A stretch of DNA of 64,000 nt from Cytophagales bacterium. Its GTDB lineage: Bacteria; Bacteroidota; Bacteroidia; Cytophagales; Cyclobacteriaceae. A model generated the notes under the pieces. It had not been told where the DNA came from and ran no database searches. It saw only the letters and a program-made list of their open reading frames with translations. The position numbers were made by a program, and so were the translations under genes. Shown piece by piece: positions 1 through 64,000 of this stretch (the stretch's first letter is position 1; every line of letters begins with the position of its first letter). The stretch spans positions 232,821 to 296,820 of the forward strand of contig JAFLBQ010000003.1 in assembly GCA_017303805.1 (NCBI GenBank), in the 5' to 3' direction.

Positions 1-145
1 CTCCTATCAAGACAAAAAAGTTACAGTGGCATTGCAGGGTTCGTGCAGCGGGTGTCCTTCTTCAACGGTAACCTTAAAAGCCGGTATCGAAAATCTTTTC
101 AAGCGCATGATGCCCGAAGAAGTGCAGGAGGTGGAAGCCCTGTAG
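1..145 (+). CDS. NifU/NfuA-family Fe-S scaffold protein, C-terminal fragment (5' end outside window)
   Basis: Manual translation from nt 2: [47 protein letters not shown], with the Nfu GxCxxCPSS motif; stop TAG 143-145. Not in the ORF track. Confidence 0.85.
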
Positions 146-235
146 AGCTTAAAGCTATTAAGCAAGAAAGCCGAAAGCTAAGGGTGAATCCTTACGCTTT
201 CAGCTTTTTTGCTTTCAGCTTTTTTTCTTTAAGCT
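146..235. repeat. Long imperfect hairpin built from short AAGC/GCTT units between convergent genes; probable bidirectional terminator
   Basis: AGCTTAAAG (146-154) is the reverse complement of CTTTAAGCT (227-235). The left half repeats AAGC/AAAGC, the right half repeats GCTTT(CA), and the centre is TAAGG-GTGAAT-CCTTA. Confidence 0.65.
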
Positions 236-237
236 TA

Positions 238-2151
238 TCAACTTCCCTTCAGGTACTTATCCAAAAACTTCAAAATCTCTTCCGAGGCTTTAATGTTGTT
301 TTCTTTCTTTACAAACCCATGGCCTTCATCGGGAAAGATGACGTACTCTACCGGCACTCCGTTCTTACGGGCATTCTCTACAATCTCATCCGATTCTACC
401 TGCAACACGCGCGGATCGTTGCTGCCTTGCAATACAATAAAAGGCTTGGTGATTTTATCGGTATGAAACAAAGGCGATTTGTTGTAGAGTGCAACTGAAT
501 CTGCTGTAAAGGGATCGCCCAGTTCAACATACAAGGCTTTACGGAACGACTCCCACCACGGTGGAATGCTCTTGAGGGTGCGTAGCCAATTGGTAACGCC
601 AAACAAATTTACACCTACTTTAAATTCCTCGGGCGTAAAGGTTAGCGCGGCCATTGTCATATAACCACCATAGCTTCCACCCATAATGCCTACCTTTTCC
701 ATATCGATGTAAGGCAGTGTGGCCAGAAATTTTTTGGCCTCCACACAATCGCGCAGGTCTTCGTTACCATGCTTGCGATCATCGGCTGCATAAAATGTTT
801 TACCATAACCCGAGCTGCCGCGATTGTTTACAGCTAGAATAGCATAGCCGTGGTTAACCAGGTGTTGAATTACCGGAGAGTAGTTGAGGCGCGTTTGACC
901 TCCGGGGCCCCCGTGTATCCAAAGCAAAACCGGCACTTTCGTTCCCGTGGCAATACCCTTGGGTTTGTAGAGCAGGGCCGGTATTTCCAGTCCATCAAAA
1001 GATTTGTACCGAATTACCGTTCCGGCCACCAGGTCGTTGGGATCAATTTCGTTCGTCATGCTTTGCGTTAACTGCTTTACCTCTTTTGTTTGGAAATTAT
1101 ACACAAACAAATTGCTGGGCGATTTGGAACTGCTTACATAAAACGACATCAGCGTTTCGCTTTCAGAAATATTCACACCGGTAATATCGCCTTCGGGCAG
1201 TCCTGCTATATTTAGCAGCTTGCCACCATTTGCTTCGTCATAAATTTTTATTTCTGTGCGGGCATCGTTGTTAATGGCAACTACCCGGTATTTGCCATTT
1301 CGCGATAAGCTGGAGTACATCACATCCCACGGGGCCTCTTCCAGTTTGGTGGTGGTTCCGGTGGCAATATCGTATGTTGCCAGGTAGGTAAACTCGCTGC
1401 CCACGTTGGTGGTGTAAATCAATTTTGTACCATCCTGACTAAAATATTGCGGATCGAATTGCGCATCACCATCGTGTTGCGACAGCAGGTTTGTTTTGCC
1501 CGATTGCGTATCGAGCAAGTACATATTGGAATTGTTGGTAGTAATTTCTTCGGTTAACGCTATGTAGCGATCATCGTTTGAAATAGCTGCCGGGTTAAGA
1601 CCCTTGTCGTTTTTGTAAACTAAGGAAGCTGGATAAATTTTATCTTCACCGGCATTACCCACCTGCACCGAATACAAATCAAAGAAGCGCTTATCGCGGC
1701 TGTTGGAAGCATAGTACATTAACTTTTGATTGTAACTCCAGCCATAAAACTGCGCCTTGGCGTTGGCATCCGAAATTAAATCAGTAGCTGTCCCGTTTGT
1801 CAGAGCAAATAAATGTGTAATCTCATCACCTCCTTTGTCGCTGCCGTATAGCACCCGGTTGTCTTTTGGGAAATAACTATACCCAAAAATGGCATTGTCG
1901 GTAGAATGTGTAAGCGGGGTTTGCACGCCCGTGGCAATATCGATTTCTACCGCATTGAAAATGCCGGTTTGTTTGCTGCTGATGAGTAGTTTGGTTTCGT
2001 CTGGCGAAAATGAGCCTCCGCTTATCTGAACAATATCCATGAACTGCGCAATGGAATATTGCCTTGGTGCCTTTTCGGGTTGCTCGCTGGTACAACCGGC
2101 CAAGGCCAACAGCAGTACTAACGTTAACTTTATTGGGTTCTTTGCTTTCAT
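238..2151 (-). CDS. S9 (prolyl oligopeptidase-family) peptidase, lipoprotein
   Basis: Start moved to ATG 2151 (MKAKNP...LLLALAGC lipobox). Beta-propeller followed by alpha/beta hydrolase with GGSYGG nucleophile, NDPRV and DEGHG motifs. Confidence 0.9.
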   Translation of the reverse strand: MKAKNPIKLTLVLLLALAGCTSEQPEKAPRQYSIAQFMDIVQISGGSFSPDETKLLISSKQTGIFNAVEIDIATGVQTPLTHSTDNAIFGYSYFPKDNRVLYGSDKGGDEITHLFALTNGTATDLISDANAKAQFYGWSYNQKLMYYASNSRDKRFFDLYSVQVGNAGEDKIYPASLVYKNDKGLNPAAISNDDRYIALTEEITTNNSNMYLLDTQSGKTNLLSQHDGDAQFDPQYFSQDGTKLIYTTNVGSEFTYLATYDIATGTTTKLEEAPWDVMYSSLSRNGKYRVVAINNDARTEIKIYDEANGGKLLNIAGLPEGDITGVNISESETLMSFYVSSSKSPSNLFVYNFQTKEVKQLTQSMTNEIDPNDLVAGTVIRYKSFDGLEIPALLYKPKGIATGTKVPVLLWIHGGPGGQTRLNYSPVIQHLVNHGYAILAVNNRGSSGYGKTFYAADDRKHGNEDLRDCVEAKKFLATLPYIDMEKVGIMGGSYGGYMTMAALTFTPEEFKVGVNLFGVTNWLRTLKSIPPWWESFRKALYVELGDPFTADSVALYNKSPLFHTDKITKPFIVLQGSNDPRVLQVESDEIVENARKNGVPVEYVIFPDEGHGFVKKENNIKASEEILKFLDKYLKGS

Positions 2152-2246
2152 TCTAAAATGATTTTGATAGGCAAGGTAATTATTTGGTAACGTGCCGTTC
2201 AAGGAAAACCTCCTAAATTAACCGGCACCCGAACTAATTTTACGTT

Positions 2247-3080
2247 ATGCGAACTCTCTTAATTTTACTGCTGGCCTTACTCACCACGGGCATGCACGCA
2301 CAACCGGTAACCGTTATGTCTTACAACATCCGCCTGGATACCGAGGCCGATGGCATTAACCAATGGCCGCACCGCACCCATAAAATGATAGCCCTTATTA
2401 AAAAATCTAACCCCGACTTATTAGGGGTGCAAGAGGCGTTGCACAACCAAATGCAAGACTTGCAAAACCAGTTACCAGAATACAGCTATGTAGGCGTGGG
2501 CCGCGATGATGGCAAAGAGAAAGGCGAATACTCAGCAATCTTTTACAAGAAAGATCGGTTTGAGGTGCTTACGCAAAATACGTTCTGGCTTTCGGAAACT
2601 CCGCACGTGCCGGGCAGCAAAAGCTGGGATGCAGCCATTACCCGTGTAGTTACCTGGGCTATTTTAAAAGAGAAGACTTCGGGTAAAAAATTTCTTTATG
2701 CCAACACCCATTTCGATCACATCGGCAAAGAGGCTCGTAAAAACAGTGCGCTGCTGATAAAGCAAACACTGGCTGCCTTACCGCAAGCGCAAAAACTTCC
2801 GGTGCTGGTTTCGGGCGATTTTAATTCAGAGCCATCCGAAGCGCCTTATCAAACAATGGTAGATGGTAAAATTCTGCGGCTTGCCGATGCGCGGCCGGCT
2901 AACGATACCACCGGAACTTTTTGTGGTTTTGAACTGAATAAAATTCCATGCCGCACCATCGATTATATTTTTCACTCTGCAAAATGGAAAACGTTGAGCT
3001 ATTGGGTACTGGCCGATAACGATGGAAGCTACTACCCTTCCGATCATTTGCCGGTGCTGGCAACCTTTACCTTAAAATAA
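2247..3080 (+). CDS. Endonuclease/exonuclease/phosphatase (EEP) family secreted protein
   Basis: Signal peptide; SYNIR, GVQEA, NTHFD, GDFN, IDYIF and SDH motifs. Confidence 0.9.
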   Translation: MRTLLILLLALLTTGMHAQPVTVMSYNIRLDTEADGINQWPHRTHKMIALIKKSNPDLLGVQEALHNQMQDLQNQLPEYSYVGVGRDDGKEKGEYSAIFYKKDRFEVLTQNTFWLSETPHVPGSKSWDAAITRVVTWAILKEKTSGKKFLYANTHFDHIGKEARKNSALLIKQTLAALPQAQKLPVLVSGDFNSEPSEAPYQTMVDGKILRLADARPANDTTGTFCGFELNKIPCRTIDYIFHSAKWKTLSYWVLADNDGSYYPSDHLPVLATFTLK

Positions 3081-3881
3081 CTGCAGTTGCTCCACCACCT
3101 CGCGAGGTTTTGCCTTCACTGAATTAATCGGAAAGGCTTCCGTTTCGCGGTAACGCGAAGCAATAATAATTTGGGTATTACCGGCCACCGCATTGAACAT
3201 CGTTTCTACAATTTCGGGTTTGTTGTTGTGTTGCGATAGGTGGCCCAACAACAAATGCGACATCTGTTCGGGCCGGTGCTCCATAAATAACTGCAATGCC
3301 TGTTTGTTGGAGATGTGGCCCCATCCCCCGCGGATTCGGTTTTTTAAATGTTGCGGGTAAGTACCACGTTCCAGCATTTCTTCATCGTAGTTACTTTCCA
3401 GAATGGCCGCATGGCATTGTTTAAAAGCATCGATAAGGTGTTTGCACACCCGCCCCATATCGGTAAAAACACCCACCGTTGTTTGCTGATGGCTGATAAG
3501 AAAACTATGCGGGTCGGCAGCATCGTGATATTTGGGCAGCGCGGTAATTGTTAATCCACCAATGGCAACGGGTTGGTAAGCCGCAAAGCTATGCGATAAC
3601 TTCAAGCTCCACACCAACGAGCCGTTTTGGCGCGTGCCTAAAGAAACATAAACCGGAATGGCATGCCGCTTTATTAATTTATGAAGCCCGGAGATATGAT
3701 CGTTGTGTTCGTGCGTAATAAATATCGCCTTCACCGCTTCGATAGATAAACCCAGGCGTTTTAACCTGCGCTCGGTTTCGCGGCACGAAATACCGGCATC
3801 AATCAGTACTGCTTCCTGGCTGGTACCTACATAGTAGCAATTGCCGTTACTTCCGGAATTTAAAGATGCCAGCGTTAACAT
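3072..3881 (-). CDS. MBL-fold metallo-hydrolase (YycJ/WalJ-like)
   Basis: SGSNGN, LIDAG, THEHNDH, HDA, ESNYD and HLS motifs; start placed at ATG 3881. Confidence 0.88.
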   Translation of the reverse strand: MLTLASLNSGSNGNCYYVGTSQEAVLIDAGISCRETERRLKRLGLSIEAVKAIFITHEHNDHISGLHKLIKRHAIPVYVSLGTRQNGSLVWSLKLSHSFAAYQPVAIGGLTITALPKYHDAADPHSFLISHQQTTVGVFTDMGRVCKHLIDAFKQCHAAILESNYDEEMLERGTYPQHLKNRIRGGWGHISNKQALQLFMEHRPEQMSHLLLGHLSQHNNKPEIVETMFNAVAGNTQIIIASRYRETEAFPINSVKAKPREVVEQLQLF

Positions 3882-3884
3882 GCC

Positions 3885-3892
3885 CAAAGATA
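3885..3892 (-). promoter_or_regulatory. Bacteroidota -7 promoter element TATCTTTG
   Basis: Exact TAnnTTTG match on the minus strand, 3 nt upstream of ATG 3881. Confidence 0.55.
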
Positions 3893-3901
3893 GAGATTGA
3901 G

Positions 3902-4780
3902 TTACTTTTTATTGGCAAGGTACACCCCGGTAATAATAAGCAACATGCCGGCCAGGTGCCAGCCGGTTAGTACTTCGCCATCAATTACGCCCCACCCTAC
4001 AGCAACCAGCGGCATGAGGTAGGTAACAGAACTGGCAAACAAGGGTGTGGAAATGCTGATGAGTTTTACAAAAAGCAAGTTAGCCACGGCTGTGCTCATC
4101 AGCGCAAGCAGCAATACAAAGGCAAAGCCATGCCATGCACCGGGGGTGTGTACAAGAACATTTACAAAATCGGTAGCCAGAAAAAGATAAGCCGCAGCCA
4201 ACGGCCCGATGAACAAAAGCGAAACACTGGTAATGGTTAACGAACCCAAACCGGCAATTTTAAATTTTATCCAGTTAAGATTTGCGCCATAGAACGCACA
4301 AGCGCCCACAATTAACAGGGCATACAGATTGAAGCCTGAAATGCTTGCACCCGATCTTGAAAGGGCAAGCAAGACTGTGCCTCCGAACGAGATGAGTACC
4401 CCCAGCAGGGCATAACCCTTAAAGCGTTGGTTAAAAAGTAAAACCCCAAAAATCATCGTCCATACCGGTGAAAGGGTATTTAAGATGCCGGCCACCGAAC
4501 TGTTGAGTTGGGTTTGTGCCCACGCAAACATAAATGCCGGAAAGAAGATGCCCATTAACCCCGACACCAGCAACTTAAATGAATCTCCGGCTTTGAGTTC
4601 TTTTAACCTCGGCAACGCAAGCGGCAACAAAAACAAAGCAGCCGCAGTTACTCGCAGTGCGCCCACCACCTCGGGGTTAAAGTAGCGCAGCCCTTGTTTA
4701 ATAAGAATGAAAGAAGTGCCCCAGATGAGTGACAGCACGATGAGCAAAAAGATTGCAGAGAGATTTTTATTGGTTGACAT
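3902..4780 (-). CDS. EamA/DMT family transporter
   Basis: About 10 hydrophobic segments; IWGTSF, R in TM2, AQTQL-S-AGILN and YLMP-VA-WG motifs. Confidence 0.88.
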   Translation of the reverse strand: MSTNKNLSAIFLLIVLSLIWGTSFILIKQGLRYFNPEVVGALRVTAAALFLLPLALPRLKELKAGDSFKLLVSGLMGIFFPAFMFAWAQTQLNSSVAGILNTLSPVWTMIFGVLLFNQRFKGYALLGVLISFGGTVLLALSRSGASISGFNLYALLIVGACAFYGANLNWIKFKIAGLGSLTITSVSLLFIGPLAAAYLFLATDFVNVLVHTPGAWHGFAFVLLLALMSTAVANLLFVKLISISTPLFASSVTYLMPLVAVGWGVIDGEVLTGWHLAGMLLIITGVYLANKK

Positions 4781-4919
4781 AGGTGAATTGGCGGCCCAAA
4801 GGAAGGGATTCGAAACAGGAATTCAAATACGGAATGTTGCGAAAGCTATTGGTGCAACCTTACCCCCTTTACAGGAAACAATTATTAAAGTATCTTCAAG
4901 CCTTAACGCTAGGCTAGTT

Positions 4920-5456
4920 TTGACGGACGCAGTATTATTAAATCTCTACAAAACCACCGGTGAGCTGGCTCACCTGGGCGAACTTTTTAGCCGCTACAAA
5001 ATACTGGTGTATGGAGTATGCGTAAAGTACCTGAAAGACCGGGACGAAGCCAAAGATGCCACCATGCAGGTCTTTGAAAAACTGATTCAATCGCTGCACC
5101 AGCACGAAGTAGAAAATTTTAAAAGCTGGCTGTACGTAACCACCCGCAATCATTGCCTCATGCAGTTGCGCGCCAAAAAGGGCAAGTACATGGAAGAATT
5201 TTCGGCCGAGCGTATGGAAAATCAATTGTTGTTGCATCCGGAACACGAGCCCGAACTGGAAAACAACCTGACTAAACTGGAGCGCTGCATTGCCACCTTA
5301 GCTACGGAACAACAACAATGTGTGCGGCTTTTTTATTTAGACGAACGATGTTACAAAGAAGTAGCCGAAACTACCGGCTTTAGCCTGAACCAGGTAAAAA
5401 GTTATATTCAGAACGGAAAGCGAAACTTAAAACTATGCATGGAGCAAAATGACTAA
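4920..5456 (+). CDS. ECF RNA polymerase sigma factor
   Basis: EAKDATMQVFEKL (region 2.2), FKSWLYVTTRNHC (2.3) and YKEVAETTGFSLNQVKSYIQNGKRNL (4.2). Probable start is TTG 4920; the ORF-track start at 4707 overlaps the divergent gene. Confidence 0.9.
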   Translation: MTDAVLLNLYKTTGELAHLGELFSRYKILVYGVCVKYLKDRDEAKDATMQVFEKLIQSLHQHEVENFKSWLYVTTRNHCLMQLRAKKGKYMEEFSAERMENQLLLHPEHEPELENNLTKLERCIATLATEQQQCVRLFYLDERCYKEVAETTGFSLNQVKSYIQNGKRNLKLCMEQND

Positions 5457-6783
5457 CCGCGAGCATGACATACTTCGGTATTTACGCGGAGAGATGACTG
5501 CGGCCGAGCAGCACGCACTTGAAAAGGCTGCGCTGAGCAACCCGCTGTTGGCCGAGGCGCTGGAAGGACTTGCACAACTTCCCGTGGCCGAATTGCAATC
5601 GGACTTGAATGAACTTTCCACTGAATTAGAAAACGAAACCGAACACATCTGGCAAGCCCCGGCCGCTAAAAGAATGGCCGCGTCCATGTCCGAAGTGCGG
5701 GCCGCTGCAGGCCCGGCACCAGTTGCTAAATCCGGTGCACCGGCAAGGGGCAACCAACGGGTATGGTGGCTACGAGTGGCCGCGATCTTGTTGGTAGGTA
5801 TTGCCGGGTATTGGTTGTGGCCGCTCTTTACTGCTAATCCGCAATCCGATTTGGTACTTCAGAAAGAAACGGCACCCGAAGTGTTGCCGGCAACTGATTC
5901 GTTGGTTGCAGCTACCCGACAAGCGGCCGCACCGCCCACGGAAACTATCCCGGAAAAAGATCAGCGAAAGCCAATCGCACCCATGGCTCGATCAAAAGAA
6001 AAACCAGCTGCCGAACAAAAACCAGAAGAACAACCAACTCTTGAGTTAACACCCGAAAAGCAACTTGCTGAAGCACATGAGGTACCATCTGTACTAAAAG
6101 CGGAAGACGTGGTAGTAGATGAAGCGTTAAAAAAAGAGGCTAAGGATAAAACTGCCAGCGCGGCCACAACTTCAAAAACCATTCGGGGCAAAGTGATTAC
6201 CGAAGAAGATCAGATTCCCTTACCGGGAGTAAACATTGTTGTTAAAGGTAAGCCTGCCGGAGTAGTTACCGACATCAATGGTAACTATCAACTTACAGTA
6301 CCTGAAAGTACCGGGCCGATAACCTTAAGCTATTCGTTTATCGGGTTGCAAACCCAGGAAGTAGTAGTAAAAGATGCCACCGAAGTGAATGTGGCTTTAA
6401 AAACCGATGTAGCACAACTCAGCGAAGTAGTAATAACCGGTTACAGTCCTTCGGGGGTTGATCCCAATCACGAACCGGTTCTTAAGCTGGCGCAGCCGGC
6501 CGGTGGGTTGCGGGCCTACGATCGGTACCTTAAAAATAGTTTGCACTATCCGCAGCAGGCGCTTGATAATAACGTGCGCGGAAAAGTTACCGTGCAGTTT
6601 ACCGTTAACACCGATGGCTCTCTTAATGAATTCAATGTATTGAAGGGGTTAGGATACGGCTGCGATGAAGAAGTAATCCGGTTGGTAAAAGAAGGCCCAC
6701 GCTGGTCTCCTACCACGCAAGATGGTGCACCTGTAGCCAGTGAAGTTCGGGTGCGCGTAAAATTTGCACCACCCGGTAAGTAA
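5449..6783 (+). CDS. Anti-sigma-like membrane protein fused to a CarboxypepD_reg/SusC-NTE-like domain and a TonB C-terminal domain
   Basis: N-terminal YLRGEM..AEQHALEK...LLAEALEG; one TM (WWLRVAAILLVGIAGYWLW); P/E/K-rich linker; IRGKV..E..PLPGVNIVVKG...TDINGNY...SFIG...LSEVVITGY; TonB_C YPQQA...GKVTVQF.V..DG...CDEE.IR.V...W.P. Overlaps the sigma stop codon. Confidence 0.8.
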   Translation: MTNREHDILRYLRGEMTAAEQHALEKAALSNPLLAEALEGLAQLPVAELQSDLNELSTELENETEHIWQAPAAKRMAASMSEVRAAAGPAPVAKSGAPARGNQRVWWLRVAAILLVGIAGYWLWPLFTANPQSDLVLQKETAPEVLPATDSLVAATRQAAAPPTETIPEKDQRKPIAPMARSKEKPAAEQKPEEQPTLELTPEKQLAEAHEVPSVLKAEDVVVDEALKKEAKDKTASAATTSKTIRGKVITEEDQIPLPGVNIVVKGKPAGVVTDINGNYQLTVPESTGPITLSYSFIGLQTQEVVVKDATEVNVALKTDVAQLSEVVITGYSPSGVDPNHEPVLKLAQPAGGLRAYDRYLKNSLHYPQQALDNNVRGKVTVQFTVNTDGSLNEFNVLKGLGYGCDEEVIRLVKEGPRWSPTTQDGAPVASEVRVRVKFAPPGK

Positions 6784-6884
6784 ATGGCAAATCTACCCGG
6801 TAGAAATTATCCGGGCGGTAATACCGCATAGTTTCGCAAACCATTATTCTTTTTACTTTTAGGGATTCTAAATACCCCTCACGC

Positions 6885-8345
6885 ATGAGTTTATTCATAA
6901 AGAAACCCTTAGAACAATTACTGGCTCAATCGGGCGACTCTGGAAAAGGTTTGAAGCGCACCCTGGGTGCCGGCAACCTGATAGCCCTGGGCATTGGTGC
7001 AATTATCGGAGCGGGCCTGTTTGTTCGCACTGCCGATGCGGCCGCCAGTGCAGCCGGCCCGGCTGTAGTTGTTTCTTTTATAATCGCAGCCATTGGTTGC
7101 GCCTTTGCCGGTTTGTGCTATGCAGAGTTTGCCTCGATGATACCCATTGCGGGCAGTGCCTATGCCTATGCCTATGTAACCATGGGCGAGTTTGTTGCCT
7201 GGATTATCGGGTGGGCGCTGGTATTGGAATATGCGCTGGCATCGGCTACGGTTTCTATCGCGTGGAGCGAATACTTAAATAACCTGCTGGTCAATATTGG
7301 CATGCCGGCCGTGCCCTATCAATGGAGTCACTCCCCTTTCGAAGCTTCGGCCGAAGGCGTTTCTGGAATTGTAAATTTCCCCGCTCTGATCATTCTGGTT
7401 ATTCTTACACTTGTGCTTATCAAAGGCACTAAAGAATCGGCCACACTTAATGCCGTAATTGTATTTGTTAAGGTGGCTATTGTGTTGGTGTTTATTGCAT
7501 TGGGTTGGAGTTTTATTAACGATGCCAACTACACGCCCTTTACGGTGCCCCAAGGCACACCCGGCCATAGCGGCTGGCGCCAGTTTGGATGGGGTGGCGT
7601 ATTAGGGGGCGCCTCCATCGTGTTCTTTGCGTTCATTGGGTTCGATGCCGTTTCAACTGCGGCTCAAGAAGCAAAAAATCCCAAGCGCGATATGCCCATC
7701 GGCATTCTGGGTTCGCTGGTAATCTGTACCATACTTTACGTATTGTTCTCGCATGTGCTTACCGGTATCGCCAACTGGCAAGAATTTAAGACTGCCGGTA
7801 AAGAAGCTTCGGTAGCCTATGCCATTCAAAATTATATGCCCGGGTACAATTGGTTGGCCACGTTAATTACGGTGGCTATCCTGGCCGGTTTCTCTTCGGT
7901 TATTCTGGTTATGTTAATGGGGCAATCGCGGGTATTCTATTCCATGTCGAAAGATGGGCTGGTGCCGAAAGTATTTTCCGAACTCCATCCTACCTACCGC
8001 ACACCTTTTAAATCCAATTGGCTGTTGTTGATTTTTGTAGGCTTGTTTGCCGGCTTTGTTCCTGGTAGCATTGCAGGCGACCTCACCAGCTTCGGAACTT
8101 TGTTTGCCTTTGTGCTAGTATGCGTAGGCATTTGGGTAATGCGTGTAAAAAATCCTGAAGCTCCGCGCCCCTTCAAAACTCCATTGGTACCTTTAGTGCC
8201 TATTCTGGGCATTCTGGTATGCTCGGCTATGATTTTCTCTTTGGGTGTGGAAACGCTGGTATCAGCTTTGGTGTGGATGATAGCAGGACTAATCATTTAC
8301 TTTTCGTACAGCAAACACAACAGCAATCTGCGTAAGCCGGATTAG
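6885..8345 (+). CDS. APC-family amino acid permease
   Basis: LIALGIGAIIGAGLF, GSAYAYAY, FFAFIGFDAVSTAAQEAKNPKRDMP motifs; multiple TMs. Confidence 0.92.
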   Translation: MSLFIKKPLEQLLAQSGDSGKGLKRTLGAGNLIALGIGAIIGAGLFVRTADAAASAAGPAVVVSFIIAAIGCAFAGLCYAEFASMIPIAGSAYAYAYVTMGEFVAWIIGWALVLEYALASATVSIAWSEYLNNLLVNIGMPAVPYQWSHSPFEASAEGVSGIVNFPALIILVILTLVLIKGTKESATLNAVIVFVKVAIVLVFIALGWSFINDANYTPFTVPQGTPGHSGWRQFGWGGVLGGASIVFFAFIGFDAVSTAAQEAKNPKRDMPIGILGSLVICTILYVLFSHVLTGIANWQEFKTAGKEASVAYAIQNYMPGYNWLATLITVAILAGFSSVILVMLMGQSRVFYSMSKDGLVPKVFSELHPTYRTPFKSNWLLLIFVGLFAGFVPGSIAGDLTSFGTLFAFVLVCVGIWVMRVKNPEAPRPFKTPLVPLVPILGILVCSAMIFSLGVETLVSALVWMIAGLIIYFSYSKHNSNLRKPD

Positions 8346-8821
8346 TTAATTACCTCATCGGTAATTGTAAGTGTAAGACCCGATACTTGTGTGCGGTAGC
8401 GATTGAGCGACCGCCACGCGGGGCCTCCGGTTGGCGTGCCATCGGTAAAACTAAAGTTCGATCCACAACAGGCATCGGTCATAAACAACCCACTACTGTG
8501 CACATCTACCGTAGCGCACGCTTCGTTGGGGCGGTACGAACAGTTGCGTTCGTAAGCTGCATACGTAGATGCGTTGATGCGATAAACAATAATGCCCCGC
8601 ACGCCTCCTGAAAGAGCCCTGGACCCACCATCCAACTGCAGGTTATTGTTGGCCGGCAGCGATAAGTTCAGTTCGATAGGTGCAAATGAAACAATCGGAA
8701 TAAAATCATCGGTTACCTCGCGCCCGCAGCCGCACAGACTCACCAAGAAAATGCAGCAACTACTTCTGAGGATATGTATAAAAACCTTTTCCACTTTTGC
8801 GTCCCAGTTCACCTTTTTCAA
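8342..8821 (-). CDS. Rieske-like fold putative lipoprotein with non-canonical ligands; start uncertain
   Basis: LCGC lipobox-like; GIIVYR...AYERNCSY...C...DACCGSNF...G.P..GPA...L..Y resembles the Rieske pattern but lacks both His ligands. Confidence 0.65.
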   Translation of the reverse strand: MKKVNWDAKVEKVFIHILRSSCCIFLVSLCGCGREVTDDFIPIVSFAPIELNLSLPANNNLQLDGGSRALSGGVRGIIVYRINASTYAAYERNCSYRPNEACATVDVHSSGLFMTDACCGSNFSFTDGTPTGGPAWRSLNRYRTQVSGLTLTITDEVIN

Positions 8822-9620
8822 TTTTTTCTTTTTGCACGTTAGCCGGAGTAAATCGGGCGGGTTTATTCAGGCCCTGCCATACCGATTCGGTAACGGCATA
8901 ATTCACATCCATCCCAATTAAGTCCATTAATTCAAACGGCCCCATTTTAAAACCTGCACTGCGCAGCAGTGCATCGATTGCTTCGGGCGATGCAGCCTGG
9001 TGCTCCAGCGCATACAATGCCTCGGTATAAAAAGGCCGTGCCACCCGGTTAACGATAAAGCCCGGAGAATCTTTTGCCACCACCACGGTTTTTCCCAGCG
9101 ACTGCGCAAATGTACTTAGTCTTGAAATTGTTTCGCGGGCCGTTTGCTGGCCCACCACTACTTCTACCAGTTTTAGAATGTGTGCCGGATTAAAAAAATG
9201 AAGCCCCGCACAAAGACCCGGGTTAGTTAGCACCGAAGCAATTTTCGTTACCGATAGCGAAGAAGTATTGGAAACAAGAAGGGCTTGTTGTTGGTTGAGT
9301 TGTTCTGCTTCCTTTAACAAGTTTTGTTTCAGTAATAAATTTTCCGCGATAGCCTCCACAACCACGTTGGCTTGTAGCTGGCTGCGTTCTGAACTTGCAG
9401 TAATCTTGTTGCTTAGTGCGGTTGCACCTGCTGCCGAAAGTTTATTCTTGGCAACTAACTGATCGAGCAGCAAGTTGATTTGTTGTAACGCGCGCACACA
9501 AGCCGCTGGTTGAATATCGTACAAGCGCGTAGTGTAGCCGGCCATTGCACAAGCAAGGGCAATCCCTTGTCCCATGGTGCCGGCACCGGCAATGGCTATC
9601 GTAGAAATTTTAGTTTCCAT
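8760..9620 (-). CDS. 3-hydroxyacyl/3-hydroxybutyryl-CoA dehydrogenase
   Basis: GAGTMGQG Rossmann fold, VEAIAEN, SNTSS, GLHFFNPA, GFIVNR and MGPFELMD motifs. Confidence 0.92.
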   Translation of the reverse strand: METKISTIAIAGAGTMGQGIALACAMAGYTTRLYDIQPAACVRALQQINLLLDQLVAKNKLSAAGATALSNKITASSERSQLQANVVVEAIAENLLLKQNLLKEAEQLNQQQALLVSNTSSLSVTKIASVLTNPGLCAGLHFFNPAHILKLVEVVVGQQTARETISRLSTFAQSLGKTVVVAKDSPGFIVNRVARPFYTEALYALEHQAASPEAIDALLRSAGFKMGPFELMDLIGMDVNYAVTESVWQGLNKPARFTPANVQKEKIEKGELGRKSGKGFYTYPQK

Positions 9621-10716
9621 AAAACTGGCAAATCATATCGCAAACGGATTCAATCTGAGCTTCGGTAAGAAACGGATGCAACGGCAACGAGAGCACCTGC
9701 TGTGGTAACTGGCTGGCCACCGGAAATTCTTTTGCAGTATGCTGCAGGTACCCGTAGGCGGGCTCAAAAGGCAAGGCCTGCGGGTAATGCACTAACGTTT
9801 GAATAGCGTGTTCGTCTAAAAAACTGCGTAACTCATTTCGTTTTTGAGCGCGCACAACAAACAAATGATACACGTGCCGCGCGCCCTCAGCCACCACCGG
9901 CAAAGAAATTTCTTTTACCGATGCCAGCCGTTTGCGGTAAATATTTACCAGGTGTTCTCGATGGTGTGTCCACGCCTGCAGGTGATTGAGCTTTACATTT
10001 AAGATGGCTGCCTGTAACGTATCCAACCGGCTGTTCATGCCTTCCATCAGGTGCTCATCTTTCGATAGCCCACCATGATTGGCTAACCTTCTTACCCGCA
10101 AGGCAAATTCATCTTGCTGCGTAACCAGGCACCCGGCATCGCCAAAAGCGCCCAGGTTTTTGGTAGGATAAAAACTAAACACCCCGCAATGGCCTGTGGT
10201 GCCAGCCAGGCCCGCCACCCCAGAAGCGAGGTGTGCCTGCGAGCAGTCTTCAATAAGGTAAACACCGGCCTGATCGCACACCGCTTTAATGGAAGTTACA
10301 TCGGCCATCTGGCCATACAAGTGCACGGCAATTACGGCTTTGGTGTTAGGTGTTAATTTTTTTTGAATCTCACTGGCAGCAATGGTGAACGTGTGCGGCT
10401 CTACATCGGCAAACACCACGCGGGCGCCACAAAACGAAATTACTTCTGCCGAAGAAATCCAACTCCAGGCCGGAGTAATCACTTCATCACCGGGCCCAAC
10501 TCCCAGTGCTTTCAGCGCCAGAAACAATCCATCAGTAGCATTGCCCAACCCAACGGCATGATTGGTTCCGCTCAGCTTTGCAAAGCGCCTTTCAAATTCG
10601 TGTGCCTGCCGGCCGCCAATAAACCAACCTTGCTCCAATACTTCTTTTACAGCGCGGTCTATTTCGGGCTGTATAGCGAGGTACTGCGCAGCAAGGTCGT
10701 TGAATAAAACCTGCAT
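9610..10716 (-). CDS. DegT/DnrJ/EryC1/StrS PLP aminotransferase
   Basis: NATDGL, VHLYGQ, IEDCSQA, SFYPTKNLGAFGDAG (PLP Lys) and NSRLD motifs. Confidence 0.92.
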   Translation of the reverse strand: MQVLFNDLAAQYLAIQPEIDRAVKEVLEQGWFIGGRQAHEFERRFAKLSGTNHAVGLGNATDGLFLALKALGVGPGDEVITPAWSWISSAEVISFCGARVVFADVEPHTFTIAASEIQKKLTPNTKAVIAVHLYGQMADVTSIKAVCDQAGVYLIEDCSQAHLASGVAGLAGTTGHCGVFSFYPTKNLGAFGDAGCLVTQQDEFALRVRRLANHGGLSKDEHLMEGMNSRLDTLQAAILNVKLNHLQAWTHHREHLVNIYRKRLASVKEISLPVVAEGARHVYHLFVVRAQKRNELRSFLDEHAIQTLVHYPQALPFEPAYGYLQHTAKEFPVASQLPQQVLSLPLHPFLTEAQIESVCDMICQFYGN

Positions 10717-10724
10717 GGGATTGT

Positions 10725-11747
10725 TTACATCACCGGTTTAAACTGTTTCAAAAACCGAAGATCGTTTTCAGAGAACAGGCGCAAGTCGTTGATACTGTAG
10801 CGCAGCATCGTAATCCGTTCTATGCCCATTCCAAACGCAAAGCCGGTAAACACTTCGGGGTCGATGCCGCAGTTGCGTAGCACATTGGGGTGCACCATGC
10901 CCGAGCCGGCAATTTCTACCCAGCCGGAATACTTACACACATTGCATCCTTTGCCGTGGCAGATTAAACACGAGATGTCGATTTCGGCACTGGGTTCGGT
11001 AAACGGAAAGAAAGAAGGGCGCAGCCGGATTTTAGTTTCTTTACCAAACATTTCTTTGGCGAAGTGATAAAGCGTTTGCTTTAAATCGGCAAAGCCAACG
11101 TTGGTATCTACGTACAAGCCTTCTACCTGGTGAAAGAAGCAATGAGCGCGGGCCGAGATGGCTTCGTTGCGATACACCCGGCCGGGCATAATAGCACGAA
11201 ACGGAGGCTTGCGGTTTTTCATTAACCTGATTTGCACATTGGAGGTATGCGTGCGCAGGAGCACATCCGGATTCTTTTCAATGAAAAAAGTGTCTTGCAT
11301 TTCGCGGGCCGGATGATTTTCAGGGAAATTGAGGGCCGTGAAGTTGTGCCAGTCGTCTTCTATTTCGGGGCCATCTTCTACATTAAAACCCAGCCGTTCA
11401 AAAATTTCGATAATGCGATAGCGGGTAAGCGACAACGGGTGTTGGCCGCCCGTCTTGCCGGGAATTACCGGTAAGGTTAAATCGCCCGTAAAGGTGGTAG
11501 CGGCAGTATTGCTTTCCAGTTGCTCCTGGCTCAGTTTAAATTTTTCTTCCGAAAACTTTTTGAGTTCGTTCAGTGCTTTGCCAACCAATTTCTTCTGTTC
11601 GGCCGATAGGGCCTTTAGTTCATCAAATAAAAGCGACACTTCGCCTTTTTTGCTGATGAACTGCAAGCGGAAATGCTCGAGCTTATCGCGGGTATCAATA
11701 ACAAATTCCTGTACCCGGGCTTCAATTGCTTTTATCTTGTCTTCCAT
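10725..11747 (-). CDS. pheS: Phenylalanine-tRNA ligase alpha subunit
   Basis: HPAREMQDTF, LRTHTS, GRVYRNE, FHQVEGL, RPSFFPFTEPS and GFAFGMGIER motifs; start placed at ATG 11747. Confidence 0.97.
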   Translation of the reverse strand: MEDKIKAIEARVQEFVIDTRDKLEHFRLQFISKKGEVSLLFDELKALSAEQKKLVGKALNELKKFSEEKFKLSQEQLESNTAATTFTGDLTLPVIPGKTGGQHPLSLTRYRIIEIFERLGFNVEDGPEIEDDWHNFTALNFPENHPAREMQDTFFIEKNPDVLLRTHTSNVQIRLMKNRKPPFRAIMPGRVYRNEAISARAHCFFHQVEGLYVDTNVGFADLKQTLYHFAKEMFGKETKIRLRPSFFPFTEPSAEIDISCLICHGKGCNVCKYSGWVEIAGSGMVHPNVLRNCGIDPEVFTGFAFGMGIERITMLRYSINDLRLFSENDLRFLKQFKPVM

Positions 11748-12786
11748 GGGCCATTTTGGCTTGCGCAAATTTGAGTGTGAAATTAATACTTAAACAGATA
11801 AGCAAGGCAATGGCCAGTATCCAACCGTTGCCCAGGTTGCGCAAAAGTAATGCTAAGAACAGAAAAATTAAATTAATAGAAGCAATGGCTACTACAGCCC
11901 GGGCATGGCTAAACCCGATGTTAATAAACTGGTGGTGCAGGTGGTTGCGGTCGGCCTTGAATGGCGATTGTAACTGGCGCAGGCGTAGAATGATTACCCG
12001 CAGCGTATCGAATACGGGTACAATCAGCACGTATACAGCCGTGGCAACCGAAGCTTTAAATTTATAATCGTTGTCTTCGGGTAAATGAAAATTGATATGA
12101 ATGAATTTGATGGTGAGATACGAAATGAGCAAGCCAATGAGCAACGCTCCGGTATCGCCCATAAAAATGCGTGAAGGCTGCCAGTTGAAATACAGAAAGG
12201 CTGCCAGCGCCCCGACAAAGCAGAAGGCAATTAAACTCAACGTGGTTTCGTCTATCAGAAAAAACCAGGTGCCGTAGCTGGCCAGTATCAACAAGCCAAT
12301 GGTGCCGGCCAACCCATCCAACCCATCTACAAGATTATAGGCATTGGTTAACACCACCACCACGGCTATGGTTATGCCCATACCCACCCACACAGGAAAC
12401 TGCACAGTAGCCAGCCCATAGGTAGAATGAAAAAACGTGCGATCGAGAATTACCAGGATAAGAATGGGTAGAAACTGGCTGTAGAGTTTCTGGCGTGGCG
12501 TTAGCGCCAGAATATCATCGCGCAAGCCGATGGTAAACATCAGCGCCAGCGCGATAAAAAAATAACGGTAGGTAACCCACTCCGCAAAGGAAAAGCCGAG
12601 CATGAGCGCCACCAGGGCCCCCAGCAAAATGGCCAGCCCGCCCATAGAAGGAGTAAATTCAGAATGGATTTTGTGTCTGCCGGGCGAATCAAAAAGTTTC
12701 CATTGCGTGAGAACTTTTATGAATACCGGGAAAAACAAAAACGCAGTTAAGAATGCCGTTGCCGAATAGAAAAAGAGATTTAGCAC
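11722..12786 (-). CDS. MraY/WecA-family undecaprenyl-phosphate GlcNAc-1-P transferase
   Basis: PSMGG, GLRDD, NAYNLVDGLDGL, FMGDTG and HLHH motifs; multiple TMs. Confidence 0.9.
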   Translation of the reverse strand: MLNLFFYSATAFLTAFLFFPVFIKVLTQWKLFDSPGRHKIHSEFTPSMGGLAILLGALVALMLGFSFAEWVTYRYFFIALALMFTIGLRDDILALTPRQKLYSQFLPILILVILDRTFFHSTYGLATVQFPVWVGMGITIAVVVVLTNAYNLVDGLDGLAGTIGLLILASYGTWFFLIDETTLSLIAFCFVGALAAFLYFNWQPSRIFMGDTGALLIGLLISYLTIKFIHINFHLPEDNDYKFKASVATAVYVLIVPVFDTLRVIILRLRQLQSPFKADRNHLHHQFINIGFSHARAVVAIASINLIFLFLALLLRNLGNGWILAIALLICLSINFTLKFAQAKMAHGRQDKSN

Positions 12787-12843
12787 ACCAATTGCAAAAT
12801 TTTGAGTTGTGCAAGTTAATTCATTTGCCGGGTAGGATGGTAA

Positions 12844-13863
12844 CTAAACAGCCGGCAGGTTTTTCAGATACCATCGCACGGTTTTAATAATGCCACTTTC
12901 AAAATTTTCCTGAGCCCGCCAGCCCAATTCGGTTTCGATTTTGGAGGTATCGATGGCGTAGCGTTTATCGTGCCCCGCGCGGTCTTTTACATAGGTAATT
13001 TGCGCTTTGTACGACTTGCCTGCGGGCAGCGGTTTTTCTGCATCCAGCAACGTGCAAATGGTTTGCACAATCTGGTTGTTGGTGCGCTCGTTGCGCCCGC
13101 CAATGTTATACGTCTCACCGGCTTTTCCGTTTTTAAATGCCAACTCAATTCCACGGGCATGATCCAACACATACAACCAATCGCGCACGTTTAAGCCATC
13201 GCCATAAATGGGAATAGGCTGGCCGCTAATGGCTTTGCGGATAATGGTTGGAATAAGCTTTTCGGTATGTTGCTTGGGGCCATAGTTATTCGAGCAATTG
13301 GTGGTAACTACATTTAACCCGTACGTATGGTGGTAGCTGCGCACCAATAAATCGCTGCTGGCTTTGGAAGCCGAGTACGGGCTGTTGGGTGCATACGGTG
13401 TTGTTTCGGTAAACAGGCCTTGCGGCCCGAGCGATCCGTACACTTCATCGGTGCTGATGTGAAGAAAGCGATTGGCTTCGCAGCCGGGCTTTACTTCGAA
13501 GGGGGCCTGTAGCCAATGCTTGCGTGCCACATCCAGCAAGGTAAACGTGCCATGGATGTTGGTGCGGATAAAAGCCTCGGGTCCCGAAATAGAATTATCT
13601 ACATGCGACTCAGCTGCAAAATGGATTACCCCGCTGAACTGATGTTGTTGAAATAAACTTTCCAGCAAAGCCCGATCGCAGATATCGCCCTTTACAAAAT
13701 GATAGCGGGGGTTGGACTCCACTTCGTTCAGGTTGGCGGGGTTTCCGGCATAGGTAAGTAAATCGAGGTTTACTATTTCGGTAGTTGCATTCGCTTCCAG
13801 CCAATGGGCTATAAAGTTGGAGCCTATAAATCCTGCGCCTCCGGTAACTAAAATTTTATTCAT
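12844..13863 (-). CDS. rfbB: dTDP-glucose 4,6-dehydratase
   Basis: TGGAGFIGSN, HFAAESHVD, STDEVYG, YSASK and DRAGHD motifs. Confidence 0.96.
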   Translation of the reverse strand: MNKILVTGGAGFIGSNFIAHWLEANATTEIVNLDLLTYAGNPANLNEVESNPRYHFVKGDICDRALLESLFQQHQFSGVIHFAAESHVDNSISGPEAFIRTNIHGTFTLLDVARKHWLQAPFEVKPGCEANRFLHISTDEVYGSLGPQGLFTETTPYAPNSPYSASKASSDLLVRSYHHTYGLNVVTTNCSNNYGPKQHTEKLIPTIIRKAISGQPIPIYGDGLNVRDWLYVLDHARGIELAFKNGKAGETYNIGGRNERTNNQIVQTICTLLDAEKPLPAGKSYKAQITYVKDRAGHDKRYAIDTSKIETELGWRAQENFESGIIKTVRWYLKNLPAV

Positions 13864-13875
13864 TGCTCTGTGATT

Positions 13876-14421
13876 TCAAAAGGTAAAATGTGCTTGCTGT
13901 AAGGGTGGGTTTTTCTGGTCTTTTTCTGAAAGCACCACATCGGCAGGCAAGTACTGCTGCAAATTTAACTGCGGGTCTAACAGATTTATTCCGCCTTCGG
14001 CTTGCGGATGGTAGTAGTTATCGCACTTGTACAAAATCTCGGCCTTCTCGCTTAGTGTAACAAAGCCGTGTGCAAACCCAACCGGCACCCATAACTGCTT
14101 GAAGTTTTCGGCCGATAATTCTACTGTAAAAATTTTGCCGAAGGTAGGTTCTGCGCTTCGCAGGTCCAGCACGATATCCAACACGGCACCGCTCAGCACC
14201 CGCACTAATTTGGTTTGGGCGTACGGCTTATTCTGATAGTGAAGCCCGCGCGCTACTCCTTTGGCAGATTGCGATTGGTTATCCTGCACAAACGTGGCGT
14301 TTAATCCCAACTGCGTGAAGACGCGCGCATTGAAACTTTCCATAAAATATCCGCGTGCATCGCGCAACACCTTGGGTTCTAAAATGAACAGCCCACTAAA
14401 GGGGGTGGGGGTTAACGTCAT
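13876..14421 (-). CDS. rfbC: dTDP-4-dehydrorhamnose 3,5-epimerase
   Basis: D.RGYF.E, QDN.S.S..GV.RGLHYQ, GFAHGF and YKCDNYY motifs. Confidence 0.96.
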
Positions 14422-15296
14422 GGCAAGGTCTTGTCTTTTAAAATCTTCATCAGGTACTGGCCATACTGATTTTTAAGTAATGGTTTTGCCAGCTCGGTTA
14501 ACTGGTGTGCCGAAATGTAGCCTTTGCGAAAAGCTATCTCTTCGAGGCAGGCGATTTTTAATCCTTGCCGTTCTTCTATCGACTCTACAAAGTTGGAGGC
14601 CTGCAACAGCGATTGGTGGGTGCCGGTATCCAGCCACGCCATGCCGCGGCCCAACAGTTTTACATTCAGTTTTTTTTCTTCCAGGTAGAGTTTATTCAGG
14701 TCGGTTATTTCCAACTCGCCCCGGGGAGATGGTTTTAACGACCGGGCTTTTGCCACTACCGTGTTATCGTAAAAATATAATCCGGTAACTGCATAGTTCG
14801 ATTTAGGTGCTGTTGGCTTTTCTTCGAGCGAGAGCACGTTGCCGTGCGTATCAAACTCGGCCACACCGTAGCGCTCGGGGTCGTTTACATAATACCCAAA
14901 CACGGTAGCACCGGTTTTCAGTTTGCTTACTTCTTCCAGCATACCCGAAAAGCCGTAGCCATAAAAAATATTATCGCCCAAAATGAGGCACGAAGAATCG
15001 GTGCCAACAAACGTATCGCCAATAAGAAAAGCCTGCGCCAGGCCATCGGGCGAAGGTTGCTCGCGGTATTCCAGCCTTAACCCGAGGTGCGAGCCATCGC
15101 CCAGTAAATTTTTAAAGTGCGGCAAATCTTGCGGAGTAGAAATAATTAAGATCTCGCGAATGTTGGCCAGCATTAATACCGATAGCGGATAGTAAATCAT
15201 CGGCTTATCGTAAATGGGCAAAATTTGCTTCGAGACAGACTTTGTAAGCGGATAAAGTCGGGTACCCGAACCGCCTGCCAGAATTATTCCCTTCAT
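14418..15296 (-). CDS. rfbA: Glucose-1-phosphate thymidylyltransferase
   Basis: [26 protein letters not shown] and WLDTGT motifs. Confidence 0.97.
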
Positions 15297-15340
15297 AAGT
15301 TGATCTTTTGGTGCAAGATATTAAAAACCTGTGCCGATAC

Positions 15341-16369
15341 TTAGTTTACGAGGCCCCTGATTTTCTGCTCCCATTGCCAGGCATGCAGCAACGATTGTCC
15401 CAAATCGTAGGTGGGTTTCCAGTGCAGGGCTTGCATTACTTTGTGCGGGTTGGCGTACACCTTTTCCACATCGCCCGGTCTGCGCGGCCCGATTTTATAA
15501 TTCAGCTTTACACCCGTTACTTCTATAAATTTTTTTACAAGTTCTAATACCGACACCCCCACACCGGTGCCCAGGTTAAACACCTCGCATACCGTGGGCG
15601 ATTTTAGGTGGTTCAAAAACTCGATGGCCTTTACGTGGGCCGTAGCCACATCGCATACATGTATGAAATCGCGCAGGCAGGAGCCATCGGGGGTTGCGTA
15701 GTCGTTGCCGAATACCGTAAGCTGTGCACGTACCCCGGCTGCAGTTTGTGTTACATACGGCACCAGGTTATTGGGTATGCCAATGGGAAGCTCGCCAATC
15801 AATGCCGAAGGGTGTGCGCCTATCGGGTTGAAGTAGCGTAACGACACCACGCGCAGGCCTTCGGTAGTCATATCTTCCAGTATGCGCTCGCACAATTGTT
15901 TGGTTGCCCCGTAAGGCGATTCGGCCCTTTTAAAAGGCGCGGTTTCATCTACCGGAATGTGATCGGGTTGGCCGTACACGGTGCACGATGACGAGAAAAT
16001 CAAATCAGGCACGCGGTGGCGCTTCATGGTTTCTAACACCACCAGCAGAGAACCCACATTGTTGTTATAATACATCAAAGGCTTCTCTACCGATTCGTTT
16101 ACCGATTTGTAGGCAGCAAAATGAATAACGGCATCGAACCGGTTGGCAGCAAAGAGTTGATCCAAAGCGGCAGCATCGAGGCAATTCACTTTGGTAAACG
16201 TAAATTCTTTTTGTGTAATGGAGCTTACACCTTCTACTATGCGTTGTTCGCTGCGCTCCAGCGAATCGATGGCGGTAACCTGGTAGCCGGCATGGAGCAA
16301 CTCCACCACCGTGTGGGCTCCTATGTAGCCTGCACCCCCGGTAACCAGTACATGTTGCTTATCTTTCAC
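15341..16369 (-). CDS. galE: UDP-glucose 4-epimerase
   Basis: TGGAGYIG, HFAAYKSV.ES, SSSCTVYG, PYGATK and LRYFNP.GAH motifs. Confidence 0.93.
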   Translation of the reverse strand: MKDKQHVLVTGGAGYIGAHTVVELLHAGYQVTAIDSLERSEQRIVEGVSSITQKEFTFTKVNCLDAAALDQLFAANRFDAVIHFAAYKSVNESVEKPLMYYNNNVGSLLVVLETMKRHRVPDLIFSSSCTVYGQPDHIPVDETAPFKRAESPYGATKQLCERILEDMTTEGLRVVSLRYFNPIGAHPSALIGELPIGIPNNLVPYVTQTAAGVRAQLTVFGNDYATPDGSCLRDFIHVCDVATAHVKAIEFLNHLKSPTVCEVFNLGTGVGVSVLELVKKFIEVTGVKLNYKIGPRRPGDVEKVYANPHKVMQALHWKPTYDLGQSLLHAWQWEQKIRGLVN

Positions 16370-16380
16370 TGCTGCTGTTG

Positions 16381-17631
16381 TTAGAGTCGTGCGGTTACTT
16401 CGGCTTTATTTAAAAAGCCTTTTACATCGTACACAATGGTTTTGCCGGTGCGAATGGTTGCCCAATCCAGATTTTTAAACTCGTTGTGGCTTACTGCCAA
16501 CACAATGGCCGCATAAGCTTTATTCAAATCCGAAATAAGCGTAAGGTTGTATTCGTGTTGTACTTCCGCCACATCGGCATGCGGATCGTACACTTCTACA
16601 TCGGCACCAAAACTTTGCAACTCGCGAATTACATCAATAGCACGGCTGTTGCGAATGTCGGGGCAGTTTTCTTTAAACGTTATACCCAACACCAACACCT
16701 TGGCTTTGTTTACCGGCAAATCGTTTTGCGTCATGAGTTTGATAACGCGATTGGCAATGTGAATGCCCATGTTATCGTTTATTCTGCGGCCCGCCAGAAT
16801 TACCTGTGGGTGATAGCCGAGGCTATCGGCTTTGTAGGTGAGGTAGTACGGATCTACTCCTATGCAATGCCCGCCCACGAGGCCGGGTTTGTACGACAAA
16901 AAATTCCATTTCGTTCCGGCCGCCTCTAACACCTCGTGGGTATCGATGCCCATCTTTTCGAAGATAAGCGCCAGTTCGTTTACAAAGGCTATGTTAATAT
17001 CGCGCTGCGAGTTTTCGATTACTTTGGCCGCTTCGGCTACTTTTATAGCAGATGCCTTGTGGGTGCCGGCTTTGATAATGCGTTTGTAAAGTTGATCTAC
17101 CTGCTCGGCAACTTCGGGGGTGCTGCCGCTGGTTACTTTCTTTATGGTAGGCAGGCGATGTTGCTTGTCTCCGGGATTAATGCGCTCGGGCGAATAGCCG
17201 CAGTAAAAATCAACGTTAAATTTTAAGCCGCTGAATTTTTCCAATACCGGCACGCAGTCTTCTTCGGTACAACCGGGGTACACGGTAGATTCATAAATCA
17301 CGATGTCGCCCTTCTTTAAAACCTTGCCTACTGTTTCGCTGGCTTTCTTTAGCGGAGTAAGATCAGGCGTTTTAAATTCATCTACCGGGGTGGGCACGGT
17401 AACAATAAAGCAGGTTACTGCTTTCAACGCCTCGGGGTTATCGGAAAAAGTTAAGTGCGTTGCTGCTTGCAGCTCGGCTTTGTCCACTTCGAGGGTACGG
17501 TCGTGGCCATTTTTCAGTTCGGCAATACGCTCGCGGTTAATATCAAAGCCTACCACCGGTTGAATCTTGCCAAACTCTACCGCTAGTGGCAGCCCCACGT
17601 ACCCTAATCCTATAATGCCTAATTTTTCCAT
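16381..17631 (-). CDS. UDP-HexNAc/UDP-glucose 6-dehydrogenase (TviB/WbpO-like)
   Basis: GLGYVGLP, ESTVYPG, SPERINPG, KVIENSQRD, GGHCIGVDPYY and FKENCPD motifs. Confidence 0.9.
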   Translation of the reverse strand: MEKLGIIGLGYVGLPLAVEFGKIQPVVGFDINRERIAELKNGHDRTLEVDKAELQAATHLTFSDNPEALKAVTCFIVTVPTPVDEFKTPDLTPLKKASETVGKVLKKGDIVIYESTVYPGCTEEDCVPVLEKFSGLKFNVDFYCGYSPERINPGDKQHRLPTIKKVTSGSTPEVAEQVDQLYKRIIKAGTHKASAIKVAEAAKVIENSQRDINIAFVNELALIFEKMGIDTHEVLEAAGTKWNFLSYKPGLVGGHCIGVDPYYLTYKADSLGYHPQVILAGRRINDNMGIHIANRVIKLMTQNDLPVNKAKVLVLGITFKENCPDIRNSRAIDVIRELQSFGADVEVYDPHADVAEVQHEYNLTLISDLNKAYAAIVLAVSHNEFKNLDWATIRTGKTIVYDVKGFLNKAEVTARL

Positions 17632-17637
17632 TCTACC

Positions 17638-18654
17638 TTAAATCTTATAATACGATCTATACCACGTTACAAAGTTGCCGATTCCGGTTTCGATGGGCGT
17701 GCCCGGCTTAAAGTCTACCGCGTTCACCAGGTCATCTACATTGGCAAAGGTGGCGGGCACATCGCCATCTTGCAGCGGCAAGAAATTTTTTACGGCCTTT
17801 TTGCCCAGCTTGTTTTCCAGTACTTCAATAAAGTGCAGCAACTCTACCGGCTGGTTGTTGCCGATGTTAAAAATTCTATACGGTGCAAAACTGGTGGCCG
17901 GGTCGGGCGCCTCGCCACTCCAGGCAGGGTTGCCCTTGGGGATGTGCGGCACCAGGCGCACAATGCCTTCTACAATGTCATCCACGTACGTGAAATCGCG
18001 CAGCATCTTACCATTATTATATACATCGATGGGGCGCCCCTCTAAAATTGCTTTGGTAAAAATAAACAGCGCCATATCGGGCCGGCCATACGGACCGTAC
18101 ACTGTAAAAAAACGCAAGCCGGTGGTAGGGATCTGGTACAGGTTGGAATACGCATGAGCCATTAGCTCGTTTGCCTTCTTACTTACGGCATACAATGCCA
18201 GTGGATGATCTACATTATCGTGCACTGAAAATGGCATTTTGCGATTGGCACCGTACACCGAACTGGACGAGGCATAGATTAAATGCGCCACCGGATTATT
18301 GCGGCAGCCTTCCAGCACATTTAAGAATCCCGTAAGGTTGCTATCTAAGTACGCATACGGGTTTTGAATAGAGTACCGCACCCCGGCTTGCGCGGCCAGG
18401 TTTATTACTACACTGAAACCGGATTTGGCAAAGAGTGCATCGATGGCGGGCTTATCCTGCAAGTCGGCTTGCACAAATGTAAAATCAGGGAGCGCCTGCA
18501 AGATGGCAAGGCGCGCTTTTTTCAGATTCACATCGTAATAGTCGTTTAGATTATCTAACCCCACCACCGTGTAGCCCATGGCCACCAACCTTTTGCTTAC
18601 ATGAAACCCGATAAAGCCTGCAGCACCCGTAACCAAGATTCGTTTTGAACTCAC
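17638..18654 (-). CDS. NAD-dependent epimerase, UDP-glucuronate 4-epimerase-like
   Basis: TGAAGFIG, NLAAQAGVRYS, ASSSSVYG, YAVSK and RFFTVYGPYGRPDMA motifs; GTG start. Confidence 0.9.
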   Translation of the reverse strand: MSSKRILVTGAAGFIGFHVSKRLVAMGYTVVGLDNLNDYYDVNLKKARLAILQALPDFTFVQADLQDKPAIDALFAKSGFSVVINLAAQAGVRYSIQNPYAYLDSNLTGFLNVLEGCRNNPVAHLIYASSSSVYGANRKMPFSVHDNVDHPLALYAVSKKANELMAHAYSNLYQIPTTGLRFFTVYGPYGRPDMALFIFTKAILEGRPIDVYNNGKMLRDFTYVDDIVEGIVRLVPHIPKGNPAWSGEAPDPATSFAPYRIFNIGNNQPVELLHFIEVLENKLGKKAVKNFLPLQDGDVPATFANVDDLVNAVDFKPGTPIETGIGNFVTWYRSYYKI

Positions 18655-18742
18655 AATTCAAGAATTTGGGCCCAAAAGTACATCAAATCTGGTTAGTTTT
18701 ACGCCTGTTACCTGCTATCGACTTAATTAAAAAACAAAGCCC

Positions 18743-19399
18743 GTGCTACGGCAACTTTTCCGCAAAGAACTTACCCTCGAACTCAGGCGCAAGGCCGTTA
18801 TTTCGGGCATTGCTTTGTACTTATGCAGCACCGTATTTATCTGTTATCTAACCTTTAGCCTGCGGCAAAATCAAATTACGCCACTGGTGTGGAGCGCGTT
18901 GTTTTGGGTAACCATTTTGTTTTCGGTAATCAATACGGTAGCCAAAAGTTTTTTGGGCGAAAAAAAAGGCCGCGAGATGTATTACTATTCCATAGCCTCG
19001 CCCACAGCCATCTTGCTTTCTAAAATGGGATATAATTTTCTGCTCATCACCCTGCTTTCGTTTAGCGGATGGCTTTTGTTTGTACTCTTCCTCAACAATC
19101 CGCTGGCCGATACCACCCTGTTTGCAGCTACACTGGTTTTAACCGCCCTTGGCTTTTCCACTTCACTCACGTTGCTATCGGCCCTCGCTGCCAAAGCCAA
19201 CCACAGTAATATTCTGATGGCCGTGCTCAGCTTTCCGGTAGTGATTTCGGTATTGCTGATTGCCATTAAGGTTACCAAAAATTGTATTGACGGGCTGGAC
19301 CGTTCTGTTAGTTACCCCGAACTGCTTACGTTGCTGGCAATTAATTGCCTGGTGGCGGCAGTGTCGTACCTGCTCTTCCCGTATATTTGGCGCAGTTAA
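18743..19399 (+). CDS. ccmB: Heme exporter protein B
   Basis: Six-TM pattern; KELTLELR, LFW..ILFS and L.FPVVI..L motifs; upstream of ccmC. Confidence 0.85.
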   Translation: MLRQLFRKELTLELRRKAVISGIALYLCSTVFICYLTFSLRQNQITPLVWSALFWVTILFSVINTVAKSFLGEKKGREMYYYSIASPTAILLSKMGYNFLLITLLSFSGWLLFVLFLNNPLADTTLFAATLVLTALGFSTSLTLLSALAAKANHSNILMAVLSFPVVISVLLIAIKVTKNCIDGLDRSVSYPELLTLLAINCLVAAVSYLLFPYIWRS

Positions 19400-19408
19400 A
19401 AAATTGAG

Positions 19409-20077
19409 ATGAAGACGTGGGCTAAGATCTTAAGTGTTGTTCTTCTGGTTTATACCATTGTAGCTGGCTTTTTATTTGACGTGCCGCGGCTTAACATTGT
19501 GAACGAAAGCATCCGCTCGCTGTACTTTCATGTGCCCATGTGGTTTGGTATGATTGCCCTCTTCACGGTGTCGTTGGGGTATTCTATTTTGTATTTAAAT
19601 AAGCCCAGCTTAAAATTTGATGCCTACGCGGTTGAGTTTGTACATACCGGCATTGTGTTAAACCTGTTGGGGTTAACCACGGGCATGATCTGGGCAAACT
19701 ACACGTGGGGTTCGCCCTGGCATGGCGACCCAAAGCAAAACGGTGCGGCTATCTCGCTGCTTATTTACCTCGCTTACTTTGTGCTGCGCGGCTCCATCGA
19801 CAACGAAGATCAGAAAGCCCGGCTGAGTGCCGTGTATAATATCTTTGCCTATGCCGCCATGGTTCCGTTGCTGTTCATCATTCCGCGCATGACCAGCTCG
19901 ATGCACCCCGGCAATGGCGGCAACCCCGGATTTAATATGTACGACTTAGACAGCCAGATGCGGCTGGTGTTTTATCCCGCTGTTATTGGCTGGGGACTAC
20001 TTGGTGCGTGGATAGCTACCTTGCGTGTGCGGATAAGATTAATTAATGAAAAACTTTCAAATCTTGAACATGACTAG
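19409..20077 (+). CDS. ccmC: Heme exporter protein C
   Basis: YFHVP heme His, Trp-rich WANYTWGSPWHGDPK and second His in SMHP. Confidence 0.88.
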   Translation: MKTWAKILSVVLLVYTIVAGFLFDVPRLNIVNESIRSLYFHVPMWFGMIALFTVSLGYSILYLNKPSLKFDAYAVEFVHTGIVLNLLGLTTGMIWANYTWGSPWHGDPKQNGAAISLLIYLAYFVLRGSIDNEDQKARLSAVYNIFAYAAMVPLLFIIPRMTSSMHPGNGGNPGFNMYDLDSQMRLVFYPAVIGWGLLGAWIATLRVRIRLINEKLSNLEHD

Positions 20078-20303
20078 AATTATTCGGCTTGTAATGGCTA
20101 TACTGATGCTGCCGCTTATACTTAATGCCCAACCGGTAGAAATGGCCGACACCATGCGCTCGGAAGGAAAGATTTATGTAGTAGTGGCAATTCTGCTCCT
20201 CATTTTTGCAGGCCTGATTGCCTACCTGGTAATGTTAGATCGGAAGATTACGAAGATTGAGAAACGATTATCCGATGAGCGCGGGCCTGATGCCGACCTG
20301 TAA
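20070..20303 (+). CDS. ccmD: CcmD-family small membrane protein
   Basis: MADTMRSEGKIYVVVAILLLIFAGLIAYLVMLDRKITKIEK: one TM followed by a basic helix, directly after ccmC. Start placed at ATG 20070. Confidence 0.75.
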   Translation: MTRIIRLVMAILMLPLILNAQPVEMADTMRSEGKIYVVVAILLLIFAGLIAYLVMLDRKITKIEKRLSDERGPDADL

Positions 20304-20342
20304 CGTTATTGAAATAAAACGCGCCTGTTGCTAGTTGCAGGT
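20296..20342 (-). repeat. Short or degenerate attC-like site after the lipocalin gene
   Basis: Minus strand ACCTGCAAC...GTTACAGGT (8/9 inverted match), 19 nt after the lipocalin stop. At 47 bp it is shorter than canonical attC sites. Confidence 0.45.
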
Positions 20343-20361
20343 GGGGGTTCGCACACAAATT

Positions 20362-20877
20362 TTAGTCTGCTCTAACCAAAACCCGCTTCCAGGTTTTATT
20401 ATCGCCAATGATTAGTGTGTCGCCTTTTAAAATAAATGGTCTTGGCTGTTCCGTGTCAATGTAGTTTGGGATAGTTCCACCCTTCACATGATGAGTTATT
20501 ATTGATTTTTCCCAGTTTACCGTGTAGAATCCAAAATATCCGAGTGCTGTTTTGTCTATATATTCATAAAGGTTAGGGAAATATTTCTTTGTTGAGTCTT
20601 CCGAAATTTTCAAAGGCTCCGCAGATGAGATATTTAAATTAACGATTTTGGTTTTGGTGTAGGTAAAATAACCCTTCGGGTTTTTACCGTAGCGATAAAT
20701 CCAGTTGCCGGTTAGAGAATCTAAGTCCGCAAATTCAATTAACTTCCAGGTGCCTGCCAATGTATTGCCGGGCATACTTTCGTTAGTGGTACTTTCTGCC
20801 TGCGGATAATTTTGTCTGCATGATGTGCCATAAAGTGTTAGTGCAGTCCAGAAAATTAAAAGTCGTACGGGTGTCAT
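20362..20877 (-). CDS. Lipocalin-like domain lipoprotein (cassette cargo)
   Basis: Lipobox-like GTSC; LAGTWKLIEF, G.NPKGYFTY and YFG.YTV...ITHHV...QPRPF.L.GDTL.I fit the Lipocalin_5-like pattern. Confidence 0.75.
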   Translation of the reverse strand: MTPVRLLIFWTALTLYGTSCRQNYPQAESTTNESMPGNTLAGTWKLIEFADLDSLTGNWIYRYGKNPKGYFTYTKTKIVNLNISSAEPLKISEDSTKKYFPNLYEYIDKTALGYFGFYTVNWEKSIITHHVKGGTIPNYIDTEQPRPFILKGDTLIIGDNKTWKRVLVRAD

Positions 20878-20952
20878 TTCTTTTCTTACGTTAGATTAAG
20901 TGTTCGCTTTTACCTGGACGGCAAGATTATAGACTGTAAATTTTACGGTTAC

Positions 20953-21083
20953 GGGTAACGGTTTGCGGCTTTGCGAAGAAGCGGATTTCGGAGAACAAAA
21001 CTGTCAACATAGCACAAAGTTGATTTGAAATCTACACTTGAATTTAAGCACTTCACCCCGCATGACCAAAACCCGTGTTACTG
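20953..21083 (-). repeat. attC-like recombination site, 131 bp
   Basis: Minus strand CAGTAAC (9 nt after the helicase stop) ... GTTACCC. Nested inverted segments: GGTTT/AAACC (20960-64/21069-73), GCGG/CCGC (20981-84/21058-61), GATTTC/GAAATC (20984-89/21027-32) and TCAAC/GTTGA (21004-08/21019-23). Confidence 0.65.
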
Positions 21084-21092
21084 GCTGGGCTT

Positions 21093-21664
21093 CTATCTGT
21101 CCGAGTTGTTTTCATGTCCGTTCCCTTTTACTTTTTGTCCGCAGTAAGGGCAAACAACCCATAGTTTTTCAAGTTGGCTGAAACAACTGTTGCAGGTAAT
21201 TATTTTGTCAACAACTGCTTTTATTGGCAGAGTCGTCCTAACGGTGAACGCTTCAGGAATTTCTCTTAAAAAACTTGATTCATTTCCCTTTTTCGGTAAT
21301 TAAGAAGAGTTTGTCTTTGGCTCTGGTATTTATATTTTTTTTGTTGAAGGTATCTTTCTCTGTCTTTATCAGCTTTACTTATTCTCTTGTCAAATAATAG
21401 CTTTTGGTAATCACCAGTATTGTCCGCTAAAATTATTAAGCGATCAATCATTTCATTTGTCGCATTTTTAGTGAATGTGATTGCCAAAATGCTTGAAGGA
21501 CTAACACCTTTTTCTTCTATGAGATAAACTAGCTTTTGTAAAAGTGTTTTTGTCTTGCCTGAACCAGCACCAGCTAAAACTAAAAGGCGTTTGTCCTCAC
21601 TTACAACAGCTTCATGTTGTCTGTCGTTTAATGCACTTAGATTTGTTTTAGTAGTTGTCGTCAC
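21093..21664 (-). pseudogene. UvrD/Rep-family helicase remnant with internal deletion, frameshift and C-terminal zinc ribbon
   Basis: Frame 1 has the Q motif LNDRQ, Walker A AGAGSGKT and motif Ia TFTKNA. Frame 2 from 21327 reads TRAKDKLFLITEKG (motif VI). Frame 3, 21284-21093, reads NESSFLREIP...CNSC...CPYCG...*. Confidence 0.85.
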
Positions 21665-21711
21665 GAAAAATCTGTTTTTTAATTACTGTTCTGTCGTCTT
21701 TTAAGCCCGGC

Positions 21712-21763
21712 CATTAACTCCTAAATATACGCATCTTTCATGCGCCTATCCACCTCGTTATGG
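21712..21763 (-). repeat. Degenerate attC-like site at the 5' boundary of the helicase cassette
   Basis: Minus strand CCATAAC-5 nt-GGATAGGC-GCATgaaagATGC-GTATATT-5 nt-GTTAATG (52 bp). L-box pairing is weak. Confidence 0.4.
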
Positions 21764-21855
21764 GGGCATTGGCGCATGGGTTGGCTTTAAAAAATTTGCG
21801 CTTTTAAGCCTCTTTAAATTCCCAACTTTTTAACACTTCAAGTGGTTTTACACTG

Positions 21856-21863
21856 TACCTTTG
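21856..21863 (+). promoter_or_regulatory. Bacteroidota -7 promoter element TACCTTTG upstream of ccmE
   Basis: Exact TAnnTTTG match, 24 nt before ATG 21888. Confidence 0.6.
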
Positions 21864-21887
21864 CCGCACAGTAAATCAGCAGCAGAA

Positions 21888-22301
21888 ATGAAGAAGTCGC
21901 ATATTTTTGCCCTCGTGGCCATCGCAGCCGCCATCGGTATCATCATCGCCAACACCGGTGATGCCAGCACCTATGTTTCGTTCGACCAGGCCTACCAGAT
22001 GGCCTCCACCGGCAACAAAACCCAATTGCACGTAGTGGGCGAGTTAAAGAAAGATGCCAACGGCCACATTACCGGCATCGAAAAGAGTGCCGATAAACTT
22101 TCGTTCTCGTTTATCCTGGTGGACGAAAACCAGAAAGAACAAAAAGTATATTACAACGAACCCATGCCGCCCGACTTTACCCGGTCTGAAAAAGTGGTGG
22201 TAATAGGCAGCTATCAAAACAATGCGTTCGTGGCCAGCAAAATTCTGCTCAAGTGCCCGTCCAAATACCAGGAAGAAAAAATTAACACCAGCAGTCTTTA
22301 G
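21888..22301 (+). CDS. ccmE: Cytochrome c maturation heme chaperone, Cys-type (CxxxY)
   Basis: N-terminal TM, OB-fold HVVGEL...PPDF..SEKVVVIG and LLKCPSKY heme motif; start ATG 21888. Confidence 0.9.
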   Translation: MKKSHIFALVAIAAAIGIIIANTGDASTYVSFDQAYQMASTGNKTQLHVVGELKKDANGHITGIEKSADKLSFSFILVDENQKEQKVYYNEPMPPDFTRSEKVVVIGSYQNNAFVASKILLKCPSKYQEEKINTSSL

Positions 22302-22322
22302 TCGTCTTTTAAAATCTAGGGA

Positions 22323-24842
22323 ATGCATTACTTCATCGGTGACCTCGGTCACTTCTTCATCATCCTCTCGTTTGTTACTTCGCTGGTAAGTGCGTTTGCC
22401 TATTGGAAAACCCTTTACAGCCCCGATGCAACGCGCGAACCGTGGCGCAAGAATGCACGCGCTGCATTTTATACGCACCTGGTTGCAGTGCTGGGCGTAG
22501 TCGTTTGCCTGTTTGTAATTATCTACCAGCACTACTTCGAATACCATTATGCCTACAGCCACTCCTCGCGCCACTTGCCCGGCCAATACATGGTGTCGTG
22601 CTTTTGGGAAGGCCAGGAAGGAAGCTTTTTGTTATGGATTTTCTGGCAAGCGTTAATTGGGTTGGTGTTGATTCACTCACAAAAAAAATGGGAAGCCCCT
22701 GTGATGGTGGTGTTCAGCCTGGTGCAGGCATTTCTGGCATCCATGATTCTGGGTGTAGTTATTCCTTTGTTGGATCTTAAACTTGGCAGTTCGCCCTTCA
22801 TCTTATTACGCGATGCCATCGATGATCCCATCTTTAGTCTGCAACCCGATTTTATCCCTAAAGATGGCAGCGGACTAAACCCGTTGCTACAAAATTATTG
22901 GATGGTGATTCATCCGCCCACGTTGTTTCTGGGTTTTGCTTTAACATTAGTGCCCTTCGCATTTTGTATCGCAGGTCTTTGGCAAAAGCAATATGCCGAA
23001 TGGATTAAACCCGCCTTGCCTTGGACCTTACTTGGTGCCGGCATTCTCGGACTTGGCATTTTAATGGGTGGCTATTGGGCGTACGAAACCTTAAACTTTG
23101 GCGGCTACTGGAATTGGGATCCCGTAGAAAATGCCGTGTACGTGCCGTGGCTGATTATGATTGCCTCCATCCACACCATGATTATCTATAAGAATAATCA
23201 AACTGCCCTTAAGAGTTCAGTTATTTTAGTGATAGCCGTTTTTGTATTGATTCTCTATTCAACTTTTTTAACACGCAGTGGTATTCTGGGCGATGCCTCC
23301 GTGCACTCCTTTACCGATCTCGGGTTATCGGGCCAACTCTTGATCTATCTTTTATTCTTTACAGGGGCTGCAATTGCATTGGCCGCCTGGCGCTGGAAAC
23401 AGTTGCCTACCTCCGAAAAAGAAACCGAAGTGTACTCGCGCGAGTTCTGGATTTTTTTGGGCGCTACCATACTTTGCTTCGCCGGGTTTCATGTAATCAT
23501 CCCTACTTCGTACCCGGTAATTAACGAAATGGGCAGTTGGTTTGGTTTGGATTTGCGTTTGGCCGTTCCCGGAGACCAGGTTCATTATTATTCACGCTAC
23601 CAAATCTGGTTTGGTGTGTTGGTGGCATTGGCTTCGGGCACAGCTCAGTTTTTCTGGTGGCGTAAAATCGATAAGCACAACCTGGTAAAAGAACTGCTGT
23701 ATCCGTTGTTGATTTCGCTGGTTGTATTTGCCCTTGTTATTTCGGTGGCCCGGATTTACAAACCCGCGTACCTGGTGCTTACGCTGGCCGGTGTATATTT
23801 AATTGTGTCTAATCTTAAGGTTCTCTTTCGGGTAACCAAAGTAAATAAATCGCTTTCGGGCGGAGCGGTTTCGCATGTAGGCGTGGGGCTTATGCTCATC
23901 GGCATTATGTTTTCGGCCGGTTACTCCAGCGTTGTTTCATTAAACAACACAGGCATGCTTATCTCAAAAGATTTGCCCACCGAGTTTAACCGCGATAACC
24001 TGTTGCTGTTTATACACGAACCGCGCGTAATGGCCGGCTACGAAATTGAATACCTGGGCGAGCGCGTAAAGCCCACCGGCCTGCGTGGCTATGTAAGCAA
24101 AAACGATCTTGATCTTACACCCGATCCGTACAAAGTAATCGCCACCAAAGACATCTATTTCAAAGACAAAAAAATTCTGAATGCCCGCGACACGTTCACG
24201 ATCAACCCGGAAAATACTTTTTACGAAGTAGAGCTTCGAAAAAACGGCAAGGTAGAAGCGGTTTTATTTCCACGGGTGCAGATTAACCCGGCTATGGGCG
24301 GCTTTGTAGCCTCGCCTGATATCGAGCGCCATGCCGATCGTGATTTATACACGCACGTATCGTTGCCCATGAACCGCGAAGAAGAACCCGAGTGGAGTGA
24401 GCTTACAGAAGAACGGGTGCAGTTGAATAAACCTTTTTTTGTAAACGACTACGTAGCTGCCCTGGAAGAGGTGGTGCGCATCCACGAAATAGATGGCTTT
24501 AAACTGAGCGATGACGATGTAGCAGTAAAGGCGAGGATAAAAGTGAAAGGCGAACGCGATGAGTATGTTGCAGAACCCATATTTTTAATTCGTAACAAAA
24601 GCCAGGTGGGCCGCATTCCTTCCGAAATAAATGACCTCGGGGTAAAAATTACTTTGCTCAACATCCACCCCGATGCGGGCGAGTTCTCACTCGGCATCAA
24701 CACCCGCCAAAAAGATTGGGTAATTATTAAAGCCATCGAAATGCCTTTGATAAATGTATTGTGGTTGGGCACCGGGGTGCTGATGGTGGGCTTTACCGTA
24801 GCGCTGGTGCGCAGGTTTAAAGAGTTTGGTAAGGAGAAATAA
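22323..24842 (+). CDS. ccmF: Cytochrome c heme lyase CcmF (long form)
   Basis: WEGQEGSFLLW, GLNPLLQNYWMVIHPP, GGYWNWDPVEN, FLTRSG..SVHSF and SHVG motifs. Confidence 0.93.
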   Translation: MHYFIGDLGHFFIILSFVTSLVSAFAYWKTLYSPDATREPWRKNARAAFYTHLVAVLGVVVCLFVIIYQHYFEYHYAYSHSSRHLPGQYMVSCFWEGQEGSFLLWIFWQALIGLVLIHSQKKWEAPVMVVFSLVQAFLASMILGVVIPLLDLKLGSSPFILLRDAIDDPIFSLQPDFIPKDGSGLNPLLQNYWMVIHPPTLFLGFALTLVPFAFCIAGLWQKQYAEWIKPALPWTLLGAGILGLGILMGGYWAYETLNFGGYWNWDPVENAVYVPWLIMIASIHTMIIYKNNQTALKSSVILVIAVFVLILYSTFLTRSGILGDASVHSFTDLGLSGQLLIYLLFFTGAAIALAAWRWKQLPTSEKETEVYSREFWIFLGATILCFAGFHVIIPTSYPVINEMGSWFGLDLRLAVPGDQVHYYSRYQIWFGVLVALASGTAQFFWWRKIDKHNLVKELLYPLLISLVVFALVISVARIYKPAYLVLTLAGVYLIVSNLKVLFRVTKVNKSLSGGAVSHVGVGLMLIGIMFSAGYSSVVSLNNTGMLISKDLPTEFNRDNLLLFIHEPRVMAGYEIEYLGERVKPTGLRGYVSKNDLDLTPDPYKVIATKDIYFKDKKILNARDTFTINPENTFYEVELRKNGKVEAVLFPRVQINPAMGGFVASPDIERHADRDLYTHVSLPMNREEEPEWSELTEERVQLNKPFFVNDYVAALEEVVRIHEIDGFKLSDDDVAVKARIKVKGERDEYVAEPIFLIRNKSQVGRIPSEINDLGVKITLLNIHPDAGEFSLGINTRQKDWVIIKAIEMPLINVLWLGTGVLMVGFTVALVRRFKEFGKEK

Positions 24843-24853
24843 ACCTTCTTCGT

Positions 24854-25309
24854 ATGCGTAAATCGATTTTACTTACTATGCTGCTTTCCGGAACAATGGA
24901 TCTTACAGCAGCCTGTGTAAATGCATATCTTTCAAATGGTGTAACGCCCACGCAGGTGTTAACCTACATTGCCAGTGGTTTGCTTGGAAAGGCCGCTTAC
25001 GTTGGTGGCATAGAGGTAATGCTGATCGGGCTGCTTGCTCACTTTCTCATTGTGTTCTGCTGCACACTTTGCTTCTATCTTATCTACTCTCATTGGAGAA
25101 TCTTGCACAAAAGCATCATTTTAAATGCGTTGTTGGTTGGGGTTGTTGCCTGGTTGGTAACTACGCAAGTAGTTATGCGCTTCAGTCAGATAGGCCCTCA
25201 ACCATTTGTTATCGGTAAAGCCTTGGTAGCCGTTACTATTTTATTTTTTTGTATTGGCTTGCCCATAGCGTGGCGGGCAAAACTGTACTTTAAGAAAGCA
25301 CGCGCTTAA
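24854..25309 (+). CDS. Hypothetical ~4-TM membrane protein
   Basis: Clean ORF of four hydrophobic segments; G..D..AA, L.YIASG..G..A and G...HF pattern; function not recognised. Confidence 0.6.
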   Translation: MRKSILLTMLLSGTMDLTAACVNAYLSNGVTPTQVLTYIASGLLGKAAYVGGIEVMLIGLLAHFLIVFCCTLCFYLIYSHWRILHKSIILNALLVGVVAWLVTTQVVMRFSQIGPQPFVIGKALVAVTILFFCIGLPIAWRAKLYFKKARA

Positions 25310-25337
25310 CAGGTTTCGCTTATAATTAATTAGCTGT

Positions 25338-26468
25338 ATGAAAATACATTGCAGTCTGATAGCGTGTGTTATTAGCTTAACCAGCATTTTTGCCCAACCT
25401 CAAAAGGCAGATTTGGAACTTCGGGCGTTAGCCGATGAATTGAAAGCAGTGGGGCTTGCGGTGGTGGTAGTAAAGAAGGGCGCTATCGTTTATTCCAAAA
25501 ACCTGGGTTGGCAAGATGTTGAAAAGCAAATACCACTCACCACCACAAGCATTTTTCGAATTGCTTCTATATCCAAGTCATTTTCGGCAACAGGCGTTAT
25601 GCAATTAGTTGAAAAAAAGAAGCTAAGCCTGAATGACGATGTGAGTAAATTAATCGGCTTCACCGTTCGAAATCCAAACTACCCCGACAAAATAATTACA
25701 CTGCGCATGCTTTTGTCACACACATCCAGCATTAGCGACCGCAATGGCTATTTCTCTTTAGATGTAATCAATCCAGCTAAAAACCCCAACTGGGCAAAAT
25801 GCTTTAACTCCTACGCGCCCGGCTCTCAATATGAATATTGCAATCTCAATTATAATATAACGGGTACCATTATAGAGCGCACCTCGGGCGAGCGTTTTGA
25901 TGTTTATATCCGTGAACACATTATTAAACCTTTAGGGCTATATGCCGGCCACAATATAGATTCCTTAGATGCAAGCCGGTTTGCCACACTTTACTCTTAT
26001 GATTCAGTTGGAGGCTTTAAACCAGAACCGCAAGCCTACGCTTCGCGTAAGGAGGAAATTAAAAATTATGTAATGGGCTATAGTGCTCCACTCTTCTCCC
26101 CTACCGGAGGTGTGAAGATTAGTGCGGCCGATCTGGCGCGGTACATGGCTATGCATATGAATTACGGTTCTTTTTGGGGCAAAAGAATAATCTCGCGTAA
26201 GAGTGCCAAAACCATGCAGGCGCTAGTGGCCAAAGATGCGGGATATGGATTAGCCATTGCTACCGTAGATAACCTGATACCGAACGTTGTACTGAAAGGC
26301 CACACGGGTTCTGCGTATGGATTATACAGCGCCATGTTCTTTAGCCCCAAAAAGAAGTTTGGGTTTGTTGTAATTACCAATGGCTGTTTACCTGGCATAG
26401 AAGACGGTACCCGGCCCATTCACAAGAAGGCAGTCCCTCTATTGTATAGTAATTTCATTCGCTTCTAA
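25338..26468 (+). CDS. Serine hydrolase, beta-lactamase/PBP-like family
   Basis: Signal peptide; FRIASISK (SxxK), LLSHTS, YCN (YxN) and GHTG motifs. Confidence 0.88.
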   Translation: MKIHCSLIACVISLTSIFAQPQKADLELRALADELKAVGLAVVVVKKGAIVYSKNLGWQDVEKQIPLTTTSIFRIASISKSFSATGVMQLVEKKKLSLNDDVSKLIGFTVRNPNYPDKIITLRMLLSHTSSISDRNGYFSLDVINPAKNPNWAKCFNSYAPGSQYEYCNLNYNITGTIIERTSGERFDVYIREHIIKPLGLYAGHNIDSLDASRFATLYSYDSVGGFKPEPQAYASRKEEIKNYVMGYSAPLFSPTGGVKISAADLARYMAMHMNYGSFWGKRIISRKSAKTMQALVAKDAGYGLAIATVDNLIPNVVLKGHTGSAYGLYSAMFFSPKKKFGFVVITNGCLPGIEDGTRPIHKKAVPLLYSNFIRF

Positions 26469-26469
26469 A

Positions 26470-28161
26470 TCAGAGGTTTTTTCTCCTCATCTCCTCCACC
26501 GCATACGCACACGCACGTGCCGTCATAGCCATATAAGTAAGCGATGGATTAACACACGAAGACGAAGTCATGAACGAACCATCGGTAATAAATACGTTCT
26601 TCACTTCGTGCATCTGGTTGTAGCCGTTAACGACTGAAGTTTTAGGATTGCGGCCCATACGCGCACTGCCCATTTCGTGGTTCGCATTGCCCGGAAAAGA
26701 AATGTTGGCATACGACCGAACATTTTTATACCCGGCTGCTTCCAGCATTTCGGACATAGCCGCAGCCATGTCTTTTTGCATGGCGCGCTCATTATCTTTA
26801 AATTCTACCTCGGTAGTTAAGGTGTTGCGGCCCCACTTATCTTTTACATCGGTATTCAGCGTTACCCGGTTTTCTTCGTATGGCAAACATTCGCCAAAGC
26901 CACCAAACCCAATGCGCCAGTTACCCGGTGTTTGTAATTTCTCTTTTAATGCAGCACCAATTTCGGTGTCCATTGTTCCCCGGCCCCAACCGGTGCGACT
27001 TGCTCCTCCCTGGTATCCAAAACCGCGGATGTAGTCTGTTCTTTTTTCTGAAAGATTGCGAAAGCGTGGAAAGTACACCCCGTTTGGCCTGCGACCGAAA
27101 TAGTACTGATCTTCAAATCCATCCACTTCTGCTTCGGCACCTGCGCCTTTGTGATGATCCATAATGTTGCGGCCCACCTGGTCGCTGCCATTGCCCAATC
27201 CGTTTGGAAATCGATTAGAAGTTGAGTTGAGTAAAATGAATGCTGTGCCCAGCGTGGCGGCATTCAGAAAAACAATGCGTGCATAAAATTCTATCACTTC
27301 ATTCGTTTCGGTATCGATAATTTCAACACCAATCGCTTTTTGTGTTTGTTCATCGTATAACACCCGATTAGTTAATGAATGGGGCCGTAAGGTTAAGTTG
27401 CCAGTTGCAAACGCAGCCGGCAAGGTGCTGGCATTGGTGCTAAAGTACGCTCCGTACGGACACCCCCGATGACATTGATTGCGGTACTGACACACACCCC
27501 GACCCTTAACCGGAGCGGTTAAGTTCGCAATCCGGCCAATGGTAAGCTTGCGGCCAAATGTTGCTTCCACTTTGGTTTTAAAATCAGCCTCCACGCAATT
27601 CATCTCCATGGGCGGTTGAAACTTTCCATCGGGCAAATGCGGAATGCCTTCGGCCTGGCCGCACACTCCAATAAATTGTTCTACATAATCGTACCACGGG
27701 GCAATGTCTTTGTACCGAATGGGCCAATCGGTAGCAATGCCATCGCGCAGGTTTGCTTCAAAATCCAAATCGCTAAGCCGGTAACAATGGCGGCCCCACA
27801 GCAACGAGCGCCCGCCAACAATATCGCCCCGGATCCAGTCAAAGCGCTTGGTTTCGGTGTAGGGGTTTTCGAGGTCGTTTATATAATAGTGTTTGTTATC
27901 GCCCGAATACGAAAAATGCCGGGTTTGAATGGGGCACCGCTCCCGGTCGGCCTGCGTTAAGCGACCCCGGTTTTCCAGTTGCCAGGGGTCGAGTGAAGTA
28001 GTGGGGTAATTGGGATGTTCCACATTTTTGCCCCGCTCCAACAGCAACACCTTTAAGCCGCGCTCGCACAGTTCTTTTGCGGCCCAGCCACCGCTTATAC
28101 CCGAGCCCACCACAATGGCATCAAAGGTATTTTCAGCTCGGGCTTTCAAATTCAGATTCAT
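26470..28161 (-). CDS. GMC-family FAD oxidoreductase (glucoside 3-dehydrogenase/gluconate 2-dehydrogenase flavoprotein-like)
   Basis: GSGISGGWAAKEL, VGGRSLLWGR, C...N.C.RGCP Cys cluster, HEMGSARMG and NPSLTYMA motifs. Confidence 0.9.
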   Translation of the reverse strand: MNLNLKARAENTFDAIVVGSGISGGWAAKELCERGLKVLLLERGKNVEHPNYPTTSLDPWQLENRGRLTQADRERCPIQTRHFSYSGDNKHYYINDLENPYTETKRFDWIRGDIVGGRSLLWGRHCYRLSDLDFEANLRDGIATDWPIRYKDIAPWYDYVEQFIGVCGQAEGIPHLPDGKFQPPMEMNCVEADFKTKVEATFGRKLTIGRIANLTAPVKGRGVCQYRNQCHRGCPYGAYFSTNASTLPAAFATGNLTLRPHSLTNRVLYDEQTQKAIGVEIIDTETNEVIEFYARIVFLNAATLGTAFILLNSTSNRFPNGLGNGSDQVGRNIMDHHKGAGAEAEVDGFEDQYYFGRRPNGVYFPRFRNLSEKRTDYIRGFGYQGGASRTGWGRGTMDTEIGAALKEKLQTPGNWRIGFGGFGECLPYEENRVTLNTDVKDKWGRNTLTTEVEFKDNERAMQKDMAAAMSEMLEAAGYKNVRSYANISFPGNANHEMGSARMGRNPKTSVVNGYNQMHEVKNVFITDGSFMTSSSCVNPSLTYMAMTARACAYAVEEMRRKNL

Positions 28162-28299
28162 AGTGCAACGGATTGAATTCTAAATTTTATGAAATATTTT
28201 CATCTGGCGCTACCTCCCGAATAAATGTAGTGTGGCGGCAATCAATTCCTTAAAATACTCCTTATTTTTGCCCGATTTATCCAAACCAACCACTACGAA

Positions 28300-31113
28300 A
28301 TGCCAAGAGATCGCAGTATCCGCTCCATCCTCATCATCGGAAGCGGGCCCATTATTATCGGACAAGCATGTGAATTTGATTATGCCGGATCGCAGGCCGC
28401 GCGCTCCTTGCGGGAAGAAGGCATTGAAGTTATTTTGATTAACTCCAACCCGGCCACGATTATGACCGACAAGGTTACGGCCGACCACGTGTACCTCAAG
28501 CCGTTGGAGAAAAAGTCTATTCGCGAAATTTTAGAGAAACACCATATAGATGCCGTGCTGCCCACTATGGGCGGGCAAACAGCACTTAACCTTTGCATCG
28601 AGTGCGATAAGGCTGGTATCTGGCAACATTATGGCGTAAAAATTATTGGCGTAGATATTAATGCCATTGAAACTACTGAAGACCGGGAGAAATTCCGGTT
28701 GAAAATGCTGGAGTTGGGTGTGGGCGTTTGCAAAGGAGCAACGGCCACCTCGTTTCTGGAAGGAAAAGAAATTGCACAAGAGATTGGCTTTCCGTTGGTA
28801 ATCCGGCCCTCGTTTACCCTGGGCGGAACCGGAGGCGGGTTTGTAAATACCCCCGATGAGTTTGATGCCGCCCTCAACCGCGGGTTGCATGCTTCACCCA
28901 TTCACGAAGTATTGGTAGAGCAAAGCATTATGGGCTGGAAAGAGTACGAGTTGGAATTGTTACGCGATGGAAATGGAAATGTAATTATTATCTGTTCTAT
29001 CGAGAATTTCGACCCGATGGGTATTCATACCGGAGACTCGATTACCGTTGCCCCGGCCATGACGTTGCCCGACACCGTGTACCAGCGCATGCGCGACCTG
29101 GCCATTAAAATGATGAATGGCATCGGCAAGTTTGCCGGAGGTTGTAACGTGCAGTTTTCGGTTAACCCGGATAACGATGATATTATCGGGATTGAAATCA
29201 ATCCGCGCGTGTCGCGTTCGTCCGCACTGGCATCGAAAGCAACCGGCTACCCCATTGCAAAAATTGCCGCCAAGCTCGCTATCGGTTACAACCTCGATGA
29301 GTTAACGAATGCCATTACAGGTTCTACTACCGCGTATTTTGAGCCCGCCCTCGATTACGTGATTGTAAAAATTCCGCGTTGGAATTTCGATAAGTTTCAT
29401 GGTGCAGATCGTAAGCTGGGTTTGCAAATGAAATCGGTAGGTGAAGTAATGGGCATTGGAAGAAATTTTCAGGAGGCGTTACAAAAAGCCTGTCAGAGTT
29501 TGGAGATCCGGAGAAATGGATTGGGAGCCGATGGGAAAGAACTGAGCAAGCAGGAAGACCTGCTCTACAGTTTACAAAACCCCAGTTGGAACCGCCTGTT
29601 TCATGTGTACGATGCCATGAAATTGGGCATCTCGATGAAAACCATTCAGAACCTTACCAAAATTGATAAGTGGTTTCTGGAACAAATCTGGGAACTGATT
29701 GAAGTGGAACAGGAGATTGAAAAATTTACACTGGAAACAATACCGGCAACATTAATGCGCAAGGCAAAAGAGAAAGGCTATGCCGACCGGCAGATTGCCC
29801 ACTTGTTGGATTGCCGGGAGAGCGAAGTACACAAAAAGCGCAGAGACATGGGTATTAACCGCGTGTACAAACTGGTAGATACCTGCGCGGCTGAGTTTGA
29901 TGCAAAAACTCCGTACTACTATTCAACCTTCGATCAGGAAAATGAATCGGTTGTTTCTACCAAGAAAAAAGTAATTGTGTTGGGCTCGGGCCCGAACCGA
30001 ATCGGGCAAGGAATTGAATTTGATTACTCGTGCGTACACGGAATTCTTGCTGCAAAGGAAGCCGGTTACGAAGCCATCATGATTAACTGCAACCCCGAAA
30101 CGGTTTCTACCGATTTTGATATTGCCGATAAACTATACTTCGAGCCGGTATTCTGGGAACACCTGTGGGATATTATTCAACACGAAAAGCCCGAAGGTGT
30201 TATTGTACAATTGGGCGGCCAAACCGCATTGAAACTTGCAGAGAAACTGCATAAGTACGGCATTAAAATCATGGGCACTTCGTTCGAAGCCCTCGACTTA
30301 GCCGAAGACCGTGGCAGCTTTTCTACATTATTGAAAGACCTGGGCATACCTTATCCGGAGTTTGGCGTTGCCCGCGATGCAGACGAAGCCTTAGAGGTTT
30401 CCAAAAACTTAGGCTTCCCCTTATTGGTAAGACCTTCGTACGTATTGGGTGGGCAGAGCATGAAGATCGTAATCAACGAGAAAGAACTGGAAAACCACAT
30501 CATCGACATTTGGAAGCACCTGCCCGATAACAAAGTGTTGCTCGATCATTTTCTGGATGGCGCCATCGAAGCCGAAGCCGATGCTATTTGTGATGGCGAA
30601 AATGTGTACATCATCGGCATTATGCAGCACATTGAACCAGCCGGCATTCACAGTGGCGACTCGTATGCCGTATTGCCACCCTACAACCTGGGCGACCTGG
30701 TAATAAAGCAAATAGAAAACTTTACCAAACGCATTGCGGTTGCGTTAAAAACGGTAGGCTTAATCAACATTCAGTTTGCTGTTAAGAACGACAAGGTGTA
30801 CATCATCGAAGCCAACCCGCGGGCCTCGCGCACCGTTCCGTTTATCTGTAAAGCGTACGATGAACCGTACGTAAACTATGCCACCAAAGTAATGTTGGGT
30901 GCAAACAAGGTAACCGATTTTAATTTCAACCCGAAAAAACACGGGTACGCGATTAAAGTGCCGGTGTTCTCGTTCAGCAAATTCCCTGATGTGAATAAAG
31001 AGCTTGGCCCCGAGATGAAATCTACCGGAGAGGCGATTTACTTTATTGACGACCTGATGGACGATTACTTTATGAAAATCTACAGCGAACGCAACTTGTA
31101 CCTGAGCCGGTAG
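28300..31113 (+). CDS. carB: Carbamoyl-phosphate synthase large subunit (937 aa)
   Basis: IGSGPIIIGQACEFDY and GSGPNRIGQGIEFDY duplicated ATP-grasp halves; NPRVSRSS; GPEMKSTGE. Confidence 0.97.
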   Translation: MPRDRSIRSILIIGSGPIIIGQACEFDYAGSQAARSLREEGIEVILINSNPATIMTDKVTADHVYLKPLEKKSIREILEKHHIDAVLPTMGGQTALNLCIECDKAGIWQHYGVKIIGVDINAIETTEDREKFRLKMLELGVGVCKGATATSFLEGKEIAQEIGFPLVIRPSFTLGGTGGGFVNTPDEFDAALNRGLHASPIHEVLVEQSIMGWKEYELELLRDGNGNVIIICSIENFDPMGIHTGDSITVAPAMTLPDTVYQRMRDLAIKMMNGIGKFAGGCNVQFSVNPDNDDIIGIEINPRVSRSSALASKATGYPIAKIAAKLAIGYNLDELTNAITGSTTAYFEPALDYVIVKIPRWNFDKFHGADRKLGLQMKSVGEVMGIGRNFQEALQKACQSLEIRRNGLGADGKELSKQEDLLYSLQNPSWNRLFHVYDAMKLGISMKTIQNLTKIDKWFLEQIWELIEVEQEIEKFTLETIPATLMRKAKEKGYADRQIAHLLDCRESEVHKKRRDMGINRVYKLVDTCAAEFDAKTPYYYSTFDQENESVVSTKKKVIVLGSGPNRIGQGIEFDYSCVHGILAAKEAGYEAIMINCNPETVSTDFDIADKLYFEPVFWEHLWDIIQHEKPEGVIVQLGGQTALKLAEKLHKYGIKIMGTSFEALDLAEDRGSFSTLLKDLGIPYPEFGVARDADEALEVSKNLGFPLLVRPSYVLGGQSMKIVINEKELENHIIDIWKHLPDNKVLLDHFLDGAIEAEADAICDGENVYIIGIMQHIEPAGIHSGDSYAVLPPYNLGDLVIKQIENFTKRIAVALKTVGLINIQFAVKNDKVYIIEANPRASRTVPFICKAYDEPYVNYATKVMLGANKVTDFNFNPKKHGYAIKVPVFSFSKFPDVNKELGPEMKSTGEAIYFIDDLMDDYFMKIYSERNLYLSR

Positions 31114-31135
31114 TACCGGTTTTAGTAACCTAACT

Positions 31136-31166
31136 AAAAACGCCAGCCTCCGGTTGGCGTTTTTTA
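31136..31166 (+). terminator. Intrinsic terminator after carB
   Basis: AAAAACGCCA-GCCTCCGGT-TGGCGTTTTT stem with T-tract. Confidence 0.8.
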
Positions 31167-31246
31167 TTTCCGCCCGGCCTTAATTTGTATGGCGGGTAAC
31201 TGCATTTCTTGTAGATTACCCATTGCTTCCTAAACTGCTTCGACCT

Positions 31247-33202
31247 ATGAAAAAATTAATCCCGCTCTTGTTGCTCGCGCAAAGCGTAATGGCCCAAACT
31301 CCCACCCGCAAATTTGAACCGGTTAACTTTTCGCAGGTAACCATTACCGATAGCTTTTGGAAACCCGCGTTGGATGTAGTGGCCACCACCACGCTGCAAG
31401 CCTGTATATATCAAACCGAAGTTAAAACCCCGCGCATCCGCAACTTCGAAAAAGTAGCCCGCAACAAAAACGAAAAACACGAAGGCATTTTTTACGATGA
31501 CTCCGATGTTTTCAAAGCCCTCGAGGCCATTGCCTACTCTTTGAAAAACCGGCCCAATGCCGACCTGGAAAAGAAAGCCGATGAGTGGATTGATAAAATT
31601 GCTGCCGCCCAGTTGGAAGACGGCTACCTGAACACCTGGTACACCTTGGGTAAGTTAGACCAACGCTGGGGCGATATGAGCATGCACGAAGACTACAATG
31701 GCGGCCACCTGATTGAAGCTGCTGTTGCCTACTACAATGCTACCGGCAAACGCAAGCTGTTGGATGTGGCCATTCGCTTTGCCGATCATTTCGATTCGCT
31801 GTTTGGCCCAGGCAAAAAACATTGGGTAACGGGCCATCAGGAGTTGGAGTTGGCATTGGTAAAACTTTATCAGGCCACCGGCAATAAAAAATATGTAACC
31901 CTTGCACACTGGTTATTAGAAGAACGTGGCCACAAATACGCCAAAGGTTACACCTGGACCGACTGGCGCGATACTGCCTACGCACAGGATGTTGTGCCCG
32001 TGCGCGAGCAGAAAGAAATTACCGGCCATGCCGTGCGTGCCATGTACATGTACACCGGTGCAGCCGATGTGGCCGCCATTACAGGCGATGCCGGCTATAT
32101 GCAAGCCATGCAAGCCGTGTGGGAAGATGTAGTACACCGCAACATGTACATTACCGGGGGCATTGGCTCCTCGGGTAGCAACGAAGGCTTTAGTAACGAT
32201 TATGATCTGCCCAACGAACAAGCCTATTGCGAAACCTGTGCTTCGGTAGGGATGGTGTTCTGGAATCAGCGCATGAATGTGTTAACAGGCGACAGCAAGT
32301 TTATGGATGTACTGGAGCGCAGCCTCTATAACGGAGCCCGCGATGGACTCTCGCTTAGTGGCGATAGGTTTTTCTATGGAAACCCGCTTGCCTCCAAAGG
32401 CCAGCACTTTCGCAGGGAGTGGTTTGGTACTGCATGCTGCCCGGCTAACATTGCACGCCTGGTTGCTTCTGTGGGCGATTACATTTATGGCACAACCGGC
32501 AGCGACTTTTTTGTAAATCTTTTTATTGGAAGTAACACCACGCTAAAGTTTGGTAAAACCGAGGTGCCCATAAGCTTGCAAACCAACTATCCGTGGGAAG
32601 GTTCTGTGAAACTAACTTTCAATCCTAAATCCAAAGTGAAGTTTGCCACACACCTGCGCATACCCGGCTGGGCACAAAACGAAGTAGTGCCCGGAGGCCT
32701 TTATACTTTTACCGATACCGTGCAACCAGCTTTTACAATTACGTTAAATGGTAAACCTGTGCTGTACACAGTGCAGCAAGGCTATGCGGTAATTAACCGT
32801 GAGTGGAAAAATGGCGATGTGCTGGAATTAATCTTACCCATGGAAGTGCGGAAAATAAAAGCCCGCCCCGAAGTTAAACAAGCTGCAGACCGCATTGCCC
32901 TACAACGCGGCCCGCTGGTTTATTGTGTAGAAGGAGCCGACAACGATGGCCTTGCCTGGAATTTCTTCTTACCCGAGAAAGCTACCTTTCAAACTTCGTT
33001 TCAGCCCAACGTGTTGGGCGGTGTAACCACCTTACAATTTCAGGCTCAGGTGGTTCACATTGCCGAAAACGGAACCTCGTTAAAAACCGAAACCAAATCG
33101 ATAACGGCTATTCCTTATTATGCGTGGTGCAACCGCGGCCAAAACCCCATGCAGGTATGGCTGCCTGTTAAACTCAAAGACATAAAAATTAACTACCAGT
33201 AA
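31247..33202 (+). CDS. GH127 beta-L-arabinofuranosidase
   Basis: Signal peptide from ATG 31247; DSDVFK.LEA, GHLIEAAVA, GHAVRAMY, YCETCASVG and ACCP.N Zn/Cys motifs. Confidence 0.9.
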   Translation: MKKLIPLLLLAQSVMAQTPTRKFEPVNFSQVTITDSFWKPALDVVATTTLQACIYQTEVKTPRIRNFEKVARNKNEKHEGIFYDDSDVFKALEAIAYSLKNRPNADLEKKADEWIDKIAAAQLEDGYLNTWYTLGKLDQRWGDMSMHEDYNGGHLIEAAVAYYNATGKRKLLDVAIRFADHFDSLFGPGKKHWVTGHQELELALVKLYQATGNKKYVTLAHWLLEERGHKYAKGYTWTDWRDTAYAQDVVPVREQKEITGHAVRAMYMYTGAADVAAITGDAGYMQAMQAVWEDVVHRNMYITGGIGSSGSNEGFSNDYDLPNEQAYCETCASVGMVFWNQRMNVLTGDSKFMDVLERSLYNGARDGLSLSGDRFFYGNPLASKGQHFRREWFGTACCPANIARLVASVGDYIYGTTGSDFFVNLFIGSNTTLKFGKTEVPISLQTNYPWEGSVKLTFNPKSKVKFATHLRIPGWAQNEVVPGGLYTFTDTVQPAFTITLNGKPVLYTVQQGYAVINREWKNGDVLELILPMEVRKIKARPEVKQAADRIALQRGPLVYCVEGADNDGLAWNFFLPEKATFQTSFQPNVLGGVTTLQFQAQVVHIAENGTSLKTETKSITAIPYYAWCNRGQNPMQVWLPVKLKDIKINYQ

Positions 33203-33223
33203 CCCTGGTCTAAACTTTATACC

Positions 33224-35572
33224 ATGAAGAACTATGTGCTGGTGATTGGCTTGGTGGGTCTGAGCCTGGCAAGTTACTCACAGGCTTACCTGCCCGAGAA
33301 GAACAACGCAAAAATAAAAGTACAACCGCAGGTGCCAACCAAAGCCTACAGTTTTAACCTGAAAGATGTGCGGCTGCTGGAAGGTAGTGCCTTTAAAAAT
33401 GCGATGGATAAAGATGCTGCTTACCTGCTAACACTCGAACCCGACCGGTTGCTGCATCGCTTTCGGTTACATGCCGGGTTAACCCCTAAGGCCGAGATTT
33501 ATGGCGGGTGGGAACGCGATGGCCTTTCGGGCCACACATTAGGGCATTACCTCTCGGCTTGCGCGATGATGTACGCAGCCACAGGCAACACGCAGTTCAA
33601 AGAAAAAACAGACTACATTATTGAAGAGTTGACGTTGTGCCAGGCAGCGCGCAAAACCGGCTATATCGGAGCTATCCCCAACGAAGATTCCATCTTCTGG
33701 AAATTGCAGCACGGCATTATTAAAACCTCCGGCTTCGATATGAATGGCGGCTGGTCGCCCTGGTACACGGTACATAAAGTAATGGCCGGCCTTACCGATG
33801 TGTATTTATATAGCGATAACTCAAAAGCCCTGCAACTGGTTACCGGCATGGCCGACTGGACCGAAGAGATTTTAAAAGACCTGAGCGATGAGCAACTCGA
33901 ACAAATGCGCAAGTGCGAGTACGGAGGTATGAACGACCTGCTCGTGCACCTCTACGAAATAACCGGTAATAAAAAGTACCTAACGCTATCGTATAAATTT
34001 CACGATCATTTTGTGCTGGACGAGCTGGCTAAAAAATTTGACCCCATGCCCGGCAAACACTCCAACACCAATGTGCCCAAAGCAATTGGCTGTGCCCGCA
34101 GGTATAGTGTGGCCGCTACCGATGCCGACAAAACCATTGCTACTTTCTTTTGGGAGACTATGGTAAACCATCACACCTATGTAATTGGCGGCAACAGCAA
34201 CTACGAATACTGCGGCCCCCCCGATCAATTGAACGATCGGCTTAGCGATAACACCTGCGAAACGTGCAATACCTACAACATGTTGAAGTTAACGCGTTAT
34301 CTCTTTAGCTGGAACCCCACCGCCACGCTGGGCGACTATTATGAACGGGCACTTTACAATCACATTCTGGCATCGCAAAATCCACAAACCGGCATGATGT
34401 GCTATTTTGTTCCCTTGCGTATGGGCACCAAAAAACATTTCAGCAGCCCCTACACAACCTTTACCTGCTGTGTTGGCAGCGGTATGGAGAACCACGCCAA
34501 GTACACCGAAGGCATTTATTACGAAGGCTCCGATGGTGGCCTGCTGGTTAATCTTTTTATACCCTCAGCGCTAACTTGGCATAGCAAAGGAATTACACTG
34601 CAGCAAACAACAACTTTTCCCGAAAGCAACGTGGTTGATTTTCAAATCACGGCAAAGCAACCAACACAGTTTGCGTTGAAAGTGCGGCAACCGAAATGGT
34701 CGGGTGCGGTAGGTGTGAAGGTAAATGGAAAATCCATGGCTGTAAAACCCGATGCCGATGGGTTTGTTGCCATCGCACGCAAGTGGAAAACGGGCGACCG
34801 GGTGCAACTTACTTTTACCATGTCGGTATATTCTGAAAGCATGCCCGATAACCCCGGGCGTGTGGCATTGTTGTATGGCCCCATCGTGCTGGCCGGCCAA
34901 CTTGGTACCACCATGCCCGATCCGATTTATGGCACTACCGTATTACTCACCAACGACCGCCAGGTAAACAATTGGGTTAAACCGGTGCAGCCACTTGTGT
35001 TTGAAACCGTGCAAACTGCCCGGCCAGCCGATGTTAAACTCATTCCGTTTTATCAAACCACCGATGAGTACTACAATGTGTATTGGGATTTTTTTACACC
35101 CGAAGCATGGAGCCAACGGCAGGCAGCGTACGAGGCCGAGAAAAGGCGCGTGCAGGAAATTGAAGACCGCACCATTGACTGGATTCGCATTGGCGAAATG
35201 CAACCCGAGCGCGATCATAATTTAAAGGCAACCGAAAGATCGTATGTAAGCGATGCACTGGGCCGCATGGGGCGCGAAGTGCGGTTGGGTGGCTACTTTG
35301 AATTTGATATGAAAGTAGATGCAACCGTAGCCAACAACCTGTTGTGCTCTTACATTGGCGATGATAAAAACCGGGCCTTTGATTTGTTGGTTGACGGAAC
35401 CTCCATTGCAACACAGGAACTAACAGGGGGCACAACCGGCAAATTCTTTGATGTGGAATATCCTATTGCTGCCGGGTTATTAAAAAATAAAACCAAAGTT
35501 ACCGTGCGGGTGCAGGCACACCCTGGTAAAACAGCCGGGCGGGTGTTTGGGTGCCGGATCGTAAAGCAATAA
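33224..35572 (+). CDS. GH146/GH127-like beta-L-arabinofuranosidase with C-terminal beta domain
   Basis: Signal peptide; YGGWE, GHTLGHYLSA, E.GGMND, HSNTN.PK, ETCNTYNMLKL and FTCCVGSG motifs. Confidence 0.88.
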   Translation: MKNYVLVIGLVGLSLASYSQAYLPEKNNAKIKVQPQVPTKAYSFNLKDVRLLEGSAFKNAMDKDAAYLLTLEPDRLLHRFRLHAGLTPKAEIYGGWERDGLSGHTLGHYLSACAMMYAATGNTQFKEKTDYIIEELTLCQAARKTGYIGAIPNEDSIFWKLQHGIIKTSGFDMNGGWSPWYTVHKVMAGLTDVYLYSDNSKALQLVTGMADWTEEILKDLSDEQLEQMRKCEYGGMNDLLVHLYEITGNKKYLTLSYKFHDHFVLDELAKKFDPMPGKHSNTNVPKAIGCARRYSVAATDADKTIATFFWETMVNHHTYVIGGNSNYEYCGPPDQLNDRLSDNTCETCNTYNMLKLTRYLFSWNPTATLGDYYERALYNHILASQNPQTGMMCYFVPLRMGTKKHFSSPYTTFTCCVGSGMENHAKYTEGIYYEGSDGGLLVNLFIPSALTWHSKGITLQQTTTFPESNVVDFQITAKQPTQFALKVRQPKWSGAVGVKVNGKSMAVKPDADGFVAIARKWKTGDRVQLTFTMSVYSESMPDNPGRVALLYGPIVLAGQLGTTMPDPIYGTTVLLTNDRQVNNWVKPVQPLVFETVQTARPADVKLIPFYQTTDEYYNVYWDFFTPEAWSQRQAAYEAEKRRVQEIEDRTIDWIRIGEMQPERDHNLKATERSYVSDALGRMGREVRLGGYFEFDMKVDATVANNLLCSYIGDDKNRAFDLLVDGTSIATQELTGGTTGKFFDVEYPIAAGLLKNKTKVTVRVQAHPGKTAGRVFGCRIVKQ

Positions 35573-35712
35573 ACCGATGGGCGTACATCCTTAAAAAATC
35601 TGGTTTCATATTGCGGTAAGTATGCCGATATTTGACCCTTTGGGCAGGCACACGAACTAAATTGAATTCGGCTACGTCTTACTGGGTAGCATAGATTAAA
35701 CTTTCTTGACAC

Positions 35713-35919
35713 ATGCGTTTTTTCATCATAGTGGCGCTTCTTGGATACGTGTTTTACAAGGTAGGCACCTTGTTTTTTAAAGCCGGTGCCGCCTCGCAAC
35801 AAGGGCGGCAAAACCGCAGGTCGTTTAACGGTACTGTTAACGCGGATGCGCCACCCAAAAAAACCGGCAAAGGCACCATTAAGGGTGGTGAATATGTGGA
35901 CTACGAAGAAGTGAAATAA
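35713..35919 (+). CDS. DUF4834-like small membrane protein
   Basis: N-terminal TM and C-terminal GGEYVDYEEVK signature; upstream of dapF-secA. Confidence 0.7.
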   Translation: MRFFIIVALLGYVFYKVGTLFFKAGAASQQGRQNRRSFNGTVNADAPPKKTGKGTIKGGEYVDYEEVK

Positions 35920-35971
35920 AAGTAAGTGGTATATCACCACGGCTGTAACCACAACCACCTTTTCTTACTGA

Positions 35972-36745
35972 ATGAAAATTCCATTTAAAAAATACCAGGC
36001 CACCGGCAACGATTTTGTGTTGATTGACAACCGGAGCAATAGGTATTTATTAACTAAAGCGCAGATTGAAAAAATTTGCAACCGCAGGTTTGGTATTGGT
36101 GCCGATGGGTTGATGCTGATTGAGGAACATGCCACCTTAGACTTTAACCTGATTTACTATAACAGCGATGGCTCGCAGAGTTTATGCGGTAACGGCAGCC
36201 GGGCCGCAGTGGCCATGGCCGCTACCTTGGGGTTAATCAACAACAAAACTTGCTTTAATGCTTACGATGGGCCGCACCAGGCCGAGCTATTGCCCACCGG
36301 AATTGTGCGGTTGAAAATGAACCCCGTGGACACTCTGAAAAAAATTGGCAGTGACTATTTTGTTAATACCGGCTCGCCACACCATATACAATTTGTTGCC
36401 CATGCCGATGATGTGAATGTAGTGGAAGCCGGAAGGAAAATCCGCTACAGCGAAGCCTACGCCCCCGCAGGTGTTAATGTAAACTTTGTAGAGTTACTTG
36501 CCGACAATACCATTTTGGTGCGTACCTACGAGCGTGGCGTGGAAGACGAAACCTACTCGTGCGGCACCGGAGTAACAGCTGCTGCCTTAGCTGCTTCGCA
36601 GCATGGTTACACCTCGCCCGTGCACATTAAAGTAAAGGGTGGCGAACTGGAGGTAGCATTTAAAACCGGACAGGCCGGCACGTTTGACGAGATTTATCTG
36701 ATTGGCCCTGCCAAAATGGTGTTTGAGGGAGCTCTGGAACTATAA
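35972..36745 (+). CDS. dapF: Diaminopimelate epimerase
   Basis: KYQATGNDF, GIGADG, LCGNG, GSPH and ERGVEDETYSCGTG motifs. Confidence 0.96.
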   Translation: MKIPFKKYQATGNDFVLIDNRSNRYLLTKAQIEKICNRRFGIGADGLMLIEEHATLDFNLIYYNSDGSQSLCGNGSRAAVAMAATLGLINNKTCFNAYDGPHQAELLPTGIVRLKMNPVDTLKKIGSDYFVNTGSPHHIQFVAHADDVNVVEAGRKIRYSEAYAPAGVNVNFVELLADNTILVRTYERGVEDETYSCGTGVTAAALAASQHGYTSPVHIKVKGGELEVAFKTGQAGTFDEIYLIGPAKMVFEGALEL

Positions 36746-36840
36746 TTGCACCCCGAAATCCATTAAATTTACGACCCCTTTGGCTGGTTGCTTTTTGTTT
36801 CCCACCAGAAAGAAGCCTTCCTCAGAACAACTAACTACAC

Positions 36841-39800
36841 ATGTTACAATTACTTGCAAAAATTTTTGGCGATAAGTCGCAGAAAGACATCAAACGCATG
36901 ATGCCCTTGGTGGAGGAAACGAAACGGGAAGGCGAAAAACTTATTTCCATAACCAACGATGAACTGCGCGCTAAAACTCAGGAAGTTCAGAACACAATAA
37001 ACTCACACTTAAAAACCATTGACGAAGAAATTGCGGGCTTACATCAGCGCATTGCGGCACATCCGGAAATGGATTTGAACGAGAAAGACGCGATTTTTAA
37101 AGAGATTGATAAGCTCGAAGCCGATCGGAACAAAGAGTTGGAAAAAGTATTACTCGATGTACTACCGCAGGCATTTGCCATTGTACGCGAAACTGCCCGC
37201 AGGTTTAAAGAAAACGAATACCTTGAAGTTACAGCTACCGATTTTGACCGTGCATTGGCTGCCCGCCACAACAATGTTAAGATAGTAGCCGATAAAGCCC
37301 AGTGGCACCGCCAGTGGCTGGCAGCAGGAAATACCATTACCTGGGATATGGTGCACTACGATGTGCAGGTTATAGGCGGCATTGCCCTGCACGAAGGTAA
37401 AATTTCTGAAATGGCTACTGGTGAAGGTAAAACCTTGGTTGCCACCTTCCCGGCATTTCTAAATGCGCTGGCTAAGCGCGGGGTACACATAGTTACAGTT
37501 AACGACTACCTGGCCAAACGCGATAGCGAATGGATGGGTCCGCTGTTTCAGTTCCACGGGTTATCTGTTGATTGCATTGATAAACACGAGCCCAATTCAA
37601 CAGACCGCAGAAATGCCTACCAGGCCGATATTACCTACGGTACCAACAACGAGTTTGGCTTCGATTACCTGCGCGATAATATGGCCCGCGAACCGGAAGA
37701 ACTGGTGCAACGCGGCCATCACTACGCTATGGTAGATGAGGTGGACAGTGTGTTGATTGACGAAGCCCGTACGCCCTTGATTATTTCGGGGCCGGTGCCG
37801 CGGGGCGATGAGCACGAATTTTACCAACTGAAACCACGCATTGCCAAGTTGGTAGAAGCCCAGAAAAAACTGGTAAACCAATACCTGAACGATGCTAAAA
37901 AACTATTGGCCGATGGCCAGGAAAAAGAAGGTGGCCAGGCACTCTTTCGTGCACACCGCGCCATGCCCAAGTACAAGCCGCTGATTAAAATGCTGAGCGA
38001 GGTAGGTATGAAAAACGTGTTGCAGAAAACTGAAAATTACTACCTGGCCGATAACAAGAAACTAATGCCCGAGGCCGATGAGCCATTATACTTTGTAATT
38101 GAAGAAAAAGACAACAGCGTACAACTTACAGACAAGGGAACTGATTTGATTACCGGAGAAGGCGAAGATCCGAAATTCTTCATCTTACCGGAAATTGGCG
38201 TAGAGCTGAATAAGATTGAAAAAGACGCAACCCATGCACCTGAAGAAAAACTGAAGCGAAAAGAAGATCTTATTCGCGAATATTCTACCAAATCGCAACG
38301 CATCCACAGCGTAAATCAGTTACTAAAAGCCTACACCCTGTTCGAAAAAGATACGGAGTATATTATTGTAGATGGCAAAGTAAAAATTGTGGACGAACAA
38401 ACAGGCCGGGTACTGGATGGCCGCAGGTACAGCGATGGGTTGCACCAGGCCATCGAAGCGAAAGAAAATGTGAAGGTGGAAGATGCCACACAAACCTATG
38501 CCACCATTACGCTGCAAAATTATTTTCGCATGTACCACAAACTGGCCGGTATGACGGGTACAGCCGTAACCGAAGCCGGTGAGTTTTGGGATATTTATAA
38601 GTTGGATGTGGTAACCATTCCTACCAACAAACCAATGACGCGCAAAGACAAAGACGACCTGGTTTACAAAACCATGCGCGAAAAGTTCAACGCTGTGGTG
38701 GAAGAAATTGTAAAACTAACCAAAGAAGGCCGGCCGGTATTGGTGGGTACTACTTCGGTAGAAATTTCGGAGTTGGTAAGCCGCATGTTGCAGATTCGCA
38801 AAATCAAACACCAGGTGCTAAATGCAAAGCAACACCAGCGCGAAGCCGAAATTGTTGCCGAGGCCGGCAAGCCCGGCACGGTAACCATTGCCACCAACAT
38901 GGCAGGGCGCGGTACAGATATTAAACTTACTGCCGAATCGAAAGCAGCCGGAGGTTTAGCCATTATTGGTACAGAACGGCATGAGTCGCGCAGGGTGGAC
39001 AGGCAGTTGCGTGGCCGCTCGGGCCGCCAAGGCGACCCCGGAACTTCGCAGTTTTATGTATCGCTGGAAGATAACCTGATGCGCTTGTTTATGCCCGAAC
39101 GGATTGCCCGCATTATGGACAGGCTGGGTCTTAAAGAAGGCGAGGTTATTTCGCACTCCATGGTAACCAGTTCTATTGAACGCGCTCAGAAAAAAGTAGA
39201 GGAAAATAACTTTGGTATTCGTAAACGCCTGCTGGAGTACGACAACGTAATGAACTCGCAGCGCGAGGTAATTTACAAACGCAGAAGAAATGCCTTGCAT
39301 GGCGAACGTTTGCAGTTGGATATCCTTACCATGTTGTACGATACGTGTGACGACCTGGTGGCCAACGGCAAAGCAGGCGAAAGCGTAGATAATTTTAAAT
39401 TGAATGTGCTGAGTGTACTCGGTTTTGATTTCAACCTGCAACCTGATGATTTAGCCAAACAAGACCAACCCACGCTTACCGACAAACTGTACGACCAGGC
39501 ACTGCATCACTACGAACAAAAAAACAAAGCTGCATCGGCCAAATCGTATCCGATCGTGCTCGACATTTTTAAAACACGTGGTGCTACCATCGAAAATATT
39601 TTGGTACCCTTTACAGATGGCGTAAAGCAAATTGGAGTTTCGGCTAATCTTAAAAAATGTGTGGAAACACAAAATGCCGAACTGATTAAGTCGATGGAAA
39701 AGATGATTACGCTGGCCATCATCGATCAAAACTGGAAAGAACACCTGCGCGATATGGACGACCTGAAGCAATCGGTACAAAATGCAGTGTACGAACAGAA

Positions 39801-40191
39801 AGACCCGCTGTTGATTTACAAGTTCGAGGGCTTTGAAGCCTTTAAACGGTTTATTGCTAAAGTAAACGAAGAAACCATTTCGTTTTTATTGAAAGCCGAT
39901 ATACCTGTGCGCGATGCAGACCAGGTACAGGAAGCCCGGCAGGTACGCAAGCAGCGCCTGAGCGAGAAAAAAGAAGAGTCGCGTTCGCTCTTGCAGGGTG
40001 GTGGCTCGCAACCGGCAGCCACATCGCAACCGGTAGAAGAAAAAGTAATGCCGGTAAAATCAGAAAAGGTAGCCGGGCGCAACGATAAAGTAACGGTGCA
40101 ATATCAGAACGGCAGCGTTGTAAAAGATGTAAAATACAAGAAGGTAGAAGATGATATAAAGGCCGGCAAGTGTATTGTGATTGAGGGCTAA
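36841..40191 (+). CDS. secA: Preprotein translocase SecA (long Bacteroidota form)
   Basis: MATGEGKT, VTVNDYLA, DEVDSVLIDEART, TNMAGRGTD and QLRGRSGRQGDPG motifs. Confidence 0.98.
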   Translation: MLQLLAKIFGDKSQKDIKRMMPLVEETKREGEKLISITNDELRAKTQEVQNTINSHLKTIDEEIAGLHQRIAAHPEMDLNEKDAIFKEIDKLEADRNKELEKVLLDVLPQAFAIVRETARRFKENEYLEVTATDFDRALAARHNNVKIVADKAQWHRQWLAAGNTITWDMVHYDVQVIGGIALHEGKISEMATGEGKTLVATFPAFLNALAKRGVHIVTVNDYLAKRDSEWMGPLFQFHGLSVDCIDKHEPNSTDRRNAYQADITYGTNNEFGFDYLRDNMAREPEELVQRGHHYAMVDEVDSVLIDEARTPLIISGPVPRGDEHEFYQLKPRIAKLVEAQKKLVNQYLNDAKKLLADGQEKEGGQALFRAHRAMPKYKPLIKMLSEVGMKNVLQKTENYYLADNKKLMPEADEPLYFVIEEKDNSVQLTDKGTDLITGEGEDPKFFILPEIGVELNKIEKDATHAPEEKLKRKEDLIREYSTKSQRIHSVNQLLKAYTLFEKDTEYIIVDGKVKIVDEQTGRVLDGRRYSDGLHQAIEAKENVKVEDATQTYATITLQNYFRMYHKLAGMTGTAVTEAGEFWDIYKLDVVTIPTNKPMTRKDKDDLVYKTMREKFNAVVEEIVKLTKEGRPVLVGTTSVEISELVSRMLQIRKIKHQVLNAKQHQREAEIVAEAGKPGTVTIATNMAGRGTDIKLTAESKAAGGLAIIGTERHESRRVDRQLRGRSGRQGDPGTSQFYVSLEDNLMRLFMPERIARIMDRLGLKEGEVISHSMVTSSIERAQKKVEENNFGIRKRLLEYDNVMNSQREVIYKRRRNALHGERLQLDILTMLYDTCDDLVANGKAGESVDNFKLNVLSVLGFDFNLQPDDLAKQDQPTLTDKLYDQALHHYEQKNKAASAKSYPIVLDIFKTRGATIENILVPFTDGVKQIGVSANLKKCVETQNAELIKSMEKMITLAIIDQNWKEHLRDMDDLKQSVQNAVYEQKDPLLIYKFEGFEAFKRFIAKVNEETISFLLKADIPVRDADQVQEARQVRKQRLSEKKEESRSLLQGGGSQPAATSQPVEEKVMPVKSEKVAGRNDKVTVQYQNGSVVKDVKYKKVEDDIKAGKCIVIEG

Positions 40192-40275
40192 CCGGTAATC
40201 GCTTACAATGTGTATTTACAGGCTTAAGTTAACAGAATGATTGAAGGTAAACCTGATTTTCATATCTTGAGAGCA

Positions 40276-40779
40276 ATGAGACATTCGGTACCCAAATCCC
40301 TTTTGCTGATGGCCGGCCTTCTGGTGGGATGCGCCACACAAAAAGCCGTTTCGGATAAACCGTATTACGAAGATCTTTCGGCACACCGGCCCAAAGTACT
40401 TGTGCCGGCCGAAACTTCCGGCAAGGATACGGCCCTGCCTGTAAAAAATCCGGCTCCGGTTACACCAACCCATACGGTAAATCAAAAGGTAGATCTGGTG
40501 TTGGATTCCATAGACCGCTACAACCAAACGCGCAAGTTTATTGATGGCTTCACCATACAGGTGTATTCCGGGCAGAACCGCGATGATGCAATGGAAGCAA
40601 AACGCAAAATGAGCATTGACTTGCCCGAGTTTACAAGCACCCTGCAATACCAGCAGCCAAAATTCCGGTTAACCGTTGGACGCTACTATACCAAACTGGA
40701 GGCCCACCCCGATTTAATGAAGCTACGCAGAAGCTTTTCTTCTGCTATTGTGGTTCCTGAAAAAATTGTGCTCCGTTAA
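40276..40779 (+). CDS. SPOR-domain lipoprotein
   Basis: LLVGC lipobox after ATG 40276; C-terminal GFTIQVYSG..R..A...P.F...VG.Y.T..EA. Confidence 0.8.
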   Translation: MRHSVPKSLLLMAGLLVGCATQKAVSDKPYYEDLSAHRPKVLVPAETSGKDTALPVKNPAPVTPTHTVNQKVDLVLDSIDRYNQTRKFIDGFTIQVYSGQNRDDAMEAKRKMSIDLPEFTSTLQYQQPKFRLTVGRYYTKLEAHPDLMKLRRSFSSAIVVPEKIVLR

Positions 40780-40853
40780 TTTCTTCACCTTTCATGCCGT
40801 TGCTTTTGTAAATGCCTGCACAGGTTTAACTTTAAACCTTTACATGCTTGCAT

Positions 40854-41888
40854 ATGAGCTCGATTGGTAAATGGGAAAAACGGTGGCATCCCTTACGGGA
40901 AGAATGGGTTGTGTATTCGGCCCATCGCAACAACCGGCCGTGGCAAGGTGCCGGAAAGGCAACTCCTAAACCTGCCCCCGATTTTGATGCTAACTGTTAT
41001 TTATGCCCCGGCAATAAGCGGGTGCACGGCAGCATCAATCCGGTTTATAAAGACGTTTTCATTTTTGAGAACGACCACCCGGTGGTTGCCATGCAAGCTC
41101 CGGAAGTACCCGTAACCAATTCGCTCTACCGAAAAGAACGTGCCAGTGGTATTGCAAAAGTGGTATGTTACGATCCACGGCATAACATCACGCTTTCGCA
41201 GATGAAGTTGCCGGAAGTAGTAAAGGTGTTCGATTCGTTTCAACAAGAGATGCTCGCCTTCCAAAAAAATCCGGCTGTGCACTCGGTATTAATTTTTGAA
41301 AACAAAGGCGAAGTGGTGGGGGTAAGCAATCCGCACCCGCATTGCCAGATTTACGCAGTGGACTTTCCGCTTAAACTGGTAAGCCAGCAAATCAGAGTTG
41401 CAGAAGAATATAAACGTGTACATCACAAAAATATCTTTGAAGACATTATTGCCCACGAGCAGCGCGACAAAAGCCGGATTGTAGCCGAAAACGATTTTGC
41501 CATTGCATTCATTCCCTACTTTGCCCGCTATGCATACGAAGTGATGATTTTTCCCAAAGCCGCGCATCAGTCACTCATTACTTTTAGCGAGGCCGAGTTA
41601 CGCTGGTTTACTGCAGTGTTCCACCAAACGGTGCGTAAACTCGATATGAATTTTGAAATGGATTTTCCTTACGTGATGTCGATGATGCAAGCCCCGGTAG
41701 ATGGAACTGATTATCCGGAATTCAGAATGCATTGCTGGCTGCAACCACCCTACCGGCAACCGGGCTTAATAAAATACTTAGCCGGCCCCGAGATTGGTGC
41801 CGGAAATTTTATGGCCGATACCATGCCTGAAGATAAAGCCGCTGAACTTCAGCAGATAAATGTGGCCGCCTATTTATGGGAACGATAG
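40854..41888 (+). CDS. galT: Galactose-1-phosphate uridylyltransferase
   Basis: R.HPL..EW...S.HR..RPWQG, CYLCPGN, FENKG..G.SNPHPHCQ (HPH catalytic His). Confidence 0.9.
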   Translation: MSSIGKWEKRWHPLREEWVVYSAHRNNRPWQGAGKATPKPAPDFDANCYLCPGNKRVHGSINPVYKDVFIFENDHPVVAMQAPEVPVTNSLYRKERASGIAKVVCYDPRHNITLSQMKLPEVVKVFDSFQQEMLAFQKNPAVHSVLIFENKGEVVGVSNPHPHCQIYAVDFPLKLVSQQIRVAEEYKRVHHKNIFEDIIAHEQRDKSRIVAENDFAIAFIPYFARYAYEVMIFPKAAHQSLITFSEAELRWFTAVFHQTVRKLDMNFEMDFPYVMSMMQAPVDGTDYPEFRMHCWLQPPYRQPGLIKYLAGPEIGAGNFMADTMPEDKAAELQQINVAAYLWER

Positions 41889-43183
41889 CCGCATCTGCAT
41901 GGATTGAGGCCTCGGCACCGGGCAGGTTAGATGTAATGGGTGGCATTGCCGATTATTCCGGCTCGCTTGTCTTGCAAATGCCTATTGCACAACGTACAAA
42001 AGTTAAGGTGAGCCTACGCACCGACTACCGCTGCAAAATAAAAAGCTACATCGGCCCAAGCGAACCGTGGACACTCGAATTTGATTTTCGCGATTTGCTC
42101 GCGAATAACCACGTTGATTATACCTATGCTCAAAAGTATCTTTCTCAACGTAAACAAAACTGGGCCGGCTATATTATCGGGTGTGCATTGGTGCTTCAGA
42201 AAGAAAAAGGAGTTGAATTTAAAGGCGCCACTTTTCAGGTTCATTCTGAGGTCCCGCTTGGTAAAGGAGTCTCGTCATCAGCTTCAGTGGAAGTGGCTAC
42301 CATGCGCGCCTTGGCACAGGCTTTTCAACTTTCGTTAACGCACACCGAATTACCCACGCTTGCACAAAGGGTAGAAAACTTTGTGGTTGGCGCTCCGTGC
42401 GGATTGATGGATCAACTGGCCTGTCATTTAGGTGAGCCCGGCAACTTTTTGCCAATTGTTTGTCAACCCGATTTGGTTGAACCGTTGTTACCCATCCCGC
42501 AAGGATTACATTTTGTGGGTATTGATAGTGGTGTAAAGCATGCGGTAAGCGGGCATCAATATGGAAATGTGCGCAGTGCCGCATTTATGGGGTATTCCAT
42601 TCTTGCCTCACATCTGGGCGCTTCAAAAAGAGATCTTGAACACGCATTGCATACAGGCGAACGCAACCATTTACCCTTTCGGGGATATTTGTGTAACATT
42701 TCTGTAAACGAATTTGAAGCTACGCTTCGGCATATTTTACCGGGTACCCTTTCTGGTAAAGAGTTTCTTGAAAAATATGTTTCTATTGACCCGGTAACGA
42801 AAATCAATCCTGATGTTACGTATAACGTTCGCGTTTGTAGCGACCATCCGGTTTATGAAAATAAACGCGTGCAGGATTTTAGGTCATTACTTGATGCCTA
42901 CCCCAACCAAGCTGAACGCGAACAAAAGAAAACGTTAGTAGCGTTGGGTAGCCTGATGCATGCAGCGCACGAAAGTTATTCGCGCTGCGGGCTTGGGTCT
43001 GATCGCACCGATGAAATTGTTGCGCTTGCAAAAAATGCTTCCGGAATTTACGGAGCCAAAATTACCGGTGGTGGCCAGGGCGGCACCGTTTGTTTGCTTA
43101 CTGATACAGCCGGCCAACAAGCAGCTAAAGCGTTGCATCAATCGCTATGTGAAAAATACAACTTGCAGCTTGCCTGGTTTTAA
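41876..43183 (+). CDS. GHMP sugar-1-kinase of plant L-arabinokinase type
   Basis: APGRLDVMGGIADYSGSLVLQMPI, VPLGKGVSSSA, VENFVVGAPCGLMDQ, HPVYEN.RV, SYS.CGLGSD.T and YGAKITGGG.GGTVC match my recollection of the ARA1 kinase domain rather than GalK (APGRVNLIGEHTDY). Confidence 0.8.
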   Translation: MGTIAASAWIEASAPGRLDVMGGIADYSGSLVLQMPIAQRTKVKVSLRTDYRCKIKSYIGPSEPWTLEFDFRDLLANNHVDYTYAQKYLSQRKQNWAGYIIGCALVLQKEKGVEFKGATFQVHSEVPLGKGVSSSASVEVATMRALAQAFQLSLTHTELPTLAQRVENFVVGAPCGLMDQLACHLGEPGNFLPIVCQPDLVEPLLPIPQGLHFVGIDSGVKHAVSGHQYGNVRSAAFMGYSILASHLGASKRDLEHALHTGERNHLPFRGYLCNISVNEFEATLRHILPGTLSGKEFLEKYVSIDPVTKINPDVTYNVRVCSDHPVYENKRVQDFRSLLDAYPNQAEREQKKTLVALGSLMHAAHESYSRCGLGSDRTDEIVALAKNASGIYGAKITGGGQGGTVCLLTDTAGQQAAKALHQSLCEKYNLQLAWF

Positions 43184-45096
43184 GGTGCAGGCACCCGCAA
43201 CGAATTAATCCACTTCGCAATCTTCAACGCTTCATCTTTCGGTACCTGGGGCATAGGCGCCATGGGGGTTTCATGCTCGGGCCAGTTTTTAGGTTCCGGA
43301 TTGTAAATTAATTGCACGATGCGCTCATCGGTATATTTCCGTTTGGCAATATCCGCAAAGGAAGGCCCCACCTGCCGCTTGTTGGTATTATGGCAAGCGG
43401 TGCATGTGTTCTTAACCAGCAAAGGCTCTATCTCCGCATAGGTTAAGGTTTTGGTTGATGCCGGGTTTACTTTGGTTACAGGCTTGGCCGCTGGCTTTGC
43501 TGGGGCCACCCGCTTTGTGCTCAACTCGCTGGCCGGCAACTTATCGCCATCGGGAATATTATTTAATGTATAGTAAGCAGCCTGGTGCAATACCGGCAAT
43601 CCTTCTTTCGAGCGGATGCCCGGCACCACCAGTTCATGCAAATAATACTGACGAAGGTTATCAATAACCACACGTACTTTATACCCGTCCTCCGAAACTT
43701 TAACTCCTTTGATATTCAGTTTCTCATCGTTAATGGTTGGACTACCATACACCGGATGATATTTATAAATGTAACTGCGGCCAAAATACGAATCCAGATT
43801 TTCGGCTGTCGTTTTATCTACCGGATAGGTAAATTCTATTTCAAACCCATCGGGCATGGCTTTAACTGTTTTCATCTCCATCGGCACTTTGCCCGTCCAT
43901 ACCAACCGTTGTAGCCCTGCAGTGGTTGTACCGGCCGAGCCCCAACCGCGGTTGGTAAGCCCTGCATACAACGAGCCATCGTGGCCCCAGTTCATCCGCA
44001 ACACGCCCGATTGAAAGCCCGACTTAAATTCAAACGCTACGCCTTGAAACTCACCCTTCACCTTCTCCAACACCACGCGCATGATTTTACTCTGGCCCTG
44101 ATCGCCCACAAAAATTTGTCCGGCAAATGCACCAAACTTTCCGTTGGTCTCATCTTTTATAATTTCTGAATTTGAAATACCCAACACGCCATGGGGCAAC
44201 CAAACTGCTGGCAACCGGGTGGCTTCAAAATCATTTTTCAGGTTAAAGAACAGATTAGGATTTTTTTCGTTGGCAATGTTCTCTGGTTTAATGTAGGCAC
44301 CTTCTTTCTTAACCTGGCGCGCATCTACTTTAGCATACAATTGCTCGGTAGAAATTTTAACCGGAGAGTTCTCGCGGTTTGTCCAGCGTAGGCCTGCTGG
44401 GTGGCCGGTAAAACTTCCTTTCGTTACATGAAAGATTCCACCCGAACCTTGCCAGTCGCCCTGGTTATCATCATAAAAAAATTCACCATCAATCATTCCC
44501 AAACCACAGGGCGAACGCATGCCGGTTGCCCACGGCTCCATCGTTCCGTCCGGAGAAATCTTCATCGTCCAACCGCGCCACGGCACTCTGCTTTCACCCC
44601 GCCACCATTCTTCATCACCAAAGGCTACATTGCCGGTTACAAAGAAACTTCCATCGGGCGCTATTTTGGGCCCAAATGAATATTCATGATAATGGCCGGA
44701 CAAAGGCCACGCATACACAGTTTCATACACATCCGCGCGATCATCACCATTGGTGTCTTTCAGCTTGGTAAGTTCACCGCGTTGTGCCGTATAAAGTGCA
44801 CCTTCATGCCAGGCTAAACCCAGGGCTTCGTGCAAACCGGAAGCAAACAAGGTGTAACGCGGCTGCCCTTTATCCATGCTTGCATTTTCAATCAGCCATA
44901 CATCTCCCCTGCGGGTGCAAACCGCTATGCGACCATCGGGCAATGTAGCCACACCGCCCACTTCCAGCAGCATGCCCTCGGGTGCGGGTATTGTAATGAT
45001 TCGGTAATAGTCTTCTTCTTTGGGAGTTTTAGAGGTTTGTGCAAAGAGTGGCTGCATTGCCAGCACACTTATTATTGTAATGAATATCTTCTTCAT
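43180..45096 (-). CDS. Secreted beta-propeller (glucose/sorbosone dehydrogenase-like) protein with C-terminal cytochrome c
   Basis: Signal peptide from ATG 45096; repeated propeller segments; CTACH heme motif, GPSF and distal PMAPM Met ligand. Confidence 0.8.
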   Translation of the reverse strand: MKKIFITIISVLAMQPLFAQTSKTPKEEDYYRIITIPAPEGMLLEVGGVATLPDGRIAVCTRRGDVWLIENASMDKGQPRYTLFASGLHEALGLAWHEGALYTAQRGELTKLKDTNGDDRADVYETVYAWPLSGHYHEYSFGPKIAPDGSFFVTGNVAFGDEEWWRGESRVPWRGWTMKISPDGTMEPWATGMRSPCGLGMIDGEFFYDDNQGDWQGSGGIFHVTKGSFTGHPAGLRWTNRENSPVKISTEQLYAKVDARQVKKEGAYIKPENIANEKNPNLFFNLKNDFEATRLPAVWLPHGVLGISNSEIIKDETNGKFGAFAGQIFVGDQGQSKIMRVVLEKVKGEFQGVAFEFKSGFQSGVLRMNWGHDGSLYAGLTNRGWGSAGTTTAGLQRLVWTGKVPMEMKTVKAMPDGFEIEFTYPVDKTTAENLDSYFGRSYIYKYHPVYGSPTINDEKLNIKGVKVSEDGYKVRVVIDNLRQYYLHELVVPGIRSKEGLPVLHQAAYYTLNNIPDGDKLPASELSTKRVAPAKPAAKPVTKVNPASTKTLTYAEIEPLLVKNTCTACHNTNKRQVGPSFADIAKRKYTDERIVQLIYNPEPKNWPEHETPMAPMPQVPKDEALKIAKWINSLRVPAP

Positions 45097-45115
45097 AGTG
45101 ATTGTCGCGTTAGAA

Positions 45116-47023
45116 TTACCAGATGATTGAATATGTAAAAGATCCACTTACCGGAATAATCAATTCCTGCTTGCCGTTGCTTTCACGGATTTGTGGAGTA
45201 GCTCCTGAAATCCGGATGTAATAACTTTTATCATCCACCGCGTACGAGCCATTGGGGTTCTTCGTGATCACTTTCCCTTCGGCCAGTTTGTAATACAATC
45301 CGGACTGGCCATTCAGATTTTTGATAGCTACTTCATGCACAATGGCATTGTCTTTCGGATACACTTTATCTTCTACCTCCAATCCACGGTACGTGGCCTT
45401 AAAGGTTGGTCTGCCGGCTTCATCTACTGCGTACCCTTTGGAACGATATTCTCCTTGCCTTACTTCTGCTTCGCGGGTGATAACCGGAAAAGCATCGGTA
45501 GGTGCCGTTAAAAATGCCAGCGGCTGATTGTTGAAAAGAAATAAAGTAGCACCGAGAGGTTTAAACGAGCCATCGCCCCGATCGTGCCACATGGGTGTTG
45601 CGTCAACAAACTCTCCGCGCCACACGCAGGCAAGATTACCGGCTTTAAGATCATACACATAATGTACACCGGAAGGATCGCCCACGCCAATCGTATGAGT
45701 TAAGCGCTGTTTATAATCGCCATTAAAATCAAGGAAGGCACGCAGTAATTTGGGTGAACTTCCCGGGCTAATCAATATCGGAGAAACCGGCTGATCATTG
45801 GGCGGGTATGAGTTAAAGGCGTGCAAGGCCTTAAGGTCTGCACCGGCCTGCACATAAAACCCCAGGCGCGGAGGCATCCACGATGCATTTTTATAATTGA
45901 TAATTTCGAATGGGTAAGACCCTGCTTTTAATGTAATGTTTGCCTGGTTAGTAGGCCACCAGCCATCTGCGCTTTGCGCGTTTACAAGTTGCTGGTTGTT
46001 GATGGTTAACCGGGCACCACCGGTGTAGGCAAGAAAAAATTGATACACTGCATCGTCCGATACGGTAAGAGTTCCGGTGTAGCGGCTTCCGTAGGCATCT
46101 TCATTATCCAATACTTCGCAACTGAGTTCAGTAAGTTTACCACTTGCCGCAGGTGGTAATGCAACAAAATCAGAAATTAACTTATAATCGCCATACCAGG
46201 TTTGGTATTTTACATCTTGAACCGTAACCGACACCGGTTTTACTACCGTGTAGCGTATGTTGCGTATGGCCACCGGGCCATGGTCGCCCTGAATCATTAA
46301 TGGCCCCAAAGGTTTTTCATTGTTTTCAATCGGGCCACCGGTTGGTAAAGGTACTTCTACGTTATCGTGTATGCGCACACCATTCAGATCAATGTAAACA
46401 AAGCGGGCGTTCTCAATTTTTTTTCCGCTTGCATCAAAACGAGGGGCCCGAAATGAGATTTTAAATTTCTGCCACAGGCCGGGCGCCTTGGCGGGATTGC
46501 TCAATGGCGCTTTGCCCATGTAAATTTTCTCTCTCTCCGTTTCCCAGTTGCGATAGATACCGCCTATGTCTGAATACTTGGGGGTTTGTACACCCCAGCT
46601 ATCGAGTAATTGTACTTCATAGCGACCTTGTAAATAAATGCCGGAGTTCGAACCGCGGGGCAACATTACTTCCAATTCAAGTTCAAGATCACCATGTTCC
46701 AGATTGGTAACGAGGTGATCTTTCTTTGAATCATCATTCAGGTTTAGTAGGATACCCGTGCCCGATGTAAAGGTTACGGCCTTTTGGTTGGTTACTGACA
46801 CTGCGCCTTTGCTCTTTTTTCCCTGCTTTACCGGTTGCACATCCTTTCCCGCTTCATGAATATCAAGATCGGGGTTAATGACTACATCGCCCACAATTTG
46901 CCAGTTGCCCGCCTGGGGGCGGAAGGCAGAGAGGTCGGTAAGGGGTAAGGTTTGTGTTTGGGCCTGCGCGCTAACTCCAATAACCAGAATTAAGCCGGCT
47001 TCCAGAAAATATCTTTTTAACAT
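45116..47023 (-). CDS. DUF1080 (3-keto-glycoside hydrolase-like) plus PA14 domain secreted protein
   Basis: Signal peptide from ATG 47023; GSNSGIYLQGRYEVQLLDS and PLMIQGDHGPVAIRNI (DUF1080); RYTGTLTV....YQF...GARLTIN (PA14); uncharacterised C-terminal domain. Confidence 0.8.
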   Translation of the reverse strand: MLKRYFLEAGLILVIGVSAQAQTQTLPLTDLSAFRPQAGNWQIVGDVVINPDLDIHEAGKDVQPVKQGKKSKGAVSVTNQKAVTFTSGTGILLNLNDDSKKDHLVTNLEHGDLELELEVMLPRGSNSGIYLQGRYEVQLLDSWGVQTPKYSDIGGIYRNWETEREKIYMGKAPLSNPAKAPGLWQKFKISFRAPRFDASGKKIENARFVYIDLNGVRIHDNVEVPLPTGGPIENNEKPLGPLMIQGDHGPVAIRNIRYTVVKPVSVTVQDVKYQTWYGDYKLISDFVALPPAASGKLTELSCEVLDNEDAYGSRYTGTLTVSDDAVYQFFLAYTGGARLTINNQQLVNAQSADGWWPTNQANITLKAGSYPFEIINYKNASWMPPRLGFYVQAGADLKALHAFNSYPPNDQPVSPILISPGSSPKLLRAFLDFNGDYKQRLTHTIGVGDPSGVHYVYDLKAGNLACVWRGEFVDATPMWHDRGDGSFKPLGATLFLFNNQPLAFLTAPTDAFPVITREAEVRQGEYRSKGYAVDEAGRPTFKATYRGLEVEDKVYPKDNAIVHEVAIKNLNGQSGLYYKLAEGKVITKNPNGSYAVDDKSYYIRISGATPQIRESNGKQELIIPVSGSFTYSIIW

Positions 47024-47131
47024 AAATGTGAAATGAGTGGCCAATATCCATTTATCTGGCGCCAATTGCAATTGCTCGCGCACGGCTTTTAGACATTCGC
47101 CTGTGGTGCACGATTTTCATACCTTTGGGTC

Positions 47132-48325
47132 ATGCATTTAATTGAAAAGATAAAATCTTTATCATCTGTTATTCACCCTGAAGTGGTTGCGTGGCGCAGG
47201 CACCTGCACGCCAACCCGGAGCTTTCGTACGAAGAGGTGAACACAGCAAAGTTTGTAGCTGAAAAATTAAAATCATTTGGGCTTGAGCCTGTACCAATGG
47301 CGAATACAGGTTTGGTAGCACTCATTCAAGGCAAGCCCGGAAAAAATACGATTGCCTTGCGGGCCGATATGGATGCATTACCTATTGAAGAAAAAAATAA
47401 TGTTCCTTATAAATCAAGCAAGCCCGGTGTAATGCACGCCTGCGGCCATGATGTGCACACGGCATCGTTACTGGGTACAGCTAAGATTCTTTCGCAACTC
47501 ACCAACGAATTTGAAGGCACGGTTAAACTAATCTTTCAGCCGGGCGAAGAAAAAAATCCGGGTGGTGCATCCTACATGATTAGCGAAGGTGTGCTAACCA
47601 ATCCTGCACCGGCTTCTATTATCGGGCAACATGTAATGCCGTTGGTACCGGTTGGCAAAGTGGGCTTCCGCGAAGGCATGTACATGGCCAGCAGCGATGA
47701 AATTTATTTAAAAGTAATTGGTAAAGGCGGGCACGGGGCCGCACCCGAACTGGCAATAGATCCGGTGGTGATTGCCTCGCATATTATAGTAGCCTTGCAG
47801 CAAATTATCAGTCGCAATGCCAGCCCCAAGCAACCCACTGTGTTAACATTCGGGCGAATAATTGGCGAAGGTGCCACCAATATTATTCCCAACGAAGTAA
47901 ATGTGGCGGGTACCTTTCGGGCTCTTAACGAGCAATGGCGCAAGGAGGGGCTTGAGAAAATTGAAAAACTTGCGAAAGGCCTTGCCGAAAGTATGGGCGG
48001 CCAATGCGAAGTAACCATTTCGCACGGGTACCCCTACCTGGAAAATAACCCGGCCCTTACCCGCAGAATACGGCAGGCTGCCGAAGCGTATGTGGGTAAA
48101 GAAAACGTGGTGGACATTGATCTTACGTTGGGGTCAGAAGATTTTGCGTATTACTCGCATGTGGTTCCGGCCTCGTTTTACCGATTAGGTACACGCAATG
48201 AAAGCCGGGGTTTAACTTCTTATGTGCACTCGGCTACGTTTGATATTGATGAGGATGCATTACAACTTGGCCCCGGCCTGATGGCATGGATGGCTGTTAC
48301 GGAACTGGTTTCGGAAATTAAGTAA
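47132..48325 (+). CDS. M20 family amidohydrolase
   Basis: RRHLHANPELS, LRADMDALP, HACGHD, FQPGEE, GGHGA, SEDFAYY and HS..F motifs. Confidence 0.92.
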   Translation: MHLIEKIKSLSSVIHPEVVAWRRHLHANPELSYEEVNTAKFVAEKLKSFGLEPVPMANTGLVALIQGKPGKNTIALRADMDALPIEEKNNVPYKSSKPGVMHACGHDVHTASLLGTAKILSQLTNEFEGTVKLIFQPGEEKNPGGASYMISEGVLTNPAPASIIGQHVMPLVPVGKVGFREGMYMASSDEIYLKVIGKGGHGAAPELAIDPVVIASHIIVALQQIISRNASPKQPTVLTFGRIIGEGATNIIPNEVNVAGTFRALNEQWRKEGLEKIEKLAKGLAESMGGQCEVTISHGYPYLENNPALTRRIRQAAEAYVGKENVVDIDLTLGSEDFAYYSHVVPASFYRLGTRNESRGLTSYVHSATFDIDEDALQLGPGLMAWMAVTELVSEIK

Positions 48326-48372
48326 TTGTTAACCGGTTTACTTGAACGCACCCGGCTGTATATTTACCCTTC

Positions 48373-49986
48373 ATGGATGAGCAACTACCTGTTGAGCCGA
48401 CCACCAGCCGGTGGATAACGGTTGGCCGCAACACGGCCTACATTGCAGGCGCCTTGCTCATCTTTCTGTTTGCCCTCAACCTGATGATTTCATCGCTTCA
48501 GTACCTGGGCAAGGATGCTGAAAATCTGATTGTGCAAACTACGGCCAATCCGTTTACTGCGTTGTTTATTGGTTTGTTGCTTACAGCACTTATTCAAAGT
48601 AGCTCGGCTACAACAGCTACAGCGGTGGCACTGGTGGCATCGGGCGCTATGCCGCTTAATAACGCCATACCTTTTATTATGGGCGCCAACATTGGCACTA
48701 CCATTACCAGTACCATTGTATCGCTTGGGTTCATTACCAAAAAGAAAGAGTTTAGAAGGGCGGTAGCTATTGGCACCTACCACGATTTCTTTAACATCCT
48801 TACCGTAGCGCTACTCTTTCCGTTGGAATATTACTTTGGGTTTTTGTCAGCCCTTGCCCAAAAACTGGGTACCACGTTATTCCATGAACCCATCAATCAA
48901 ACCACCGAAAGTTTTTCGTTGCTGGGTGGCGGTGGCGATTTTCTGGTAAAGAGCCTCATCAACACGATCCAAAATGGTTTTGTATTGGTGGTGCTGGCTG
49001 TTGCGCTGCTATTTACCTCCATTATCTTTTTCAGAAGAGTAATTACCAAAACTCTGGGTTTTGGAAGGCAAGACCGGTTTCAACATTTCTTTTTTAAGAA
49101 TTCGTTTAAGTCGTTTGGTTGGGGATTGTTAACCACCGCGCTCATTCGCTCCAGTACCATTACTACTTCGCTGGTGGTGCCTTTGGTTGCAAAAAAAATA
49201 GTGCGCATTAAATCCGCACAACCATTTATTCTGGGTGCAAATATCGGCACAACCATTACTGCATTTATTGCCGCCCTCTTCAACTCTAATGCGGCTATTA
49301 GCCTGGCCATTGCGCACTTTCTTATTAATGCCATTGGTATTGTAGTGTTTTACATTATACCACTTGTAAACGAATTGCCGGGTAAATTAGCCGATGGCCT
49401 GGGCCGGCTTACACTCAAATATCGCCTTGCGGGATTTTTGTATTTGCTCCTCACCTTTTTTGTTGTTCCGTTCTCATTAATTTATTTCAATAAAGATGCC
49501 GTGCGGATTAAAGAGCTTACCTATACGGTAAACAACTACGTTACCGGGCAAACCAGCAGTTACTCTATAGTATCCAAAACCTATCCGCACCACGCTACTA
49601 CCAATTTATTGGTGTACGATCAAACCGGGGCTACCTATCAACCCAGTAAAATTCTTACCATCTATCGCAGAAACAATCTCATCTTTATTAATCAGGATGT
49701 ATATGAGTTAGGAAGCCCGGGCTTTTGCCGCGATGCCGAAGACGAGCACGGTAAAAACAAAACATGTGTAGTAGAGATCTTGCCGCAACTTATTTTGTCG
49801 GACACACTTACAATTGACTCGGTTTATGTTTTTGAGCAACAATGGTATCAGCCCGCTCGGGTGGACTCTACGCGGCAGCGCATTTATATAAGTGCCACAT
49901 TAAATCTACAGGTAAAGCGCGAAAAAATTACCGCCACAGGGCAAGTGTTGGAGCAGGAAGTTCTGGTTTCGGCAACTGCCCGGTAA
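48373..49986 (+). CDS. Na/Pi cotransporter (NptA/SLC34-like) with C-terminal soluble extension
   Basis: Two inverted repeats, QSSSATT...MGANIGTT.T and RSSTITTS...LGANIGTT.T, followed by ~165 aa of soluble sequence. Confidence 0.85.
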   Translation: MDEQLPVEPTTSRWITVGRNTAYIAGALLIFLFALNLMISSLQYLGKDAENLIVQTTANPFTALFIGLLLTALIQSSSATTATAVALVASGAMPLNNAIPFIMGANIGTTITSTIVSLGFITKKKEFRRAVAIGTYHDFFNILTVALLFPLEYYFGFLSALAQKLGTTLFHEPINQTTESFSLLGGGGDFLVKSLINTIQNGFVLVVLAVALLFTSIIFFRRVITKTLGFGRQDRFQHFFFKNSFKSFGWGLLTTALIRSSTITTSLVVPLVAKKIVRIKSAQPFILGANIGTTITAFIAALFNSNAAISLAIAHFLINAIGIVVFYIIPLVNELPGKLADGLGRLTLKYRLAGFLYLLLTFFVVPFSLIYFNKDAVRIKELTYTVNNYVTGQTSSYSIVSKTYPHHATTNLLVYDQTGATYQPSKILTIYRRNNLIFINQDVYELGSPGFCRDAEDEHGKNKTCVVEILPQLILSDTLTIDSVYVFEQQWYQPARVDSTRQRIYISATLNLQVKREKITATGQVLEQEVLVSATAR

Positions 49987-50022
49987 ACGGATTATCAGTA
50001 TATTGCCTGCCTGAATTTACGT

Positions 50023-50388
50023 ATGGAGGGCATCAAAGACACTATTTTCAAATTTCTGAGGTTAGAGAAGCTGGTGGATAATCTTTCGGGGTATCTGGAA
50101 ACGCGCCTCGAGTTATTCAAAATTGAAGTACGCGAGGATGTAGCGCGGGTGATGGCCCAGGCACTTACTGTAACCGCAATCATCTTGCTATCCATTTTGT
50201 TTTTACTTTTTTTTAGTGTGGGCCTGGCTCATTTTCTAAACGAGTTTCTGAACAAACCGTATGCGGGCTATTGGATTGTAGCCGGCATTTATGGGGTGCC
50301 TTGCATTGTGCTGCTTATTTTCCGTAAAGAGATAAGTCTGAAATTTGAGCACTATATGACCAAACTGATGAAACGAAAAGAGAAATAG
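50023..50388 (+). CDS. Holin-X / 'phage holin family' two-TM protein
   Basis: YLETRLELFKIE amphipathic helix followed by two TMs, GY.IVAG.Y; no phage genes nearby. Confidence 0.7.
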   Translation: MEGIKDTIFKFLRLEKLVDNLSGYLETRLELFKIEVREDVARVMAQALTVTAIILLSILFLLFFSVGLAHFLNEFLNKPYAGYWIVAGIYGVPCIVLLIFRKEISLKFEHYMTKLMKRKEK

Positions 50389-50389
50389 T

Positions 50390-50779
50390 ATGGAGTTGCT
50401 CGAAACACAAGATCCGGAGAAAAAAAAATTGATAGCCGCATCGCAGCGCCATAAGCAAGAACTTGAGCGCGAAGTAAAGGCCATGTCGGACAAAACCGAA
50501 AAGGCTGTAAAAAATGCACTGATTATCGGTGGCGCTTTGGCATTAACGTATTTGGTAGTTTCACAACTTGGCTCATCCAAAAAGAAAAAAAACAAACCCA
50601 AAGTATCCGTTGCTTCAAATGAGGTTGATACCGGGCCGGCCGCGTATGCACCGCCTTCGTTCATCTCGCAAATTGGTGAGCGCCTCGTTAGCCAGGCAAC
50701 AGTAATCTTATTGGATATTGCAAAAGATAAATTAGCCGAGTACCTCAGTAACCGCAAACAAAAGCATGAAGATTCTTGA
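50390..50779 (+). CDS. Hypothetical protein (coiled coil, one TM, poly-Lys)
   Basis: Clean ORF 1 nt after the holin-like gene and overlapping the next gene. Confidence 0.65.
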   Translation: MELLETQDPEKKKLIAASQRHKQELEREVKAMSDKTEKAVKNALIIGGALALTYLVVSQLGSSKKKKNKPKVSVASNEVDTGPAAYAPPSFISQIGERLVSQATVILLDIAKDKLAEYLSNRKQKHEDS

Positions 50780-51530
50780 TACACTGCAAGAGCGGCATAA
50801 GCTCGGCAAAAAATCAATTGCCGTTTTAATCGATCCGGATAAGATTGAAGACCCGGCCCGGTTAAATACCTTAATCCGGTTAGCTACCGAAAATTGTATC
50901 GACTTCTTTTTTGTTGGTGGAAGTTTGGTTACTACGACTAACCTGGCCGAAGTAATTAAGCATATTAAAGACAACGTATCGTTACCGGTGGTTTTGTTTC
51001 CGGGAAGTTCATTACAGATCGATCCCTCGGCTGATGCAATCCTGTTTCTTTCTTTAATCTCGGGGCGCAACCCCGACTTACTGATTGGGCAACACGTAGT
51101 AGCAGCGCCCATTTTAAAGAACAACCGCCTGGAAATAATGCCCACAGGATACATGTTAATCAATTCGGGTAAGACTACATCGGTGGCTTACATAAGTAAC
51201 ACCACCCCCATACCAGAAGATAAGTATTCGCTTGCTGCATGCACAGCCATGGCTGGCGAAATGCTGGGCCTTCAGCTCATTTACCTCGATGCCGGCAGCG
51301 GTGCCGAGCGCGAGATCAGCGCCAAAATGATTAGCACCGTGCGCAAATCTGTAAATGTACCTTTAATTGTAGGTGGTGGAATCAACACCAGCCAAAAAGC
51401 ATTAAATGCCCTCGAAGCCGGAGCCGATTTAATTGTAATTGGTAACGCCCTTGAAAAAGATCCGAACCTGCTTACAGAAATCAGCGACCGGGTGTACGAC
51501 TGGAATCAGAGTGTTGAGGCGCGGAAGTGA
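50766..51530 (+). CDS. Geranylgeranylglyceryl/heptaprenylglyceryl phosphate synthase (GGGPS/PcrB family, group II-like)
   Basis: LIDPDK, FVGGS, LFPG, FLSLISGRNP, YLDAGSGA, VGGGI and GAD..VIGN motifs. Confidence 0.9.
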   Translation: MKILDTLQERHKLGKKSIAVLIDPDKIEDPARLNTLIRLATENCIDFFFVGGSLVTTTNLAEVIKHIKDNVSLPVVLFPGSSLQIDPSADAILFLSLISGRNPDLLIGQHVVAAPILKNNRLEIMPTGYMLINSGKTTSVAYISNTTPIPEDKYSLAACTAMAGEMLGLQLIYLDAGSGAEREISAKMISTVRKSVNVPLIVGGGINTSQKALNALEAGADLIVIGNALEKDPNLLTEISDRVYDWNQSVEARK

Positions 51531-51535
51531 CAGTG

Positions 51536-51665
51536 CCTCACCCTCTTAATTTCTTTCTATTCCGTTAGTCTTCAATAAGATCTTGTGGTGGTCTGCAAGT
51601 TATTCTCCTCTCCTGTGGAGAGGGGCGAGATGAATTTATCTAGCAGAAAGTGTTGATGGGTGAGG
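51536..51665. repeat. REP-like palindromic element, copy 1
   Basis: CCTCACCC (51536-43) and GGGTGAGG (51658-65) form an outer inverted repeat; inner CCTCTCC-TGT-GGAGAGG hairpin at 51607-23. Same family as 61831-61928. Confidence 0.7.
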
Positions 51666-51950
51666 TTATCTCCGCACTTCAAACGTTTTAAAATTTTGTA
51701 GTGCTGCTGAAGTTGTTTCTACATTTAGCACCTGTGCACGTTCTGGGCCTTGATAACACCACGCTAAAAATTCTTCTAATACTTCTGGTGCAGCTTCTGC
51801 TTCAATGTAAACCGAACCATCGGGCTGGTTCCGCACAAAACCTTTTACTCCCAACGCATCTGCCTTTTGCTTGGCTGAGGCGCGGTAATACACGCCCTGC
51901 ACGGTGCCGGTTATTTTTAGGTTGAGGTGTTGTGTGTGCACCGCCTCCAT
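51666..51950 (-). CDS. acyP: Acylphosphatase
   Basis: GTVQGVYYR catalytic Arg, GFVRN and C..GP..A.V motifs; start placed at ATG 51950. Confidence 0.9.
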   Translation of the reverse strand: MEAVHTQHLNLKITGTVQGVYYRASAKQKADALGVKGFVRNQPDGSVYIEAEAAPEVLEEFLAWCYQGPERAQVLNVETTSAALQNFKTFEVRR

Positions 51951-51958
51951 AATTGTAA

Positions 51959-53581
51959 TCAAAAAATATAATCCGTGCTCAAAAACACCGATTCCCGATT
52001 CTGAATAATCTGGCTGATGATTTTTTTATTACCCTCGCTGGCTTTGGTGGCCACCAACGTGCGAATAGAAAATACGCGCAAAGCATCGGCTACAGACAAA
52101 GTTCCTTCGGCAGAATCTTTCCTTCCATTAAATGGAAACGTATCGGGCCCACGCTGGCACTGCACGTTTAAGTTTATGCGCCCCACCTGACTGCTGAATG
52201 CATCTATTAACCGTGCCACTTGCTTTGAGTCGTTTCCAAAAATACTTACCTGTTGCCCAAAGTTCGAGTTAAGCACATACTCAATGGCTTCTTCCTCTTT
52301 TTCAAACGGCACCACCGGAACAACAGGGCCAAACTGTTCTTCATAATAAATGCGCATTTTATTGTTTACCGGGTAAAGCAAAGCCGGATAAAAAAATGTT
52401 TCTGAAACGGTACCGCCATTCGGATTAATAATTGATGCCCCGTGCTGTTTAGCATCGTCCACAAGCTTTGTTAAGTAATCGGTTTTTCCCGGCTCGGGTA
52501 ACGGTGTAAGTCCTGCCCCTACATCCCAGGGCATGCCCGGTTTCAACTTGGAAAGTTCTTCGGAAAGTTTTTTCAAAAACTCATCGACAATACTTTTATG
52601 AACAAATAAAATTTTTAGTGCTGTGCAACGCTGGCCATTAAACGAAAGTGAACCCAGCACGCATTCACTCACCGCATTGTTAATGTCGGCATCGGGCATT
52701 ACAATAGCAGGGTTCTTCGCATCTAAACCTAAAATCGCTTTTAAGCGATGCGGTTTGGGGTGTAATTTTTTTAATTCATTGGCGCCCTTGTTGGTTCCGA
52801 TAAATGCAAACACATCTACCTTACCGGTTTCCATTAATGCGCCCACAGTTTCGCGGCCACGCCCATAAATTACATTGATTACGCCTGCCGGAAAACACGT
52901 ACGAAATGCTTCCAGCAATGGTTTGATTAATAACACTCCGTATTTGGCAGGCTTAAACACTACCGTGTTGCCCATAATCAATGCCGGAAATAACGTGCTG
53001 AAAGTTTCGTTAAGCGGATAGTTATAGGGCCCCATGCACAGTGCCACACCCAGCGGTACCCGTCTTATCTGCGCCATAATTCCTTGCTCATACACAAAGC
53101 CCGATGATTTGCGGTCTAACTCCTTTAACGAGTTGATGGTATCAACAATGTAATCGCACGTGCGATCAAACTCCTTTTCAGAATCTTTTTGGGTTTTGCC
53201 TATCTCCCACATCAGGAGGTTTACAACCACGGCTCGTTGCTCGCGCATTTTGGCCAGAAATTTTTCTACATGTTCAATTCGTTCTGCTACAGACATGGTG
53301 GGCCACACCCCATGCCCCTGGTCGTACGCATTTACAGCCGAATCTAAAGCTGCCAATGCTTCTTTGGAGGTAAGCAATGGAGTGCTGCCGATAACTTGTT
53401 GTTTCAGCGAGCCATCGGGCTGCCTTAAACAAACCGGACTTAACACAGGGCTCATATCACCTTGCCAGGTTACGAGTTTGCCATCCAATAAATATTCGCG
53501 TTGCTCCAGGTTGGGGGGCAAAGTAACAGGTGCAGGTACTTCGCTTGCCTGAGGATAAAGAGTAGTTAAAAAATCGCTCAT
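51959..53581 (-). CDS. gapN: Non-phosphorylating NADP-dependent glyceraldehyde-3-phosphate dehydrogenase (ALDH superfamily)
   Basis: GPYNYPLNE, FKPAKYG, FIGT, GLDAKNP, NGQRCTA catalytic Cys, EEQFGP and FPFNG motifs. Substrate is inferred. Confidence 0.8.
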   Translation of the reverse strand: MSDFLTTLYPQASEVPAPVTLPPNLEQREYLLDGKLVTWQGDMSPVLSPVCLRQPDGSLKQQVIGSTPLLTSKEALAALDSAVNAYDQGHGVWPTMSVAERIEHVEKFLAKMREQRAVVVNLLMWEIGKTQKDSEKEFDRTCDYIVDTINSLKELDRKSSGFVYEQGIMAQIRRVPLGVALCMGPYNYPLNETFSTLFPALIMGNTVVFKPAKYGVLLIKPLLEAFRTCFPAGVINVIYGRGRETVGALMETGKVDVFAFIGTNKGANELKKLHPKPHRLKAILGLDAKNPAIVMPDADINNAVSECVLGSLSFNGQRCTALKILFVHKSIVDEFLKKLSEELSKLKPGMPWDVGAGLTPLPEPGKTDYLTKLVDDAKQHGASIINPNGGTVSETFFYPALLYPVNNKMRIYYEEQFGPVVPVVPFEKEEEAIEYVLNSNFGQQVSIFGNDSKQVARLIDAFSSQVGRINLNVQCQRGPDTFPFNGRKDSAEGTLSVADALRVFSIRTLVATKASEGNKKIISQIIQNRESVFLSTDYIF

Positions 53582-54258
53582 GGGTTTGTGTTTTGCGTAA
53601 CAAGATTTATTCCGGATGAAGTGCCCAATCGATCGGCACCGGCTTCAATTAGTTCAACCGCCTGCGCATAGGTTTTAATTCCACCGCTGGCTTTAATGCG
53701 CACAGTTGCAGGAATTGCGCTGCGCATTATTTTTATGTGCTCTGTTTTAGCGCCTGTCGGTGCAAATCCGGTTGACGTTTTTACAAAATCGGCACCGGCA
53801 TCGGCACAGAGTTTACTGGCATCGGCTATCTCGGCATCTTTAAGGTATGCCGTTTCGATAATTACTTTCAAAAGTTTCTGCTGGTCGTGAACAAGTTTAC
53901 TGCACTTGGCTATTTCAATTTTTGTCCACGGCAATCCGGTCTTAAATGAACTGATGTTCCAGACCACATCAATTTCATCGGCACCATTGTCAATAGCCCG
54001 TTTAATTTCGTCTAATTTGGTTTCGGTCATGCTGTAGCCTAATGGAAAGCCGGCAACTGTAACCAGCTGAATTTTATCTTTGCCGATTTCGCGCTGGGCT
54101 CGTTTCACCCAAAAGGGTGGTACGCAAATACCTGCAAACCCATACTGGCGGGCTTCATCCACTAACTTATCAACAGCACCAATGGTTAAGGTGGGACTTA
54201 AATTTGTTTGCTCAATGTAGGGCGCAAGATTCAATGAGGCAGGTGGTTTAACCTGCAA
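53578..54258 (-). CDS. deoC: Deoxyribose-phosphate aldolase; start uncertain (54258 or 54234)
   Basis: VAGFPLG, GADEIDVV, KVIIET, FVKTSTGF (Schiff-base Lys), IKASGGI and RLGTS motifs. Confidence 0.93.
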   Translation of the reverse strand: MQVKPPASLNLAPYIEQTNLSPTLTIGAVDKLVDEARQYGFAGICVPPFWVKRAQREIGKDKIQLVTVAGFPLGYSMTETKLDEIKRAIDNGADEIDVVWNISSFKTGLPWTKIEIAKCSKLVHDQQKLLKVIIETAYLKDAEIADASKLCADAGADFVKTSTGFAPTGAKTEHIKIMRSAIPATVRIKASGGIKTYAQAVELIEAGADRLGTSSGINLVTQNTNP

Positions 54259-54398
54259 CGAAATTAGTTTATCGCATCAGATTATTTATCGCGTTATTTA
54301 AAAAATTCGCGTTGCTACGTTACCGACAACTAACGTTAGTCTATTCACGTACTCTTTTCAAAACAAATCAGACCGGTTATGTTAAGGGCATAGTAACC

Positions 54399-54767
54399 TT
54401 AATGCCGAATGCCGCACTCTTTACAGTACTTCATTTTGTAGGGCGGATTTTTCGTTGGCATTTTCTTATGCCCAAAGTACAATGGGTTGGCATATTGTGG
54501 TGTTGCCAGCTTTTTCAAGAGCTTTTGCTTTTCCTTTGCTGCTTTTTCGATGCGCGCATAGAACTCATACTGAGCGGTGTGTTTTACCTTCGCCTTCTTC
54601 AATAAAATTTTTTGCCTTTTGGTTTGTTGATGCGAGGGCTTAATCCGTTTGGAATGCACCGGAATGTTTTCGGGGGCTTTATCGCCAAGTGTAGTTTGAG
54701 CTATTGAAACACCAGACGCACCAATAGCCACCAGACTGGCGAAAGCCCAGGTAAGTAATTTTTGCAT
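54399..54767 (-). CDS. Hypothetical secreted basic protein with C-terminal YFGHK...CKECGIRH
   Basis: Signal peptide-like N-terminus, Lys-rich body and terminal CxxC..H. Confidence 0.7.
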   Translation of the reverse strand: MQKLLTWAFASLVAIGASGVSIAQTTLGDKAPENIPVHSKRIKPSHQQTKRQKILLKKAKVKHTAQYEFYARIEKAAKEKQKLLKKLATPQYANPLYFGHKKMPTKNPPYKMKYCKECGIRH

Positions 54768-54827
54768 AGCAGCTATACAACGCTGCCTGGTTAAGGATTA
54801 TTTGCAGGCTACTTCAGCCCGGCCAAC

Positions 54828-54971
54828 TTATGAGGTGAAATACTTAAAAATGTAATAGACCAAAGCGGCAACCCCCACCAGCAAGGCCATGTAGCCAAAC
54901 ATGCGGGCCCGTTCATAGTAGCCTTTCACAGGCATAATACTTCTCTTTTTGCGATGCGTTGTCAATTCCAA
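54828..54971 (-). CDS. Unannotated small single-TM peptide (47 aa from TTG; 35 aa from ATG 54935)
   Basis: Manual translation: (M)ELTTHRKKRSIMPVKGYYERARMFGYMALLVGVAALVYYIFKYFTS*. Confidence 0.45.
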   Translation of the reverse strand: MELTTHRKKRSIMPVKGYYERARMFGYMALLVGVAALVYYIFKYFTS

Positions 54972-54972
54972 C

Positions 54973-55089
54973 TTAAGATTCAATTATAAATCTCGCAATA
55001 AAATAAACCGTAAAGCAAACCGCTATCAGTAACGCCAGTACCCTTGGCTTGTGATAATAAACCCGTGCTGGGGTTATTTTCAATTTCAT
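54973..55089 (-). CDS. Unannotated small single-TM peptide (38 aa)
   Basis: Manual translation: MKLKITPARVYYHKPRVLALLIAVCFTVYFIARFIIES*. AT-rich upstream region contains TATCTTTA (55124-55117). Confidence 0.45.
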   Translation of the reverse strand: MKLKITPARVYYHKPRVLALLIAVCFTVYFIARFIIES

Positions 55090-55273
55090 AACTAACTGAT
55101 TTTAAAAAATTTAAACTAAAGATAATAAATATTACTTGAAATATGCAACCTATGCCTTGCCGCTCGACCAATGGCATTAACAGAAGTTAAGCTTCAGGTA
55201 AGGCGATTATAGGATTTACCGGCCCGTAAGCTTATTTATAGTTGTAGAGCGCTTTTGCAATTGGCCAATAATG

Positions 55274-55306
55274 CAAGCGGGCTGCCCCGTTGGGGCAGCC
55301 CGCTTG
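55274..55306 (-). terminator. Perfect 15-bp hairpin after lpdA (terminator-like; T-tract weak)
   Basis: CAAGCGGGCTGCCCC-GTT-GGGGCAGCCCGCTTG, 17 nt past the lpdA stop. Confidence 0.65.
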
Positions 55307-55323
55307 GCTTACAACTAATTGAT

Positions 55324-56715
55324 TTATAAATGAATAACCTCACCATAGGCAGCGGCTGCAGCTTCCATCACTGCTTCGCTCATGGTTGGGTGCGGGTGAA
55401 TCGACTTAATGATTTCGTGGCCGGTGGTTTCCAGGTTGCGGGCCGCCACCACTTCGGCTATCATTTCGGTTACGTTGGCTCCTATAAAGTGGGCGCCTAA
55501 CCACTCGCCATACTTGGCATCAAAAATAACTTTCACAAATCCATCCGGGGCACCGGCCGCTTTGGCCTTACCCGATGCCGAGAATGGAAACTTGCCCACC
55601 TTAACTTCATAACCCGCTTTTTTAGCGGCCTCTTCGGTATAACCCACCGAAGCAATTTCAGGACTGCAATAGGTACAACCCGGAATGTTATTATAGTTGA
55701 TGGGGTGCGGCTTTAATCCGGCAATAGCCTCTACACAGGTAATCCCTTCGGCAGAAGCAACGTGTGCCAGGGCAGGGCCTTTTACAATATCGCCAATGGC
55801 ATAAACGCCTGCTACATTGGTTTTATAGAAATCATCCACCAGCACTTTTCCTTTGTCGGTTTTAACACCTGCCTCTTCCAGGCCAATGCCTTCTATATTG
55901 GTGGCTACACCCACGGCCGAAAGCACAATGTCGGCTTCGAGTTTAATTTCACCGTCTTTGGTTTTTACGGTAGCCACGCATGCTTTGCCAGTAGTATCTA
56001 CTTTTGTGACTTCCGCATTTGTGTGAATAGTAATGCCCGCCTTCTTGAAAGATTTTTCCAATTGTTTCGATACTTCTTCATCCTCCACCGGAACAATGCG
56101 TGGCATAAACTCTACAATAGTTACCTCTGTTCCTATGGTATTGTAGAAATAAGCAAACTCAACTCCTATCGCACCCGACCCAACCACAATCAACTTTTTG
56201 GGTTGAGTTGGTAACGACATCGCCTCGCGGTATCCAATAATTTTTTTGCCATCAATTTTTAAAGCCGGCAACTCGCGCGAGCGCGCTCCCGTTGCCAAAA
56301 TGATATGCTTGGCTTCATGCTCTTCCTTCTTCCCATCGGCAGCCGTTACCTCTACTTTGCCGCCCTTTTTCAATTTACCGGTTCCAACAATCTGCTCTAT
56401 TTTATTCTTCTTAAATAAGAATTGAATGCCTTTACTCATGCCATTGGCAACCTCGCGACTGCGCTTTACAATGGCACCAAAATCGGCTTTGGCTTCTTTT
56501 ACTTCAATGCCATACTCTTTGGCGTGGTTCAGGTATTCAAAAACCTGTGCACTTTTTAATAATGCTTTGGTAGGAATACAACCCCAGTTTAAACAAATAC
56601 CGCCCAGCTCGGCTTTTTCTACCACCCCTACCTTCATTCCCAATTGCGAGGCGCGGATTGCAGCCACATAGCCACCCGGACCAGAACCAATTACGATCAC
56701 ATCATATTTTGCCAT
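55324..56715 (-). CDS. lpdA: Dihydrolipoyl dehydrogenase
   Basis: GSGPGGYVAA, GGICLNWGCIPTK redox disulfide, YAIGD and HPHPTMSE motifs. Confidence 0.96.
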   Translation of the reverse strand: MAKYDVIVIGSGPGGYVAAIRASQLGMKVGVVEKAELGGICLNWGCIPTKALLKSAQVFEYLNHAKEYGIEVKEAKADFGAIVKRSREVANGMSKGIQFLFKKNKIEQIVGTGKLKKGGKVEVTAADGKKEEHEAKHIILATGARSRELPALKIDGKKIIGYREAMSLPTQPKKLIVVGSGAIGVEFAYFYNTIGTEVTIVEFMPRIVPVEDEEVSKQLEKSFKKAGITIHTNAEVTKVDTTGKACVATVKTKDGEIKLEADIVLSAVGVATNIEGIGLEEAGVKTDKGKVLVDDFYKTNVAGVYAIGDIVKGPALAHVASAEGITCVEAIAGLKPHPINYNNIPGCTYCSPEIASVGYTEEAAKKAGYEVKVGKFPFSASGKAKAAGAPDGFVKVIFDAKYGEWLGAHFIGANVTEMIAEVVAARNLETTGHEIIKSIHPHPTMSEAVMEAAAAAYGEVIHL

Positions 56716-56748
56716 ACTAAAAGATTTTAGAGTTCTTTAAAACGCGGT

Positions 56749-56778
56749 CAAAGATACATTGCCGGCCGTTCTTTCAAA
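56749..56778 (-). promoter_or_regulatory. Bacteroidota sigma-A promoter of lpdA
   Basis: Minus strand TTTG (56778-75), 18-nt spacer, TATCTTTG (56756-49). Confidence 0.6.
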
Positions 56779-56853
56779 AGGTTGAATACGCGGGTTAGTT
56801 TTTAAATTCTGGTAATAATTGGCAATTTTGAAGACTTGTAAAAAAATGCACAC

Positions 56854-57600
56854 ATGACTTTACTCAAAGGAAAAACAGCGCTCGTTACCGGAGCTTCGAA
56901 AGGAATAGGCAAATCCATTGCACTAAAATATGCAGAACAAGGCGCCCAGGTAGCCTTCACTTATTTATCAAGTGTAGAACAAGGGCAAGCGCTGGAAGCA
57001 GAACTTGCAGCCAAAGGAGTTAAAGCGAAGGGCTTTCGTTCTGATGCTTCGGATTTTGCGCAGGCCGAAAAATTAATTAACGATGTGATTGCCGAGTTTG
57101 GCGCATTGGATATTCTGGTAAACAATGCCGGCATTACACAAGACACGTTGTTGCTGCGCATGAGCGAAGCGCAATGGGACAAAGTAATAAATGTAAATCT
57201 TAAGTCGTGCTTTAATACGGTAAAGGCGGCCACCAAACAAATGATGAAGCAAAAAAGTGGCTCTATTATTAATATGACTTCGGTTGTTGGGTTAAAGGGC
57301 AATGCCGGCCAGGCCAACTACGCAGCCTCTAAAGCGGGTATTATTGGATTTACCAAATCGGTAGCATTAGAACTAGGCTCGCGCGGAATTCGATCGAATG
57401 CCGTTGCCCCCGGCTTTATTGAAACCGAAATGACTGCCGTGCTCGATCCTAAAACGGTTCAAAGCTGGCGCGATGCGATACCCTTGAAGCGGGGTGGCAC
57501 ACCCGAAGATGTTGCCGATGCCTGTGTGTTTCTGGGTTCTGAGCTTTCCGCCTACATTACCGGGCAGGTAATTCAGGTAGATGGTGGCATGCTAACCTAA
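56854..57600 (+). CDS. fabG: 3-oxoacyl-ACP reductase
   Basis: TGASKGIG, NNAGIT.D, NYAASK and APGFIETEMT motifs. Confidence 0.93.
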   Translation: MTLLKGKTALVTGASKGIGKSIALKYAEQGAQVAFTYLSSVEQGQALEAELAAKGVKAKGFRSDASDFAQAEKLINDVIAEFGALDILVNNAGITQDTLLLRMSEAQWDKVINVNLKSCFNTVKAATKQMMKQKSGSIINMTSVVGLKGNAGQANYAASKAGIIGFTKSVALELGSRGIRSNAVAPGFIETEMTAVLDPKTVQSWRDAIPLKRGGTPEDVADACVFLGSELSAYITGQVIQVDGGMLT

Positions 57601-57760
57601 GCACGGCTCATAAGCCACTTAAAAGTTTCAACCCGGAGTAATTACGCTCCGGGTTTTATTTTCTCCGTACCAGTACGTATAGCAAATACCCGCAACTGGG
57701 TATAGGGCAGCAAGCACTACTACTGCACTTTTGACTACCAAACTCAAACCTGCGATACGT

Positions 57761-59398
57761 ATGAAAATTAAACTTCTGTTAGGGGCGCTTTTAGTATGTG
57801 CATCTGTTGCCAATGCCCAACAATTAGAACTGGAAAAAACTTTTAAAATCTCTCGGGCTTCGAAGCGCGGATTTTTGGCCGGGTTAGATTACGACCCTGC
57901 GGCTAAAACGTACTCCTTAACATATTTTACCGATCAGAAAAAGAACACCTTCAAATACGAGCAATATGTATTCGACAACGACTTTAATCTGGTAAGCGAA
58001 AATGAGTTTACCGAGGAAGCCGAAAAGATGAAGAAGAAATTCAAGTGGTTCAAATTTAAAGGTGAAGAATATACCGTGGTGGGTAATACGGTGGAAAATA
58101 ACATGATGGGAACGTTGGTGTTGCGCAAAAAGAAAATCACTTACAAGTATCAGTTCCTGATGGGTGGTTACAACCGCAAAGTGGAAATTCTGGATAAGGT
58201 TAAACCAAAAACCGAAGATGGCAATCGTTTTACCGGAATGAACCATGCAGAAGATGAAATGACCGGAGACTTGTTCATTCTCGCATCCGTAAAGGCTAAA
58301 ATCGGAACCAAGGGCAACGAAGATGTAGGCGCAATTAAACTACTTAAATTCGATACCGATCTGAACCTTGTTAAGAGTGCCGATTTTGATTTCCCCTACC
58401 TGCAAACTTTAGTAACTGTCCATACCTTATCGCGCGAAAACCCCGAAGATCCGGAAAGCCCGGGAATTGCCGGCATGGCATTTATTTTTGCACCTTCCAA
58501 CGCCATGGGCAAAAAATTTTCCGATCCGGATAACAACAACTTCACGTACATCCGAGTGGATGACCAATGCAACATTGTAGAGCGCTTTAGCTTTACCAGC
58601 CCCGCCAGTTACTGGCGTGTGGATGACATGCTGGTAAACAACAACGATTTTTATTTCTATGGCCCGGCTATGGCTGGCCGCGATAAATATTTTAACGAAG
58701 GGGCCGGTTCGCGCATTGGCGGTGGCGAAGTAAAATACAAAGCCGTGCAACTGATGAAAGTTTCGGGCGGTAAACTGGCTTACTTAACCGAAACTAATCT
58801 GGACGAATTTAAGGCAAAGCAGAAATTTCCACCCAGCCAACGCAAAACACCCGACTATACCGGCCGGGAGTTTGGAATTCGTTCTTACAACTTTACATCC
58901 TCAGGCGATCTGGTAATACTGGGCCAGAACTACGACAAAAGTAAAGATGGCATCATTACAAAGTTCGAAGATGTACTTGGCTTCCATTTCGATTCGAAAG
59001 GCGTGCTGAAAGCACAATATGGGATAGACACCAAAGAGAAAGGAATAACGGTGGACTACAACTACCTTTCCGGAATTGGGTACACCACCGTAACGAAGAT
59101 TACTACTGTGTACGCCTGCCCCCAAGCAATTATTGAAGGCAGTGACAAAAATTTGTATTGGGTACTACAGGAAATTAAAGGCCAGGCAAATGGAAAGCTC
59201 TTAACCTACCCGCGCATTGGCAAAGTAAACCAGAACAATGCCACGCTATCCGACCTGACCACTTTTGGTAAAGGCGAAGGCTTTTATCTTGACCCTAAGT
59301 ATCCATTTCTCGAAACCGATAAGAGCGAAACCGTGGTGTTTTTTGGTGCCGACAAGGCCGGCAAAGAATTATGGTTTGCCCGTGTAAAGTTAAAATAG
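57761..59398 (+). CDS. Hypothetical secreted beta-rich protein
   Basis: Signal peptide MKIKLLLGALLVCASVANA from ATG 57761; long clean ORF; no motif recognised. Confidence 0.7.
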   Translation: MKIKLLLGALLVCASVANAQQLELEKTFKISRASKRGFLAGLDYDPAAKTYSLTYFTDQKKNTFKYEQYVFDNDFNLVSENEFTEEAEKMKKKFKWFKFKGEEYTVVGNTVENNMMGTLVLRKKKITYKYQFLMGGYNRKVEILDKVKPKTEDGNRFTGMNHAEDEMTGDLFILASVKAKIGTKGNEDVGAIKLLKFDTDLNLVKSADFDFPYLQTLVTVHTLSRENPEDPESPGIAGMAFIFAPSNAMGKKFSDPDNNNFTYIRVDDQCNIVERFSFTSPASYWRVDDMLVNNNDFYFYGPAMAGRDKYFNEGAGSRIGGGEVKYKAVQLMKVSGGKLAYLTETNLDEFKAKQKFPPSQRKTPDYTGREFGIRSYNFTSSGDLVILGQNYDKSKDGIITKFEDVLGFHFDSKGVLKAQYGIDTKEKGITVDYNYLSGIGYTTVTKITTVYACPQAIIEGSDKNLYWVLQEIKGQANGKLLTYPRIGKVNQNNATLSDLTTFGKGEGFYLDPKYPFLETDKSETVVFFGADKAGKELWFARVKLK

Positions 59399-59418
59399 GC
59401 CAGTTGGTTGTTAACCTT

Positions 59419-59456
59419 AGAGAGTTGCTTCCGGTGAGGCAACTCTCTTTGTTTTG
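59419..59456 (+). terminator. Intrinsic terminator
   Basis: AGAGAGTTGC-TTCCGGTGAG-GCAACTCTCT followed by TTGTTTTG. Confidence 0.8.
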
Positions 59457-59532
59457 TTTAAAATTTCAAACCAACGCAGTCAGGAACTAACAGCCGTCAG
59501 TTAAAAATTCTTAACATTTTTTTTGAGTTGTG

Positions 59533-59564
59533 TTTGGAAACTCTACCAAACCACTATACGTTTG
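59533..59564 (+). promoter_or_regulatory. Canonical Bacteroidota sigma-A promoter of the Met operon
   Basis: TTTG (59533-36), 20-nt spacer, TACGTTTG (59557-64). Confidence 0.75.
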
Positions 59565-59596
59565 TGTCATCATAGTCGGTGAGGCATTTGCTGAAA

Positions 59597-59723
59597 CCGA
59601 TTTATAAAGAAGCGTGGAGAGTACAGGCTCTGAGAAACGCTAGCAACCTTCAACCGAATAAAATCGGAAAGAAACGGTGCTAAATCCTGCTCCCGGCAAG
59701 GTGCCGAGAGAACTATAAACCGG
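59597..59723 (+). ncRNA. SAM-I riboswitch
   Basis: P1 CCGATTTATA/TATAAACCGG; P2 AGCGT/ACGCT; P2b AGAG/CTCT with loop CAGG able to pseudoknot with CCTG; GCAACC; GGTGCTAAATCC; P4 CTCCCGGC/GCCGAGAG. Lies upstream of Met genes. Confidence 0.88.
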
Positions 59724-59732
59724 TAAAGTAAA

Positions 59733-59879
59733 ATGAGAACACAACTTTCCAACCTCAAAAGCCGCTCAGGTTTTCAAAGCCTGAAAAATTCACTTAAGGA
59801 TTTATTTCAACACATTCATTTCGCATTAGCGCAAATATGCAATCCTATTCCACAGGGTTGTATGTGTTGTTGCTGTTGA
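59733..59879 (+). CDS. Poly-Cys upstream ORF / putative leader peptide (48 aa)
   Basis: Manual translation: MRTQLSNLKSRSGFQSLKNSLKDLFQHIHFALAQICNPIPQGCMCCCC*. A at -3 and -6 of the ATG. Below the ORF-track size cutoff. Confidence 0.7.
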   Translation: MRTQLSNLKSRSGFQSLKNSLKDLFQHIHFALAQICNPIPQGCMCCCC

Positions 59880-60004
59880 GCTTGTTGCCCTTACAAGCGT
59901 AGCGCTTTAGGCAGCACACTAACCTATGATTATGCCAGGTGACAGGCACAGTTACGGTTACGTTTTCAACTATTTTTTTCAACAACCTTTAAAAACGCAT
60001 AGTT

Positions 60005-60439
60005 ATGTCTAATCTGAAATTTTATATCAACTCTAAAAGCGAAACCGCGGCCCGCACTGAAATAGAAACGCGCGGCTTTAAATTAATAGTAGATGAACCT
60101 GCCGAACTGGGTGGTACCAACAAGGCCCCCAACCCGGTAGAATACATTTTAGCCGGGTATGCCGGTTGCATTAACGTAGTGGCGCACCTTACCGCCAAAG
60201 AATTAAACATCGATGTGAAAGATTTACAAATCGACATTGAAGGTGATTTAAACCCGGCCCGGTTGTTTGGTACCTCTTACACCGAACGTGCCGGCTACAA
60301 AAACATCAATGTAATTCTTAAAACAAAGAACAAAATTGATGAAGTACTGAAGACCAAATGGCTGCAGGAAATTGAAAACCGGTGCCCGGTAAATGACAAC
60401 CTGCGCAATCCGACCCCAATCCAATTTTCGCTAAACTAA
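60005..60439 (+). CDS. OsmC/Ohr-family protein
   Basis: DEP.ELGG...APNPVE..LA..AGC and RCPV two-Cys pattern. Confidence 0.88.
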   Translation: MSNLKFYINSKSETAARTEIETRGFKLIVDEPAELGGTNKAPNPVEYILAGYAGCINVVAHLTAKELNIDVKDLQIDIEGDLNPARLFGTSYTERAGYKNINVILKTKNKIDEVLKTKWLQEIENRCPVNDNLRNPTPIQFSLN

Positions 60440-60494
60440 AATTGACCACCGGCCTGCTTCAAAGGGCCGCACAAAAAAAATCATAAAACTTTAA

Positions 60495-61829
<1,335 letters not shown>

Positions 61830-61830
61830 G

Positions 61831-61928
61831 CCTCACCCTAAATCCTCTCCTCAGGAGAGGGACTTTGAGTTTAAGCTAAATTGATTGTTCCGGCACCCCT
61901 CTCTTGCGGAGAGGGGCCGGGGTTGAGG
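61831..61928. repeat. REP-like palindromic element, copy 2 (BIME-like pair)
   Basis: CCTCACCCTAAATCCTCTCC-TCA-GGAGAGGGACTTT ... CCCCTCTC-TTGCG-GAGAGGGGCCGGGGTTGAGG between metY and metX. Confidence 0.75.
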
Positions 61929-61929
61929 A

Positions 61930-62973
61930 ATGAAAACAGATCAGATATATCACTTTGCCAGTGAGTTCCAGTTGGAAACCGGGGGGAAACTCCCGGCTTT
62001 CCAGCTTAAGTACACTACGCTTGGCCAATTAAATAAAGACCGGAGCAACGTAATCTGGATTTGCCATGCGCTTACCGGCAGTTCTGACTTTACAGATTGG
62101 TGGAGAGAGTTATTTACAGAAGGCACTCCGTTCGACCCGCGCGATTATTTTATTGTTTGCGCCAACACCTTAGGCGGTTGCTATGGTTCAACCGGGCCGC
62201 TCTCTATCAATCCGCAAACGGGCCAACCGTTTTATCATTCCTTTCCGGAGATTACCAACCGCGATGTAGTGCGGAGTTTTGATTTGCTGCGCCAACATTT
62301 GGGCATCCACAAAGTGCATACGCTGGTGGGTGGTTCACTGGGTGGGCAGCAAGTATTGGAGTGGGCCATTCTTCAACCTCACGTGTTTGAACGAATTATT
62401 CCCATTGCTACCAATGCCTTTCACTCGCCCTGGGGCATTGCGTTTAACGAAGCACAGCGAATGGCCATTGCAGCCGATGCCACCTGGAAACAAGAAGACC
62501 CGCGTGCCGGGGTTGAAGGCATGAAGGCGGCCCGCGCTATCGGTATGATTTCGTTTCGTACGTACGACACCTTTCAGCAAACGCAAAGCGAGAAGACAAC
62601 CAATAAAGCCGATGACTTTCGGGCCGCCTCCTACCAACGCTACCAGGGTCAGAAGTTAGCCAACCGTTTTAATGCGTTCACTTACTGGGTGCTTACCAAA
62701 ATGATGGACAGCCATCATGTTGGGCGGAACCAACCCAGCGTTGAGCATGCCCTGGCTGCAATTAAGGCCCGCACATGGGTAATTGGCATTGATACTGATT
62801 TGTTGTTTCCTGTTCGCGAGCAGGAATACCTGGCCCACCATATACCCGGGGCAAAGTTGGATACCATTACTTCGTTACACGGGCACGATGGCTTTTTGGT
62901 AGAGTTTGCTCAGTTTAAACAGAGTGTAAGAAAATTTTTAAGAACAGAAGTAAAAAAAGAAACCTTAGTATAA
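61930..62973 (+). CDS. metX: Homoserine O-acetyltransferase
   Basis: CHALTG, N.LG.CYGSTGP, GGSLGG nucleophile, D.LFP and HGHDGFL motifs. Confidence 0.93.
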   Translation: MKTDQIYHFASEFQLETGGKLPAFQLKYTTLGQLNKDRSNVIWICHALTGSSDFTDWWRELFTEGTPFDPRDYFIVCANTLGGCYGSTGPLSINPQTGQPFYHSFPEITNRDVVRSFDLLRQHLGIHKVHTLVGGSLGGQQVLEWAILQPHVFERIIPIATNAFHSPWGIAFNEAQRMAIAADATWKQEDPRAGVEGMKAARAIGMISFRTYDTFQQTQSEKTTNKADDFRAASYQRYQGQKLANRFNAFTYWVLTKMMDSHHVGRNQPSVEHALAAIKARTWVIGIDTDLLFPVREQEYLAHHIPGAKLDTITSLHGHDGFLVEFAQFKQSVRKFLRTEVKKETLV

Positions 62974-64000
62974 TGAAGAAGAAATTAAAGTTAGGCTTGT
63001 TTGGATTTGGATGTGTGGGGCAGGGCCTTTACCACGTGCTGAACGAAACCCACGGAGTGAAAGCAGAAATAAAAAAAATCTGTGTAAAGAATCGCAACAA
63101 GCACCGCATTATTGATGCGGCTTATTTTACCTACGAGGCCAACGACATTCTGAACGACCCCGAAATAGATGTGGTGGTGGAGTTGATTGACGATGCCCAT
63201 GTAGCTTTTGAAATTGTAAAGAAATCGATACACAACGGAAAGCACGTAGTTACTGCCAACAAAAAAATGCTTGCCGAACATTTGGAAGAAATCTACGAGC
63301 TGCAGCAAAAGTACGATCGTTCTATTCTTTACGAAGGAGCCGTATGCGGCAGCATTCCCATTCTTCGCAACCTCGAAGAATATTACGATAACGATCTAAT
63401 CACCAGTATTGAAGGAATCTTTAATGGTTCTACCAACTATATTCTAACCAAAGTATTTGATGAGAAGAAAAGTTATGCCGAAGCGTTGAAGGCTGCCCAG
63501 GAACTGGGCTTTGCCGAAACAGATCCTTCGTTAGATGTAAAAGGGTTTGATCCGAAATACAAACTTGCCATTGCCATTGCCCACACGTTTGGGGTATTTG
63601 TAAAGCCAGAGCATATTATCAACGTAGGTATCCAAAATATATCGGCTGTTGATCTGAAGTATGCACGCGAAAATAACCTCACCATTAAACTGGTGGCTCG
63701 CGCGCTCAAAATTAACGGTAACATTATCGGGTTTGTGGCTCCGCAATATATTCCTACAGATCATACGCTGGCTTCCGTTCGCAACGAATACAATGCCGTA
63801 TTGGTGCAAGGCGCTTTCGCGGAAAAGCAAGTGTTTATTGGTAAAGGGGCGGGTAGCTATCCTACCGGCTCGGCCGTGCTATCGGATATTTCGGCCTTAA
63901 CTTTCGACTATCGGTACGAGTATAAAAAATATACCCAGGGCGATGGGCTTCCTTTCTCCAACGATGCCCTGGTAGATGTGGTGGTTAGCTTCCCGGAAGG
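62973..64000 (+). CDS. hom: Homoserine dehydrogenase (3' end outside window)
   Basis: Manual translation from the TAATG overlap: MKKKLKLGLFGFGCVGQG, VVTANK, YEGAVCGSIP, GIFNGSTNYILT, GFAETDP..DV.G.D..K and GKGAG..PTGSAV.SDI. Confidence 0.93.
   Translation, partial: MKKKLKLGLFGFGCVGQGLYHVLNETHGVKAEIKKICVKNRNKHRIIDAAYFTYEANDILNDPEIDVVVELIDDAHVAFEIVKKSIHNGKHVVTANKKMLAEHLEEIYELQQKYDRSILYEGAVCGSIPILRNLEEYYDNDLITSIEGIFNGSTNYILTKVFDEKKSYAEALKAAQELGFAETDPSLDVKGFDPKYKLAIAIAHTFGVFVKPEHIINVGIQNISAVDLKYARENNLTIKLVARALKINGNIIGFVAPQYIPTDHTLASVRNEYNAVLVQGAFAEKQVFIGKGAGSYPTGSAVLSDISALTFDYRYEYKKYTQGDGLPFSNDALVDVVVSFPE

Follow-up and report, generated by a model that had tools for sequence, protein, structure and literature searches.

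A probable orphan mini-array of integron-type gene cassettes between ccmD and ccmE in a Cytophagales bacterium

Surveys of integrons have found almost none in Bacteroidetes, and the standard definition of an integron requires an IntI-specific domain. By the definition used in IntegronFinder, at least two attC sites close together with no integron integrase nearby constitute a CALIN, and a single such site constitutes a SALIN. Here, we analysed a window of 64 kb (the whole stretch of DNA presented above), in which a reading made from the sequence alone had placed an integrase-less, CALIN-type cassette array with three attC-like sites between ccmD and ccmE. The ccmD–ccmE spacer is best explained, with a probability of about 0.8, by an orphan mini-array that belongs to a gene-capture system of the integron type and whose cassettes would have been inserted as circles and serviced in trans.

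The ccm genes are arranged in the order ccmB, ccmC and ccmD on the plus strand, followed by the Lipocalin_5 and UvrD N-terminal reading frames on the minus strand and then by ccmE and ccmF. The ccmD–ccmE spacer is 1.58 kb long and contains a foreign insert of about 1.5 kb. The features of the locus are as follows.

20046..20303, plus strand: ccmD (CcmD_alt; Pfam PF20077, E 1e-20), the distal flank of the array
20296..20342, minus strand: distal array end, a short attC-like site with R-box-like ends ACCTGCAAC...GTTACAGGT and no L stem
20362..20877, minus strand: gene of cassette 2, Lipocalin_5, 171 aa, intact (PF13924, E 9.5e-17)
20953..21083, minus strand: attC of cassette 1, 131 bp, decayed (covariance model; nhmmer family of 56)
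21093..21664, minus strand: gene of cassette 1, a UvrD-like helicase pseudogene (PF00580 positions 1-70 only)
21714..21778, minus strand: putative attI-like array head, CATGCGCC...GGTGGATAGGCGCA-N7-TGCGTATATTTAGGA followed directly by GTTA, which heads arrays in the genomes G011 and G032 and in the source genome
21856..21863, plus strand: TACCTTTG, a promoter-like box 25 nt upstream of the ccmE ATG at 21888
21888..22301, plus strand: ccmE (PF03100), the head-side flank of the array

The GC content of the insert was 0.385, compared with 0.473 in the ccm genes on either side, confirming the AT-rich DNA that had been noted between ccmD and ccmE. AT-richness of this kind is the same as would be expected of any foreign DNA. 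At the distal junction, the stop codon TAA of ccmD sits within TGTAACG, and the C-terminus of the protein diverges from those of its relatives past ...KIEK. On the head side, ccmE encodes a protein with 94% identity to that of G011. Its start is likely to be ATG 21888 (MKKSHIF..., as in relatives) instead of TTG 21861, the start given in the ORF-finder listing. TAnnTTTG is the Bacteroidota-type -7 promoter consensus, and a box of this form lies upstream of ccmE in eight of the nine genomes compared. The TACCTTTG box before ccmE is native and retained, and the array does not obviously split the ccm operon, as had been proposed. A scan for sigma-70-type promoters and terminators performed at chance level, and an Rfam scan of 19500-22500 with E up to 10 returned only noise and no family match.

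The same interval was compared among related genomes. In seven genomes of the same genus, the ccmD–ccmE spacer measures 60–130 nt and the insert is absent together with its genes, contrary to a condition that would have refuted the sequence-only reading, namely relatives with these genes in place but without the sites. The sister species G011 carries a 2.4-kb insert at the same position, with the same head but with different genes and a different attC; its head–ccmE junction is likewise integrase-less. The ccm locus offers a clean empty-site comparison, which the large arrays do not, and the fact that two species share the head at this orthologous position but differ in the cassettes that follow it is the best available in-silico sign of cassette turnover.

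The 131-bp site was evaluated using a covariance model derived from 25 copies in the same genome, the window copy not being among them. The model matched at 20945-21092 with 65.5 bits and E 3e-18, a rough value for a model built on the source genome's own copies. The site begins 9 nt past the TAG of the zinc-ribbon reading frame and is bounded by R'' CAGTAAC (21083-21077) and R' GTTACCC (20959-20953). Iterated nhmmer searches recovered at least 56 copies of the family in the genome, co-oriented within clusters, often located at contig ends of the 13-contig assembly, which is broken at arrays, and forming ORF-attC-ORF-attC layouts with unrelated genes; an intact array copy is found, for example, at C8:397663-397802. 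About 55 other copies follow unrelated ORFs, whereas a lack of such copies would have refuted the sequence-only reading. RNAalifold analysis gave 21 hairpin pairs, 17 of which showed compensatory changes, supporting hairpin folding of the family, and the AAC and GTT were invariant across the 25-copy alignment. The window copy itself folded at chance, with a z of -0.7 against shuffles compared with about -2.8 for the array copies, and 6 of its 21 pairs were non-standard in the covariance model alignment; its folding (bottom) strand is the plus strand of the window. Taken together, the 131-bp element is a true attC and a decayed member of its family. With its attC degraded and folding only as well as shuffled sequence, the ccm locus is probably inactive now.

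The geometry of the family was less unusual than had been claimed. Its architecture is canonical, with R boxes, an unpaired spacer, an L stem and a variable loop; what stands apart is the length of the sites (133–180 nt) and the lack of extrahelical bases in most of them. Arm-versus-arm alignments of 47 copies, read by eye, showed no stem bulge in most copies and a single bulge, on either arm, in a minority. Conserved instead is a spacer that is unpaired and asymmetric, together with a G-T wobble. No significant attC site beyond the 131-bp one was found in the 64-kb window. With one attC detectable, the element counts by IntegronFinder's definition as a single-attC element (SALIN), one that carries two genes, and the CALIN label was dropped.

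The other two sites were rejected as attC by the covariance model, run with filters off, and by folding against shuffles. The site at 21763-21712 scored 0.6 bits on the wrong strand and that at 20342-20296 scored 3.9 bits (E 0.83); the fold z of the two lay between -0.5 and -1.6, no better than shuffled sequence, with -0.5 and -1.2 for the latter site. Length alone does not explain these low scores, because the same model picks up short attCs of 69–85 nt at other loci. Neither site stood out in a general inverted-repeat search of the insert. Of the three attC-like sites first proposed, only the middle one was therefore retained, the first being reassigned to the array head and the third scoring at chance. 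A role of the third site as attC of the lipocalin cassette was also rejected by eye, its putative R'' having no complementarity to the 5' end of the cassette, and no recognisable attC belonging to cassette 2 was found. At best, the third site is a collapsed remnant.

The site on the ccmE side shows the properties of a conserved attI-like array head and is a putative recombination site. Its similarity between G011, G032 and the source genome covers a motif of 40–65 nt and ends at the GTT, which in the window is the crossover GTT at 21718-21716. Within the head are inverted boxes of the TGCGC type and a TATATTTA box aimed into the array, and the head may function as a promoter. A core-pattern search identified one copy of the motif in the source genome, 10 in G011 and five in G032, and none in reversed-pattern controls. 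A correctly oriented attC follows the head in 12 of the 15 assessable copies; near two G011 copies and both G013 copies, no attC was detectable. Only one copy (G011:C36) was seen to adjoin an integrase, an IntI-like gene in divergent orientation with the head about 135 nt upstream of it, and at least 12 other copies in G011 and G032 have no adjacent integrase. The motif was absent from the empty ccm spacers of the seven relatives.

Cassette boundaries were examined by comparing the 12 nt downstream of the GTT in one site with the 12 nt that precede the AAC in the next. Consecutive sites showed a mean offset complementarity of 8.3/12, with at least 9 in 21 of 31 pairs, compared with a mean of 4.5 within the same site (at least 9 in 2/45) and of 4.2 for random pairs (at least 9 in 3.3%). 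In the window, 10 of the 12 positions paired between the head and the attC at 21083, coinciding with the inverted repeat I12, and the same head-to-attC rule gave 10–11/12 at seven other head loci. This offset complementarity is a signature of cassettes that were integrated as circles at G↓TT, each cassette having both halves of its R-box pairing.

The two cassette genes differ in their state. The helicase gene consists of an N-terminal part, a 132-aa ORF at 21266-21664 on the minus strand, and a C-terminal zinc-ribbon fragment at 21093-21263 on the same strand, the two being joined across a frameshift and an internal deletion of about 1.6 kb. In the genome G026, a homologue is intact, at 722 aa, and has an attC behind it (L036:1723-3891), confirming the gene as a remnant. 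The lipocalin is probably a lipoprotein, with an N-terminal signal that ends in Cys. It has no paralogue in the source genome, and among 300 other genomes of the order a homologue was detected in just one, as a partial match.

Neither a recombinase gene nor an integrase fragment was found on C7, the contig of the window, consistent with the claim of an integrase-less array of integron type. IntI-like matches in the source genome were confined to contigs C8, C10 and C6. An IntI-like tyrosine recombinase was identified at C8:384490-385689, directly upstream of a large array, co-directional with it and beside an attI-type site. The core of that site, TGCATATATTCGGAC followed by GTT, resembles the ccm head core and is conserved with G011 up to the GTT. 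The closest solved relative of the recombinase is VchIntIA (PDB 2a3v, E 3e-43); the protein matches PF00589 and PF13495, and in a by-eye reading of the alignment its GLRRSE, GKGRKDR, HTLRHSFATH and EIYT motifs align with 2a3v, so that the catalytic residues are probably present. Yet it lacks the IntI-specific insertion (patch III, I2 helix), with 14 residues compared with 57 in 2a3v (183-239). Positions 180-237 of TIGR02249 were unmatched in the recombinase of the genome, and the two paralogues, the second of which lies at C10:219-1250, scored 225 and 208 bits, both below the cut-off of 265. The C8 recombinase is also extended at its N-terminus by about 110 aa. Among 80 relatives of the family, none was long enough to hold the IntI-specific insertion, and the 80 family loci across Bacteroidota gave 83 attC matches, every one in the orientation of the gene and, with a single exception, downstream of it. 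In the literature outside subscription journals, no account was found of a Bacteroidota integron system lacking the I2 helix, and the system behind the locus appears to be undescribed. The recombinase type that adjoins the ccm-type head in G011 is absent from the source genome, an absence that fits the decayed state of the ccm locus.

We propose that, read along the minus strand, the array would begin with the attI-like head ending in G↓TT, continue with the helicase cassette and its attC and then with the lipocalin cassette, and close with a degenerate distal end abutting the ccmD stop codon. A tyrosine recombinase would have inserted the circular cassettes through a G↓TT crossover joining the head and a folded attC. 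The inserting enzyme would be encoded elsewhere, and the array would therefore be serviced in trans. Mobilisation in trans, as suggested earlier, is plausible because the sister species holds different cassettes behind the same head. A wider model, which we put forward tentatively and consider possible but somewhat doubtful, is that of a multi-copy Bacteroidota integron platform. Heads with an attI-like core and a -7-type TAnnTTTG box would collect arrays of their own near housekeeping genes, one I2-less integrase, encoded elsewhere, would act in trans, and the attC strand would be chosen through G-T wobble asymmetry and not through extrahelical bases. The ccm locus would then be a satellite platform left after loss of its cognate integrase.

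Several other origins of the spacer were considered. The classical proposal for CALINs is that a once-complete integron loses its integrase, which would here have lain between ccmE and the array and later been deleted in place. The G011 head next to a divergent IntI-like gene has this canonical layout. However, the head and the ccmE ATG are only about 109 nt apart, a stretch that contains the native ccmE promoter-like box; the contig holds no integrase fragment, the sister species junction is equally integrase-less, and so are the surroundings of at least 12 other G011 and G032 heads, which makes in-place loss unlikely. Somewhat less probable still is the direct insertion of free cassettes into a non-att site (the attG or secondary-site route of Loot et al.), the head being mere target DNA. 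Isolated elements of one or two cassettes are common and have been proposed to arise in this way, and the ccm element is small and isolated. This route, however, does not account for a 40–65-nt motif upstream of the crossover that recurs in array heads at unrelated loci of three genomes and that the seven relatives lack in their empty ccm spacers, nor for the different cassettes behind the same head in the sister species. After such an insertion, a complete attC would also be expected distally, where there is none.

The spacer could also be an ordinary horizontally acquired islet, with the 131-bp element a REP-, MITE- or terminator-like repeat that has no recombination role. The chance-level folding of the window copy, the lack of an Rfam family match and an insert as AT-rich as any foreign DNA agree with such a passive repeat. 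It would leave unexplained the offset complementarity of consecutive sites, their strict co-orientation with ORFs, their constant placement downstream of one recombinase family at 80 loci and the conserved AAC/GTT cores, and we consider it very improbable. The orphan mini-array remains our preferred reading.

As a decaying remnant, the ccm locus carries little functional weight for cytochrome c maturation. It adds evidence that head sites exist as many integrase-less copies, in a genome with a full cassette-capture system that comprises at least 56 attC sites, the signature of circular-cassette integration and a recombinase without the IntI-specific domain. If confirmed, this would widen the definition of the integron and would mean that cassette arrays have been systematically under-counted in a major environmental and gut-associated phylum.

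Compared with CALINs and SALINs (Cury et al., 2016; Néron et al., 2022; Loot et al., 2023), the ccm element is alike in having attC cassettes far from an integrase, in a chromosomal intergenic spacer, and in being small and partly degraded. Unlike them, it keeps an attI-like head before the first cassette, and a conserved head is predicted neither by the integrase-loss model nor by the attG-insertion model. The head resembles a classical attI (for example attI1, with a simple site and direct repeats) in starting an array and in being conserved up to G↓TT, after which the sequence is cassette-specific; its several short repeated boxes could likewise bind the recombinase. Unlike known attI sites, the putative attI-like head has no sequence similarity to them, is multi-copy and lies mostly away from an integrase. 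To our knowledge, an arrangement of one integrase with many heads has not been established for classical integrons. The main array, where the integrase runs in the direction of the cassettes, resembles sedentary chromosomal integrons with an 'inverted integrase' layout, such as that of Treponema denticola, and shares with these and with large arrays such as the Vibrio cholerae superintegron (VCR attC) promoter-less, mostly single-gene cassettes, each with an imperfect hairpin site behind it. RYYYAAC...GTTRRRY cores, a crossover at G↓TT and a VchIntIA-like recombinase beside an attI-type site are common to this system and to classical integrons. In contrast to the latter, the recombinase here lacks the IntI-specific insertion, scores 225 against 265 bits with TIGR02249 and is longer at its N-terminus by about 110 aa; the attC sites measure 133–180 nt, with R-box pairing to about 15 bp; conserved G-T wobbles on the bottom strand, seen as C-A mismatches on the top strand, take the place of regular extrahelical bases; and the heads occur in many integrase-less copies.

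The interval between ccmD and ccmE, proposed by a sequence-only reading to hold an integrase-less integron-like cassette array with three attC-like sites, does contain an array of this kind, in which one of the three sites is supported as an attC. The genome (4.29 Mb in 13 contigs, GC 0.45; window at C7:232821-296820) carries the following features here.

18743-19399, plus strand: ccmB
19409-20077, plus strand: ccmC
20046-20303, plus strand: ccmD
20362-20877, minus strand: intact Lipocalin_5 protein, 171 aa
21266-21664, minus strand: 132-aa ORF whose match to the UvrD helicase N-terminal domain is confined to positions 1-70
21856-21863, before ccmE: TAnnTTTG box, TACCTTTG
22323-24842, plus strand: ccmF

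The start of ccmE (plus strand) is most likely the ATG at 21888 (MKKSHIF..., as in relatives) rather than the TTG at 21861 given by the ORF finder. The ccmD-ccmE spacer measures 1.58 kb, its genes lie on the minus strand, and its suspected AT-richness was confirmed (GC 0.385 vs. 0.473 in the flanking ccm genes on both sides). The C-terminus of ccmD is longer than and different from that of relatives (…SDERGPDADL; 20270-20303); an indel moves the frame beyond the stop position of the sister species (G011), and the stop codon used is the TAA within TGTAACG at the array junction.

The middle of the three proposed sites, the 131-bp element at 21083-20953, is a real attC. BLAST recovered three more copies in the genome and iterated nhmmer 56, following unrelated ORFs as had been anticipated: orphans, an Eco57I-type methylase, a T5orf172 protein and, in the insert of G011, an SPFH protein. 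Clusters show one orientation and an ORF-site-ORF-site order, with each site starting a few to ~30 nt from a stop codon; many copies lie at contig ends, as would be expected were the repeated arrays to interrupt the assembly. In an alignment of 25 copies, AAC and GTT were invariant close to both ends, and 17 of the 21 pairs in the RNAalifold consensus hairpin showed compensatory changes. A covariance model made from this alignment found exactly one match in the 64-kb window (20945-21092, plus strand, 65.5 bits, E 3e-18), and the limits first assigned to the site agree base for base with its R'' and R' boxes. The expected hairpin thus holds for the family but not for the window copy, which has decayed (6/21 pairs broken; fold z -0.7 vs. 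about -2.8 for array copies).

Integron crossover occurs between the G and the first T of GTT; therefore, the 5' end of each cassette holds the rest of R' and the 3' end holds R''. When the 12 nt past each site's GTT were compared with the 12 nt ahead of the next downstream site's AAC, complementarity averaged 8.3/12 (21/31 pairs at ≥9). The two ends of the same site averaged 4.5/12 (2/45 at ≥9) and random pairs 4.2/12 (3.3% at ≥9). True consecutive pairs usually reached 10-11/12 with one constant mismatch, which reads as T-G (a wobble) on the bottom strand and as C-A on the top. This offset complementarity is the predicted signature of cassette integration as circles. The L stem carries a second conserved wobble with the same polarity as this one, and in most copies the stem has no bulged base. 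'Half' attC matches, in which the R''/L'' side and some of the loop are all that remains, were seen at five loci in this genome.

L013:2780-2873 (C4:47779-47872): half attC
C7:7415-7505: half attC
C3:2695-2788: half attC
C10:22349-22442: half attC
C6:619265-619353: half attC

Several are the final site of an array or solitary, and distal array ends may be systematically truncated.

Site 1 (21763-21712) had been misclassified as an attC: it obtained no score with the covariance model and its fold was at chance level. It overlaps a conserved minus-strand block, ...GGTGGATAGGCGCA-N7-TGCGTATATTTAGGA followed by GTTA, which in G011, the closest relative, occupies the identical position before ccmE and also fronts two more arrays beside housekeeping genes; similarity among these copies stops immediately past GTT. 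Copies of the core TGCGTATATTTnGGAGTT (one mismatch allowed) numbered 1 in this genome, 10 in G011, 5 in G032, 2 in G013 and one or two in a few other genomes, with 0 in reversed-pattern controls. A correctly oriented attC lay on the GTT side in 12 of the 15 copies with enough flanking sequence, and in 8/12 loci tested the 12 nt past the head GTT paired at 10-11/12 with the bases before the first attC's AAC. The window head pairs with its attC at 10/12, and the same match was recovered as 14/16 in an inverted-repeat search. In addition, one G011 head copy, at the extreme contig start, lies ~135 nt upstream of a divergent IntI-like gene, and the site beside this genome's main integrase has a related core, TGCATATATTCGGAC before GTT, conserved with G011 as far as GTT. 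Given the conserved block, the downstream attCs, the GTT pairing, the IntI-like neighbour and the related integrase-side core, site 1 is read as an attI-like head. The core includes TATATTTR, directed into the array; the Bacteroidota -7 promoter consensus is TAnnTTTG, which several head copies equal, and we infer that the head could act as a promoter into the array.

The third proposed site (20342-20296) was unsupported, with 3.9 bits (E 0.8) in the correct orientation, a fold at chance and no complementarity with the lipocalin cassette's 5' end; it is perhaps what remains of a collapsed site. The helicase remnant was confirmed as such, being deleted and frameshifted relative to the intact 722-aa homologue in G026 (same order, different family), which has a C-terminal CxxC...CPYCG zinc ribbon and is followed by an attC. 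In the window, ~110 first codons are fused out of frame to ~70 last codons, and a second frameshift precedes the zinc-ribbon fragment (stop TAG at 21095-21093). Nucleotide identity across families is 76-78% for the helicase vs. 67% for ccmF (G026), which points to horizontal transfer. The G026 cassette (L036:1547-1695 region) directly follows an RNase H-like gene and is probably fixed, because its attC carries TTT in place of the R' GTT.

Comparison with relatives revealed a short ccmD-ccmE spacer of 60-130 nt in seven same-genus genomes. A TAnnTTTG box precedes ccmE in six of these, the window and G011 (8/9 genomes); because the window retains it, the insertion probably left ccmE-ccmF expression intact. 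G011, whose ccm genes are ~80-83% identical, has a 2.4-kb insert with the same position and head but different content (an SPFH-domain protein, three orphans, another attC and another short distal site). Flank similarity is unbroken from ccmE through the head, favouring a single arrival of the head in an ancestor, with cassette changes afterwards.

The search for an IntI-like recombinase succeeded in part: the integron-integrase model (cut-off 265 bits) found no canonical IntI in the genome but returned two relatives that fell short of the cut-off (225 and 208 bits), as well as XerC/D-like genes.

C8:384490-385689 (L009:1491-2690): IntI-like recombinase 1, 399 aa, without the IntI-specific insertion
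L009:2700-2815: its candidate attI, AAATATATGCACATGTGCATATATTCGGAC before GTT, conserved with G011 to GTT
L010:219-1250: IntI-like paralogue 2, 343 aa, 46% identical to the first

Immediately downstream of the C8 recombinase comes an array in the same orientation, at least 37 kb long and reaching the contig end; paralogue 2 lies 219 nt from its contig start, its downstream region lost to an assembly gap. Across 80 loci of the C8-type family (from Flavobacteriales, Cytophagales-like, Saprospiraceae, Crocinitomicaceae and other groups), the attC model gave 83 matches, all gene-co-oriented and all but one downstream. The recombinase beside a ccm-type head in G011 (contig C36) has no close copy in this genome (best match 40% identical), an absence that the decay of the ccm array fits. 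G032 has five arrays with heads (L131-L135), and its sole strong integrase match is incomplete and carries an internal stop codon (G032:C12:834-1460).

Judged from sequence, the ccm locus is a fossil, a satellite of an integron-like system. That system seems not to have been described before, as no paper on it was found in the searchable literature. For Bacteroidetes, IntegronFinder 2.0 reported no more than In0 elements and one complete integron, in Salinibacter; Loot et al. describe both isolated cassettes (SALINs) and insertion at attG sites. The extra domain is described as the defining feature of IntI, and a tyrosine recombinase survey found the insertion 'not fully conserved' within the integron-like subgroup. 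VchIntIA, the closest solved relative of the C8 recombinase, has 57 residues, including the IntI-specific insertion, where the latter has 14. The G011 head copy with its divergent IntI-like gene is arranged as in canonical integrons. Three G011 heads (L124:8880-8953, L125:2880-2963, L129:2260-2345) share 75 nt or more of sequence ahead of the core, and carry ATATTTAGGAG twice, ~47 nt apart, which by sequence alone is reminiscent of the extra integrase-binding repeats of attI1. A large main-array cassette (L009:7964-12028) encodes an Eco57I-type methylase and a T5orf172-domain protein that look like defence genes, similar to the defence genes reported in sedentary integron cassettes.

Follow-up and report, generated by a model that had tools for sequence, protein, structure and literature searches.

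The 64,000-nucleotide stretch of Cytophagales DNA analyzed here, referred to as the window, ends in the operon osmC-metY-metX-hom on the forward strand, preceded by a leader of about 435 nt. The operon encodes an OsmC-like protein (60005..60439, +; PF02566, with an OsmC-related (seleno)protein domain at 77 bits, below the cut-off of 95), MetY, an O-acetylhomoserine/O-acetylserine sulfhydrylase (60507..61829, +; TIGR01326, 666.9 bits against a cut-off of 495), MetX, a homoserine O-acetyltransferase (61930..62973, +; NF001209, 332.9 bits against a cut-off of 331), and a homoserine dehydrogenase whose gene, hom, runs off the window (62973..64000, +; PF00742 and PF03447). The osmC gene is a sub-clade-specific insertion. 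It follows the leader in 17 of 91 cases, and the remaining leaders are directly followed by metY or metX.

The leader contains a short ORF (sORF) of 48 codons (59733..59879, +), with its ATG at 59733 and a TGA stop at 59877-59879. The A-rich context of its start reads GGTAAAGTAAAATG and its translation is MRTQLSNLKSRSGFQSLKNSLKDLFQHIHFALAQICNPIPQGCMCCCC, 48 residues that end in GCMCCCC. The terminal codons are GGT TGT ATG TGT TGT TGC TGT TGA, in which the tail C-M-C-C-C-C (59859..59876, +) runs up to the stop. ORF, Cys/Met terminal codons and A-rich start are all as the first-pass annotation had described them. The sORFs of these leaders are absent from public protein calls. The six-frame translation of the window contains about 8 places with at least four Cys in six residues, against a mean of 3.5 in Markov shuffles; such runs are common by chance, and the Cys run was rejected as significant by itself. 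The reality of the feature rests on conservation and genomic specificity and not on the Cys run alone.

The SAM-I aptamer and its distance to the start codon

A SAM-I aptamer (RF00162, +) lies upstream of the sORF. The Rfam model spans 59599-59721, or 59596..59724 with the ACC/GGU extension of P1, and covers model positions 1-108 of 108 at 66.7 bits (E 3e-14), where the gathering score is 44.4. Orthologous leaders score between 60 and 77 bits (20/20). Judged by this match, the leader element is a SAM-I riboswitch aptamer, with SAM as its predicted ligand. The P1 extension averages 3.7 bp in register versus at most 0.67 bp when shifted, and it shows a compensatory change from ACC/GGU to AUC/GAU.

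The geometry between aptamer and sORF is tight. From the end of the Rfam aptamer to the ATG there are 11 nt here and 3-12 nt in 20/20 named loci. In the distance survey of leaders, the extended P1 ended 0-9 nt from the AUG (median 6); at our locus the interval is 8 nt, occupied by the A-rich spacer AAAGUAAA (59725..59732, +). The initiation region is within reach of the ligand-dependent P1 helix, as in riboswitch-controlled upstream ORFs (uORFs). Because P1 ends so close to the AUG, bound SAM probably blocks initiation of the sORF through this helix.

Upstream of the aptamer there is a candidate Bacteroidota-type promoter (59533..59564, +), consisting of TTTG at 59533-59536, a spacer of about 20 nt and TACGTTTG at 59557-59564; the consensus is that of Bacteroides promoters. 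In 21/21 leaders the element TAnnTTTG precedes the aptamer by 40-43 nt, and TTTGG lies some 20 nt farther up; the background is 2.5% of random 90-nt windows. Transcription would start near 59570. With the conserved promoter some 40 nt ahead of the aptamer, the AUG of the sORF would be about 160 nt into the RNA.

No hairpin with U-tract was found after the aptamer. Canonical S-box leaders share the RF00162 aptamer family and the regulon of Met/Cys genes, but they have, after the aptamer, an intrinsic terminator in competition with an antiterminator overlapping P1, and here a start codon 8 nt from the extended P1 stands in that place. Because there is no terminator and the extended P1 abuts the start codon, the sORF appears to act as the expression platform of the riboswitch. 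It had been proposed from the sequence that a riboswitch and a Cys/Met attenuator act in series. The coupling of the sORF to SAM-I ahead of sulfur-amino-acid genes stands, but the two are probably not independent devices, as the riboswitch has no platform of its own and P1 abuts the AUG.

Genome-wide, four intergenic Cys-tailed sORFs were detected, three of which follow SAM-I aptamers. The fourth (G000:C6:187813-187875) has no riboswitch and is an artefact of reading frame, overlapping the start of an acyltransferase gene. All genuine cases (3/3) are therefore behind a SAM-I aptamer, each time at the same position relative to it. The two paralogous modules precede unrelated operons of a sulfur-scavenging type. 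Thioredoxin-like and OsmC-like proteins are encoded among the genes neighboring the modules. The other two SAM-I riboswitches of the genome have no sORF; one of them, at G000:C6:10189-10291, is of the canonical type and has a hairpin and T-run instead.

Conservation, coding signature and the cysteine tail

The sORF is present in 30/30 same-genus leaders. A strict sORF filter was passed by 75 of 80 named relatives, whereas control sequence totalling 563 kb yielded 4 ORFs of this kind. Four of the five loci missed by the filter were re-checked and carry the sORF (4/4). Re-checking with Rfam found both aptamer and sORF in 20/20 loci, among them those of the cultured Chryseosolibacter histidini, C. 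indicus and Pseudochryseolinea flava and of Fulvivirgaceae bacterium JP3-4. In six other families of Cytophagales the sORF occurs at 11 of 29 SAM-I loci, with metY downstream in 10 of these 11. The module was absent from all SAM-I loci sampled in other classes of the phylum (0/27) and in other orders of the class (0/20), both small samples; in all, only about 80 SAM-I loci were inspected outside the family of the source organism.

More than 100 divergent leaders share the position of the ATG, the frame and a stop immediately behind the Cys run. The first-pass annotation had suggested examining orthologous leaders for a conserved Cys tail with a variable N-terminus. We ran this comparison and found the pattern: across the family no alignment of the peptide body is possible, whereas the Cys(+Met) tail persists and the adjacent MetY is 87-100% identical. 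The median length is 45 residues and the N-terminus is a conserved MK(N/T). In frame the dN/dS ratio is 0.39, whereas the two shifted frames give 1.08 and 1.51, and substitutions counted by codon position (72/59/104) show an excess at the third position (p=0.001). Because of the difference between frames, the sORF is by this signature a translated one. A ratio below 1 also indicates that the body does not evolve neutrally, and it may serve some function itself.

It is thus extremely improbable that we are dealing with a chance ORF or with a U/G-rich element of non-coding RNA, for instance the tail of a terminator-like hairpin at 59835-59865. Cys-rich hexamers are indeed frequent by chance in six-frame translation, and a scan flags this hairpin together with GTTGTTGCTG as terminator-like, but neither would account for a frame, ATG position and stop after the Cys run that persist in over 100 divergent leaders or for a coding signature specific to one frame, and the hairpin lacks an in-register consensus.

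Among the last 10 residues of 102 sORFs, Cys makes up 52.9% versus 0.70% in the genome and Met 8.3% versus 2.05%. This corresponds to a 75-fold enrichment of Cys, confined to the last 10 codons and seen in seven families, and a 4-fold enrichment of Met. Cys is the C-terminal residue in 86/102 sORFs. TGT accounts for 70% of the tail Cys codons versus 42% genome-wide; UGU is the wobble-read codon. These figures bear on a reading in which the sORF is a translational expression platform only, its translation deciding polarity in a yes/no manner and its Cys tail serving slow termination, peptide release or rapid turnover of the peptide instead of tRNA sensing. Such a platform would suit a P1 that abuts the AUG and a rut-like body, and riboswitch-controlled uORFs without regulatory codons are known (PMC11260477). 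We nevertheless consider it very unlikely, since the Cys enrichment is kept across seven families and forms, with the co-enrichment of Met and the site ahead of sulfur-amino-acid genes, the pattern expected from cognate-codon sensing, for which another explanation is hard to find.

The sORF could also encode a functional Cys-rich micropeptide, a thiol, metal or sulfur buffer or a redox partner, which is induced at low SAM and merely co-transcribed with the sulfur genes. Some purifying selection on the body (dN/dS 0.39), the maintained length, the MK(N/T) N-terminus, the final Cys and the OsmC-like and thioredoxin-like neighbors speak for this. However, only the tail is kept, the body being unalignable next to a highly identical MetY, and three paralogues per genome occupy a fixed position behind the aptamer with unrelated operons downstream, most leaders having no osmC. 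Profiles of Pfam and NCBIfam gave no family match for the peptide and no homologue was found among 5.8 billion proteins, so that its assignment to a known protein family was rejected. The preference for UGU and the co-conservation of a Met codon are more readily understood as tRNA sensing than as chemistry. A micropeptide is in our view a rather improbable explanation. The more particular suggestion that the peptide is a substrate of the OsmC protein was dismissed, because osmC is found in so few of the leaders (17/91) and the two paralogous modules precede unrelated operons.

The downstream leader RNA and its readout

Between the sORF stop and the first gene there are 87-193 nt across leaders. 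In this leader the interval includes a small hairpin, AAGCG-UAG-CGCUU (59895..59907, +; 77% of cells paired, with 5/5 pairs varying on both sides), followed by a GCAACA-type stretch, here GGCAGCACAC (59910..59919, +). This stretch, in which CA is invariant and GCAACA nearly so, is complementary to UGY codons and is a pairing candidate only. A second UUGUUG-like copy often follows the sORF stop, also in another family. Next comes a distal hairpin (59920..59960, +) with an invariant GUGAC loop at 59939-59943 and no following U-tract. Its two helices are 84% and 96% paired, with compensatory changes in 10/14 pairs, and 0/500 shuffles were as good. This hairpin is clade-specific. Its covariance model, R1, has its sole match in the genome at this leader (67.4 bits) and gave none in 90 other genomes of the order, so it was rejected as a general motif, and GUGAC is missing in about 27 of 91 family leaders that keep the sORF. 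Because the only strongly conserved downstream structure is clade-specific, the shared mechanism cannot depend on it. The initiation region of the first gene (59961..60004, +) is G-poor and A/U-rich; over 91 leaders, the last 40 nt ahead of that gene contain 3.6% G and 44% A. The start region of this gene is open.

No conserved terminator/antiterminator pair was found in the leaders, nor a conserved hairpin with U-tract between sORF and first gene, nor mutually exclusive hairpins of the trpL type. The term attenuator, used by the first-pass annotation, is not supported in the trp sense, the classical pair being absent. The terminator-like hairpin at 59835-59865 was rejected both as a terminator and as a conserved pause hairpin, as RNAalifold gave 0 consensus pairs; its registers differ between sub-clades.

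A stalled ribosome could still be read through structure. With the same sensor, stalling would then rearrange hairpins built from the Cys codons, the UUGUUG behind the stop, the GCAACA stretch and the distal hairpin, much as in classical or mycobacterial attenuation, and so act on RNA stability, on first-gene translation or on a terminator of atypical form. The complementarity of UGY codons to a nearly invariant GCAACA 30-40 nt downstream, the recurrent UUGUUG-like copy and the covariation in the small hairpin and the GUGAC hairpin are compatible with this, and in mycobacteria stalled ribosomes block a duplex that sequesters a downstream RBS (bioRxiv 10.1101/834739). Against it, duplexes between Cys codons and GCAACA had energies no better than dinucleotide shuffles (RNAduplex, mean z -0.74), and no conserved in-register helix was detected around the Cys codons. 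Minimum free energy folds of the three genome leaders, constrained by masking the first Cys codon, the last one or the stop, revealed no consistent ribosome-dependent switch, a result that lends no support to a readout by ribosome occupancy either. The conserved hairpins are never followed by a U-tract. Sequestration of the first gene's initiation region of the kind described by Canestrari et al. was rejected, as a CAACA/TCAAC complement to the Cys codons occurs near the first gene in only 13-24% of leaders, and the region has so little G. The restricted occurrence of the distal hairpin and the loss of GUGAC in leaders that keep the sORF add to these objections, and we regard a structural readout as unlikely. 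Pairing of GUCAUC in the 5' leader with the invariant GGUGAC loop was likewise rejected: cognate and mismatched combinations gave averages of -16.86 and -16.65 kcal/mol (p=0.38 by permutation), and 5 of the leaders that keep the GGUGAC loop have no GUCAUC.

Base composition points elsewhere. The sORF body (59736-59855, +) is C-rich and G-poor, with a C/G ratio of 1.93 versus 0.92-0.95 in genes (p=7e-50), and C exceeds G in 98% of 91 leaders. This composition is consistent with a rut site, although it could equally reflect selection against structure. The genome encodes Rho (Rho RNA-binding domain, 121 bits). An involvement of Rho is suggested by the base composition and by the absence of alternatives.

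A model of the leader and its relatives

We favor, with a probability of roughly 0.6, a riboswitch-gated Cys/Met sORF in which ribosome occupancy opposes premature termination of the Rho type and so sets operon expression. One mRNA leader probably reads both SAM and the supply of cysteine and methionine. With SAM bound, the closed P1 would lie inside the 30S binding site and block initiation at the sORF. When SAM is low, ribosomes would load, translate the C-rich, G-poor and weakly constrained body and reach the codons C-M-C-C-C-C-stop, where they would dwell or queue if Cys-tRNA or Met-tRNA is scarce. Ribosomes on the sORF would cover the leader RNA and prevent premature termination, most likely Rho-dependent, before the structural genes; an sORF that is untranslated or quickly vacated would expose the rut-like stretch, and transcription would stop. 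Expression would thus rise at low SAM and rise further when Cys or Met is limiting. We infer the occlusion of sORF initiation by SAM, the stalling at Cys/Met codons, the switching on of the operon by stalling and the role of Rho as effector. The direction of regulation, with stalling as the ON state, is presumed by analogy to other biosynthetic leaders. The logic previously proposed would be of the AND type, with low SAM and low Cys required together for the genes to be on. The function of the distal GUGAC hairpin is unexplained by the occupancy model.

Several known systems resemble parts of this model. The classical leader-peptide attenuators trpL, hisL, leuL and thrL also have a short leader ORF with a cluster of end-product codons close to the stop, ahead of a biosynthetic operon. 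They differ in that our leaders have no conserved terminator/antiterminator or U-tract, a longer ORF (median 45 codons) and an initiation that would be under riboswitch control. The Salmonella mgtA leader (Park et al. 2010, Hollands et al. 2012) reportedly combines a Mg2+-sensing RNA with a proline-codon-rich sORF, mgtL, and Rho-dependent termination. It shares with our model the pairing of a ligand-sensing RNA with an amino-acid-codon-rich sORF, the two inputs and Rho as the terminator, here a proposed one. The signals are Mg2+ and Pro in mgtA but SAM and Cys plus Met here, the lineages are unrelated, and mgtL is located inside the alternative stem-loops of its sensor, whereas the sORF described here follows a compact aptamer and would be gated through P1.

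The closest sORFs are those of mycobacteria, where polycysteine leaderless sORFs act as attenuators (Canestrari et al., bioRxiv 10.1101/834739). For actinobacterial cys/cbs operons, leader peptides with Cys codons had been predicted earlier, with Rho proposed (Seliverstov et al. 2005, PMC1262725). Common to both groups are an unannotated short ORF with a Cys codon run near its stop, a location as first cistron ahead of sulfur-metabolism operons, several copies per genome as a regulon-like set, the lack of a classical terminator and the proposal of Rho. The mycobacterial sORFs are leaderless, while ours begin well inside the transcript, behind a SAM-I aptamer that probably gates initiation. The co-conserved Met codon is found here, unlike in mycobacteria, and the RBS-sequestering duplex of Ms5788A has no conserved counterpart. 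The phylum also differs, being Bacteroidota, with translation that does not rely on Shine-Dalgarno pairing. In Mycobacterium tuberculosis, the B12 riboswitches of ppe2 and metE control upstream ORFs (Kipkorir et al. 2024, PMC11260477). There too a riboswitch acts on translation of a short uORF, which sets downstream expression, but ligand and aptamer class are others and the uORFs have no cognate codon run, hence no second signal. PPE2 is produced mainly by termination-reinitiation from an adjacent uORF, in contrast to the wide gap between sORF and first gene in our leaders.

The first-pass annotation knew of no description of this tandem, and we too found no published account that pairs a SAM riboswitch with a poly-cysteine leader peptide. 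Riboswitches and leader peptides, the two classic cis-acting sensors of bacterial mRNAs, are very rarely described together. In these leaders the two form one unit of fixed geometry, which is conserved within Cytophagales and used several times per genome. Translation initiation in Bacteroidota does not rely on Shine-Dalgarno pairing, and riboswitch control in this phylum is poorly understood. Cysteine-tRNA sensing by sORFs, established so far only in mycobacteria, would be extended to a distant phylum, and the cultured relatives in Chryseosolibacter and Pseudochryseolinea make the system directly testable. If SAM gates the entry of ribosomes and Cys/Met-tRNA their exit, a single leader computes over three sulfur signals without a protein regulator.

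A further generalization is tentative and, in our estimate, has somewhat less than an even chance of being right. The Cytophagales SAM-I riboswitch without a conventional expression platform may use its rut-like leader ORF as a ribosome-occupancy integrator, in which SAM sets entry, charged Cys- and Met-tRNA set dwell time and Rho converts both into graded transcriptional output. If so, one metabolite and two tRNA-charging signals would be merged independently of RNA structure, in a phylum without Shine-Dalgarno-based control, and the three copies in this genome would constitute a SAM/Cys regulon for methionine synthesis and sulfur scavenging.

The leader ORF and its operon

The 48-codon ORF reported in the first-pass annotation was recovered exactly in coordinates, codons and translation, running on the forward strand from an ATG at 59733 to a TGA at 59877-59879 and closing with seven sense codons (GGT TGT ATG TGT TGT TGC TGT) that read G-C-M-C-C-C-C. 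The SAM-I riboswitch claimed ahead of it was confirmed by an Rfam search, which found a full-length aptamer on the same strand (59599-59721; 66.7 bits, gathering score 44.4). Downstream genes encode an OsmC-like protein, MetY (TIGR01326, O-acetylhomoserine/O-acetylserine sulfhydrylase, 667 bits), MetX and homoserine dehydrogenase. The proposed type of element, in which a riboswitch and a Cys/Met leader peptide stand before sulfur-amino-acid genes, is largely right. The Cys run by itself is not significant: stretches of six residues with at least four Cys turn up about 8 times when the window is translated in all six frames, and 3.5 times on average in Markov shuffles.

The peptide matches no Pfam or NCBIfam family and has no homologue in the 5.8 billion predicted proteins searched. 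In a coding test on 12 independent ortholog pairs, with the start codon and last seven codons left out, dN/dS was 0.39 in the ORF frame, whereas the two shifted frames gave 1.08 and 1.51, and substitutions at codon positions 1, 2 and 3 numbered 72, 59 and 104 (chi-square p=0.001). The frame-specific dN/dS and the third-position excess rule out an RNA-only element and show that the body of the peptide, upstream of the Cys(+Met) tail, is under weak but real constraint. That the ORF is real, translated and coupled to the riboswitch is virtually certain. The alternative that the peptide is a substrate of the OsmC protein was rejected.

Several neighboring features were observed. The OsmC-like gene (60005-60439), whose best NCBIfam match, 'OsmC-related (seleno)protein', is below its cut-off, separates the leader from metY in only 17 of the 91 orthologous leaders and seems to have been inserted recently into an older leader-metY unit. 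In the metY-metX spacer (61829-61863, minus strand), a weak, sub-threshold Rfam whalefall-1 match (20.4 bits, gathering score 37, E 0.13) comes with a GC-rich hairpin, GUCCCUCUCCU-GAGGAGAGG, and may be a simple intercistronic stem-loop. At 57731-59448, upstream of the leader, a gene for a 555-residue protein with a signal-like N-terminal sequence and without a Pfam family is closed off by a strong terminator hairpin of 13 bp (59419-59448), which insulates it from the met leader.

Distribution of the module and composition of the tail

A DNA search of 61 related genomes yielded 30 orthologous leaders, which were then oriented. All 30 have an ATG-initiated ORF of 34-59 codons just past the aptamer with a Cys-rich tail (for example CMCCCC, CCCCCC, CCPCCCCCC and MCCIWCCC), while the rest of the peptide is unalignable next to a MetY that is 87-100% identical, in agreement with the expectation of conserved terminal Cys codons behind a variable N-terminus. 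A MetY scan of named genomes assigned the lineage to Cytophagales, matching MAGs labelled Cyclobacteriaceae, Flammeovirgaceae, Ohtaekwangia and Chryseolinea, the cultured Chryseosolibacter indicus, C. histidini and Pseudochryseolinea flava, and Fulvivirgaceae bacterium JP3-4. The ORF passed a strict tail filter at 75 of the 80 loci; applied to 563 kb of control sequence, this filter picked out 4 such ORFs. Rfam re-examination of 20 loci, including four of the five missed by this filter, gave in every case an aptamer above threshold and a Cys-tailed ORF 3-12 nt after it.

The order-wide survey covered 91 genomes in 22 families. Among 29 SAM-I loci inspected from other families, 11 have an ATG 7-10 nt past the aptamer opening an ORF of 30-49 codons with a poly-Cys end, metY being the next gene at 10 of them; loci lacking the ORF mostly carry ordinary hairpin-plus-U terminators. 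The module, that is, the aptamer with its adjoining Cys-tailed ORF, stands directly ahead of metX in two same-genus genomes. Outside the order, modest samples gave 0/27 SAM-I loci in other classes of the phylum and 0/20 in other orders of the class. In these samples the module is an order-level trait.

Of the five SAM-I riboswitches in the window's genome, three have a Cys-tailed ORF 7-11 nt further on (tails TTCCC*, MRCCC* and CMCCCC*) and two have none; one of these two shows a hairpin with a T-run before the gene for a Cys/Met PLP-dependent enzyme, and the other precedes a metH-like gene. A genome scan for ATG ORFs 15-80 codons long whose last 6 residues include 3 or more Cys, and which have a CCC, found 20, 16 inside long ORFs and 4 intergenic, three of the latter being exactly the riboswitch-associated ones; the fourth is an acyltransferase gene start in another frame, with no nearby riboswitch. 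One paralogous module heads an operon for YceI, M19 dipeptidase, thioredoxin-like protein, cytochrome c peroxidase and TonB-receptor, and the other an ATP-grasp, thioredoxin-like and hydrolase operon. Outside the window, elsewhere in this genome (G000:C6:7001-23000, locus L145), a 12-kb stretch carries three SAM-I riboswitches on a single strand: two with Cys-tailed ORFs (MKTNTLQ...CPTTCCC, YceI operon; MNKKRITT...IMRCCC, ATP-grasp operon), the third with a classic terminator before the Cys/Met PLP enzyme and two sulfur-transport proteins. The region resembles a SAM-controlled island for sulfur scavenging.

Sensors of tRNA charging carry clusters of cognate codons adjoining the stop. In 102 distinct ORFs, whose sequences are related so that the percentages are descriptive, Cys makes up 52.9% of the last ten residues (0.70% genome-wide) and Met 8.3% (2.05% genome-wide, 2.5% in the ORF body); 74% of the ORFs have at least one Met there, and 86 have a C-terminal Cys. 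Of the tail Cys codons 70% are UGU, compared with 42% in the genes of the genome. That Met is enriched along with Cys is consistent with a methionine operon. In several relatives (loci L041-L045, L075 and L076) the tail ends in UGG (Trp), one base from a Cys codon, as CMCCCW or MCCCCW, and in others as CCCPVRCW.

Candidate promoter, and coupling of aptamer and ORF

A sharply conserved promoter-like pair, TTTGG and TACGTTTG about 20 nt apart, is present in 21/21 leaders with constant spacing to the aptamer, 40-43 nt upstream of it (59533-59564, forward strand, TTTGGAAAC ... TACGTTTG), and we take it to be a Bacteroidota-type promoter. Its position implies a leader RNA of ~435 nt in which the ORF is not leaderless. 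A possible 5'-terminal hairpin upstream of the aptamer (59567-59582, UCAUC-AUAGUC-GGUGA) reads UCAUC...GAUGA in relatives, a hint of covariation; this stem-loop may stabilise the mRNA at its 5' end, or part of it may precede the transcription start.

No terminator follows the aptamer in the window leader. P1, the basal helix of the aptamer, reaches 2-7 bp past the Rfam model (mean 3.7 bp in register, at most 0.67 bp with the 3' side shifted), with compensatory changes (ACC/GGU, AUC/GAU, UUAAUC/GGUUAA), and therefore ends only 0-9 nt from the AUG (median 6; 8 nt in the window). Since a closed P1 falls within the mRNA stretch needed by the 30S subunit, this geometry suggests that SAM binding would block initiation on the ORF. 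The first-pass annotation had placed riboswitch and attenuator in series: riboswitch and leader peptide are both present, but they are probably nested.

Downstream structures and candidate readout

About two thirds of the family's leaders share three elements 3' of the ORF, here on the forward strand: a small covarying hairpin (59895-59907), a nearly invariant GCAACA-type stretch (59910-59919) and a strongly covarying 41-nt hairpin whose loop contains an invariant GUGAC (59920-59960). The last has 84% and 96% of cells paired and compensatory changes in 10 of 14 pairs, support matched by 0/500 shuffles. Because no U-tract follows it, GUGAC is absent from about 27 of 91 family leaders, and the covariance model of the hairpin matched this leader alone in the window's genome and had no match in the 90 other genomes of the order, it is a clade-specific accessory outside the shared mechanism. 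Many GUGAC-less leaders instead show two other hairpins, GCGAUA..UAUCGU immediately past the stop and UGAC...GUCA.

Other structural readouts failed. A duplex of Cys codons with GCAACA has energies no better than shuffles, a hairpin ahead of the Cys codons lacks an in-register consensus, and constrained folds show no ribosome-dependent switch. Masking of the first-gene initiation region by the Cys codons finds a complement in only 13-24% of leaders; at 3.6% G and 44% A this region is intrinsically open.

The ORF body is C-rich and G-poor (C 26.6%, G 14.4%, C/G 1.93; C>G in 98% of 91 leaders) compared with the sense strand of genes (0.92-0.95) and regions upstream of genes (1.08; p=7e-50), and C/G is 1.2-3.0 in other families. 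Given this shared composition, the Rho encoded in the window's genome and the failed structural ideas, we favor a readout in which ribosome coverage of the rut-like ORF would oppose Rho-dependent premature termination. Such a readout would explain why the ORF, with a median of 45 codons, exceeds the usual length of a leader peptide and why no downstream structure is kept order-wide. Taken alone, the Rho step is tentative, argued from composition and elimination; for the composite mechanism as a whole we estimate a probability of about 0.6.

In the Salmonella mgtA leader, an RNA sensor is combined with a Pro-codon ORF, mgtL, and Rho. Rho has likewise been suggested for actinobacterial Cys-codon leaders without terminators (Seliverstov et al., PMC1262725). 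Mycobacterial operons are cysteine-responsive through leaderless polycysteine ORFs, by a duplex sequestering the downstream RBS (Canestrari et al., bioRxiv 10.1101/834739), whereas the present ORF is not leaderless and such a duplex is absent. B12 riboswitches control uORF translation in M. tuberculosis (Kipkorir et al., PMC11260477), but the present module does not have reinitiation geometry. Unlike classical attenuators, and contrary to the structure first proposed, it has no terminator/antiterminator pair. A full-text literature search turned up no SAM riboswitch coupled to a Cys-codon ORF in Bacteroidota, in accordance with the initial claim. The module works like a fusion of the mycobacterial polycysteine, B12-uORF and mgtA systems while being a member of none, a new variant combining known kinds of element in a pairing for which we found no description.
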